Shown: one piece after another, positions 1 to 33,275 of the stretch
Numbering within the stretch: the first letter of the stretch is position 1
Layout: the number at the start of each line of letters is the position of its first letter
NCBI GenBank assembly: GCA_036554845.1
Contig: DATBMP010000339.1
Location: 1-33,275 of the forward strand
DNA length: 33,275 nucleotides
Direction: 5' to 3'
Source: Pyrinomonadaceae bacterium
Lineage (GTDB): Bacteria > Acidobacteriota > Blastocatellia > Pyrinomonadales > Pyrinomonadaceae
Translations under genes and position numbers: made by a program
Notes under the pieces: model-generated
Told to the model about the DNA's origin: nothing
The model's database searches: none
The model's input: the letters and a program-made list of their open reading frames with translations, nothing else

Positions 1-291
1 ACTAATGAGATCGGAGTTCGGATGGCACTCGGCGCGCGTTCCGCAGATGTGTTGAGAATGGTCCTGAGACAAGGTCTGATGCTGACGTTTTTCGGACTAG
101 TAGCGGGTCTTACGGGCGCATTTGCGTTGACACGATTTTTGTCAGGTTTGTTGTTCGAAGTGGAGCCGACGGATCCGGTGACCTACGTGTTGGTGGCGGG
201 TGTTTTGAGCGTCGTCGCTGTTGCCGCGTGTTTGATACCGGCCCGGCGCGCAACGAAAGTCGATCCTTTGGTGGCTCTCAGGTACGAGTAA
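1..291 (+). CDS. ABC-type permease, ADOP family (MacB/FtsX-like), C-terminal fragment truncated by the window start
   Basis: Frame 1 is open from base 1 ([12 protein letters not shown]...). It ends in the ADOP signature ...[16 protein letters not shown] shared with the three downstream paralogs, and has hydrophobic FtsX-type helices. Confidence 0.85.
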
Positions 292-424
292 CGGTTTTGT
301 TGCCCAATGCCGCTCGTCGATTTCGCATAGGGTGAATTTCCATCACCTGTCATACAGAGCGACCCGGGGGAATTTGAGTAATACCCTTGGAACTCAATCA
401 ACAATCGGAAATCGGAGTAACAGG

Positions 425-2869
425 ATGGACACGCTAATCAAAGACCTTCGCTTTGGAGTCAAGAGTTTGCTCAAGCGCCCGACTTTCACGGTCGTTGCGA
501 TCGTCACGTTGGCCCTCGGCATTGGCGCGAACACCGCGATCTTCAGTCTGGTAAACGCAGTGCTCATTCGGCCTCTGTCATTCCACCAACCCGATCGGTT
601 GGTACGAGTATTTGAAGACGCGTCAGCAATCAACATCCCTCGCGATGACGTCGCACCAGGTAATTTCGCGGATTGGAGATCGCAACAGACTGTCTTTGAA
701 GATATGGCAGCAGCCGCTCCGAGAAGCTACAACCTGATCGGCGACGGCGAACCGGAACGTGTCCTGGCCCTCGCCGTGACCAACAGTTTCCTTCCCGTCC
801 TGGGTGTTCAGCCTCTCGTTGGCCGCAACTTCACAGCTGACGAAGACAAGCCAGGCGCAAACAGAGTAGTGATCCTTTGTTATGAATTGTGGCAGCGCAG
901 GTTTGGCGGAACGCTGGATATTGTCAACCGCGACATTCAACTGGACGACGAGATGTACCGCGTCGTCGGCGTAATGCCAGAACGATTTCAATTTGCCTCG
1001 AGCACAGTCGGGTTGTGGGTGCCGGCGGCCTTAACTGACCAACAACTTGCAGACCATGACAATCACTTCTTAATGGTGGTAGCGCGACTTAAATCTGGCA
1101 TTGCCGTGGCCCAGGCAGACGCTGAACTCCAAACAATCTCGCAAAGAATCGCGCGTGATCATCCTGAGGAAGCGCTGGGACTGAAATCCATCGTCGAACC
1201 TGTTCGTGAACAGATGGTTGCGTCGGTGCGCCGTCCTTTGTTGATGCTCGTGGTTGCCTCTGGTCTGGTTCTGCTGATTGCCTGCGCAAATATGGCGAGT
1301 CTGCAATTGTCGCGCGCTACCAGTCGGGGCAAGGAGATAGCTTTGCGAACCGCGCTCGGTGCGAGTCGCATTCGTATCGTTCGCCAGTTACTCACGGAAA
1401 GTATCTTGCTCGCGTTCATCGGTGGTGTCCTTGGATTGCTGGTTGCTGTGTGGAGCTTCGCGTTATTGAAACAGCTGGTACCAGCAGCGATGAAGATCTC
1501 GACGATGTTAGAGCTAGATTTCACCATGGTCGCTTACGCCGGCGCGGTCTCGCTCTTAACAGGAATTCTTTTTGGATTAGCTCCGGCACTTCAGGCTTCA
1601 AAGATCGACCTGAACGACGCCCTTAAGCAGGGAGGGATACGCACCGGACAGGGCGCGAAGGGTAACAAGCTTCGAGGCTCGCTGATTGTTGGTGAGGTCG
1701 CACTCGCACTCGTTCTTTTGATCGGCGCGGGACTGATGATTCAAACCATCTCTCATCTGCTGGGCCAATACTCACACTTTGAACCAGAAAGATTGTTGAC
1801 CCTTCGAACCATTATGTCTGACCGCAGTTACCGAGACCTTAAGGAATATCAAACAAAGGAACATCCCAAACGCCTGGCTTTCTACGATCAGGTGCTGGCG
1901 CACGTGAGGTCGCTACCGGGGGTGGTTTCAGCCGCGTACACGACGTCGGTACCTTTGGCCTGGAAAGGCGGATCAAACGGGGTAACGATTGAGACGCGCC
2001 AACAGGAAGAGGGCCGGGCGCCAAATGCGATCCATCGACAAATCAGCCCCGGATATTTTCAAACAATGAAGATCGCACTGAAGGAGGGTCGCGATTTCAC
2101 TGATCAGGATAACGAGACGGTGATTCCGGTTGCTATCGTTAACCAGTCACTCGCTCGCGAGTGGAAAGGTGAGAGTCCAATTGGTAAGCGCTTGAAGCTG
2201 GGGACGCCAAATGCTCCGTGGGTAACGGTGGTTGGCGTGGTCGCTGATGTAAGGCAGATGGGGATGGACCAGCCGGTTAAGTCCGAGATGTACTTACCGT
2301 ACCGGCAGATCTCTTCGCACCCCTGGTTTAGCCCACGAGATCTAGTCATTCGCACAACTGGAGATCCGAACTCACTGGTGGCGGCAGTACGTCGTGAGAT
2401 ACAAGCCGCAGATCCGAATCAACCTGTTGCCGGTGTGGCAACAATTGAAGAATTGTTGATTCGCGATGCTGGTTCACGCCGTCTGGCAATGATTCTACTT
2501 TCAGTCTTTGCGGGCCTGGCCTTGTTGTTAGCTTCGCTCGGAATCTACGGAGTGCTCTCTTTTGTCGTCACGCAACAGACAAGGGATATCGGAGTGAGAT
2601 TAGCGTTGGGAGCCCAAGTCGGTGACGTATTGGCACTGGTGTTGAAGACAGGGATGCGTTGGGTGCTGCTCGGTGTGGCGCTGGGATTGGTCGCGGCCTT
2701 TGCGCTATCACGGCTGGTGTCTAATTTGTTGTTTGGAGTAAGCGCTAAGGATCCGCTGACGTTCTTGTCTGTTGTATTGATTCTTATCACCGTTGCGTTG
2801 CTCGCATGTCTGATTCCGGCGCGACGCGCGACGAGAGTCGATCCACTTGTGGCGTTGCGGTACGAATAA
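425..2869 (+). CDS. ADOP family duplicated FtsX-domain ABC transporter permease
   Basis: The ORF is open from 332, but the family N-terminus MDTLIKDLRFGVKSLLKRPTFTVVAIVTLALGIGANTAIFS begins at ATG 425. Length is about 815 aa with two FtsX-like hydrophobic blocks. The C-terminus is [15 protein letters not shown]. Confidence 0.88.
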   Translation: MDTLIKDLRFGVKSLLKRPTFTVVAIVTLALGIGANTAIFSLVNAVLIRPLSFHQPDRLVRVFEDASAINIPRDDVAPGNFADWRSQQTVFEDMAAAAPRSYNLIGDGEPERVLALAVTNSFLPVLGVQPLVGRNFTADEDKPGANRVVILCYELWQRRFGGTLDIVNRDIQLDDEMYRVVGVMPERFQFASSTVGLWVPAALTDQQLADHDNHFLMVVARLKSGIAVAQADAELQTISQRIARDHPEEALGLKSIVEPVREQMVASVRRPLLMLVVASGLVLLIACANMASLQLSRATSRGKEIALRTALGASRIRIVRQLLTESILLAFIGGVLGLLVAVWSFALLKQLVPAAMKISTMLELDFTMVAYAGAVSLLTGILFGLAPALQASKIDLNDALKQGGIRTGQGAKGNKLRGSLIVGEVALALVLLIGAGLMIQTISHLLGQYSHFEPERLLTLRTIMSDRSYRDLKEYQTKEHPKRLAFYDQVLAHVRSLPGVVSAAYTTSVPLAWKGGSNGVTIETRQQEEGRAPNAIHRQISPGYFQTMKIALKEGRDFTDQDNETVIPVAIVNQSLAREWKGESPIGKRLKLGTPNAPWVTVVGVVADVRQMGMDQPVKSEMYLPYRQISSHPWFSPRDLVIRTTGDPNSLVAAVRREIQAADPNQPVAGVATIEELLIRDAGSRRLAMILLSVFAGLALLLASLGIYGVLSFVVTQQTRDIGVRLALGAQVGDVLALVLKTGMRWVLLGVALGLVAAFALSRLVSNLLFGVSAKDPLTFLSVVLILITVALLACLIPARRATRVDPLVALRYE

Positions 2870-2888
2870 GTTATCCAAAAAGGAGGTC

Positions 2889-3338
2889 ATGATGAAACTA
2901 ACTACTTTTGGAGCACTGCTGCTGACTGTAATTGTTTCGCATTCTACGATCTATGCACAGGATCAGGCCGATCGCGAGGGCGTGCGCATGGCAGTACTCG
3001 ATTACGTTGAGGGCATCTATAACGTTGAGCCGTCACGAATCGAGCGGAGCGTCTCTTCCAAACTTGCCAAGAGCGGTTTCTACCGTGGTCCCAACGACCA
3101 GACTTACCGGGATTCATCCGTAATGACCTTTGAACAACTCGTAAAGCTCGCCGGGAGTTGGAACAAGGATGGCAAACTCCGAAAGGACGCGCCGAAAGAG
3201 ATCACAATCTTCGACGTCCTGGATAAAACCGCGACGGCGAAACTGGTTGCTGAATGGGGCATCGATTACCTGCATCTGGCAAAGCTTGATGGCAAATGGA
3301 TGATCGTCAATGTCATCTGGCAGAGTCCGATGAAGTGA
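2889..3338 (+). CDS. NTF2-fold, putative lumazine-binding-like secreted protein
   Basis: AGGAGG (2881-2886) precedes ATG 2889. A signal-peptide-like N-terminus is present (MMKLTTFGALLLTVIVSHSTIYAQ). The pattern ...AVLDYVEGIY...LAKLDGKWMIVNVIW resembles the NTF2/SnoaL-like lumazine-binding family. The 2847 start in the ORF track overlaps the upstream gene and has no RBS. Confidence 0.6.
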   Translation: MMKLTTFGALLLTVIVSHSTIYAQDQADREGVRMAVLDYVEGIYNVEPSRIERSVSSKLAKSGFYRGPNDQTYRDSSVMTFEQLVKLAGSWNKDGKLRKDAPKEITIFDVLDKTATAKLVAEWGIDYLHLAKLDGKWMIVNVIWQSPMK

Positions 3339-3359
3339 TCGGGCATTAAGGTAGGAAAT

Positions 3360-5771
3360 ATGGACGCACTCAAACAGGACCTTCGTTTTGGTATCCGGGC
3401 TTTGTTGTCGCGACCGGCATTCACTGTGGTCGCGCTGTTGACCCTTCTAGTTGGTATTGGCGCCAACACCGCGATGTTCACCGTGGTTAATGCTGTCCTG
3501 TTGCGACCGCTCTCGTTTCCTGAGTCTGACCAGATCGTTGTTTTTGCCGGCACCAATCCGGCAAAGGGAATCACGCAAAGCAACATGTCTTTACCAGACT
3601 TCGCTGACTGGAAGCATCAATCGCAATCATTTGAACAGCTCGCGGGCTTCGTCGCCGGCGGGTCGATACTCGCTCACGGAGATGAATCAGAACGTGTCCG
3701 AGGCACCGGCGTCACCGTTGACTTTTTCCCGTTGTTTCGAACGAGTCCATTGAAAGGTCGATTGCTTCAGCCAGACGATGCCGAACCTGGACGCGAATCA
3801 GTAGTGTTGCTGAGTCATGCTCTCTGGCAACGACGTTTTGGCGCCGATCCAAATATCGTGGGAACAAAAGTGATGCTTACCACGAAACCCACAACTATTG
3901 TTGGGGTCATGCCGCAGGGTTTTGATTACCCGGCGCAGACGGAAGTGTGGGTGCCTTATGTATTTGATGCGGCGAATGAAAGACGCGACAACCGCTTTAT
4001 CAGCGTCATCGGAAGATTGAAAAATGGTGTTTCGATTCAACAGGCCCAGATCGAAATCAACACCATCAATCAACGATTGGCCCAAAGTTATAGCGATACA
4101 AACGCGGGATGGAGCGCCCAGCTTACCGATCTTCGGGAAAGTTTGGTCGGCGGATTGCGAATTGCGCTGCTGGTTCTGTTAGGCGCAGTGGCCTTTGTCT
4201 TATTAATTGCCTGCGCGAATGTTGCAAATCTGCAGTTGGCACGTGCGACTTATCGTCAGAAAGAGATGGCGGTACGTTCAGCCTTGGGAGCCAGCCGGTT
4301 TCGCATGATCCGCCAGTTGTTGACTGAGAGTGCGTTACTGTCGGCGCTGGGTGGTGTGCTCGGACTGGCGTTAAGTGTATGGCTAACACAACTTCTCATT
4401 TCGTGGAGTCCTCCGAACAGCCCACGTTTCGATGAGATCGGGATCGATATCCAGGTCTTTCTCTTCACCTTCGCGGTAACGATTCTCACCGGTTTGGTTT
4501 TCGGACTTGTACCCGCTTTGCAAACGTCGCGTCCGGATGTGAACGATGTCTTGCGAGGCAGTGGGCGTCAAGGATCATCGGGCGGCAAACATAATCGCGT
4601 TGGCGGTATCTTGATGATCTCCGAGATCGCGCTGTCGGTCATTTTGCTGGCTGGTGCCGGTCTGTTGATTCAAAGTTTCGCTCGTCTGCGCGAAGTCAAT
4701 CCAGGTTTCAAAGCTAACAACGTGTTAACGATGCGACTGTCGATTCCACCCGGCAAGATTCCTCCTGGCCCAGGACGCGCGCAGTTCTATCGCGAAGTCA
4801 CAGAACGCGTGAAGACACTCTCCGGCGTTCAATCGGCAAGCGCAGTTCTTAGCCTTCCACTCGGTGGCGACACATTCAATGTTGGTCGCTCATTCATTCG
4901 TGAAGGACGTCCTGCAACCCCTGAAGAATCCGCCAATGCCACCTACCTGGTTGTCACGCCTGATTACTGGCAGACCCTGCAGATCCCTTTGAAGTCGGGT
5001 CGCATCTTTACCGAAAACGACACCGACCAAACAACCAAAGTCGTGATTATTAACGAGACGATGGCGCGGCAACACTGGGGCGGTGAAAACCCGATTGGAA
5101 GAAGAATAACCATCTGGCGCGATGAAGATTTTCCGCGCGAGGTAGTTGGTGTCGTGGGCGACACCAAGTCATCACTTGACACGGATCCGGGCGCTCAGAT
5201 GTACGTGCCGTATGCACAGGATCCCGGTTGGGGAAGTTTGACGCTTGCTGTGCGTACTGCCGGTGAACCTACTGCTCTGGTTGGTTCTGTTCGCGAACAG
5301 ATTAGAAGCATCGACAAACTGGTTCCGACCTACAGTGTGAAGACCATGAACGATGTGGTCCAGAACTCTGCCGCGCCCAGACGTACCCCGATGCTTCTGT
5401 TGACCGTGTTTGCGGGTGTGGCACTTCTGTTGGCGATGCTTGGTATTTATGGCGTCACGGCTTATTACGTCAGACAACGCACACAGGAGATTGGAATCCG
5501 CATCGCACTTGGGGCGCAGCGCGCAGATGTTCTCAAACTGGTGTTGAAGCGCGGCATGTTTCTCTCTCTGATCGGAGTGATTGTTGGCGTCGCGGGCGCG
5601 TTTGCACTGACACGTTATCTGACAACGCTGCTGTTTGGAGTTCCACCGGTGGATCCGCTGACATTCGCAGGAGTTTCGTTGTTGCTGGTCCTGGTCGCGC
5701 TTTTAGCATGTTACGTGCCGGCACGACGTGCCTTGAAAGTCGATCCATTGGTGGCGCTGCGGTACGAATGA
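3360..5771 (+). CDS. ADOP family duplicated FtsX-domain ABC transporter permease
   Basis: N-terminus MDALKQDLRFGIRALLSRPAFTVVALLTLLVGIGANTAMF, 803 aa, C-terminus [15 protein letters not shown]. Confidence 0.88.
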   Translation: MDALKQDLRFGIRALLSRPAFTVVALLTLLVGIGANTAMFTVVNAVLLRPLSFPESDQIVVFAGTNPAKGITQSNMSLPDFADWKHQSQSFEQLAGFVAGGSILAHGDESERVRGTGVTVDFFPLFRTSPLKGRLLQPDDAEPGRESVVLLSHALWQRRFGADPNIVGTKVMLTTKPTTIVGVMPQGFDYPAQTEVWVPYVFDAANERRDNRFISVIGRLKNGVSIQQAQIEINTINQRLAQSYSDTNAGWSAQLTDLRESLVGGLRIALLVLLGAVAFVLLIACANVANLQLARATYRQKEMAVRSALGASRFRMIRQLLTESALLSALGGVLGLALSVWLTQLLISWSPPNSPRFDEIGIDIQVFLFTFAVTILTGLVFGLVPALQTSRPDVNDVLRGSGRQGSSGGKHNRVGGILMISEIALSVILLAGAGLLIQSFARLREVNPGFKANNVLTMRLSIPPGKIPPGPGRAQFYREVTERVKTLSGVQSASAVLSLPLGGDTFNVGRSFIREGRPATPEESANATYLVVTPDYWQTLQIPLKSGRIFTENDTDQTTKVVIINETMARQHWGGENPIGRRITIWRDEDFPREVVGVVGDTKSSLDTDPGAQMYVPYAQDPGWGSLTLAVRTAGEPTALVGSVREQIRSIDKLVPTYSVKTMNDVVQNSAAPRRTPMLLLTVFAGVALLLAMLGIYGVTAYYVRQRTQEIGIRIALGAQRADVLKLVLKRGMFLSLIGVIVGVAGAFALTRYLTTLLFGVPPVDPLTFAGVSLLLVLVALLACYVPARRALKVDPLVALRYE

Positions 5772-5775
5772 GCTC

Positions 5776-5872
5776 ATTGCCGATGATTGATTGCAATTGG
5801 CGACTGGAGGACGCAACTGCTTTACTGACTACTGACTACTGACTTCTGACTACTTAACTACTTACTACTAAC
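5776..5872. repeat. Heptanucleotide tandem-repeat tract with two juxtaposed unit families: ATTGCCG-like, then ACTGACT-like
   Basis: The first family reads ATTGCCG ATGATTG ATTGCAA TTGGCGA (5776-5803). The second has seven units in 5824-5872, the first three being perfect ACTGACT (5824-5844). The tract lies between the ADOP stop (5771) and the RBS AAAGGAG of the next ADOP gene. Confidence 0.8.
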
Positions 5873-5889
5873 CCTCAAAGGAGTTACAC

Positions 5890-8340
5890 ATGCGCGGACT
5901 AAGTCGAGACATCCGGTACGCCATTCGAAACTTGATTAAACGACCGGCCTTCACCGCGATTGCTTTGGCTACACTCGCTCTCGGCATCGGCGCGAACACC
6001 GCAATCTTTAGCCTGGTCAATACCGTCCTCTTGCGACCACTTCCAGTTGCCGATCCAGAGAAAGTTGTCTCAGTCGCAGTTCGGGGAAAGGGCGACGCGA
6101 TCGGTGCGTTCTCGTATCCAAACTATCAGGACTTTCGCGATCGCAATCAGGTGTTGTCAAGCTTTCTCATCTACCGGTTCGTGCCAATGAGCTTGAGTGG
6201 TGCCGGCGGAAACGAACGGATCTGGGGCTACGAAGTATCAGGAAACTATTTTGATGTGCTCGGCGTGAAGGCAGTCAAAGGACGCACCTTCCTTCCTGAT
6301 GAAGATCGCACGCGGCTAACGCATCCTGTGATCGTGATCAGTCACGCTTCCTGGCAAAGGCGTTATGCTGCCGATCCGGATATCGTCGGGAAGGAAGTCC
6401 TCATTAATAATCATCCCTTCCAGATCATCGGCGTTGCTCCGCCCGAATTTCAGGGCACGGAATTCGTTTACATGCCCGAACTTTGGGTGCCGGTTTCGAT
6501 GATGGGTTGGATTGAACCGGGTTCTGGTTGGCTCGACAGTCGCAAGAGTGCGAACTTCTTCGGTATTGGACGTTTGAAAGATGGAGTGTCACTGGCCCAG
6601 GCAGAGTCGTCGTTGAATATTCTCGCGAGTGACCTTGCACGCGAATTCCCCGACAGCAATGAAGGACTGACCATTGTTCTGACCCCTCCCGGATTCATCA
6701 TTCCTGATTTGCGAGGGTCAGTTGTCAGCTTCACCTGGATTCTGATGGCCGCCGTTGCGCTCGTCCTTTTGATTACCTGCACCAACCTCGCTGGCCTGCT
6801 GCTGGCTCGAGCTACCGATCGACGCAAAGAGATTGCGATTCGACTTTCATTGGGCGCCGACCGGCGGCGGCTGGTCCGACAATTACTGACTGAGAACGTT
6901 TTGCTATCAGTCGTCGGTGGAGCACTCGGCTTCTGGTTGGCGCTTTGGATTATTAGACTCCTGTTGGCATTCAAGCCTCCGATCGATTTTCCGCTGACTG
7001 TGGACCTAAGCGTGGATTGGCGAGTTTTAGTGTTCACCCTCGCCATCTCGCTCATCACCGGCGCGTTGTTTGGTCTCGCGCCCGCGCTTCAGGCGACACG
7101 AGCAAGCATTACCTCGGCATTGAAAGATACTGCTGACCAGGGCGGCCATTCGCGTTCACGACTGCGCGGTACATTGGTGGTGGCCCAACTGGCAGTTTCA
7201 CTGATGATTCTGATATCGGCGGGATTGGTGGCCCGATCATTTGCAAAACTGCAGTCGATGAATCCCGGATTCGACCCTCGCAACGCGCTGACACTGTCGT
7301 TCGATCTCGGACTGCAGGGTTACGACGACGCCAGGGGCATGGATTTTCAGCGTCAAACTGTGGATCGAGTTCAGTCATTACCTGGCGTGAAGTCTGTTGC
7401 CATTGCTTCGAACATTCCCCTTTCCTTGAACTACAACAGCACCAACGTCTACGTTGAGGGTCACGCTCCTGAGCGAGGTGCGAACCTGCCTCAGGCGATG
7501 ACGGCTTCAGTGAGTCCAAAGTACTTCGCTACGATGGGCACCAGGATAGTCGAGGGTCGCGAGTTTACGGACCACGATAAGAAGGATTCAGAAAGTGTTG
7601 TTATCGTGAACGAGACTTTCGTGCGCCGAATCATTCCCGAAGCCAAATCGCCAGCCGACGCGCTCAATCGTCGAATCAGTTTCAGTGGTATACAAGGACC
7701 GTACTCGCTGATTGTTGGGGTCGCTAAAGATGGCAAGTACTTCAACATTGCCGAAGAGCCTCGTTCTTTTATCTGGTCGTCGATGGCCCAGGACAATACC
7801 AATGGTGGCAGCCTGGTAATCCGAACTGAAGGTCCCCCTGAAGCAACAATCTCAGCGGCAAGAAACGTAGTTCTCTCGGTGGATCCTAACTTACCGCTCT
7901 TTGATGTAAAGACCTTGGACGAGCATATGCAGTTCGCGCTCTTCCCATCTCGAGTGGCAGCATTTGTGTTGGGTGCGTTCGGTATCGTGGCGCTGGCACT
8001 CGCAGCGATAGGAATCTATGGCGTCACCGCGTATTCGGTTTCGCAGCGCACGCGCGAAATCGGAATTCGCATCGCCCTGGGCGCGCAGTTGGGTGACGTA
8101 TTGAGAATGATCCTGCGGACTGCGGTAATACTTACAACGATTGGAGTTGTGTTGGGACTGCTGGGAGCGTTTCTCTTGACGCGCGCGCTAAGCAGTTTAT
8201 TGAGTGGCGTCAGCGCAACGGACCCGGTGACCTTCATCATTGTGTCTCTTGTAATGATCCTGGTTGCCCTGCTCGCTTCCTACTTTCCTGCCAGACGCGC
8301 AACGAAAGTCGATCCGTTAATCGCGCTGCGGTATGAGTGA
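5890..8340 (+). CDS. ADOP family duplicated FtsX-domain ABC transporter permease
   Basis: RBS AAAGGAG lies upstream of ATG 5890. N-terminus MRGLSRDIRYAIRNLIKRPAFTAIALATLALGIGANTAIFS, 816 aa, C-terminus [15 protein letters not shown]. Confidence 0.88.
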   Translation: MRGLSRDIRYAIRNLIKRPAFTAIALATLALGIGANTAIFSLVNTVLLRPLPVADPEKVVSVAVRGKGDAIGAFSYPNYQDFRDRNQVLSSFLIYRFVPMSLSGAGGNERIWGYEVSGNYFDVLGVKAVKGRTFLPDEDRTRLTHPVIVISHASWQRRYAADPDIVGKEVLINNHPFQIIGVAPPEFQGTEFVYMPELWVPVSMMGWIEPGSGWLDSRKSANFFGIGRLKDGVSLAQAESSLNILASDLAREFPDSNEGLTIVLTPPGFIIPDLRGSVVSFTWILMAAVALVLLITCTNLAGLLLARATDRRKEIAIRLSLGADRRRLVRQLLTENVLLSVVGGALGFWLALWIIRLLLAFKPPIDFPLTVDLSVDWRVLVFTLAISLITGALFGLAPALQATRASITSALKDTADQGGHSRSRLRGTLVVAQLAVSLMILISAGLVARSFAKLQSMNPGFDPRNALTLSFDLGLQGYDDARGMDFQRQTVDRVQSLPGVKSVAIASNIPLSLNYNSTNVYVEGHAPERGANLPQAMTASVSPKYFATMGTRIVEGREFTDHDKKDSESVVIVNETFVRRIIPEAKSPADALNRRISFSGIQGPYSLIVGVAKDGKYFNIAEEPRSFIWSSMAQDNTNGGSLVIRTEGPPEATISAARNVVLSVDPNLPLFDVKTLDEHMQFALFPSRVAAFVLGAFGIVALALAAIGIYGVTAYSVSQRTREIGIRIALGAQLGDVLRMILRTAVILTTIGVVLGLLGAFLLTRALSSLLSGVSATDPVTFIIVSLVMILVALLASYFPARRATKVDPLIALRYE

Positions 8341-8344
8341 AGGA

Positions 8345-8584
8345 AATTTCGGAATGCGGGTTTCGGATTTCGGATTTGGAGTTGGGATTTGTAAGTTGTT
8401 GGTGGTTCGAAGACTTACTTAGGGTTTCTCGTGATGTGATTTAATTGGGTCGTATTTGTCCTCCTATTAAATGCCGGCTACGAGGCAACACCGAACTAAC
8501 CCAAATTCCAAATTCCAAATAATTCCACAATCCAAATTCCAAATTCCAAATTCCAAATTCCAAATTCCAAATTCGAAATCCAAC
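8345..8584. repeat. Inverted pair of heptamer tandem arrays, (CGGATTT)-like left arm and (ATTCCAA/GAAATCC)-like right arm, around a 107-bp spacer
   Basis: The left arm has 7 units in 8345-8393 (AATTTCG GAATGCG GGTTTCG GATTTCG GATTTGG AGTTGGG ATTTGTA). The right arm has 12 units in 8501-8584, including five consecutive perfect ATTCCAA units (8536-8570). The arms are approximate reverse complements. The right arm ends 10 nt before the ATG at 8595. Confidence 0.85.
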
Positions 8585-8594
8585 AAATAACCCC

Positions 8595-9971
8595 ATGCCA
8601 CGCATCCTCATCGCTGATGATCAAGCCGACGTGCTCGCCGCGCTGCGCCTCCTACTAAAAGGCGAACGTTACACGATTGAATCGGCATCCTCCCCCGCAG
8701 CCCTTCTCAAGATCGTTGACTCACAGGATCTGGATGTCGTTCTCATCGATCTCAACTACGCGCGTGACACAACTTCCGGAAGCGAAGGCCTGGATCTGCT
8801 GACCAAGATTCAATCGCGGGATCCCACCTTGCCAGTGGTTGTGATGACTGCATGGGGCAGTGTTGATCTCGCAGTCGAGGCAATGCGGCGTGGCGCCCGT
8901 GACTTCATCCAAAAGCCCTGGGACAACGCTCGCCTTCTGACAGTTCTGCGGACACAGGTCGAGTTGGCCCAGGCGATTCGTCGTGGCGAAAGACTTGAAG
9001 CCGAGAACATCGCCTTGCGCGACACCGCCGGCAGTGCTGGCGCGAAACCGGTGAGTTTGATTGCCGACTCGCAGGCGATGAAAAACATCGTCGCCATGCT
9101 TCATAGAATCGGGCCAGCTGATGCTAACGTTCTGATCACCGGCGAAAACGGAACTGGAAAAGAGGTTGTGGCCCGCGCGCTTCATGCACTTTCGTCTCGT
9201 GCATCACAACCAATGGTTTCGGTGAATGCAGGCGCGCTCTCGGCCGGTCTCTTTGAAAGCGAACTCTTTGGCCACGTGCGCGGTGCCTTCACCGATGCCA
9301 AGACCGATCGCGTGGGAAGATTTGAACTTGCAGACAATGGCACGTTATTTCTCGACGAGATCGCAAACGTACCACTCACTCTACAATCAAAACTGTTGCG
9401 TGTTTTAGAGACGGGCGAATTCGAACGAGTCGGATCTTCTCGCACTCACAAAGTGAACGCCCGAGTACTGTCTGCCACCAATGCCGACCTGCACGCGGAA
9501 GTTGCAGACGGAAAGTTTCGTCAGGATCTCCTCTTCCGTCTGAACACGGTCGAGATTCATATCCCACCACTCAGAGAGCGTCGCGAAGACATCGAGCCGC
9601 TGGCACGACACTTTCTATGGCAACATTGCGAACGTTATCGTCGAAATATCGACGGGTTCACCCCCGGCTCAGTCGAAGCGATGAAGGAGCACTCGTGGCC
9701 CGGTAATGTTCGTGAATTGGACCACGTCGTCGAGCGAGCGGTCTTGATGTCCTCCGGAGGAGTGATCACGGCGTTTGATCTGGCGCTGAAATCCGCGCGC
9801 GACTCTGGGTCGGCGGGGCGTATTGACGAGATGAGCCTGGAAGAAGTCGAACGACTCTTGATCAAGAAAGCTTTGGCGCGGTTTGGCGGCAATGCGAATC
9901 GAGCGGCAGAAGCGCTCGGATTAAGCCGCAGCGCACTGTACCGGCGGCTGCAGAAGTATGGGTTATCATAG
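8595..9971 (+). CDS. Sigma-54-dependent response regulator (NtrC family: receiver + AAA+ + Fis-type HTH)
   Basis: The receiver domain shows ILIADDQ...LIDLNY...KPW. The Walker A motif is GENGTGKE. A GAFTGA-like sigma-54 contact loop reads GAFTDA, and ESELFGH is present. The C-terminal HTH is NRAAEALGLSRSALYRRLQKYGL. Confidence 0.9.
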   Translation: MPRILIADDQADVLAALRLLLKGERYTIESASSPAALLKIVDSQDLDVVLIDLNYARDTTSGSEGLDLLTKIQSRDPTLPVVVMTAWGSVDLAVEAMRRGARDFIQKPWDNARLLTVLRTQVELAQAIRRGERLEAENIALRDTAGSAGAKPVSLIADSQAMKNIVAMLHRIGPADANVLITGENGTGKEVVARALHALSSRASQPMVSVNAGALSAGLFESELFGHVRGAFTDAKTDRVGRFELADNGTLFLDEIANVPLTLQSKLLRVLETGEFERVGSSRTHKVNARVLSATNADLHAEVADGKFRQDLLFRLNTVEIHIPPLRERREDIEPLARHFLWQHCERYRRNIDGFTPGSVEAMKEHSWPGNVRELDHVVERAVLMSSGGVITAFDLALKSARDSGSAGRIDEMSLEEVERLLIKKALARFGGNANRAAEALGLSRSALYRRLQKYGLS

Positions 9972-11373
9972 CGCCGTGAGCGCTAGCGGCCCTCCCAGAA
10001 AGTCTCTTTCCCCAATCACCACGCTCGATCCTGATCTGAAACGTGGCGCGCGTCTGGGTTTTGAGCAACGCATCACGTTCCTCGCTTTGTTTGCCGGCCT
10101 GCCCGCAGTCCTCCTTTGCATCTTGCTGCTCTACCTCGGTGGTTATTCAGCACGCGTTCAATGGACCATCGATCTGATTCTGGTCGTAGTTTGGTTGAGC
10201 GTTGTCTTTAACCTCAAACAGCGCGTCATACGTCCGCTGCAAACACTCTCGAACATCCTGGCTGCGTTGCACGAGGGCGACTATTCGATTCGTGCTCGTC
10301 GCGCCACGAGCGGTGATGCACTTGGCGAAGTGTTGCTGGAAGCGAACGAGTTGGGCCAGACATTGCGCGACCAGCGTCTCGGGGCGATGGAGGCGACCAC
10401 TCTCCTGCGCACAGTGATGTCGGAGATTGAAGTTGCTGTGTTTGCTTTTGATGGAGAACAACGATTGAGACTTGTGAATCGTGCCGGAGAGAAACTCCTG
10501 GCCCAACCGGCGGCGCGTTTGCTGGGGCGCAAAGGAGAGGAGCTTGGACTCGCTGCTTGTCTCAGACCTGAAGCGCCGGACGATGGTCACACGATGCAGT
10601 TGGTTTTTCCGGGCGGCGTCGGACGATGGGGTGTTCGACGTAGCAACTTTCGCGAAAGTGGGGTGCAGCACCAGTTGCTGGTCCTCACCGATCTGAGTCA
10701 AACCCTCAGGGAAGAGGAGCGAATTGCCTGGCAACGGCTGTTGCGTGTGTTGGGACATGAGTTGAACAACTCACTGGCGCCAATCAAGTCAGTGGCCGGC
10801 AGCTTGAGTGATCTCGTGGCCCATGATGAGCCGCCGGCCGATTGGCGCGAGGATATGCAACGCGGGCTGCAAGTTATTTCGTCACGCGCTGATTCGTTGG
10901 CGCGATTCATCGAGTCGTATTCGAAACTGGCCCGGTTGCCACAACCGCGATTTGAACTTCTGAATGTTGGCGAACTTGTACGTCGTGTGGCGACTCTTGA
11001 AACCAGGTTGCCATTGAGCGTGATGGAAGGACCGGAAGTTGTGATTCGTGCGGACAGCGCGCAACTGGAGCAGCTTCTGATTAATCTCGTGCGCAACGCG
11101 GTGGACGCTTCGATGGAGACGGGTGGACGAGTCACGATCTCGTGGACGGGAGAGAAGAAACAGATCGCCGTGTGCGTAACTGACGAAGGACCAGGATTGG
11201 CAAGCATGGCAAATCTCTTCGTGCCGTTCTTTACGACGAAGGCGGAAGGTTCGGGAATCGGGCTGGTCCTATCGCGGCAGATTGCCGAAGCGCACGGCGG
11301 AACCTTGACGCTGAATAATCGGACGACTGGCCCAGGTTGCGAAGCACGCTTACAGCTGCCGTTGAATAGTTGA
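9958..11373 (+). CDS. Sensor histidine kinase (2 TM, HAMP, PAS-like, HisKA, HATPase_c), NtrY-like architecture
   Basis: It overlaps the regulator stop by 14 nt. Two hydrophobic helices are followed by a HAMP-like segment. The H-box is LGHELNNSLAPI. N/G boxes are LINLVRNAVDA and DEGPGL...GSGIGLVLSRQIAEAHGG. Confidence 0.85.
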   Translation: MGYHSAVSASGPPRKSLSPITTLDPDLKRGARLGFEQRITFLALFAGLPAVLLCILLLYLGGYSARVQWTIDLILVVVWLSVVFNLKQRVIRPLQTLSNILAALHEGDYSIRARRATSGDALGEVLLEANELGQTLRDQRLGAMEATTLLRTVMSEIEVAVFAFDGEQRLRLVNRAGEKLLAQPAARLLGRKGEELGLAACLRPEAPDDGHTMQLVFPGGVGRWGVRRSNFRESGVQHQLLVLTDLSQTLREEERIAWQRLLRVLGHELNNSLAPIKSVAGSLSDLVAHDEPPADWREDMQRGLQVISSRADSLARFIESYSKLARLPQPRFELLNVGELVRRVATLETRLPLSVMEGPEVVIRADSAQLEQLLINLVRNAVDASMETGGRVTISWTGEKKQIAVCVTDEGPGLASMANLFVPFFTTKAEGSGIGLVLSRQIAEAHGGTLTLNNRTTGPGCEARLQLPLNS

Positions 11374-11456
11374 GCTCCAAAACTCGCCATAGCATCTCCA
11401 AACCGTTTCGATTACTCTTAAACGGCTGGTTCAGTTGTGAAGGAGGGAATAGATTG

Positions 11457-12299
11457 ATGCCTGTCAAATGGCTAATCATCGTGATGGTTCTCGCCCTCAC
11501 ACCAATCTCTGTCTACGCGCAATCCTCGCCAACCAACTCTCAACTGTCAGGGACGGAGTGGCGCCTTGCCTCCTTTGGTCCACTGGGCCGAGAGACTGAC
11601 GTGGTCCAGGGAACCACCATCACTCTAAACTTCAGTCCCGATGGCAGCGCCAGCGGATCTACTGGCTGCAATTCCTATCGCGGAACGGTCCGTGTGCAAG
11701 GCAGTGGCATCGCGTTTTCCCGAATGGTTAGCACACGTCGCGCCTGCATCGACCCGCGCGCGAATCAACAAGAACAGCGCTATCTCACAACTCTTGAATC
11801 TGCGAATCGGTTTCGACTGTCAGGCGATCGCCTAACGCTGTACGCCAACCGTGGTCGCGACTTGCTGAACTTCGCACGTGATACACCCGCATCCGAAGCA
11901 GAACGCTTTGAAGATCAGTCGAATCCCGTGGGCTTGTTGGCGAGCTTCTACAACGCGATTAACACTAGAGACTATCAACGAGCCTATCGTTATTTTGAAA
12001 CGCCGCCCGGACGGTTGGAGGACTTCACCCGCGGCTACGCGAATACCGAGAACGTAACGCTACTGGTAGAACCGCCAACCAGAATCGAAGGAGCTGCGGG
12101 AAGTTTGTACGCCGAAGTACCGACAATACTTATCGCTCACCAGCGGAATGGTCGTGAGCGGATCTTTGTTGGTTGTTACGTCGTGCGCAAATCGAATATC
12201 TCAGGTGGTCCATGGAAGATTTCGCGTTCAACGATCTCGACAGCGCCGAATATCACGAATGTCCCCGCCCTGTTCGCCCAGGCTTGTAGAGACCAATAA
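11457..12299 (+). CDS. META (HslJ-like) domain protein with signal peptide and an uncharacterised C-terminal domain
   Basis: AGGAGGG (11441-11447) precedes ATG 11457. The signal-like N-terminus is MPVKWLIIVMVLALTPISVYAQ. The META pattern is GTEWRLASF...ITLNFSPDGSASGSTGCNSYRGTV...RMVSTRRAC...QEQRYLTTLESANRFRLSGDRLTLY. The 11370 start in the ORF track overlaps the kinase gene end. Confidence 0.7.
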   Translation: MPVKWLIIVMVLALTPISVYAQSSPTNSQLSGTEWRLASFGPLGRETDVVQGTTITLNFSPDGSASGSTGCNSYRGTVRVQGSGIAFSRMVSTRRACIDPRANQQEQRYLTTLESANRFRLSGDRLTLYANRGRDLLNFARDTPASEAERFEDQSNPVGLLASFYNAINTRDYQRAYRYFETPPGRLEDFTRGYANTENVTLLVEPPTRIEGAAGSLYAEVPTILIAHQRNGRERIFVGCYVVRKSNISGGPWKISRSTISTAPNITNVPALFAQACRDQ

Positions 12300-12308
12300 A
12301 CAAGAATC

Positions 12309-13439
12309 ATGACAACCGAGATAGTTCACATTGCAGACAACCAGAGGGAATTGTCCGGCGGCAAGTTGAGGGTCGCCGTGCTTGGCGCAACCGGGATGGT
12401 GGGCCAGCAGTTAGTACGACTACTCGCTGATCATCCCTGGTTCGAGATCGCAGTCGTGGCGGCCTCTGCCAACTCGGCGGGACAAACTTATGCCGACGCC
12501 GTGCGTGGGCGTTGGGTCATGTCATCTGAGATTCCGACCTCGATTGGTCCCATGAAGGTGCGCAATGTTCAAGAGATTAAGGAGATTGCCGCAATTGCGG
12601 ACCTTGTCTTCTGCGCGGTCAATCTCGGTCGAGAAGCGGTGTTGAGATTGGAACACGACTTTGCAGCTGAAGGTGTTTGGGTGACATCAAACAACTCAGC
12701 CTACCGCCTGGATCCATTTGTGCCGATGGTGATCCCGGCAGTTAACCGAAGACACCTGGAGGTGATCGAGTTCCAGCGTAAAGCTCGTGGTTATGGCACG
12801 GGCGCAATCATGGTGAAGAGTAATTGCTCCATTCAGAGTTATGTGATCGGGTTAGAGCCGTTGCGCGCATTCGGCCTCGAGGACATTCGCGTTCACAGCG
12901 AGCAAGCGATTTCAGGCGCCGGCAAGACATTTCAAACTTTTCCGGAAATCGAAAGAAACCTTATCCCTCTGATCAATGGTGAGGAGAAGAAGTCTGAAGT
13001 CGAACCATTGAAGATTTGGGGGCAGGTTAGTGCTGATGGAATCGTGCCCGCGCGCAGTCCTAAAATAAGAGCGAAATGTGTGCGAGTGCCCGTGTTGCAC
13101 GGACACACAGCGTACGTGATCGCCCGGTTCAACTCGGCGCCTTCACCAGAAGAAATATTGGAGCGCTGGCAAAACTATGAAACGCTCAGTTTGCCTTCGG
13201 CGCCTCGCAAGCAGATCCACTACGTCTCAGATCCGGATCGTCCACAGCCGCTGTTGGATGTGATGACGGAAAATGGTATGGCCGTGACGGTGGGCCAACT
13301 TGATGTGGATCAAAAGGCTAACCTGGTGTCGTTCACAGCGCTGTCACATAACTTGATTCTCGGTGCGGCAGGTGGGGCGGTTTTAGCAACGGAAGCCGCG
13401 ATTTCCGATGGACTCGTGTTTCGACGAATAGCGCGTTAG
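12309..13439 (+). CDS. asd: Aspartate-semialdehyde dehydrogenase
   Basis: The N-terminal Rossmann motif is VAVLGATGMVGQQLVRLL. The active-site region reads SNCSIQ, followed by a downstream HGHT motif. Length is 376 aa. Neighbouring genes belong to the aspartate pathway. Confidence 0.85.
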   Translation: MTTEIVHIADNQRELSGGKLRVAVLGATGMVGQQLVRLLADHPWFEIAVVAASANSAGQTYADAVRGRWVMSSEIPTSIGPMKVRNVQEIKEIAAIADLVFCAVNLGREAVLRLEHDFAAEGVWVTSNNSAYRLDPFVPMVIPAVNRRHLEVIEFQRKARGYGTGAIMVKSNCSIQSYVIGLEPLRAFGLEDIRVHSEQAISGAGKTFQTFPEIERNLIPLINGEEKKSEVEPLKIWGQVSADGIVPARSPKIRAKCVRVPVLHGHTAYVIARFNSAPSPEEILERWQNYETLSLPSAPRKQIHYVSDPDRPQPLLDVMTENGMAVTVGQLDVDQKANLVSFTALSHNLILGAAGGAVLATEAAISDGLVFRRIAR

Positions 13440-13672
13440 CGACCTTTACGGGCTTTGAAAGTCTTTTGGGTACGGCTCTGCCGCACCCTTGCGGTAATCC
13501 TAAGGCTTACCGTTATCCCAACCTGAATATCAGGCTATGCCTAAACTGTTCCATTTTTGAGGCATAGCCTCGATCAAAATATGTGAAGGTTCGGTAAGCC
13601 GCAGGCTTACCGCAAGGGTGCGGCCCGAGCCGGAACTCAAAAAAGGACTTTTTGTGCAAAGCGACCTTTACG
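13438..13672. mobile_element. MITE-like nested-hairpin insertion (209-bp body, 13451-13659) flanked by a perfect 13-bp direct repeat AGCGACCTTTACG
   Basis: The direct repeats are at 13438-13450 (overlapping the asd TAG stop) and 13660-13672. Three nested inverted repeats lie inside. The outer pair is GGCTCTGCCGCACCCTTGCGGTAA (13474-13497) with TTACCGCAAGGGTGCGGCCCGAGCC (13607-13631). The middle pair is GGCTTACCG with CGGTAAGCC. The inner pair is AGGCTATGCCT (13532-13542) with AGGCATAGCCT (13560-13570). No ORF with coding character is present. Confidence 0.6.
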
Positions 13673-13699
13673 ACAATCAAAGAGGTAAACAGATTCCAA

Positions 13700-13753
13700 G
13701 AAGCCACGAGCCTGCCAGCGTGAGGTACCAACGGGGCAAGCCCGTGGCATATC
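13700..13753 (-). terminator. Hairpin at the 3' end of the lys operon, between convergent operons; contains one copy of a 26-nt repeat
   Basis: On the minus strand, 13 nt after the aminotransferase stop, the sequence reads ATGCCACGGGCTTGCCCCGTTGGTACCTCACGCTGGCAGGCTCGTGGCTTCTT. GCCACGGGCTTGCC pairs with GGCAGGCTCGTGGC in 12 of 14 positions. An inner CCACGGG/CCCGTTGG hairpin is also possible. The stem is followed by TTCTT. Confidence 0.45.
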
Positions 13754-13765
13754 CGATAACCTTCG

Positions 13766-14914
13766 TTAGCCTTGCCTCAATCGCGTCAACGCATTTCCAA
13801 TTCGCCGCACACCTTCAGTTAACACGTCCTTCTCCGCGCAGAAAGATACGCGCAGAAAGCCCTCACTCTCTTTGCCGAATGCCACACCGGGCACTGTGAT
13901 CACGCCTTCTTCAAGCAACACATCGGTCACTGTCTTCGAGTCACCATATTTCCCGACATTAACCATCGTGTAGAAGGCTCCGTCAGGTGACACAGCTTCC
14001 AACCCAAGCTCGTTTTCCATGAGCGAAAGCAGATGGTCCCGTCGCTCTCGAAAGATCTTTCTCATTCGAGCTCGATCCTCTTCTGCTTCGTTGGTCCATG
14101 CTGCTTGTAGTACGGCCTTCTGCGAGATCGCAGCAGCGCAGGTCGTAACATACCCGTGTAGAACAAGCGCGCTCTTGATGAAATCTTGATCACCCGCCAG
14201 CCAACCCAGGCGCCACCCAGTCATGCTCAACGACTTTGACACACCACTGATGACAATCGTTCTCGGATAGTAGTTCGAAATCGACTCTGGTTTGTCTGTA
14301 GTGAAATAGAGCTCGCGATAGATCTCATCACTGATCACAAATGCATTCACTTCTTTGAGTGCTGCAGCCATCTCTGCGAGTTGTTCGGGTTTCAGTGTGC
14401 GACCGGTGGGATTTGAGGGACTGATACAAACAACTACCTTCGTTTTCGGTGTCAAAGCACGGCGAAAATCGTCAGCATCAAATTCAAACCCGCGGGCCGC
14501 AGACAGTCGATAGAAGGTCGGTTTGCCGCCAGCCATCTGCACAATAGTTGGGTAGGCGACAAAGCCCGGATCCGGGAGCAGAACTTCATCACCTTCATCG
14601 ACGAGAGTCATTAACGCGAGGTACAGACCCTCTTGCGAGCCAGCGGTGACGATCACCTGGTCTGAATTTAAGTTCAGTTGCGGGTAGTCATTTACGATGC
14701 GTTCGCGTAAGGCAGGAAGACCGGCGTGGCTTGTGTAACCGTTCTGTTCTTCGATGATCACCTTCGCGGCGACGCGGCGAACAACATCTGGAGTTGCGAG
14801 GTCAGGTTCACCCAGTCCCAGGTTAATACTTCCCGGTCGTGCCCGGTCGAAGGTTTGACGAATTAAACTTTTCTCAATTCCGCGCAAGCGTCGTGCAGGT
14901 TGAAAGTCGCTCAC
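13766..14914 (-). CDS. Class I/II PLP-dependent aminotransferase; by operon context a probable N-succinyl-LL-diaminopimelate aminotransferase
   Basis: The PLP-lysine region is [16 protein letters not shown], typical of AspC-family enzymes. Length is 382 aa. The GTG start overlaps the dapD stop (GTGA). It is the last gene of the dap operon. Confidence 0.75.
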
Positions 14915-15744
14915 CGGAGGTAATCCTCCAGCAGCACCGAACGGTCGGTTTTATCGTCCCGATACTTGACGATAACGGGTGTGTAAAGAGACAAGCCCCA
15001 TTCATGACCAATCGCACTTTGAACCGCGCGACTGCCGGGAACAACGACGGCGCCGGAAGGGATCTCCAGTGGTCCATCTTCAGTGCGACGGTAACTCTTT
15101 CCATGGACCAGGTCATAAACTGGGGTGCCGCCGGTGAGGATTGTTCCAGGTGCAAGCACCGCCCCGCTTCTGACAATCGTCCCTTCGTAAACGCCACAAT
15201 TTCCGCCCACTAAAACATCGTCTTCAATCACCACAGGTAAAGCACCGACAGGTTCGAGCACCCCGCCGATCTGCGCTGCGGCCGAGAGGTGAACACGTTT
15301 TCCAATCTGAGCGCATGAACCAACAAGTGCATGAGAGTCGATCATGGTCCCTTCATCTACATAGGCACCGACGTTGACGTACATCGGCGGCATGCACACT
15401 ACTCCGGGCGCCACGAACGCACCATCGCGAATGCTGGAACCGCCGGGCACCACGCGCACTTTATGGTCCAGTGTCAATTCGCGAATCGGGTAAGTGTCTT
15501 TGTCGAAGAAGCGTAGAGTGCGATCTGCCGGCGACATGTCTGCGAGAGAACCGATGCGAAAGCCAAGCAATATTCCACGCTTGACCCATTGATTGGCTTT
15601 CCAGCGTCCGCTGTTATCTCGCTCAGCCGCACGAATCTCGCCGCGATTCAATGCCGTTTTGAGATCGGCAAAGACTTCGCGCGCGCGGGTGATGTCTAAC
15701 AGTTCCGCTGAAGTAAGAGCTTCGATATCTTCACGCAGCGACAT
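14911..15744 (-). CDS. dapD: 2,3,4,5-tetrahydropyridine-2,6-dicarboxylate N-succinyltransferase
   Basis: There is strong similarity by eye to DapD: [44 protein letters not shown]. Hexapeptide repeats are present. The C-terminus is [20 protein letters not shown]. It overlaps dapA by 14 nt. Confidence 0.88.
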
Positions 15745-16654
15745 GAGTTGCTTCCTTCAACAAACCGAGTTTGAGCAGGACTTCTTTTAACCTGGTTCGT
15801 GTCGTGTCGGCCACTGAAACCAAGGGCAAACGATAGTTCTCTTCAATTAAGTTCATCATCGCCAGGGCGGCCTTGACTGGACCAGGACTCGACTCGATAA
15901 AGTTGGCTTCCATTAACGGCAACAGTTTGTAGTGTAGCGAACGTGCTTCATCCCATTCACCTGCCAATGCGAGATCGACCATTCGCGACATCAACGCAGG
16001 TGCCTCGTTCGAGGCAACCGAGATCAATCCTTCGGCGCCAAGCGCGATGAGCGGCAGTGTCAACGCATCATCGCCCGAAAGAACTCGGAAATTTAACGGC
16101 CGATTGCCAAGGATGTTCATGAACTGCGCAAAATCTCCCGAAGCTTCTTTTGTGGCTACGATGTTTGGCACCTCACGAGCAAGGCGAAGTGTCGTGGCCG
16201 CACTGATGTTTGAAGAAGTGCGACCCGGAACGTTGTAGATCACGATGGGAAGATCACTAATCGCTTCGGCGATTGCCCGGAAGTGCGCGAATAGACCTTC
16301 CTGCGTCGGTTTGTTGTAGTAAGGAGCGACCGAAAGTACAGCGTCTGCACCGAGGGCGCGAGCAGCAAGCGAGTATTCGATGGCTGCGCGAGTTGAATTG
16401 CTGCCGGTTCCGGCGATGACGCGTGCGCGGCCGGCAGCAGCTTCCACGGTTATACGAATGACGCGCTGGTCCTCTTCTTCGGACATCGTCGCGCTTTCGC
16501 CAGTTGTCCCACAAGGAACGAGCAGTTGCACGCCACCGCGAATTTGATACTCGATGAGTGCCCGTAAACGTGGTTCGTCTATCTCTCCGGTCTTGGTGAA
16601 GGGTGTAACCAGGGCCGTTGCGCACCCGCGCAGCCATTCAACATTCATCGTCAT
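15731..16654 (-). CDS. dapA: 4-hydroxy-tetrahydrodipicolinate synthase
   Basis: The N-terminal region [52 protein letters not shown] is typical of DapA. Length is 307 aa. RBS AAGGAGAAGG lies upstream. Confidence 0.9.
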
Positions 16655-16789
16655 AACCTTCTCCTTTTGTTGACAGGATTTCGGGGGGTTGAAGCATTAA
16701 CAGGACAAGAGTTCTGATGGTCATCTATTGAGTCCTTTGATCTCCCGCGTCTCCTTAGTCTATTCACGTCAATTCTGAAGAACTTGTAA

Positions 16790-17494
16790 TCATTTAGCCT
16801 TCCCAGCTAACACTTCGTCGATCATCACTGAAAACTCGTAGATTCCTTTGCGTCCCACCAGCCAATGTGCCGCGACCAACGCGCCGGCCGCAAATCCTTC
16901 TCGGTTGCGCGCCACGTGTTTCAAAGTGATCTGGTCCGCAGCAGAATCAAAACCGACGACATGAGTCCCCGGAATGTACCCTGCGCGAGTGCTGGCAATC
17001 GGAACATCGAAGTTAAGTGGTCCAAGCAGGTCTCGCAGCAGTAACGCAGTTCCCGAAGGAGCATCACGTTTGCGCATGTGGTGCGCCTCTTCGATGAAAG
17101 GCGCGTATCCCTCGACATTGCGAAATAGTTCAGCTGCTCGGGAAACAATGCGATAGAAAACGTTCACACCGACTGAAAAGTTGGCTCCGTAAAGCAATGC
17201 ACCACCATGCTGGTCGACAATGCGGCGCACTTCGGGAACTGAACTGGTCCAACCCGTGGTTCCTTCGACCAGTGGCACTCCCGCAATAGCACACGCAGTT
17301 ACATTGCCAAGCACCGCACCAGCGACGGAAAAGTCGATTGCGGCGTCATGCCCGCGCAAGAGCTCCACCAGTTCTTCTCGGTCACGAGACTTGTCCCGAG
17401 AGGTCAGAACCAATCCGATATCGTCGTCCCTTTCTCGAGCTCTCGCAGCCACAAGCTTTCCCATTGAGCCTGCGCCGAACAAAGCAATTCTCAT
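16790..17494 (-). CDS. dapB: 4-hydroxy-tetrahydrodipicolinate reductase (short form)
   Basis: The DapB N-terminus MRIALFGAGSMGKLV begins at ATG 17494, which overlaps the upstream gene stop (ATGA). The catalytic region is IEEAHHMRKRDAPSGTAL. The longer 304-aa ORF in the track would overlap the M20 gene. Confidence 0.85.
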   Translation of the reverse strand: MRIALFGAGSMGKLVAARARERDDDIGLVLTSRDKSRDREELVELLRGHDAAIDFSVAGAVLGNVTACAIAGVPLVEGTTGWTSSVPEVRRIVDQHGGALLYGANFSVGVNVFYRIVSRAAELFRNVEGYAPFIEEAHHMRKRDAPSGTALLLRDLLGPLNFDVPIASTRAGYIPGTHVVGFDSAADQITLKHVARNREGFAAGALVAAHWLVGRKGIYEFSVMIDEVLAGKAK

Positions 17495-18528
17495 TTCGGA
17501 GTCACTCCTTCGGTCATCTCGCCAGTCTGAGTTTTCAACAAGGCTTTCACCAGTCCCACATAGTGGTCCACTGCTTCTGATAACGCTTGTTTCGACACAC
17601 GCTCGTGTGGGGTGTGCGCGTCCAAAATCGAACCTGGTCCCAGCAATAAAGGCGTGCCCCAGTTTGTCAGGTGCGGAATGTCGGTTGTGAATCTCACTAC
17701 ACACTTTTCAAAGCCGTCGAGGGCCAGCATTCGCACCGGCTCGCTTACCGACAAGTACTCGATTTGCGCGCGCGGTTGAACGATTGATTCGAGCAGTTGT
17801 TTCACCGGGCCCGACTGAGTTGTTAGACGAATCTGTAAATCAGCTTCAGCCGAAGCCGGTATGACATTGGCCCTCACTCCGCCACGCAGAATTCCGATGT
17901 TGCAGGTCGTCTCACCAAAGAACTCATCGGTCGGCCAGTTGACCTGACGAATGTCGTTCAACACATCCAGCAACTTATCAATCGCTGAATCGCCGTGTTC
18001 GGGATAAGCCGAATGCGCGGCCCGGCCATCTGCTTTAACTCGCAATCGGAGAGAACCTTTTGATCCGATAGCGAGTTTGTTATCAGTCGGCTCGCCATTA
18101 ATCAGAAACTCACAGGATTCGCCCACCGGATGTTCGTTGGCGAGACGAGCACCATCGCTGCCGGCCTCTTCATCAACTGTGAAAAGTAGACCGATCTGGT
18201 CCACGCCCTGACGACGAAGCTCTTCTGCCGCAACGATCTGCGCCGCGATGATTCCTTTGGCGTCGCAAGAGCCGCGTCCGTAAATGAAGTCATCGTCTTC
18301 GCTGGAATCAATGTGTGGAGGAACAGTATCCATGTGAGTTGAGAAGACCACTCGCGCCGCACTCCCGGTAGTTGCGATCAGGTTTGCGCGACCTGCTGTG
18401 AGTTCCTGGACCTCTACCTTGTAGCCCAGACGTTGCAGTTCAGAGTTTAGAAAGCGAGCAATTTCAAGTTCGGTACCTGTTAACGAAGGTATGTCGATCA
18501 AGTTCCTGGTCAGATCAAACAGATTCAT
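17491..18528 (-). CDS. M20 family metallohydrolase (ArgE/DapE); by context a probable succinyl-diaminopimelate desuccinylase
   Basis: M20 motifs are present: FSTHMDTVPP, GRGSCDAKG, FTVDEEAGSDG and HSAYPEHG. It is translationally coupled on both sides (ATGA overlaps with lysC and dapB). Confidence 0.75.
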   Translation of the reverse strand: MNLFDLTRNLIDIPSLTGTELEIARFLNSELQRLGYKVEVQELTAGRANLIATTGSAARVVFSTHMDTVPPHIDSSEDDDFIYGRGSCDAKGIIAAQIVAAEELRRQGVDQIGLLFTVDEEAGSDGARLANEHPVGESCEFLINGEPTDNKLAIGSKGSLRLRVKADGRAAHSAYPEHGDSAIDKLLDVLNDIRQVNWPTDEFFGETTCNIGILRGGVRANVIPASAEADLQIRLTTQSGPVKQLLESIVQPRAQIEYLSVSEPVRMLALDGFEKCVVRFTTDIPHLTNWGTPLLLGPGSILDAHTPHERVSKQALSEAVDHYVGLVKALLKTQTGEMTEGVTPK

Positions 18529-19910
18529 GCGGGCACCTTCTCGGCGAACTGCACCGTTTCACTCAACAAGAATGCATCATGCAGCCGCGTGATGACTTCT
18601 CGGACCTTCTCCTCTTCAACCACGAACGTGAGATTGATTCGCGACGCACCTTGCGAGATCAGCGAAACATTGATGTCGCTTAAGCAGCCGAATACTCGCG
18701 CGGCGACACCCGGTGTACCACGCAGTCCTTCGCCAACGACACAGATGATCGCGCGTTGACGTTCGATGTGGACCTCGCCCAGTCGTCGTAATTCATTCGC
18801 GATATCGGGAAGAGCGGTCGCATCATCAAGCGAGATTGAGACAGAAACCTCAGAAGTTGTGACGACGTCGATTTCGGTGCGATACCGGTTGAAGATTTCG
18901 AAGATGGCATGGAGAAAACCGTGCGCACCAAGCATTCGCGCCGAAGTGATTTGGATCAGTGTGATGCCAGTCTTGTGTGCAATGGCTTTGACAGAATGGG
19001 GTGAGACTTCAGTTTGCCGGCAGACGATCGTCCCCTCCGTCTCGGGCGATCGCGCATTGCAGATATGAACTGGAATGTTCTGTTCAACTGCCGGTTGAAT
19101 GGTCTTGGGATGAAGGACCTTGGCGCCAAAGAATGCAAGCTCTGCCGCCTCGCCATACGAAAGTCTCGGGATCGTTCGTGCCTCGGGAAGAACGCGAGGA
19201 TCTGCGGTCAAAACACCGGGGACGTCGGTCCATATTTCGAGTTCGTTCGCGTTGAGGGCGGCGGCGACAATTGCTGCGGTGTAATCCGAGCCACCGCGAC
19301 CAAGCGTTGTTGTGGTGCCGTCGACGGATGCCGCAATGAAGCCGCCGCAAACTGGCACAACATTTTCCCTCAACAAAGGCGTCAGTATTGAACGGGTCTT
19401 CTCGTTCGTCAGGTCTACGATTGGTTCAGCTCGACCGTGATCTCGATTAGTGATGATCAAACGTCGGGAATCAACGTATTGGGTGCGTGGACCAGCTTCA
19501 TCGATAACAGAGGCCAGAAGATCGGCGGAGAGTCGTTCGCCGAAAGAGACGATTTCGTCTTGTAGAGCAGGTCTTGAATTCTGCTGTTCGTTAACCTTGT
19601 TAAGCAGCGTAGCTATTTCTGTCCTGGCGGCAGCGACGGTATCTGAGATTGGTAGCGGGTCGGCCATTAATGCCTCTGCCACATCCAGGTGTCGTTGAAG
19701 ATGTTCGACCAGTGAATCGAGAGCGGTCACAGGATCGCCTTTCGCTGCCAGATCGACGCTGTTGAGGAGCGCATCGGTTACGCGACTCATAGCCGAGACG
19801 ACGATTACTGGTGTCGATGACGCGTGCGATTTGACGATGTCTACGACGCGGCGAAATGCATCCGCATCTTCAACGCAGGTGCCGCCAAACTTCATGATGG
19901 TAGTAGCCAT
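18525..19910 (-). CDS. lysC: Aspartate kinase (lysine-branch copy, riboswitch-controlled)
   Basis: The N-terminus MKFGGTCV, the segment GRGGSDYTAAIVAAAL...IWTDVPGVLTADPR...EAAELAFFGAKVLHP, and C-terminal ACT-like repeats all match aspartate kinase. It is the first gene after the L-box leader. Confidence 0.9.
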   Translation of the reverse strand: MATTIMKFGGTCVEDADAFRRVVDIVKSHASSTPVIVVSAMSRVTDALLNSVDLAAKGDPVTALDSLVEHLQRHLDVAEALMADPLPISDTVAAARTEIATLLNKVNEQQNSRPALQDEIVSFGERLSADLLASVIDEAGPRTQYVDSRRLIITNRDHGRAEPIVDLTNEKTRSILTPLLRENVVPVCGGFIAASVDGTTTTLGRGGSDYTAAIVAAALNANELEIWTDVPGVLTADPRVLPEARTIPRLSYGEAAELAFFGAKVLHPKTIQPAVEQNIPVHICNARSPETEGTIVCRQTEVSPHSVKAIAHKTGITLIQITSARMLGAHGFLHAIFEIFNRYRTEIDVVTTSEVSVSISLDDATALPDIANELRRLGEVHIERQRAIICVVGEGLRGTPGVAARVFGCLSDINVSLISQGASRINLTFVVEEEKVREVITRLHDAFLLSETVQFAEKVPA

Positions 19911-19924
19911 AAATGGTCCAATAC

Positions 19925-19962
19925 AGAAAAAGGCCGGTTGTGTTGGAGTAACACGACCGACC
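19925..19962 (-). terminator. Intrinsic terminator forming the expression platform of the lysine riboswitch
   Basis: On the minus strand the sequence is GGTCGGTCGTGTT-ACTCC-AACACAACCGGCC followed by TTTTTCT. The stem is 13 bp with one mismatch and one GU pair. It ends 14 nt before the lysC ATG. Confidence 0.7.
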
Positions 19963-20037
19963 TCTTGGCAATTGCATCAAGCGCGCGCAGTTTGGGCACT
20001 CGAAATGATCACGTCGTAGCTCTCCACCGGTCAAAAA

Positions 20038-20192
20038 GATCTCGGTGACAGTCCTGCGGATTTAGCCACAGCAACCAACTCATCAGGAGAAGGTGTTCCT
20101 GGTTGAGCTTCGGCGACCTGCCCCTTTCATCTGGACCATTTGCACCTTCGTTTCGGGTGTCAGATTACTCTTGGAGGTCGCGCCTCTACCTT
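20038..20192 (-). promoter_or_regulatory. Lysine riboswitch (L-box) aptamer
   Basis: The minus strand reads GGTAGAGGCGCGACCTCCAAGAGTAATC...GATGAAAGGGGCAGGTCGCCGAAGC...GGACTGTCACCGAGATC. The blocks AGAGGCGC, CAAGAGTA, GAAAGGGG, GTCGCCGAAG and CTGTCA match the conserved L-box core as seen in the B. subtilis lysC leader. It is located upstream of lysC. Confidence 0.85.
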
Positions 20193-20223
20193 GATAGAAA
20201 GATCAGCTTGAAAAAGTTACTAA

Positions 20224-20253
20224 ACCTTAGCGACGACGGCTGCTCAGTGTCAA
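20224..20253 (-). promoter_or_regulatory. Candidate sigma-70-type promoter for the L-box/lys operon transcript
   Basis: The minus strand has TTGACA (20253-20248), an 18-nt spacer, then TAAGGT (20229-20224). It lies about 30 nt upstream of the aptamer 5' end. Confidence 0.4.
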
Positions 20254-20284
20254 GCGTTGTTTCTTCTGGTAGTACGTTCAGTTT

Positions 20285-20365
20285 CTCGCAGCTACAACGG
20301 GATCTGACTTTAATGGTTGGATGCCACGGGCTTGCCCCGTTGGTACTTCGCGCTCGCAGCTACAA
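20285..20365 (+). repeat. Composite repeat: 13-bp direct repeats CTCGCAGCTACAA flanking a 55-bp segment that carries the 26-nt core ATGCCACGGGCTTGCCCCGTTGGTAC
   Basis: The direct repeats are at 20285-20297 and 20353-20365. The core at 20321-20346 is identical to the minus strand of 13725-13750. The flanks are also partly similar, for example GTACTTCGCGCTCGCAG versus GTACCTCACGCTGGCAG. Confidence 0.7.
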
Positions 20366-20516
20366 AGAGAGCACGCAACTGGAGATGCTACGGGGCGAGG
20401 CCTTGGTATACATATATCCGCCTGCGACAGATCCGCGTCCGAAATTATGTTCGTGTCATTTCTCCGGTTTTCGTGGATTATGTTTCCAGTCTTAGCCGGG
20501 AAAGGAATTTAGCTTT

Positions 20517-21371
20517 GTGAGCGGAGAAATTTTAAAAGACGCGCGTCTGGCTTTCGTCGGCTGCGGTGTGATGGCCGAGTCGATCATTGCTGGTCTATTA
20601 AAGAATGATTTAGTTGATCCGAGTCACGTGTTCGGAAGCCACCCTCGTACCGAAAGACGAGAAGAACTTCAATCTCGTTTTGCCGTTCGCATGGTTGAAA
20701 GTAACCGCGAGGCAGTTACCCTGGCCCACTCAGACAGCGGCAGTGTTCCATCAATCGTATTTCTCACCGTCAAGCCGCAACGGTTGAACCTTATTCTTAA
20801 TGAATTAAAAGGCGTCGTTCACGAAGATCAGTTGGTGGTTTCGATAGTCGCCGGCGCGCGCATTGAAACCCTGACCAGCGGATTGCTACACCAGACAATT
20901 GTCCGCGCGATGCCCAACACTCCCGCGCAGATTGGGGAAGGCATGAGTGTTTGGACAGCGACACCCGAGGTTACAGCTGAGCAGCGTCAGCAGATTGAGA
21001 CAATCCTGAGTTCACTCGGTCGCGCCTTGCACGTTGAAGAAGAGAAGATGATCGACATGGCCACTGCATTGTCGGCTACTGGACCAACCTATACGTTTCT
21101 TGTAATGGAGGCGTTGACCGACGCGGGCGTGCATCTCGGTTTCTCGCGTCACGTGGCGCAGGAGTTGGTGGTCCAAACAATGCTCGGCAGCGTGCTCTTC
21201 GCTCGAGAATCACACAAACATCCGGCCGAGTTGCGCAACATGGTTACTTCACCAGGCGGAACTTCAGCGGAGGCAATTTATCAAATGGAGAAGGGAAGTC
21301 TGCGCACCGTACTTTCAAAGGCTGTTTGGGCCGCGTATCAGCGCGCCATCAGCCTCGGTCGTAAAGGCTAG
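20517..21371 (+). CDS. proC: Pyrroline-5-carboxylate reductase
   Basis: The start is GTG. The N-terminal motif is LAFVGCGVMAESIIAGL. Also present are MPNTPAQIGEGMSVW and NMVTSPGGTSAEAIYQMEKG, the latter typical of the ProC C-terminal domain. Confidence 0.88.
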   Translation: MSGEILKDARLAFVGCGVMAESIIAGLLKNDLVDPSHVFGSHPRTERREELQSRFAVRMVESNREAVTLAHSDSGSVPSIVFLTVKPQRLNLILNELKGVVHEDQLVVSIVAGARIETLTSGLLHQTIVRAMPNTPAQIGEGMSVWTATPEVTAEQRQQIETILSSLGRALHVEEEKMIDMATALSATGPTYTFLVMEALTDAGVHLGFSRHVAQELVVQTMLGSVLFARESHKHPAELRNMVTSPGGTSAEAIYQMEKGSLRTVLSKAVWAAYQRAISLGRKG

Positions 21372-21382
21372 ACAGATTACCG

Positions 21383-22831
21383 ATGCCCAGGCAGTGCATC
21401 ATCATGAAGTTTGGCGGCACCTCGATGGGAGATGCGGCGTGTGTGCGGCGCGCGGCAGAGATTGTTGCCGCGGCGGCGAAAGCGGATCCTGTGGTCGTGG
21501 TTGTTTCGGCGATGGGTGGTGTCACTAATCTCTTGATTGACAGCGCGCATCGGTCGGCGAGGGGCGAGTCGGTCGCTGCTGATGAACTTGCCGGTTCTTT
21601 GCGTGAACAACACCATGCAGCCATTGAACAATTGATTGATGATGGCCCGCACCGCAAAGACCTGACTACAGAGGTGGACCTGGTCATCGACGAGATCACA
21701 AGTTTCTGTCGCGGCTCAGCTCTGTTACGTGAACTGACACCCCGTACGCTTGATGTCATTTCGAGTGGTGGCGAGAAACTGTCGGCTCGACTAATGGCCA
21801 GTACGCTGAGAACGTTAGGCGTGAAGAGCGAAGCTGTCGACGCCACAAAGTTTTTGGTTACAGATAATTTTTCTGGTCGAGCAGAACCGCTGATGTTTGA
21901 AACACGCGAGCGAGCCAATGACGTTTTGGTGCCAATGATTGACGCTCAATCAGTTCCGGTTGTGACGGGGTTCATCGGCGCTACTACCCAGGGCATGTTG
22001 ACGACTTTAGGTCGTGGAGGTTCCGACTACTCGGCGACGATCCTTGCTGCAGCATTGGACGCAAAGGAAGTCATCATCTGGACCGATGTCGATGGCGTGT
22101 TGACGGCGGATCCGCGTCTTGTGTCCTCGGCGCGAACGCTGCGCGAGATCACTTACAACGAGGCTGCCGAACTCGCTTATTTTGGCGCGCGTGTATTGCA
22201 TCCGAAGACACTGCGACCCGTGTCGGAAGCTGGCATTCCGGTTTGGATTCGCAATAGTTTTTCTCCGGATCGTGCTGGAACGAAGATCACGACAACCGGG
22301 CATCCATCGGCGCGGGGTGTTAAAGCGATAACTGCGATCACTGAGGTTACTCTCATCACAGTTGGTGGCCGCGGGATGGTTGGTTCACCTGGTGTTGCCG
22401 CGCGAATCTTTGGCGCCGTTGCCAGCACACATGCGAACGTCTTACTTATCTCTCAATCGTCATCCGAAAACGACATCTGTTTTATTGTGAACTCTGTTGA
22501 TGCTGAGCGCACGGTGGAAAAGTTGCGCGAAACATTTGGCCTGGACCAGCCAAATACAGTTGGCCGAAAAGAGGTTGAGCACATCGAGGTCAACCGCGAT
22601 ATCGCGATCGTTGCGGTGGTTGGTGATCGCATGCGCGGAATGCCGGGGATAGCGGGTCGGACGTTCAATAACCTGGGCCAGCAAGGAATCAACATCATCG
22701 CGATAGCGCAAGGGTCGTCTGAATACAATGTGTCGTTTGTTTTGGAAACCGCACGAATGCAAGAGGCGGTACAGTCGTTACATAATGAGTTTGGGCTCGA
22801 GCGTCCAGGAGTCATAGAGGGGGAGCGATGA
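21383..22831 (+). CDS. Aspartate kinase (second copy, in the proC-thr cluster)
   Basis: Matches include MKFGGTSMGD and GRGGSDYSATILAAALDAKEVIIWTDVDGVLTADPR...EAAELAYFGARVLHP, plus two C-terminal ACT-like regions. The start could also be ATG 21404 (MKFGG). It lies only 11 nt after the proC stop. Confidence 0.88.
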   Translation: MPRQCIIMKFGGTSMGDAACVRRAAEIVAAAAKADPVVVVVSAMGGVTNLLIDSAHRSARGESVAADELAGSLREQHHAAIEQLIDDGPHRKDLTTEVDLVIDEITSFCRGSALLRELTPRTLDVISSGGEKLSARLMASTLRTLGVKSEAVDATKFLVTDNFSGRAEPLMFETRERANDVLVPMIDAQSVPVVTGFIGATTQGMLTTLGRGGSDYSATILAAALDAKEVIIWTDVDGVLTADPRLVSSARTLREITYNEAAELAYFGARVLHPKTLRPVSEAGIPVWIRNSFSPDRAGTKITTTGHPSARGVKAITAITEVTLITVGGRGMVGSPGVAARIFGAVASTHANVLLISQSSSENDICFIVNSVDAERTVEKLRETFGLDQPNTVGRKEVEHIEVNRDIAIVAVVGDRMRGMPGIAGRTFNNLGQQGINIIAIAQGSSEYNVSFVLETARMQEAVQSLHNEFGLERPGVIEGER

Positions 22832-22858
22832 ATCGCGCGGTTAGCGAGTGAGTCCTCG

Positions 22859-22937
22859 ATATTGCCGATTGATGATTGCCAATTGCCGATTTCGGTAAGG
22901 ATCAATCCGTCAATCATCAATCGGCAATTGGCAATGT
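22859..22937. repeat. Heptamer-repeat palindrome (ATTGCCG/ATTGATG units) that can form two mutually exclusive perfect helices
   Basis: Bases 22861-22878 (ATTGCCGATTGATGATTG) pair perfectly with 22911-22928, giving 18 bp. Alternatively, 22876-22891 (ATTGCCAATTGCCGAT) pairs perfectly with 22920-22935, giving 16 bp. The element starts 28 nt after the aspartokinase stop. Confidence 0.8.
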
Positions 22938-23031
22938 AACGATCCACCCACTACCGCGAGGTAGTACTGACTCTCATCCACCGCGCAGTCTATTCATCCG
23001 CGGGGTATTTTCAAACGAATAGGGAAGTAGA

Positions 23032-24363
23032 TTGACGTCCACTCCGCAGCAACTCTGTATCGAACCCGCTTGTGGCGCGACATTTCCGCTCAATGATCGT
23101 CTCTACGTCTGTCCACGCTGTGGAGGCCTGTTGGATGTCCAACCAGCATCTCCATCAACTCTTGATCCGGATGAACTGAAGAGTCGATGGACCATGAGGC
23201 TCTCTTCTTTCGACGCGCGCGATCGCAGCGGTGTCTGGCGCTATCGTGAGTTGCTGCCTTTCCATGGCGACGCAAGAATAGTTTCGCTCCTCGAAGGCAA
23301 TACTCCGCTGTACGACGCAACGCGGTCCGCGAATTACTGTGAGATGCAAACGCTGACGTTGAAACACCAGGGTCTCAATCCAACCGGTTCCTTCAAAGAC
23401 ACAGGCATGACCACGGCCATCACGCAGGCAGTGCAACTGGGTGCCACCACCGTTGTTTGCGCGAGTACGGGAAACACTGCGGCGAGTCTGGCCGCCTATG
23501 CCGCGCGTGCCGGGTTGCCGTGCGCGATTCTTGTCCCTCGTGGGCAGGTGAGCCATGCAAAGTTGGCCCAGAGTCTGGATTATGGTGCTGAGGTGATCGA
23601 GATCGACGGGAACTTCGACGACTCGATGCGAGTAATTCGTGAACTCGCCGAAGATGAATCGATTTACCTCGTGAACTCGATCAATCCGTTTCGTATCGAA
23701 GGTCAGAAGACTGTCGCCGTAGAAATGCTTCACCAACGTGATTGGCGCGTGCCCGATCACGTCGTGGTGCCCGGCGGAAATCTGGGAAACAGTTCAGCGC
23801 TGGGGAAGGGCTTTCGAGAGTTACTCGAGCTTGGCGTGATCGATCGATTGCCACGGTTATCCGTAGTTCAGGCTGAAGGTGCTGCCCCGTTTGCTCAATT
23901 ATTTGCAATCGAGAAAGAAGATCATTTCACTGGCGCCGCGGAATTGGTTCCTGTAGAAAATCCCGAGACGCTGGCCACGGCAATCAAGATTGGCGACCCG
24001 GTATCCTGGAAGAAGGCATTGCGTGAAGTTCGAACCAGTGGCGGTAGGGTGATCACGGTTAATGAGCAGGAGATTGCTGACGCCAAAGCTGTGATTGGAA
24101 GAGATGGGGTTGGTTGTGAACCTGCGTCAGCAACAACAGTCGCCGGTATCAGGCAATTAGTTGCGAGTAAATTTATTGGACGTGACGATGATGTGGTCGC
24201 AGTTTTGACCGGACATGTGTTGAAGGATACGAACTACGTAATCAAATATCACGAGGGCGAATTGATCGTCGGTGAAGAACATCAGTTGTTGACAGGAGCC
24301 TTTCGCAATCCACCCGCTCGAGTTAAAGCAACGAAGGAAGCGATCCTCGAATACCTCAGATGA
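23032..24363 (+). CDS. thrC: Threonine synthase with N-terminal Cys4 zinc-ribbon-like segment
   Basis: The TTG start is preceded by GGGAAG. The N-terminal segment is CIEPACG...CPRCGG. The PLP-lysine region is NPTGSFKDTGM. GNTAAS and the overall 443-aa length are consistent with ThrC. Confidence 0.88.
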   Translation: MTSTPQQLCIEPACGATFPLNDRLYVCPRCGGLLDVQPASPSTLDPDELKSRWTMRLSSFDARDRSGVWRYRELLPFHGDARIVSLLEGNTPLYDATRSANYCEMQTLTLKHQGLNPTGSFKDTGMTTAITQAVQLGATTVVCASTGNTAASLAAYAARAGLPCAILVPRGQVSHAKLAQSLDYGAEVIEIDGNFDDSMRVIRELAEDESIYLVNSINPFRIEGQKTVAVEMLHQRDWRVPDHVVVPGGNLGNSSALGKGFRELLELGVIDRLPRLSVVQAEGAAPFAQLFAIEKEDHFTGAAELVPVENPETLATAIKIGDPVSWKKALREVRTSGGRVITVNEQEIADAKAVIGRDGVGCEPASATTVAGIRQLVASKFIGRDDDVVAVLTGHVLKDTNYVIKYHEGELIVGEEHQLLTGAFRNPPARVKATKEAILEYLR

Positions 24364-24605
24364 TTGACGATCTTCAATTTACGGGTGTGCGATTGAGGGT
24401 GTGCGATTGACGATCTTCGATTGACGAGTGACGATTTGTTTGTTGGTTGTGGACCGTTTGCCCGCCAGGGTGCGTGAGTGTATTCGATGAGAAAATCGCC
24501 GATCAACGAATCGAGAATCGTCAATCGAGAACCTTCAATCGACAATCGTCAGTCGTCAATCGAGCAAACGTCAATCGACACTCTTCAATCGCAAATTGCC
24601 AATTC
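24362..24605. repeat. Inverted heptamer arrays: (CGATTGA)-type left arm and (TCAATCG)-type right arm around a G/T-rich spacer
   Basis: CGATTGA occurs at 24390, 24404 and 24418 (14-nt spacing), with TGATTGA at 24361 containing the thrC stop. TCAATCG occurs at 24521, 24535, 24556, 24571 and 24585. The 11-mers CGATTGACGAT (left) and ATCGTCAATCG (right, 24516-24526) are exact complements. The right arm lies inside the thrB ORF. Confidence 0.8.
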
Positions 24606-25509
24606 CTTCTCCGTTCGCGTTCCGTCGTCGTCTTCCAACCTCGGTGCGGGTTTCGACTGTTTTAGTTTGGCGCTCAAACTCCACCTGACTGTTACCGCTA
24701 CGGTTGATGCAGGTGCGAGTGAACCATGTGTGGTTGTGAGTAGTGGTGAAGGCAGCGCGCAGCTTCCGTCGGCGGAGGACAACCTCATCTTTCGCGCAAT
24801 GCAGTTCATTGCCACTCAGGAGGATTGGCAGTTGCCTCCTGTTCGAATAAGTGTCGTGAATGAGATCCCGATTGGCCGAGGGCTTGGTAGCAGTGCCGCC
24901 GCAATCGTTGCCGGACTCACACTTGCTTCGCTGATCTGTGGGCAGAAGTTATCCGCAAATGAGTTGTTGCGTTACGCGTTCGAGATTGAAGGTCACGCTG
25001 ACAATGCCGCTGCTGGAGTTTACGGTGGGTTGGTTGTGAGCACTGTGAAGGCTGACGGCGACGTGGTAGTAGTAAAGCGACCATGGCCCAATGATCTGAA
25101 GGTGATTGTCGTTTCACCGGACGTGCAGTTGAAGACCGCGGATGCTCGACATGTGTTGCCGGAAATGGTTAAGCGCACGGATGCTGTATTCAACCTTCAA
25201 CGCGTCGCCTTGTTCGGGGCGGCATTGGAAAGCGGTCAATACGATCTGCTTTGGGAAGCGATGCAAGACCGGTTGCATCAGAAACAACGACAAGGAATGG
25301 TGCCGGGTTTGGCTGAAGCATTGGCAATTCCGAGGCAACCGGGATTGTTGGGAGTTGCGTTGAGTGGATCAGGTCCGAGCGTAGTGGCCATCGCGCAAGA
25401 TCACGCGCCAGCGATTTGGGAAGCTTTGGAGGCCAAGTTTCGCAGTCACGATCTGAAGGCAACCGTGCGGGTGCTGGAGGTTGATGAGGAAGGGTGCAAG
25501 GTGATTTGA
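24478..25509 (+). CDS. thrB: Homoserine kinase with an unusual repeat-encoded N-terminal extension
   Basis: The GHMP kinase N-terminus is FSVRVPSSSSNLGAGFDCF. Motif 2 is IPIGRGLGSSAAAIVAG. The only in-frame canonical starts are GTG 24478 and ATG 24487, which is 36-39 codons upstream of the conserved core. Confidence 0.8.
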   Translation: MYSMRKSPINESRIVNREPSIDNRQSSIEQTSIDTLQSQIANSFSVRVPSSSSNLGAGFDCFSLALKLHLTVTATVDAGASEPCVVVSSGEGSAQLPSAEDNLIFRAMQFIATQEDWQLPPVRISVVNEIPIGRGLGSSAAAIVAGLTLASLICGQKLSANELLRYAFEIEGHADNAAAGVYGGLVVSTVKADGDVVVVKRPWPNDLKVIVVSPDVQLKTADARHVLPEMVKRTDAVFNLQRVALFGAALESGQYDLLWEAMQDRLHQKQRQGMVPGLAEALAIPRQPGLLGVALSGSGPSVVAIAQDHAPAIWEALEAKFRSHDLKATVRVLEVDEEGCKVI

Positions 25510-25528
25510 GACGGTGGATTGCCGGGCT

Positions 25529-25718
25529 GGAATTTCGGATTTGGGATTTCGGATTGCGGATTTCGTGTCTGGTAAGGGACGCTGATTGGTTTAGCGTTCC
25601 TTACCAAACACGAAATCCGCAATCCGCAATCCGCAATCCGAAATCCGCCCCCCGCAATCCGCAATCCCAAATTCGAAATCCGAAATTCCAAATTCCAAAT
25701 TCCAATTTCCAAATTTCT
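25529..25718. repeat. Inverted heptamer arrays (GGATTTC/GGATTGC left; GAAATCC/GCAATCC/AAATTCC right) enclosing a 13-bp central hairpin
   Basis: Left-arm bases 25550-25568 pair perfectly (19 bp) with 25608-25626. The central stem GGTAAGGGACGCT (25571-25583) pairs with AGCGTTCCTTACC (25593-25605). The right arm continues with about 13 more heptamer units, ending 8 nt before the ATG at 25727. Unit sequences are the same family as at 8345-8584. Confidence 0.85.
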
Positions 25719-25726
25719 TCATTCTT

Positions 25727-26530
25727 ATGAATCTTAAAAAACTCAACTGGCAAATCTGGGCCGGGTTTCTGCTCGCGTTGTTGGGATCGCTTAGTTACAT
25801 TTTTCTCTTCGTTAACTACCCCATCACACGCGACTTTCCATGGGCCAACCTGTTGCTCTTTGCGATCGCGCTGGTTTTTCTGGTCGTCGGTCTTCGCCGT
25901 GCCTTCGCTTCTGATCGGCCGCGCCCGCTCCTGTCCAGGATTGGCGGATCCGTACTGGCAACGTTAAGCCTCGCCATCATGGGGCTCTTTATCTTTAGCA
26001 TCCTTGTGATGGCCAGATGGTTGCCATCGTCCAGTGGCGCTCCACATGTCGGTCAGAAAGCCCCTGACTTTTCACTTCAGGATAGCAACGGCAACCAGGT
26101 AACACTTTCTTCACTTCTCGCCACACCAATCAATGGCAAAGCTCCCAAGGGCGTCCTGTTGATCTTCTATCGAGGTTACTGGTGACCGGCATGCCACTCC
26201 GAGTTACGGGGTGTGCAACAAAAGTTAGCTCAATTTCACGAAGCGGGTATTCATCCAGTAGCGATCAGTGTAGATCCGCCGGAAACGAATCGCGGGATGC
26301 TGGCGCAAGCAGGGTATACGTTCCTGTTTCTTTCTGATCCGAAAGCGGAAGCGATTCGAAGTTACGATCTGGTCCATGCCGGGCAAGGCGAGAATGGAGG
26401 CGATATTTCTCGGCCAGCAGAGTTCATTGTGGACACGAGCGGCACGGTGCGTTGGGTAAATTTGACTGAGAACTATTGGGTTCGAGCACGCCCTGAGCAG
26501 ATCCTTGAAGTGACAAACACGCTTCGTTGA
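25727..26530 (+). CDS. Membrane-anchored peroxiredoxin-like (AhpC/TSA, PRX_like2-type) protein with in-frame TGA at 26183-26185: candidate selenoprotein (UxxC); alternative is a nonsense pseudogene
   Basis: ORFs 25727..26185 and 26213..26530 are in the same frame, separated only by one TGA. The read-through product is ...GQKAPDFSLQD...VLLIFYRGYW-U-PACHSELRGVQQKL...ISVDPPE...FLSDP...PAEFIVDTSGTVRW. This places the TGA exactly at the first Cys of the W-C-P-x-C redox motif. Three N-terminal TM helices are present. Confidence 0.6.
26189..26216 (+). promoter_or_regulatory. Candidate bacterial SECIS-like hairpin immediately downstream of the in-frame UGA
   Basis: GCA (26189-91) pairs with UGC (26214-16), with a 3-nt bulge. 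The 7-bp stem is CACUCCG (26195-26201) with CGGGGUG (26207-26213). The apical loop AGUUA contains GU. The loop starts 16 nt after the UGA. Confidence 0.4.
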
Positions 26531-26652
26531 TCTGAGAAGCGACTCATGACATTAGTCAGAGTTCCGCGAAATTAGCGTAGTTTGCGAATGGCTAAACCGG
26601 TGAGCTGTTTTATGATGAAGGCCTGACTGGCATAGGCAAAGGAGCTAATAAG

Positions 26653-27144
26653 ATGAAATGCATTCTCGCCACACTCATGCTTTTGATTACTGTCACCGCG
26701 CTGGCGCAGGTTCCCCCTTCCAATTACCAGCCGCTGCTGAGAGATCCCGTGCAGGAACCGACTCTTCTACCGTTCGCCGACTTTGAAGCGTTGGTTGAAG
26801 TTGAGAATCTGGAGTTTGAGGTGCGGGGACTCTTCACTCTCGGCTCGGCAACCGACGGCGTCAACTTCCTTAAAGAAGAGGTAACGTTTGCAGTCGGCGC
26901 ATTCTCCAGGACGATTCCCGCCGGATCCTTCAAGCCAGAAGAGCGAGGAAAACTGCGGTACGAAGAGGCCACGAAAGAGGGCACGCTCACAGTCAAGATT
27001 CGGCTCGCCGGTAATAATAAGTTCCTGATCAAGATTGAGGCCGAGGGGTTGAATGTTCCCAAGGATCTCAAAGCCAACGATGTAATGTTCAGGATAGGTA
27101 ACGATGGCGGCGGTCGGGCCCGTGAAGCCGTAAAAAAGGATTAA
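26653..27144 (+). CDS. Hypothetical secreted protein
   Basis: RBS AAAGGAG is present. The signal peptide is MKCILATLMLLITVTALAQ. The sequence has beta-rich character, and I recognise no family. Confidence 0.55.
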   Translation: MKCILATLMLLITVTALAQVPPSNYQPLLRDPVQEPTLLPFADFEALVEVENLEFEVRGLFTLGSATDGVNFLKEEVTFAVGAFSRTIPAGSFKPEERGKLRYEEATKEGTLTVKIRLAGNNKFLIKIEAEGLNVPKDLKANDVMFRIGNDGGGRAREAVKKD

Positions 27145-27210
27145 CCGGCCTGTTAGTGGCAGTGAGTCGATCTCCCTTTCGAACGAGCGCGGATTATTTA
27201 CCCAAATAGT

Positions 27211-27239
27211 TTGTCAATCCTCACCGGCTTGGCTAGCAT
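27211..27239 (+). promoter_or_regulatory. Candidate promoter placing the transcription start at or next to the ATG of the monooxygenase gene (leaderless mRNA)
   Basis: TTGTCA (27211-27216), a 17-nt spacer, then TAGCAT (27234-27239). The ATG at 27246 is 6 nt downstream of the -10 element. No Shine-Dalgarno sequence is present. Confidence 0.35.
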
Positions 27240-27245
27240 CCTTCC

Positions 27246-28844
27246 ATGTCCGCCATCGTGAAGACCGACGTGATCATTGTCGGAGCTGGTCCAACCGGAC
27301 TCGCCCTCGCTTGTCAGCTCGTCAGGCACCAAGTCGATTTCGTCATCCTCGATAAGAATTCCGGAGTTACACAATATTCCAAAGCCCTCGGTGTTCATGC
27401 CCGGACGCTCGAGATCTACGAACAGATTGGTTTGGCAGAGAGGGCAGTCGCACTGGGCACCGTTGCGGGCAAAGTTCGCATGCTCGAAGGCGGAGAGATT
27501 CTTGGCGAAGTGGATCTCTCGATGATGGGAAAGGGCCTGAGCGCGTACCCGTACCTTCTGGTTCTGGAACAAAGCAAGAATGAACAGTTGATGTTCGATT
27601 ATTTACAGGATGAAGGGAAGAGTGTGCTTTGGGAAACCGAGCTTCACAGCTTTTCACAAACTGAAGAGAAGGTAATAGCCCAGGTAAAAGACGCAAACGG
27701 CGAGTTTACGATCGAGGGTAAATTCCTGACTGGCTGTGATGGACCAAGAAGTCTGGTGAGAAACAGTCTCGGCCTTTCTTTTGAGGGCAGTACTTTCGCG
27801 CGGCTGTTCTATGTTGCCGACGTGCGTATTGATTGGAAGTTTAGTCACGACGCGCTGCATGTCTGTCTTGCTTCAAACGGCGCTGTCGCCTTCTTTCCCC
27901 TGCCGGGTGAAAAACGCTGGCGCATCGTCGGCGCATTCCCCGAAGGTTTAGAGAAAGAGGAACGCGAGATCCTTTATGAAGAGATCGAAGAGCGCATTAA
28001 AGAGGAAGCCTATCTGAACCTCGATATCACTCGTGTTGATTGGTTTTCGACCTACAAGGTCCACACGCGACACGTTGACAAATTTTCTTCAGGAAGATGT
28101 TTCGTGGCAGGCGACGCGGCTCACATTCACACGCCTGCGGGTGGGCAAGGCATGAACACCGGGATTCAGGATGCCTACAACCTCGCGTGGAAGCTGGCGC
28201 TCGTCCTCAAACACTCGGCTAACGAGAGACTACTGGAAACTTACAACGAAGAGCGACTGCCAAATGCGAAACGGCTCACCGCTACGACGGATCGGATGTT
28301 CAATCTCGCCGCCGGCAAGGATTGGTTTGTGGGATTGATTCGCACGACGATCTTCCCTCCGATGGCTAAATACATTCTTTCAATTGAAAGCGTGCGAAAG
28401 AGGTTTTTCATTTTGATTTCGCAGATTGGGATTAACTACCGTGCTAGCTTCTTGACCAGATCTCGAGTTGGTTCCGCCAAGGGCGATGAGTCGTTGAACG
28501 ACGATGAAGGAGATAAGCAGTTCTTAGTTAAGGCTGGCGAGCGCATGCCCTATTTCATTATTGACGGCAGGAGCATCTACGACCGACTACGCGAGCCGAA
28601 GTTTCATCGGCTTACTTTCATTGACGGTCAGAGTGAGATGAGCCAAACAGGATTGTCTGATGAGGCCAGCGTGAGCCCACTGATCGATCATCACATTGTT
28701 CCTCTGTATCCACATATCGCAGCGATCTTCGGCACCAAACGACCCTTCCAGCTGTTACTCAGACCCGACAACTATATTAGTTTTCTCTCGCACAACACTT
28801 CGCAGGATCTAGTCGCGAACTATCTGAGAGAACTGCTTACCTGA
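27246..28844 (+). CDS. FAD-dependent aromatic-ring monooxygenase (PHBH/phenol hydroxylase-like)
   Basis: The dinucleotide-binding motif is VIIVGAGPTGLALACQL. DGPRSLVR is present. The FAD/ribityl motif is GRCFVAGDAAHIHTPAGGQGMNTGIQDAYNLAWKL. A C-terminal extension of about 150 aa resembles that of phenol-hydroxylase-type enzymes. Confidence 0.85.
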   Translation: MSAIVKTDVIIVGAGPTGLALACQLVRHQVDFVILDKNSGVTQYSKALGVHARTLEIYEQIGLAERAVALGTVAGKVRMLEGGEILGEVDLSMMGKGLSAYPYLLVLEQSKNEQLMFDYLQDEGKSVLWETELHSFSQTEEKVIAQVKDANGEFTIEGKFLTGCDGPRSLVRNSLGLSFEGSTFARLFYVADVRIDWKFSHDALHVCLASNGAVAFFPLPGEKRWRIVGAFPEGLEKEEREILYEEIEERIKEEAYLNLDITRVDWFSTYKVHTRHVDKFSSGRCFVAGDAAHIHTPAGGQGMNTGIQDAYNLAWKLALVLKHSANERLLETYNEERLPNAKRLTATTDRMFNLAAGKDWFVGLIRTTIFPPMAKYILSIESVRKRFFILISQIGINYRASFLTRSRVGSAKGDESLNDDEGDKQFLVKAGERMPYFIIDGRSIYDRLREPKFHRLTFIDGQSEMSQTGLSDEASVSPLIDHHIVPLYPHIAAIFGTKRPFQLLLRPDNYISFLSHNTSQDLVANYLRELLT

Positions 28845-29050
28845 ACTAACCTCCCTGTAGATCGAAGTTCGCTAAAACACATCAAGGGCAAACAGAAAAT
28901 ACTCTTGGAACATTTTCTCAAAAGTTGTGGGATGGGCGATCTGTATTTGAATTCGATAGCCCTGGTGCCTTACCTTTCATGACTCGACCGTCAGACGACC
29001 CCTTTTTTATCCCCGACGCTTTCATGGCGATTCTAATCAGAGGTGACTTG

Positions 29051-29764
29051 ATGAAAGTTCCAGCTCGAATATTCAAGGGTTTGCTCCTGGTCCTACTGAT
29101 GATTGTGTCTTCTGTTCCTCTGCTGGGTCAGGAGGGCAGCAGAGACGAACCGAGACCGGACAAGGATGTAGTCAAAGAGGATGCAACGACAACCGGGACA
29201 AATAAGAGCGCCGAAGGTGGTGCACAAGATCCGGCACAGTCGAATAGCTCGCAAACTAAAATCAACGGTTATGTTTTTCCGACCGCCGAGGAACGTAAAA
29301 AGCGTTACCTCAGAAGTGTTGTTGGTCCATTCGCAATAGCAAGAGTCGGAGTCTCAGCGGGTCTGAATCAATTGAGCGACAGTCCGGAGGAATGGGGCCA
29401 GGGAGCTGAAGGTTATGGCAAGCGGTTCGCCTCGCAGTTTGGAAAGAACGTGATTCGACAGAGCGTGATTTATGGACTATCGGAGGCGATGAAACTTGAT
29501 ACCGGATTTCAGAAAAGCAAACGAAAGGGTTTTCTGCCGCGGCTGAGCGATGCCCTCGTGCAGACTGTAACGTCACGCACTCGCAGCGGAAAACGCGTGC
29601 TCTCGGCGCCCATTTTCGCCGGCACGTATGCAGGCGAAATCATCCGTTACGAGACTTGGTATCCGTCACGCTACAGTTACAAGGATGGACTACGGTCCGG
29701 CACATACTCATTCGCCAAGTCCGCAGGGTTAAACGTGGTGCGCGAGTTCGTGATCAACTGGTGA
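29051..29764 (+). CDS. Hypothetical secreted protein
   Basis: AGAGGTGA precedes ATG 29051. The signal-like N-terminus is MKVPARIFKGLLLVLLMIVSSVPLLGQ, followed by a low-complexity acidic/Thr-rich linker. The TTG 28925 start in the ORF track adds 42 residues that do not resemble a signal peptide. Confidence 0.5.
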   Translation: MKVPARIFKGLLLVLLMIVSSVPLLGQEGSRDEPRPDKDVVKEDATTTGTNKSAEGGAQDPAQSNSSQTKINGYVFPTAEERKKRYLRSVVGPFAIARVGVSAGLNQLSDSPEEWGQGAEGYGKRFASQFGKNVIRQSVIYGLSEAMKLDTGFQKSKRKGFLPRLSDALVQTVTSRTRSGKRVLSAPIFAGTYAGEIIRYETWYPSRYSYKDGLRSGTYSFAKSAGLNVVREFVINW

Positions 29765-30001
29765 TGATCTCTGTGGACGCCTTCCGCATCGAGCAGGTTA
29801 CGATCTTCTCAGGCTAGTAAGGGTGGGGTGACTCCAAAGCCTGGGGGCTCGATCGAGTGCTGGCACTCGCTCGAGCAGAGCCATCCGCCCACGTCAATCC
29901 CAACTTCCATCTGCGTAATCGGCGTATTCTGGGGATGACCCGCCTTTTGAAACTTTTGCCGGTGCTGGTTCGTCTAAAACTTTGCCTGGAGGCGAACGGC
30001 T

Positions 30002-30760
30002 ATGAAGGCGAACGTCATTTACGGTTTGATTGTGGGAGCATTGATCTTCATCCCACTCGAACGTCTTTTCGCGCTTCGGCGAGATCAAAAAATCTTCCGG
30101 CGCGGCTGGCGCACCGACATCATTCACTTTCTCTTTACTCGGACCATATCAGACCTTTGTACGTTTCTTTTTGTCGGCTTCTTGATCGTGCTGCTTCACT
30201 GGGCCGTTCGCCCGGAGTTTCAGGCGCTGGTTGCGTCGCAGAACAAGTTCTTACAATTCATCGAAGCAGTGCTGATCGCAAATTTTGGTGGTTATCTGGG
30301 CCACCGTCTTTCGCATGAGATCCCATTCCTCTGGCGATTTCATTCGGTCCATCACAGTATCAGCGAGATGGACTGGCTGGCCGCAGCACGGGTTCACCCT
30401 CTGGACCAGATCGTTACAAAAGCTCTGACCATCGTTCCGCTTTACATTCTTGGTTTCAGCAAGGCGACTTTCGGTGCTTATATCGGGCTTGCGGCTCTGC
30501 ACGCAGTCTTTATTCACGCGAATGTGCGCTTTAAGTTTGGACCACTGCGTTGGGTGATTGGGACCCCTGAGTATCATCATTGGCATCACAGCAACGACCC
30601 GAAAGCGCGCAACAAAAACTATGCTGGCGAGTTGCCGCTTCTGGACCTCATCTTTGGGACCATTCATTTGCCGAAAGGAAGGATGCCTGTCAGCTATGGA
30701 ACGAGCGACCCCGTTCCGTCCACTTACTTTGGGCAGATGCTGTATCCGTTTCGTAAATGA
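30002..30760 (+). CDS. Fatty acid hydroxylase / sterol desaturase family membrane protein
   Basis: Three histidine boxes are present: HRLSHE, HSVHH and HHWHH. Multiple hydrophobic helices are present. Length is 252 aa. Confidence 0.8.
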   Translation: MKANVIYGLIVGALIFIPLERLFALRRDQKIFRRGWRTDIIHFLFTRTISDLCTFLFVGFLIVLLHWAVRPEFQALVASQNKFLQFIEAVLIANFGGYLGHRLSHEIPFLWRFHSVHHSISEMDWLAAARVHPLDQIVTKALTIVPLYILGFSKATFGAYIGLAALHAVFIHANVRFKFGPLRWVIGTPEYHHWHHSNDPKARNKNYAGELPLLDLIFGTIHLPKGRMPVSYGTSDPVPSTYFGQMLYPFRK

Positions 30761-30838
30761 CTTGGAGTGGCTTGCCACCGCACTCCAAAGATGGTCACGC
30801 ACCTAGCGGCCAGGTTCCTCGATGTAATTCTCTCTTTC

Positions 30839-31675
30839 ATGGTTAGCAAAACTTCAATACCCGAGTGGATCACACCGATGGCTGCGACGCTGACGCAGGA
30901 GCGGTTCACTGGACCAGAGTGGATCTTTGAACGGAAATACGACGGAATTCGGTTGATTGCATTCAAACGCTCCGCAAACGATATCGAGTTGTTCTCACGC
31001 AATCGCAAACTTCAGGAACTTCCTTCCATCGCCGCCGCTATTGCCATGTTGCCAAACAAAGAACTGATCCTTGATGGAGAAGTGACGTGGCGCAGCGGCA
31101 AGGTCATCTATCACGTTTTCGACATCATGTGGCTCGATGGCTGTGATCTAACACCGCTCACTTGGGAAGAACGAAGCGAGAGTTTGCGTAAATTACGACT
31201 CAAGGCCCCGTTGGAGCTGGTGCAGCGCCTTGATGATTCGGCGCCCTGGGAGTGCGCACAAAGAGAAGGCTGGGAAGGTGTGATCGCGAAGCGACGTGAG
31301 TCACTCTACGAGCAAAGGCGCTCGCCTCATTGGTTGAAGATGAAATGCGAGTTGTCTGAGGACTTTGTTGTTGGCGGGTTCACGGATCCTCAAGGCAAGC
31401 GCGTGGGTCTCGGGGCTCTGTTGGTAGGTCATTACGAGAAGCAGGATTTTGTGTTTGCCGGAAAGATCGGTACTGGGTTTGATACGAAGATGTTACTGGA
31501 CCTGCGCGACCAGCTTAACAAACTCGAGATCGCAAAAGCGCCATTCACGAAAGCTGTCGGTCTGCCGAGAGTGCGCGCGCATTGGGTTCGTCCGAAGATT
31601 CGGGTACGCGTTGGATTTATTGAATGGACGTCTCACGGGAAGTTGCGGCACCCGCGTCTGCTCGAATTGTTGTAA
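30839..31675 (+). CDS. ATP-dependent DNA ligase, stand-alone ligase domain (LigD-ligase/LigC-like)
   Basis: Nucleotidyltransferase motifs are present: motif I ERKYDGIR, motif III ILDGEV, HVFDIMWLDG, motif IV EGVIAKR and motif V HWLKMK. An OB-fold tail follows. ATG 30839 is preferred over GTG 30767, which starts 6 nt after the upstream stop and adds a non-conserved N-terminus. Confidence 0.8.
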   Translation: MVSKTSIPEWITPMAATLTQERFTGPEWIFERKYDGIRLIAFKRSANDIELFSRNRKLQELPSIAAAIAMLPNKELILDGEVTWRSGKVIYHVFDIMWLDGCDLTPLTWEERSESLRKLRLKAPLELVQRLDDSAPWECAQREGWEGVIAKRRESLYEQRRSPHWLKMKCELSEDFVVGGFTDPQGKRVGLGALLVGHYEKQDFVFAGKIGTGFDTKMLLDLRDQLNKLEIAKAPFTKAVGLPRVRAHWVRPKIRVRVGFIEWTSHGKLRHPRLLELL

Positions 31676-31852
31676 GCGCGGCTGTCTGTGACACAAACAC
31701 GCCCAATCAAACTTATAATAGTCCGCCCTGAAAATAGCGCGTCGCAAAGCGAGACAACCAGTGGCCGTGGAGCGCCACACCTACAAAGGCAAACTAAATC
31801 GCCGCCCGAACGTCAAAGGTAGAAATGCTGCAAGGGGGAAGAGACGAAACCA

Positions 31853-32932
31853 ATGCCACGCATAGTTTTTCGCGGAGCAGCCTTAGTCGTTGCACTCATA
31901 ATCTACTCGTTGACATCGACGTCAGCGTTAAGCAGCTCAACTGGCCAAGCTCAAACGCCTCGACCGCCTTCTCAACCCGAATCCGGTCCGGGCGGTAAGC
32001 AATATGCGCACGGCGGTGTCATAAAGAATCGTTACGGTTCGGGTGGCGAAGAGTACTGGATTTTTGAACCCGACTCGCCAAAGCCCAAGTCTGCGCCTCT
32101 CATTGTCTTCATTCACGGTTGGGGTGGCATGAATCCGTTGTACTACGGCGCTTGGTTGGACCATCTGGTTAAGCGCGGAAACATTGTCGTCTATCCAAGA
32201 TATCAGGCCGGTCTTCTTACTCCAGTTAGAGAGTTCAGTCCGAACACGATCCGCGCAATCAAAGCCGCAGTCACTCGATTGGAATCTGAGCCCGGTCATG
32301 TAAAGCCAGTCTTGAAAAAGTTTGCTGTGGTGGGCCATTCGATGGGCGGACTGTTAGCGGCCAACGTTGCGGCTTTGTCGACCGAATCCGGTTTGCCGCA
32401 AGCGCGCGCGGTGATGTCTGTTGAACCTGGCATCACTGAGCACCCGGTAAACTTTCCGCTTGCTGATCTGAAGAAGATTTCAAGTGAGACTCTCCTGTTG
32501 GCGATTGCCGGTGATCAGGACACGCTGGTCGCTGACATAGATGCGAAAAGAATTTATCTGGAATCCACTCGAGTTCCGGCAGCCAACAAGGATTTCATCA
32601 CGCTTGTAACCGATGATCGGGGAGTGCCTGCTTTGCGTGGAAGTCACCGTGCTCCGACAGCTCCTGATCCAAGTTACGATAACGGTGAAGGCGCTCGGGG
32701 GGTGCCGAATCGGGGCGGTGGATCGTCGACTCCACAGCGTCGTGGCGAGATCCCGGCGATTGATGCCATGGACTTTTATGGGACGTGGAAACTGTTTGAT
32801 GGTCTGTGCGACGCCGCGTTTGATGGAAAGAATCGTGAGTTTGCTTTAGGCAACACACCGCAACAGCGCTTCATGGGAAAGTGGAGTGACGGCGTGGCGG
32901 TGAAGGAGTTGAAGGTGACTGATACGCCCTGA
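31853..32932 (+). CDS. Secreted alpha/beta hydrolase
   Basis: The signal-like N-terminus is followed by a Pro/Ser-rich linker. An oxyanion-region HGWGG is present. The nucleophile elbow is GHSMGG. Length is 359 aa. Confidence 0.7.
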   Translation: MPRIVFRGAALVVALIIYSLTSTSALSSSTGQAQTPRPPSQPESGPGGKQYAHGGVIKNRYGSGGEEYWIFEPDSPKPKSAPLIVFIHGWGGMNPLYYGAWLDHLVKRGNIVVYPRYQAGLLTPVREFSPNTIRAIKAAVTRLESEPGHVKPVLKKFAVVGHSMGGLLAANVAALSTESGLPQARAVMSVEPGITEHPVNFPLADLKKISSETLLLAIAGDQDTLVADIDAKRIYLESTRVPAANKDFITLVTDDRGVPALRGSHRAPTAPDPSYDNGEGARGVPNRGGGSSTPQRRGEIPAIDAMDFYGTWKLFDGLCDAAFDGKNREFALGNTPQQRFMGKWSDGVAVKELKVTDTP

Positions 32933-32956
32933 CCACTGACAACTGACCACTTCCTA
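32929..32956. repeat. Short heptamer array CTGACCA CTGACAA CTGACCA CTTCCTA overlapping the hydrolase stop codon
   Basis: The TGA stop (32930-32932) is the TGA inside the first CTGACCA unit. The unit family matches the ACTGACT array at 5824-5872. The array ends at the ATG of the next ORF. Confidence 0.65.
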
Positions 32957-33275
32957 TGTTTCCCAATCCACAAGACGCACTTCCACTCCCTGCGAAACCC
33001 AATCTCGAGCACTACAAGAAGCTGGCTAGTGAATTAGTTAAAGCCTGCAAGAGTGACGACAACGAGGCCATCGGCATCTGGGCGGAGAAATGGGTCACCA
33101 GTGTCGTCAAGCTCAGCGGGTTAGTGATCACAAAACATTTACCCGTGAGCGTTGACCGCTGGACCAATCAGGTAGAAGAGTTTGCACGAAGAGAGTTGGC
33201 GACAAGTTGCCGGATTGCCAACGCGCAATTTGTGATCGCGCGGTCACACGGCTTTTCCAGTTGGCCCAAGTTTGC
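32956..33275 (+). CDS. Hypothetical protein, N-terminal fragment; the ORF runs off the window end
   Basis: From ATG 32956 the frame is open to the end of the window. It translates as MFPNPQDALPLPAKPNLEHYKKLASELVKACKSDDNEAIGIWAEKW...AQFVIARSHGFSSWPKF. It is absent from the ORF track because no stop codon is reached. The LEHYKK...ARSHGFSSWPKF pattern resembles helical N-terminal modules I associate with some ankyrin-repeat proteins, at low certainty. Confidence 0.5.
   Translation, partial: MFPNPQDALPLPAKPNLEHYKKLASELVKACKSDDNEAIGIWAEKWVTSVVKLSGLVITKHLPVSVDRWTNQVEEFARRELATSCRIANAQFVIARSHGFSSWPKF

Follow-up and report, generated by a model that had tools for sequence, protein, structure and literature searches.

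The heptanucleotide arrays between genes on a contig of a soil acidobacterium (Pyrinomonadaceae) are rather likely to be slippage-prone microsatellites of the LSSR or STRR-like kind, which would have expanded recently in non-coding spacers; the hairpins and the leaders without Shine-Dalgarno (SD) sequence that accompany them would be incidental. The window, that is the whole stretch of 33,275 nt analysed here, contains six major array sites, designated A to F. Data for this organism consist of these 33 kb of its genome and of short strain contigs, and its closest named relatives are Pyrinomonadaceae.

Periodicity, location and folding of the arrays

Tandem periods of 7, 14 and 21 nt, and no others from 2 to 21, were detected in the window by an autocorrelation scan. 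TRF found head-to-tail heptamers at nine array segments with 3.3 to 11.6 copies. According to ORFs and JGI gene calls, about 3054 of the 33275 nt (9.2%) are non-coding, and arrays make up approximately 19% of these bases. All six major sites are located in this small fraction (0.092^6, about 6e-7), as expected from the preliminary description, which had placed the arrays outside of coding sequences. Array C departs from this, as its right arm falls within the called thrB ORF; the statement "never coding" is thus not strictly true. The proposed position at gene boundaries was found as well. Arms start 0-28 nt after stop codons, several end 3-20 nt before the next start codon, and at 24361 and 32930 the first unit includes the stop codon TGA itself. 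Unrelated unit families number at least five: CGGATTT/GGAATTT, GATTGAC, ATTGCCG, TACTGAC, and CTGACCA. Four of the six sites, A, B, C, and D, consist of inverted arm pairs, and folding of these pairs was better than that of shuffled sequences (z -2.3 to -12.2).

Array A (8345-8584), the type locus, separates an ADOP gene (TIGR03434, 958 bits) from the gene of an NtrC-type sigma-54 regulator, as these genes had been labelled before. The G/T-rich left arm (8345-8392) has about seven CGGATTT-like units, the first one 5 nt past the stop codon of ADOP3 (TRF 8346-8390, unit ATTTCGG, 6.6 copies). It is followed by a unique spacer of about 106-107 nt (8393-8498), for which BLAST matches were restricted to the same locus and its strain variants. 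The A/C-rich right arm (8499-8584) harbors about 12 AAATTCC-like units, five of them perfect and consecutive (six in the CCAAATT phase), and the last one ends 10 nt before ATG 8595, the start codon of the regulator gene (TRF 8501-8583, unit CCAAATT, 11.6 copies, 83% matches). Unit numbers and spacer length reported earlier were therefore reproduced by TRF and in the sequence. The arms show an inverted match of 45 nt at 71-79%, with a z of -2.3 against dinucleotide shuffles. No SD sequence was found at ATG 8595, and no sigma-54 or sigma-70 consensus in the spacer. A sigma-54 promoter or enhancer at the type locus was considered and rejected: the pattern TGGCAC-N5-TTGCW with up to two mismatches gave 22 matches with 17 expected, none of them in array spacers.

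The same architecture and unit family had been noted to recur at 25529-25718, and TRF, arm match and folding agree on this for array B (25528-25718). Its G/T-rich left arm (25528-25566) contains GGAATTT, CGGATTT, GGGATTT, and CGGATTG units after the thrB stop codon (TRF 25528-25565, unit ATTTCGG). The centre (25567-25610) is a unique, non-heptamer stem-loop (gtctggtaaggGacgc...gcgtTccttaccaaac) predicted to cap a long hairpin. In the A/C-rich right arm (25611-25718), about 15 units grade from AATCCGC to AAATTCC, the last one 8 nt before ATG 25727, which has no SD sequence (TRF 25611-25715, AATCCGC into AATTCCA). Arms of 80 nt, 83% complementary and 9 nt apart, yield a predicted fold of -115.6 kcal/mol (z -12.2 against dinucleotide shuffles).

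Arrays D and C occupy junctions of the thr operon. The left arm of array D (22859-22893; TRF 22861-22891) begins 28 nt past the aspartate kinase (AK) stop codon and is composed of ATTGCCG, ATTGATG, and ATTGCCA units. The right arm (22905-22937) has the reverse-complement units and ends about 95 nt before the TTG start codon of thrC at 23032. Inverted matches cover 18 nt at 100% and 28 nt at 75% (fold z -3.7). In array C, TRF reported the units GATTGAC and AATCGTC. The left arm (24360-24432; TRF 24362-24427) shows GATTGAC/GATCTTC units with a 14-nt super-period, and the thrC stop codon TGA (24361-24363) is contained in the first unit. The right arm (24505-24602, plus strand; TRF 24508-24591), made of AATCGTC/AATCGAG units, is complementary to it over 51 nt at 73% (z -5.3 against shuffles). 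Complementarity of arms, described first for the type locus, is thus found at B (83%), C (73%), and D (100% over 18 nt).

The right arm of array C is in frame inside thrB as called by JGI (ATG 24487, 340 aa), where it encodes about 31 residues of a 40-residue N-terminal extension of ThrB. The match to the thrB model TIGR00191 begins at residue 41, and in ThrB of relatives an unrelated 24-aa tail replaces the array-encoded extension. The arm is located downstream of the only canonical thrB start codon. With regard to a putative phase-variable contingency locus, a gene switch set by repeat length, changes of one or two units would shift the thrB frame, and no length variant was present in four strains. 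Arrays can mislead the calling of start codons, thrB being the case here.

Two sites are unpaired; inverted partners were sought for arrays E and F and not found. Array E opens with a left block of degenerate ATTGCCG/ATTGATT-like units (5776-5822), 5 nt past the ADOP2 stop codon, which belongs to the unit family of array D. The remainder (5823-5869) has 6.6 copies of TACTGAC (TRF, 85% matches) and is followed by the SD sequence AAAGGAG, with a predicted duplex energy of -8.2 kcal/mol, and ATG 5890. Array F (32929-32955), 3.3 copies of CTGACCA (TRF 32929-32951), forms the whole 23-nt spacer from the stop codon TGA (32930-32932, in the first unit) to ATG 32956, where no SD sequence was detected. 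A two-unit trace of AATCGGA at 403-416 is located in a spacer, shortly upstream of ATG 426, which is probably the true start codon of the first ADOP gene. The Pfam domain MacB_PCD begins at residue 53 of the long ORF versus residue 22 in the paralogues, which places the real start at about 426. The other arrays listed in the preliminary description (5776-5872, 22859-22937, 24362-24605, and 32929-32956) and this trace (403-416) were all recovered by TRF or by sequence.

Known signals were searched at the arrays. The three window genes abutted by A/C-rich arrays are without SD sequence, while most others have one. Rfam detected nothing at the arrays and only a lysine riboswitch elsewhere in the window (20009-20196, minus strand). 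In a consensus scan, no intrinsic terminator was called for any arm pair and totals were at shuffle level. The 3' arms run into A/C-rich sequence or a start codon, not into a T/U run. The suggestion of terminator-like hairpins is therefore rejected, since there is neither a T tail nor a terminator call beyond chance. Predicted sigma-70 promoters at arrays were at or below shuffle expectation, and no promoter hexamers flank them.

Length variation and distribution of the arrays

Ten independently assembled metagenome contigs, 98.6-100% identical to the window, were aligned to it. Each alignment contained at most one indel, which was always 14 nt in size and exactly in register with the heptamers. 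Two independent events account for them, and no other indels were found: the right arm of array A is longer by two AAATTCT units in contigs L001 and L004, and the left arm of array B is shorter by two units in L206 and L207. A further contig, L005, also carries AAATTCT variant units in the right arm of array A. The indel in this arm is the sole one in up to 9.5 kb of contigs which are 99.6-100% identical. Variability in unit number, proposed before as a consequence of slippage, is thus seen directly among near-identical strains.

Instability is not visible at all arrays. D and C keep their length, with at most two substitutions, in strains that differ by about 1%; for the right arm of array D, this was the case in four strain contigs. 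The length of array E is the same in L004. In the right arm of array B, strain contigs break, and breaks inside arrays were also observed for L005, the start of L208, the end of L209, and the ends of L206 to L208. Arrays break metagenome assemblies, which suggests that their repeats are shared with other places in the genome.

The thr operon was compared with relatives at about 70% ThrC identity, leaving out a relative at 84% identity (P0011). In these relatives, AK and thrC overlap by 4 nt and the thrC-thrB spacer measures 17 nt; the corresponding spacers in the window are 200 and 123 nt long. No arrays were detected at the AK-thrC-thrB junctions of the relatives, and 830 kb of related contigs contained only six short period-7 arrays, none at junctions orthologous to those of the window. 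The tight, array-free operon of the relatives marks the window arrays as young, lineage-specific expansions and argues against a conserved function in punctuation. These comparisons are evidence of a recent spread of arrays into the junctions of a thr operon that had been tight before.

Outside of this lineage, the CGGATTT/GGAATTT unit family is widespread among Acidobacteriota MAGs and many other phyla. Within 857 kb from other phyla, 314 period-7 arrays were counted versus at most 67 for any other period; without the family used for the search, about 155 period-7 arrays are left. Unit families number dozens in these genomes and many arrays are solo. Where two arrays of the CGGATTT/GGAATTT family are neighbours, 28 of 30 pairs are inverted. 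The inverted-pair architecture also occurs in the complete long-read Pyrinomonadaceae chromosome OZ252004.1 (L186; 4.75 Mb) and in the isolate Flavobacterium caeni (L134). At five sites (arrays A and B, and L089, L098, and L124 from Pyrinomonadaceae), arms begin 0-28 nt past a stop codon and finish 3-11 nt short of a start codon.

Orientation is not random in front of genes. Upstream of start codons, the sense strand has more C than G in 39 of 52 family arrays (p = 4e-4), a value from mixed phyla and crude ORF models. ORF overlap of the cross-phylum loci was scored with arrays masked, because arrays are open in several frames. A strand bias was also looked for in arrays after stop codons, and none was found. 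Counting the window and the Pyrinomonadaceae loci, the G/T-rich arm precedes the A/C-rich arm in seven of seven cases; the opposite order is present in other genomes as well (9 of 28). Across phyla, the bias before start codons hints that orientation at these positions is under selection.

Origin of the arrays and alternative explanations

According to the explanation we prefer, arrays would arise and change length by replication slippage. As a 7-nt unit shifts the reading frame, they would survive only outside of genes and grow in spacers until they meet a stop codon, an SD sequence or a start codon. Specific variant units are common to both arms of a pair in mirror order (the perfect 18 nt of D, the 80-nt arms of B at 83%). 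One arm may therefore derive from the other, either through an inverted duplication or through copying templated by a hairpin (quasi-palindrome), with independent slippage of each arm afterwards. Selection would act mainly as a filter, tolerating the G-poor, A/C-rich strand in mRNA near start codons. By-products would be long stem-loops between cistrons, at the DNA and RNA level, leaders lacking both structure and SD sequence, and expression drifting with unit number; the effects of the arrays are probably incidental. We infer slippage, templated copying and the lack of a dedicated function from the patterns described above. Under pure neutrality, however, there is no explanation for the orientation bias (39/52), the arm order (7/7), and the recurrence of CGGATTT/GGAATTT across phyla.

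Some of these patterns would fit arm pairs acting as functional RNA elements of polycistronic transcripts, which could protect 3' ends from exonucleases, punctuate operons through RNase III, or couple translation. In these elements, the G/U-rich arm behind the stop codon would pair with the A/C-rich arm in front of the following start codon. For coupling, a ribosome terminating at the stop codon would melt the base of the stem and free the unstructured, SD-less leader. The short distances to stop and start codons at the five sites named above, the missing SD sequences of the three abutted genes, the arm order and the C-rich sense strand before starts, the very stable predicted stems, and the location of arrays at junctions which in relatives belong to one operon are in line with this proposal. 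On the whole it appears unlikely, coupling included. Arrays are missing from the same junctions in relatives. The arms of array A are unequal (7 versus 12-14 units), only 71-79% complementary, and fold with a z of -2.3. Array D stops 95 nt before thrC, and the right arm of C is past the only canonical thrB start. E and F, like many arrays elsewhere, have no partner, and the opposite arm order also occurs in other genomes. Selection of the stems at the RNA level was also examined as a candidate and rejected: minimum free energies of plus and minus strand and arm duplex energies revealed no consistent asymmetry, and with nearly equal energies on both strands there is no G-U signature of such selection.

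It has also been considered that the arrays are periodic platforms for a protein binding single-stranded nucleic acids, with unit number setting occupancy. Cold-shock-domain proteins (about 7 nt per domain), ribosomal protein S1 on A/C-rich leaders, or Rho at the G-free, C-rich, rut-like arm would be candidates. The strict 7-nt register would suit such a protein, a unit family found in many phyla would fit a conserved trans factor, and before starts the sense strand is G-poor and these starts are without SD sequence. For TAACTGA heptamers upstream of start codons, binding of S1, Csp or CsrA has indeed been proposed, citing CspB with one protein per heptamer (MacGregor 2015, PMC4679880). However, with at least five unrelated unit families in the window and dozens elsewhere, the period and not the sequence is constant. 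Arrays after stop codons show no strand bias, and no candidate protein could be linked to the arrays. We judge such platforms, with any of these proteins, to be improbable.

Both ideas could be combined in a more general one. The arrangement of a stop codon, a G/U-rich arm, an A/C-rich arm and an SD-less start codon might represent a widespread, undescribed post-transcriptional device tunable by unit number, either as a register-tolerant stem coupling or gating SD-independent translation of the gene behind it, or as a Csp/S1/Rho platform. Its recurrence in Pyrinomonadaceae, the presence of the unit family in many phyla and the bias before start codons in mixed phyla point in this direction, and we regard the device as distinctly doubtful. 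If arm pairs did gate translation or transcript stability, they would provide a simple, evolvable expression dial in phyla sparing with Shine-Dalgarno sequences.

A small non-autonomous mobile or dispersed element of the MITE or REP/BIME type, with heptamer arrays as terminal inverted repeats, is very unlikely for the window. Whole arm-spacer-arm units do occur twice with unrelated flanks in the Acidobacteria MAG SZAS-13 (L145) and, in opposite orientation, in a Chloroflexia MAG (L121), and homology begins and ends exactly at the outer arm ends. Yet the spacers of A, B, C, and D had no second copy in the sequences compared, no target-site duplications were noted on reading the flanks, and Pfam detected no transposase, RAYT or Y1_Tnp domain among the window proteins. 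Many arrays are solo, and polymorphisms are changes in unit number, never presence or absence of an element. Assignment of the window arrays to MITEs was rejected, the spacers being unique and dispersed copies being confined to the two other genomes. Finally, assembly artefacts of low-complexity reads, to which contigs often ending inside arrays might be attributed, are effectively refuted, because independent assemblies of at least nine metagenome samples contain identical arrays with identical unique spacers and the architecture is present in a long-read chromosome (OZ252004.1) and in the Flavobacterium caeni isolate genome.

Relation to known repeats

REP/BIME elements of enterobacteria are intergenic hairpins, often in inverted pairs, which stabilise upstream mRNA. 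A REP is an imperfect palindrome of 20-40 nt; its head is conserved, it occurs in many near-identical copies, and RAYT transposases mobilise it. The likeness to these elements suggested earlier holds for intergenic inverted repeats and extends to nothing beyond. In contrast to REP units, the window arms are tandem 7-mers, spacers are unique, and variation is by unit number.

Another parallel is offered by the STRR (short tandemly repeated repetitive) sequences of heterocystous cyanobacteria (Calothrix/Nostoc), the units of which are CCCCAGT, TTGGTCA, and CAACAGT. Their copy number is variable and serves strain fingerprinting, and a few unit families are present per genome. The resemblance to STRR claimed in the preliminary description is real with respect to intergenic tandem heptamers of variable copy number. 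At the level of sequence, CTGACCA of array F is one base off a rotation of the reverse complement of TTGGTCA, and the CTGAC core is also present in TACTGAC of array E. CGGATTT and GGAATTT are not STRR units, so that only CTGACCA comes near STRR2 and the window arrays are not STRR in the strict sense. Furthermore, few arrays are paired as inverted repeats in Nostoc (PMC4692102), whereas four of six sites are paired in the window, which belongs to another phylum.

TAACTGA heptamers are known from marine Beggiatoaceae, some Cyanobacteria, and Bacteroidetes (MacGregor 2015, PMC4679880). Most of them precede a start codon by no more than a few nucleotides, with a single orientation. They are patchy across phyla and have been proposed to act in leaders or in translation. 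The family has a single unit, mostly in two to six copies, with one inverted set in 170 (PMC4679880). Similarly, the A/C-rich arms of the window end 3-11 nt before SD-less starts, but the window combines several units with as many as 15 copies and often has its arrays in inverted pairs. Heptamers reportedly form the commonest class of long SSRs in bacteria, and slippage of the polymerase has been named as their cause (Mrazek 2007, cited in PMC4679880).

Similar arrays are also known from Xanthomonas campestris/axonopodis (Rehm et al. 2015), with about 186 intergenic GGGAATC heptamer arrays per genome and 70-75 convergent inverted pairs, in which array length varies between species and the single or paired type is kept (PMC4692102). 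Like the window arrays, four of six of which form such convergent pairs, they are 7-nt tandem repeats, mostly intergenic, with inverted pairs able to form stem-loops (PMC4692102). A GATT/AATC core is common to the Xanthomonas units and to CGGATTT, GATTGAC, and ATTGCCG. Differences concern the G3-tract units of Xanthomonas, which have been studied as G-quadruplex formers. CGGATTT and GGAATTT, dominant in the window, have GG only, and with no more than one or two GGG per arm the at least four G3 tracts per array needed for a quadruplex are never present. Moreover, the phylum is another one, the window has several unit families next to each other, and its arms abut stop and start codons.

The earlier view that there is no described equivalent has to be abandoned, since inverted GGGAATC pairs have already been described in Xanthomonas (PMC4692102) and the unit family of the window is found in many phyla and commonly in Acidobacteriota MAGs. 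Literature searches retrieved no paper linking heptamer repeats with Acidobacteria, and full-text matches to dimers of the main units were limited to an unrelated primer. What the locus adds is a clean example from Acidobacteriota with a change in unit number seen directly between co-occurring strains, together with a CGGATTT-type unit and an inverted-pair architecture common to many phyla. The window arrays are a new example, in Acidobacteriota, of the heptamer microsatellites already described in cyanobacteria, Xanthomonas, and Beggiatoaceae.

Heptamer arrays between the genes of the window

Tandem Repeats Finder reported arrays of period 7 (or 14) at 5823-5869, 22861-22891, 24362-24427, 24508-24591, 25528-25565, 25611-25715 and 32929-32951, and a sliding autocorrelation scan of the whole 33 kb revealed no periods other than 7, 14 and 21. 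Six sites were defined, A (8345-8584), B (25528-25718), C (24360-24602), D (22859-22937), E (5776-5869) and F (32929-32955). Site A lies in a spacer of 254 nt between the third ADOP permease gene (5890-8340; TIGR03434, 958 bits) and the gene of an NtrC-type sigma-54 response regulator (8595-9971). It has three parts: a G/T-rich left array of about seven CGGATTT-like units (8345-8392) beginning 5 nt past the stop codon, a unique spacer of 106 nt, and an A/C-rich right array (8499-8584) whose roughly 12 AAATTCC-like units end 10 nt 5' of the ATG. Non-coding DNA, as delimited by the window ORFs and the JGI gene calls for strain contigs, accounts for about 9.2% of the window. This fraction contains all of the six sites (p about 6e-7 for random placement), except for the right arm of C, which is inside the called thrB ORF, and arrays make up about one fifth of the non-coding bases.

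Inverted arm pairs are present at four sites, while E and F are single arrays. The arms match over 45 nt at A (71-79%), 80 nt at B (83%, 9 nt apart), 51 nt at C (73%) and 18 nt at D (100%), and all four pairs fold below shuffles, with z values of -2.3, -12.2, -5.3 and -3.7, respectively. Repeat detection, autocorrelation, placement and arm matches thus confirm the preliminary description of 7-nt tandem arrays as inverted arms at gene boundaries; the arrays are a real, statistically solid feature.

Folding of the minus strand was as good as that of the plus strand, and therefore the complementarity of the arms is plain DNA symmetry lacking a G-U signature. Intrinsic-terminator, sigma-70 and sigma-54 consensus sequences were not found at the arrays above chance, so that the terminator-like role initially considered gained no support. 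Rfam gave no match at the arrays, and the spacers between arms had no second copy among all sequences compared. The starts at 8595, 25727 and 32956, all abutted by A/C arrays, show no Shine-Dalgarno pairing, which most other genes of the window have. Window-wide, E. coli sigma-70 consensus promoters were rarer (1 and 3) than expected from shuffles (6.7 and 7.3), suggesting that the promoters of this organism differ from that consensus.

The window also contains genes for three ADOP permeases in total, a two-component pair, META and asd, and a minus-strand lysC-M20 peptidase-dapB-dapA-dapD-aminotransferase operon headed by a lysine riboswitch (RF00168, 85 bits; 20009-20196, minus strand). A plus-strand ORF overlapping the riboswitch (20103-20495) is probably spurious. 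The convergent asd/aminotransferase spacer (13440-13765) carries a long inverted repeat not made of heptamers (ggtacggctctgccgcacccttgcggtaa ... ttaccgcaagggtgcggcccgagccgg), possibly a terminator acting in both directions or a palindromic element of another kind.

Strain polymorphism and the thr operon

The regulator following site A is encoded identically on eight metagenome contigs, and the DNA of six was compared with the window (99.6-100% identity over up to 9.5 kb). The sole indel measures 14 nt: on two contigs, the right arm of A is longer by two AAATTCT units; a third one, beginning within this array, bears the same variant units. Four more contigs, reached via a 98% identical ThrC, are 98.6-99.2% identical to the window. 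Two of them have one indel each, again 14 nt, with two units absent from the left arm of B, and the other two have none. The slippage-type variability suspected earlier is thereby borne out by whole-unit changes at A and B, with no length change in D and C among the strain contigs compared. Several of these contigs start or end inside arrays.

Genes and arrays are ordered proC, then aspartate kinase, D, thrC, C, thrB, B and an AhpC/TSA-like gene. The nearest named ThrC relatives are from Pyrinomonadaceae MAGs (72-77% identity). In two relatives with about 70% ThrC identity, the aspartate kinase and thrC genes share 4 nt and a gap of 17 nt separates thrC from thrB, compared with spacers of 200 and 123 nt in the window, which are mostly array. 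No period-7 array was detected at these junctions in 830 kb of related contigs, which contain only six such arrays, all short, versus about nine array segments in the 33 kb of the window. Judged from these sequences, the window arrays are young.

The right arm of C is situated, in frame, after the sole canonical start of thrB (ATG 24487), from which the JGI gene calls predict a 340-aa product, and before the first residue matching the thrB model (residue 41). The called ThrB thus has an N-terminal extension of 40 residues (24487-24606), about 31 from the array, forming a 7-residue periodic peptide of the type xSxIxNR; relatives have an unrelated 24-residue tail instead. No canonical start codon separates the array from the conserved VRVPSSSSNLGAGFD motif; the stretch offers only one start-like codon, ATT 24595. 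Either the right arm of C would be translated as part of ThrB, or the true thrB start would be non-canonical. A change of one or two units in this arm would shift the thrB frame.

Downstream of B, two ORFs in one frame (25727-26185 and 26213-26530) are split by a single TGA (26183-26185) within FYRGYW-TGA-PACHSELRG. The context is that of a UxxC redox motif, set in an AhpC/TSA/redoxin fold, with Pfam profile positions 1-37 before and 48-123 after the TGA; there is a weak SelL-related redox match, and a stem-loop begins 7 nt 3' of the UGA. The region probably encodes a membrane-anchored selenocysteine protein rather than being a pseudogene.

The unit family in other genomes

A search for four consecutive AAATYCS units, one genome per species, yielded at least 119 stretches and 857 kb of loci. 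Those listed are from Acidobacteriota (Pyrinomonadaceae, Thermoanaerobaculia, Vicinamibacterales and others), Verrucomicrobiota, Planctomycetota, Bacteroidota, Chloroflexota, Patescibacteria, Myxococcota and proteobacteria, and outside the repeats none has DNA in common with the window. Period 7 prevails in these loci (314 arrays, with no other period exceeding 67), and about 155 period-7 arrays are left when the searched family is subtracted. Neighbouring family arrays up to 400 nt apart are inverted in 28 of 30 cases among the loci listed.

The arrangement of stop codon, G/T arm, spacer, A/C arm and an ATG 3-9 nt later was found again at three Pyrinomonadaceae loci. A fourth is similar, with a short A/C arm ending further from the start; at a fifth, L095, the pair sits between convergent genes, and solo A/C arrays can occupy entire spacers. 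The G/T arm precedes the A/C arm in 7/7 cases, including A and B of the window. With arrays masked and crude ORF models applied, the sense strand has C>G in 39/52 family arrays up to 60 nt upstream of starts among the loci listed (p = 4e-4), while no strand bias was observed just past stops. Selection appears to filter array orientation beside start codons, so that translation or mRNA structure may be genuinely affected.

Inverted arms of a second family (CACAGAT or CACAGAG) are nested outside, between or adjacent to CGGATTT-type arms at L095 (2360-2590), L189 (1029-1202) and L130 (7176-7351). The CGGATTT-type family is also found on 21 putative viral contigs from IMG/VR, together with numerous further heptamer units and several inverted pairs, with 90 period-7 arrays in a total of 218 kb (e.g. 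L218, 995-12567; L225, 952-8506). L218 has 13 arrays in 14 kb with GCGCATG-type units, and three of these contigs share a sample series (33000368xx) with the strain contigs of the window. Two other genomes each carry two copies of the full arm-spacer-arm unit within 2-3 kb and in unrelated flanks: Acidobacteria MAG SZAS-13 (L145, 5124-5239 and 7480-7588) and, with the copies in opposite orientation, a Chloroflexia MAG (L121, 5067-5155 and 6752-6844). The homology begins and ends exactly at the outer arm ends, a hint of copying or mobilisation of such units.

Origin of the arrays and known heptamer repeats

Best supported is a reading of the arrays as heptamer microsatellites that are prone to slippage and belong to the known LSSR/STRR-like class; they would have expanded recently in this lineage. 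They would be tolerated only outside reading frames and would therefore be packed between stop and start codons. One arm may have been copied from the other, as the mirror order of variant units suggests. Rated lower are dedicated functions of the arm pairs as putative intercistronic stabiliser, processing or coupling hairpins, putative platforms for a periodically binding protein, and putative mobile palindromic elements. Against all three stand the array-free orthologous junctions of relatives, many unrelated unit families side by side, the unequal and imperfect arms of A, and many solo arrays.

Heptanucleotides are reported to be the most abundant class of long simple sequence repeats in most bacterial genomes and are ascribed to polymerase slippage (Mrazek 2007, as cited in PMC4679880). 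TAACTGA arrays are located immediately upstream of start codons in Beggiatoaceae, some cyanobacteria and some Bacteroidetes (PMC4679880), and few of the GGGGAYT arrays of Nostoc are paired (PMC4692102). In our literature search, no paper was found containing the main units of the window, save one unrelated primer, or tying heptamer repeats to Acidobacteria. The present analysis adds direct evidence for unit-number polymorphism, the invasion of the thr operon by arrays, and the orientation bias and breadth of the CGGATTT-type family. Xanthomonas genomes harbor about 186 GGGAATC arrays each, mostly intergenic, 70-75 times as convergent inverted two-array pairs, with array length varying among species and the pair type being kept (PMC4692102). 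The window likewise has intergenic heptamers in inverted pairs; its arrays belong to a known class, and the units and the phylum are new.

Follow-up and report, generated by a model that had tools for sequence, protein, structure and literature searches.

The locus at 25727..26530 of the Pyrinomonadaceae contig analyzed here raises the question of whether two adjacent open reading frames (ORFs) are the remains of a broken gene or the two parts of one intact gene that encodes a selenocysteine (Sec) protein. The whole stretch of 33,275 nucleotides is referred to below as the window. The first-pass annotation of the window had favored the intact gene, and its description of the layout was confirmed in the sequence: the ORFs 25727..26185 and 26213..26530 share a frame on the forward strand, a frameshift is absent, and from the ATG at 25727 to the terminal TGA the frame is interrupted once, by the TGA at 26183-26185, with LLIFYRGYW encoded immediately before it and PACHSELRG immediately after it. 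The base that follows this codon is C, and UGA-C is known to be leaky as a stop context. The locus almost certainly holds a single, unbroken gene for a selenocysteine protein, and it very probably specifies a 267-residue selenoprotein in which the internal UGA is recoded as Sec. Coordinates of its features are collected in Table 1.

Table 1. Features of the predicted selenoprotein gene (positions are those of the window).
Feature	Position	Strand	Basis and remarks
Complete selenoprotein CDS (predicted)	25727..26530	+	267 aa including Sec153; one frame, one internal stop
N-terminal membrane domain, residues 1-96	25727..26014	+	Three TM helices; motifs NWxxWxGF and PxTRDFPW conserved
AhpC/TSA (peroxiredoxin-fold) domain, residues 108-243	26048..26455	+	Pfam; TGA within domain
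Sec codon (UGA), residue 153 (predicted)	26183..26185	+	First position of UxxC; TGA in 160/160 loci and in L001-L005
Cys156 (TGC), second UxxC residue	26192..26194	+	Aligns with AhpE peroxidatic Cys
SECIS hairpin (predicted)	26195..26213	+	Fold and comparative sequence
Hairpin 5' arm CACUCCG	26195-26201	+	Fold
Hairpin loop AGUUA	26202-26206	+	Fold
Hairpin 3' arm CGGGGUG	26207-26213	+	Fold
Universally conserved hairpin core	26197-26201 paired with 26207-26211	+	Comparative alignment
3-bp stem extension of the window hairpin	26192-26194 paired with 26215-26217	+	U26214 bulged
Arg229 (CGG)	26411..26413	+	Aligns with peroxiredoxin catalytic Arg (AhpE alignment); invariant in family
True stop TGA	26528-26530	+	Terminates the window gene

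The internal TGA is a fixed property of this gene family. Peptides encoded upstream of the TGA codon, a choice by which the retrieval was not biased toward TGA, recovered 160 related loci, half of them on metagenome contigs (80) and half in species-representative genomes (80), mostly of Pyrinomonadaceae/Blastocatellia. The gene is also carried by the complete chromosomes OY970256.1 (locus L091) and OY970193.1 (L113) and by the 1.07-Mb contig Ga0207710_10000003 (L061). The aligned codon is TGA in all 160 of these independent assemblies, which cover at least 80 species, with 53-68% amino-acid identity to the window protein and 46-68% pairwise identity across loci, and four additional contigs from other samples, of the same species as the window, also have TGA there. 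Exactly one internal stop, always TGA, is present in each of the 166 copies examined, and the C-terminal part that follows it is intact (113-123 aa) in every one. Differences at codon positions 1/2/3 amount to 0.246/0.172/0.586 downstream of the TGA versus 0.235/0.125/0.517 just upstream, a pattern indicating that the sequence 3' of the codon evolves as coding sequence under purifying selection, in line with the undisturbed family conservation that the first-pass annotation had noted there. That annotation had also expected Cys at the aligned position in homologs, and a CxxC motif is indeed found at the TGA column in P0003, P0004, P0006, P0016, P0017 and P0120 as well as in a large outgroup clade, close homologs of the window protein in the Cys form being few. 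Cys156 is invariant in every alignment made. The conserved TGA, the Cys homologs and the coding conservation on both sides of the codon are established.

These comparisons bear directly on two readings in which no recoding takes place, and each of them retains a negligible probability. According to one, the gene is decaying and the TGA reflects a recent TGC/TGT-to-TGA nonsense mutation, a caveat attached to the first-pass annotation, or a sequencing error; the bare presence of a stop codon is all that speaks for it, and it is already refuted by the recurrence of TGA in 160 of 160 orthologous loci and in same-species contigs from different samples, together with the purifying selection 3' of the stop. 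According to the other, TGA is a sense codon throughout the lineage (code 4 or 25), as is implied by the W placed at this position in the JGI proteins P0001, P0002, P0005, P0007, P0008 and P0010. However, the JGI translations of P0001 and P0005 overrun the true stop into non-homologous tails, and no other conserved in-frame TGA emerged when 1.55 Mb of related loci were scanned. As TGA is the true terminator in 53 of the 161 genes of the family, including the window gene itself, it has not been reassigned, and this reading is refuted on sequence grounds as well.

Under the preferred selenocysteine reading, a hairpin starting 11-12 nt after the UGA would act as a bacterial SECIS and would recruit SelB with Sec-tRNA(Sec), and the weak UGA-C termination context may favor recoding. 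The first-pass annotation had described a SECIS-compatible hairpin with a GU-containing loop 16 nt after the UGA, and this element proved to be conserved in the orthologs, with a family consensus of CUCCG/CGGRG for the stem and AGUUR for the loop. The spacing of 16 nt from the UGA to the loop is the same in all sequences, the alignment being ungapped there. All 150 sequences keep the core paired (750/750 cells), and its covariation, a single compensatory change from C-G to U-A with one U-G intermediate, represents essentially one evolutionary event. Stems of 5, 6 and 7 bp occur in 73, 72 and 6 sequences, respectively, and the window hairpin has 7 bp plus the 3-bp extension; only 5 bp form the conserved core, the 7-10 bp stem of the window being lineage-specific. 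The loop reads A-G-U-U-R in all 151 distinct sequences.

Selection on this region acts on the RNA in addition to the protein. Synonymous sites are frozen in codons +4 to +8 (TCC in 155/155, GAG in 162/162, TTR in 154/154, and CGG in 156 with CGA in 6), including the sites of the unpaired loop G, for which the invariant GAG compares with 47% gene-wide, and of the unpaired loop U, for which the invariant Leu TTR compares with 23% gene-wide. In the same sequences codon choice is free for the conserved residues F, Y, R, G and Y that stand shortly before the TGA. Six of the seven distinct Cys-form genes depart from the Sec forms at sites where all 162 of the latter agree, which ties the RNA constraint to the TGA. 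Conservation of the hairpin under RNA-level selection is accordingly regarded as established from the comparative sequence data, and the element provides a clean natural case of such selection over a coding sequence. Its significance comes from the cross-sequence comparison, not from thermodynamics: the window element has a minimum free energy (MFE) of -14.9 kcal/mol, the ortholog median is -10.4 and 95% of orthologs are at or below -7.5, but the single-sequence fold energy is unexceptional (z = -0.23 for a 76-nt stretch), and the core lies outside the unconstrained minimum-energy fold in 66 of 151 orthologs. An alternative hairpin, GCAACU/AGUUGC with a CCG loop, is seen in some minimum-energy folds; it depends on the codons TTG and AAC, does not hold for either the window or the His/TTA variants, and leaves both the frozen CGG and the TTC-CGA covariation unexplained, and it was ruled out.

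The published bSECIS model specifies an apical loop of 3-9 nt and an upper stem of 4-16 bp (PMC13188914 Fig. 2), a G within the first two loop positions that is usually followed by G or U, a distance of 16-37 nt from the UGA to this loop, and an MFE of -7.5 kcal/mol or lower (PMC13188914). The window element fits this model throughout, with a loop of 5 nt, a G at position 2 followed by U, and a spacing of 16 nt that equals the lower bound of the model range. No Rfam family was matched in a gathering-threshold scan or in a permissive scan of 26100-26330; to our knowledge, Rfam has no general bacterial SECIS model. Like the E. coli fdhF-type SECIS, the element is a hairpin of the coding sequence that closely follows the UGA; both have a small apical loop in which a G-U is unpaired, and both stems start about 11 nt after the UGA, which is the figure for the minimal E. 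coli element. It differs in its much shorter stem, in a conserved core without the bulged U, and in its AGUUR loop.

No gene of the Sec-decoding machinery was encountered in the DNA covered. Searches for selA, selB, selC and selD found none in the 33-kb window or in the flanking loci, which total 1.55 Mb in pieces of 21 kb at most, as opposed to whole genomes; ARAGORN detected no tRNA-Sec in the window or in the gene flanks of any related locus, and tblastn with approximate E. coli SelD and SelA queries gave no match in the gene-flanking loci, a coverage too narrow for these negatives to be informative. Likewise, two scans of the 1.55 Mb of related loci for another selenoprotein gene, one for TGA conserved between diverged read-through ORFs and one for a TGA-N11-stem-loop pattern, found none. 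The other matches of these scans were true stops (the C-terminus of a response regulator) and antisense frames of the window gene, and four isolated matches to the pattern elsewhere look like chance. Sec use is known in some Acidobacteria (PMC1794560 Table 2; PMC12013277), and a literature search returned no paper linking selenocysteine to Pyrinomonadaceae, Blastocatellia or Chloracidobacterium. If the selenocysteine reading is right, it implies that a selenocysteine system is maintained in Pyrinomonadaceae.

Two further explanations accept the gene and its hairpin, or at least its two coding parts, and do without selenium or without read-through. The hairpin might stimulate decoding of the UGA as Trp, Cys, Gly or Arg by a near-cognate or suppressor tRNA, independently of SelB. 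The leaky UGA-C context, the very small size of the hairpin and the lack of Sec machinery in the window and flanking loci are all in keeping with such a mechanism, but we regard it as improbable, as the codon coincides exactly with the position of the redox Cys in a CxxC motif, which is a Sec signature, and Trp, Gly or Arg at this point would wreck the active site. Moreover, lineages that lost the TGA took Cys in its place, the hairpin geometry fits the bSECIS model, and the synonymously frozen loop G and U are expected of SelB contacts and not of a mere roadblock. Alternatively, translation could stop at the TGA and restart at the GTG at 26213, yielding a membrane fragment of 152 aa and a second fragment of 105 aa that either assemble or act separately. 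Gene callers report exactly these two ORFs, yet this explanation is very unlikely, more so than SelB-independent read-through. Such a break would cut a single compact domain in its active-site CxxC turn, and from the TGA to the GTG there are nine codons whose protein sequence, with the invariant Cys156, is highly conserved. Relatives do not share the GTG restart, their downstream ORF calls starting at different points, and in all 166 copies the two parts are in frame and separated by a single TGA, never TAA or TAG. From this balance of evidence we infer that Sec is inserted at the UGA.

For the encoded protein, the AhpC/TSA domain named in the first-pass annotation was recovered by Pfam when the window protein was run with Cys in place of the TGA (AhpC-TSA PF00578, 1e-26, 93.7 bits against a cut-off of 26), with a second match to Redoxin PF08534 (2.6e-18). 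Sequence matches in the PDB were to AhpE, PrxQ/BCP and ResA, and a Foldseek search of the PDB gave Bcp4, PrxQ, BcpB and AhpE (lowest E-value 2.6e-13; TM-scores on the target 0.78-0.89), the best match being Bcp4 (0.89). Here the Cys ortholog P0003 served as a stand-in for the window protein in structure modelling. The peroxiredoxin (Prx) fold is established by Pfam, PDB and Foldseek together, as far as sequence and a modelled structure can indicate. No NCBIfam model reaches its cut-off, the best being the "SelL-related redox protein" NF040769 (43.8 versus 120); PrxU NF040737 (27.9 versus 270), ResA PRK03147 (43.7 versus 170) and BCP PRK09437 (35.6 versus 140) also fall short.

The active-site motif is U153-P-A-C156, with the predicted Sec at 153, and it is located where the first helix of the thioredoxin-like fold begins, the catalytic Arg229 being kept. 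The TGA thus occupies the first redox Cys of a CxxC, as the first-pass annotation had stated; this placement needs refinement relative to true peroxiredoxins, in which the Sec corresponds to a Thr. In the AhpE alignment Sec153 falls on the Thr of PxxxTxxC and Cys156 on the peroxidatic Cys, and the classical motif is altered further by R149 at the Pro position, the Cys and Arg being retained. Because of this arrangement the window protein is classified, from its sequence, as a Prx-like UxxC oxidoreductase and not as a classical Prx. Sec153 is the likely attacking nucleophile on a peroxide or disulfide substrate; it would then form a selenylsulfide with Cys156, which some reductant would recycle.

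The N-terminal part was expected to carry three transmembrane (TM) helices, and these are supported by hydropathy (at about residues 10-29, 40-56 and 75-96) and by an AlphaFold model of P0003 (helices 8-26, 39-61 and 68-97; pLDDT 91.5). This domain matches no Pfam family, DUF2721 falling below threshold. The distribution of K+R over 150 orthologs suggests, by the positive-inside rule and with moderate confidence, that the N-terminus is inside and the C-terminus outside, so that the three helices would anchor the protein with its Prx-fold domain likely facing the periplasm; by this predicted topology the enzyme would probably lie exposed at the membrane's outer face.

Prx-like UxxC selenoproteins have been known since about 2004, and the concepts of the field are unchanged by the present case. 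From its domain, its motif and published descriptions, the window protein appears to be a membrane-anchored subfamily within this known group. Prx-like thiol:disulfide oxidoreductase selenoproteins (PF00578, UxxC/UxxU), with WP_010940744.1 as a representative, have been predicted in, among others, Geobacter, Syntrophus and Desulfotalea (PMC1794560 Table 1; PMC13188914 Table 1). They share with the window family the AhpC/TSA domain, a UxxC in place of TxxC with Sec first in the motif, the existence of Cys homologs, and a bSECIS directly after the UGA. In contrast to them, the window family adds a conserved N-terminal three-helix membrane domain of ~100 residues, and it occurs in aerobic soil Acidobacteriota whereas they occur in anaerobic Deltaproteobacteria/Clostridia. 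Also catalogued are a "Redoxin family protein" (PF08534, UxxC) and a "Peroxiredoxin-like family protein" (cd02970 PRX_like2, UxxS) (PMC13188914 Table 1), which have the superfamily and the Sec position in common with the window protein; the window protein also matches PF08534, but compared by description it is UxxC where the cd02970 entry is UxxS. In a word search of PMC13188914 no membrane anchor was mentioned for these entries, "membrane" occurring elsewhere only and "periplasm" being absent.

Among selenium-free proteins, the BCP/PrxQ and AhpE peroxiredoxins (M. tuberculosis AhpE, 1XVW; S. solfataricus Bcp4, 3HJP) share the fold, the peroxidatic Cys and the catalytic Arg; they have Pro and Thr where the window protein has Arg149 and Sec153, and they are soluble whereas the window protein is membrane-anchored. 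ResA, TlpA and CcmG share a W-C-x-x-C type motif and an outward, membrane-tethered thioredoxin-like fold; however, their sequence matches are weak, they have one anchor helix instead of three, and by Foldseek the window protein is structurally nearer to Prx than to TlpA.

Selenoprotein genes of this kind are routinely split by gene callers. In the public records examined, the gene is either divided into two "hypothetical/partial peroxiredoxin" ORFs or has its TGA mistranslated as Trp; since no NCBIfam model rescues it, a family-specific model would fix hundreds of soil-genome annotations. Pyrinomonadaceae are abundant aerobic soil Acidobacteriota. A broader proposal, which we offer tentatively and with more doubt than confidence, is that the gene represents an uncatalogued, lineage-wide selenoprotein subfamily, a three-helix-anchored periplasmic UxxC Prx-like enzyme with a minimal 15-nt SECIS core that serves selenium-dependent defence against redox stress in the envelope. 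If this is true, the subfamily would be kept by essentially all sampled Pyrinomonadaceae/Blastocatellia, the hairpin would define a very small SECIS whose 15-nt core is near the smallest that works in bacteria, and the gene clusters mentioned below would point to an envelope redox-stress defence entirely missed by current annotation.

The neighbors of the gene in the window (thrC, thrB, a 163-aa secreted protein and an FAD monooxygenase) are not kept beside it in the 80 genomes, so that its surroundings offer no hint of function. In many genomes the gene clusters with those for an ECF sigma factor, YCII, DoxX, a glyoxalase-like protein and DUF1428.

The peroxiredoxin-like gene appears in the ORF list as two pieces, one of 152 aa (25727..26185) and one of 105 aa (26213..26530), and translation again found these to share one frame and to be separated by a single TGA, as described in the first-pass annotation. 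With this TGA read as Cys, the product matches the Pfam families AhpC-TSA (1e-26, residues 108-243) and Redoxin (2.6e-18); no NCBIfam model reached its cut-off, the top one being 'SelL-related redox protein' with 43.8 bits against 120. Among the closest of 4359 relatives from a protein search were three N-terminal fragments of 152-164 aa, all stopping exactly at ...FYRGYW: the window's own, P0100 (79% identity), whose contig matches the window in gene order, and P0119 (69% identity), the DNA of which (L001) has the identical in-frame TGA. In addition, 160 loci (80 from metagenomes, 80 from species-representative genomes), nearly all from Pyrinomonadaceae, Blastocatellia or other Acidobacteriota MAGs, were fetched with the peptides L[VI]FYRGYW and TR[DN]FPW; as both are encoded 5' of the codon, retrieval could not be biased toward TGA. 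The aligned codon was TGA in 160/160 of these loci and in L001-L005, and each copy has one internal stop and no more, with a continuation of 113-123 aa.

Coordinates of features in the window
Feature	Position	Strand	Remark
Candidate selenoprotein gene	25727..26530	+	one frame, 267 codons
Internal stop TGA	26183-26185	+	sole in-frame stop before gene end
Terminal stop TGA	26528-26530	+	second TGA, ends gene
Hairpin 5' arm	26195-26201	+	from fold
Hairpin loop AGUUA	26202-26206	+	from fold
Hairpin 3' arm	26207-26213	+	from fold
Hairpin extension	26192-26194 paired with 26215-26217	+	from fold
Tandem heptanucleotide repeat arrays	5823-5869, 8346-8390, 8501-8583, 24362-24427, 24509-24591, 25528-25565, 25611-25715
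Lysine riboswitch	20009-20196	-	Rfam RF00168, 85 bits
Aspartokinase gene	18525-19910	-	downstream of lysine riboswitch
Three consecutive large MacB_PCD/FtsX permease genes, then regulators	332-8340	+	845, 803, 816 aa
GHMP-kinase (thrB-like) ORF start region	24478-24600	+	begins within heptamer array

Mean differences over sequence pairs at codon positions 1, 2 and 3 were 0.246, 0.172 and 0.586 on the 3' side of the TGA and 0.235, 0.125 and 0.517 just 5' of it, which shows protein-level purifying selection to be equal before and after this codon. The possibility of a recent TGC/TGT-to-TGA nonsense mutation, left as a caveat in the first-pass annotation, is removed by the shared TGA together with this downstream coding constraint. 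Sequencing error and a decaying pseudogene are likewise ruled out by the shared codon, the single internal stop and the selection downstream, the last bearing out the earlier argument from family conservation. Reassignment of the code is ruled out as well: the true stops of the copies are TAG in 63, TGA in 53 and TAA in 45, so TGA still terminates in these organisms. Six JGI proteins (P0001, P0002, P0005, P0007, P0008, P0010) have W at the Sec position, and P0001 and P0005 run past the true stop into unrelated tails; these calls are TGA-as-Trp mistranslations, an artefact of annotation that is systematic where a short contig carries the selenoprotein gene.

On the window sequence alone, the folding energy of the hairpin following the TGA is ordinary (z = -0.23). 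Among 162 distinct genes, however, synonymous sites are frozen from codon +4 through codon +8 past the TGA: codon +4 (Asn/His) is xAC in 158/162 (gene-wide, AAC is 62% of Asn and CAC 57% of His), Ser +5 is TCC in 155/155 (gene-wide 15%), Glu +6 GAG in 162/162 (47%), Leu +7 TTR in 154/154 (23%), and Arg +8 CGG in 156 and CGA in 6 (18% and 15%). In the same sequences all synonyms are used at the equally conserved upstream Phe, Tyr, Arg, Gly and Tyr codons, an internal control of identical phylogeny, and third-position divergence is 0.18 in the hairpin codons versus 0.52-0.61 elsewhere. The frozen bases spell CUCCG-AGUUR-CGGRG, and RNAalifold predicted that same 5-bp helix, with 750/750 cells paired. 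In six sequences a C-G pair has become U-A by compensatory change (TTC with CGA), at the cost of Ser-to-Phe on the 5' side, and one has a U-G intermediate; shifting the partner strand by 1-3 columns lowers pairing from 79% (7-bp version) to 38-56%. The loop G and first loop U are unpaired, synonymous sites with zero variation, as would be predicted by protein contact, e.g. SelB recognition, but not by stem stability. The hairpin with a GU apical loop proposed earlier is present and kept, and lies within the published bSECIS constraints (PMC13188914, Fig. 2), having a loop of 5 nt, a stem of 5-7 bp, G then U from loop position 2, and a UGA-to-loop spacing of 16 nt. Its MFE is -14.9 kcal/mol in the window (ortholog median -10.4; 95% of orthologs <= -7.5). 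C follows the UGA in at least 90% of sequences, and UGA-C is a weak termination context.

The placement of the TGA at the first redox Cys of the family was confirmed, as Cys occupies the aligned position in six close homologs (P0003, P0004, P0006, P0016, P0017, P0120; motif type FYRGYW-C-PAC in the first three) and in a large clade of more distant relatives, where the motif reads ...YAG-C-RAC-NSE.... A neighbour-joining tree nests the close Cys forms among the Sec forms at three or more points, which, as the tree carries no support values, is only suggestive of repeated Sec-to-Cys replacement. In the DNA of seven distinct Cys-form genes (close L166/L167 and L168-L170; outgroup L171-L173), sites invariant across the 162 Sec forms are altered in six. 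The close forms have Leu CTT and loop AGCUU (L166 and L167, identical in sequence, P0004), TCT (L169, P0006) or Leu CTG (L170, P0017), and the outgroup has AAT and loop AGUAU (L171), CGC giving a C-C mismatch (L172) or CTG CAC GAC with loss of the helix (L173); L168 (P0003) is the sole Cys form with an intact hairpin. This comparison indicates that the hairpin constraint accompanies the TGA, and the close Cys forms look like relaxing fossil SECIS elements. The conserved TGA, the Cys homologs and the frozen bSECIS-like hairpin support the earlier proposal of a UxxC protein, and judged from sequence this is very probably a real selenoprotein gene.

An AlphaFold model of P0003, a Cys ortholog with 62% identity (pLDDT 91.5), shows three long helices at the N-terminus and then a compact thioredoxin-like domain, whose Foldseek neighbours are Bcp4, PrxQ, BcpB and AhpE (TM-score on target <=0.89). 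In sequence alignment with M. tuberculosis AhpE, Cys156 aligns with the peroxidatic Cys and Arg229 with the catalytic Arg; however, Sec153 and Arg149 fall on the Thr and Pro of PxxxTxxC, so the defining motif of classical peroxiredoxins is absent. The description as membrane-anchored and peroxiredoxin-like holds for the three helices and the fold; the protein is Prx-like rather than a classical Prx. Selenoproteins termed 'Prx-like thiol:disulfide oxidoreductase' combine PF00578 with UxxC (PMC1794560; PMC13188914 Table 1), a definition that the window protein matches. It would belong to a known kind of selenoprotein, Prx-like UxxC, and arguably form a new membrane-anchored subfamily, which the 'Redoxin family protein UxxC' entry or BSepDB may already cover. 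Across 150 orthologs, mean K+R is 1.9 in the N-tail, 1.4 in loop 1 and 5.45 in loop 2, which under the positive-inside rule would keep the N-terminus inside and have the catalytic domain face outward into the periplasm; confidence is only moderate, as ~2.3 K+R also fall within the 15 residues that follow TM3.

By analogy with family chemistry, the mini-SECIS would be bound by SelB with Sec-tRNA(Sec) when the ribosome stands at the UGA, and Sec153 inserted; the selenolate of the membrane-anchored enzyme may then attack a peroxide or disulfide, with Cys156 resolving the selenenic acid or mixed intermediate to a selenylsulfide that some reductant would recycle. Neither the 33-kb window nor 1.55 Mb of flanking loci, which are partial genomes, yielded sel genes or tRNA-Sec, and a second selenoprotein gene did not turn up there either. 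Some Acidobacteria use Sec (PMC1794560; PMC12013277), and a literature search returned no papers tying selenocysteine to Pyrinomonadaceae or Blastocatellia. The gene is important chiefly for annotation and for the view of how soil Acidobacteriota use selenium.

A gene cluster recurs at distances of up to 4 kb from the gene among the fetched loci: a divergent ECF sigma factor extended by DUF6596 is followed by YCII, DoxX_2 (frequently duplicated), a glyoxalase/3-dmu-9_3-mt-like protein, DUF1428, the Prx-like gene itself and a second YCII; the same ECF sigma/YCII/DoxX_2 cluster surrounds the Cys form of L166/L167. In related genomes the ECF sigma factor (regions 2 and 4 plus DUF6596) adjoins the gene in 30 loci, and other frequent neighbours are YCII (39), DoxX_2 (28 and 17), the glyoxalase-like protein (30), DUF1428 (16) and DinB (13). 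Such neighbours are consistent with a role in stress response. The cluster is not in the window itself, where the neighbours (thrC, thrB, a 163-aa secreted protein and an FAD monooxygenase) give no clue to such a role.

Elsewhere in the window, genes for a sigma-54 response regulator and a histidine kinase come after the permease trio, and the aspartokinase gene is followed by a dap/lysine-biosynthesis cluster (M20 peptidase, DapB, DHDPS, a THDP succinyltransferase-like gene and an aminotransferase). Heptamer arrays of up to ~11 copies, with units including TACTGAC, ATTTCGG, CCAAATT, AATCGTC, AATCCGC and AATTCCA, occupy many intergenic spacers, one directly 5' of the selenoprotein start codon, and resemble cyanobacterial STRR repeats. 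The first ~40 codons of the GHMP-kinase ORF are translated repeats, so its true start is probably 3' of the listed one.
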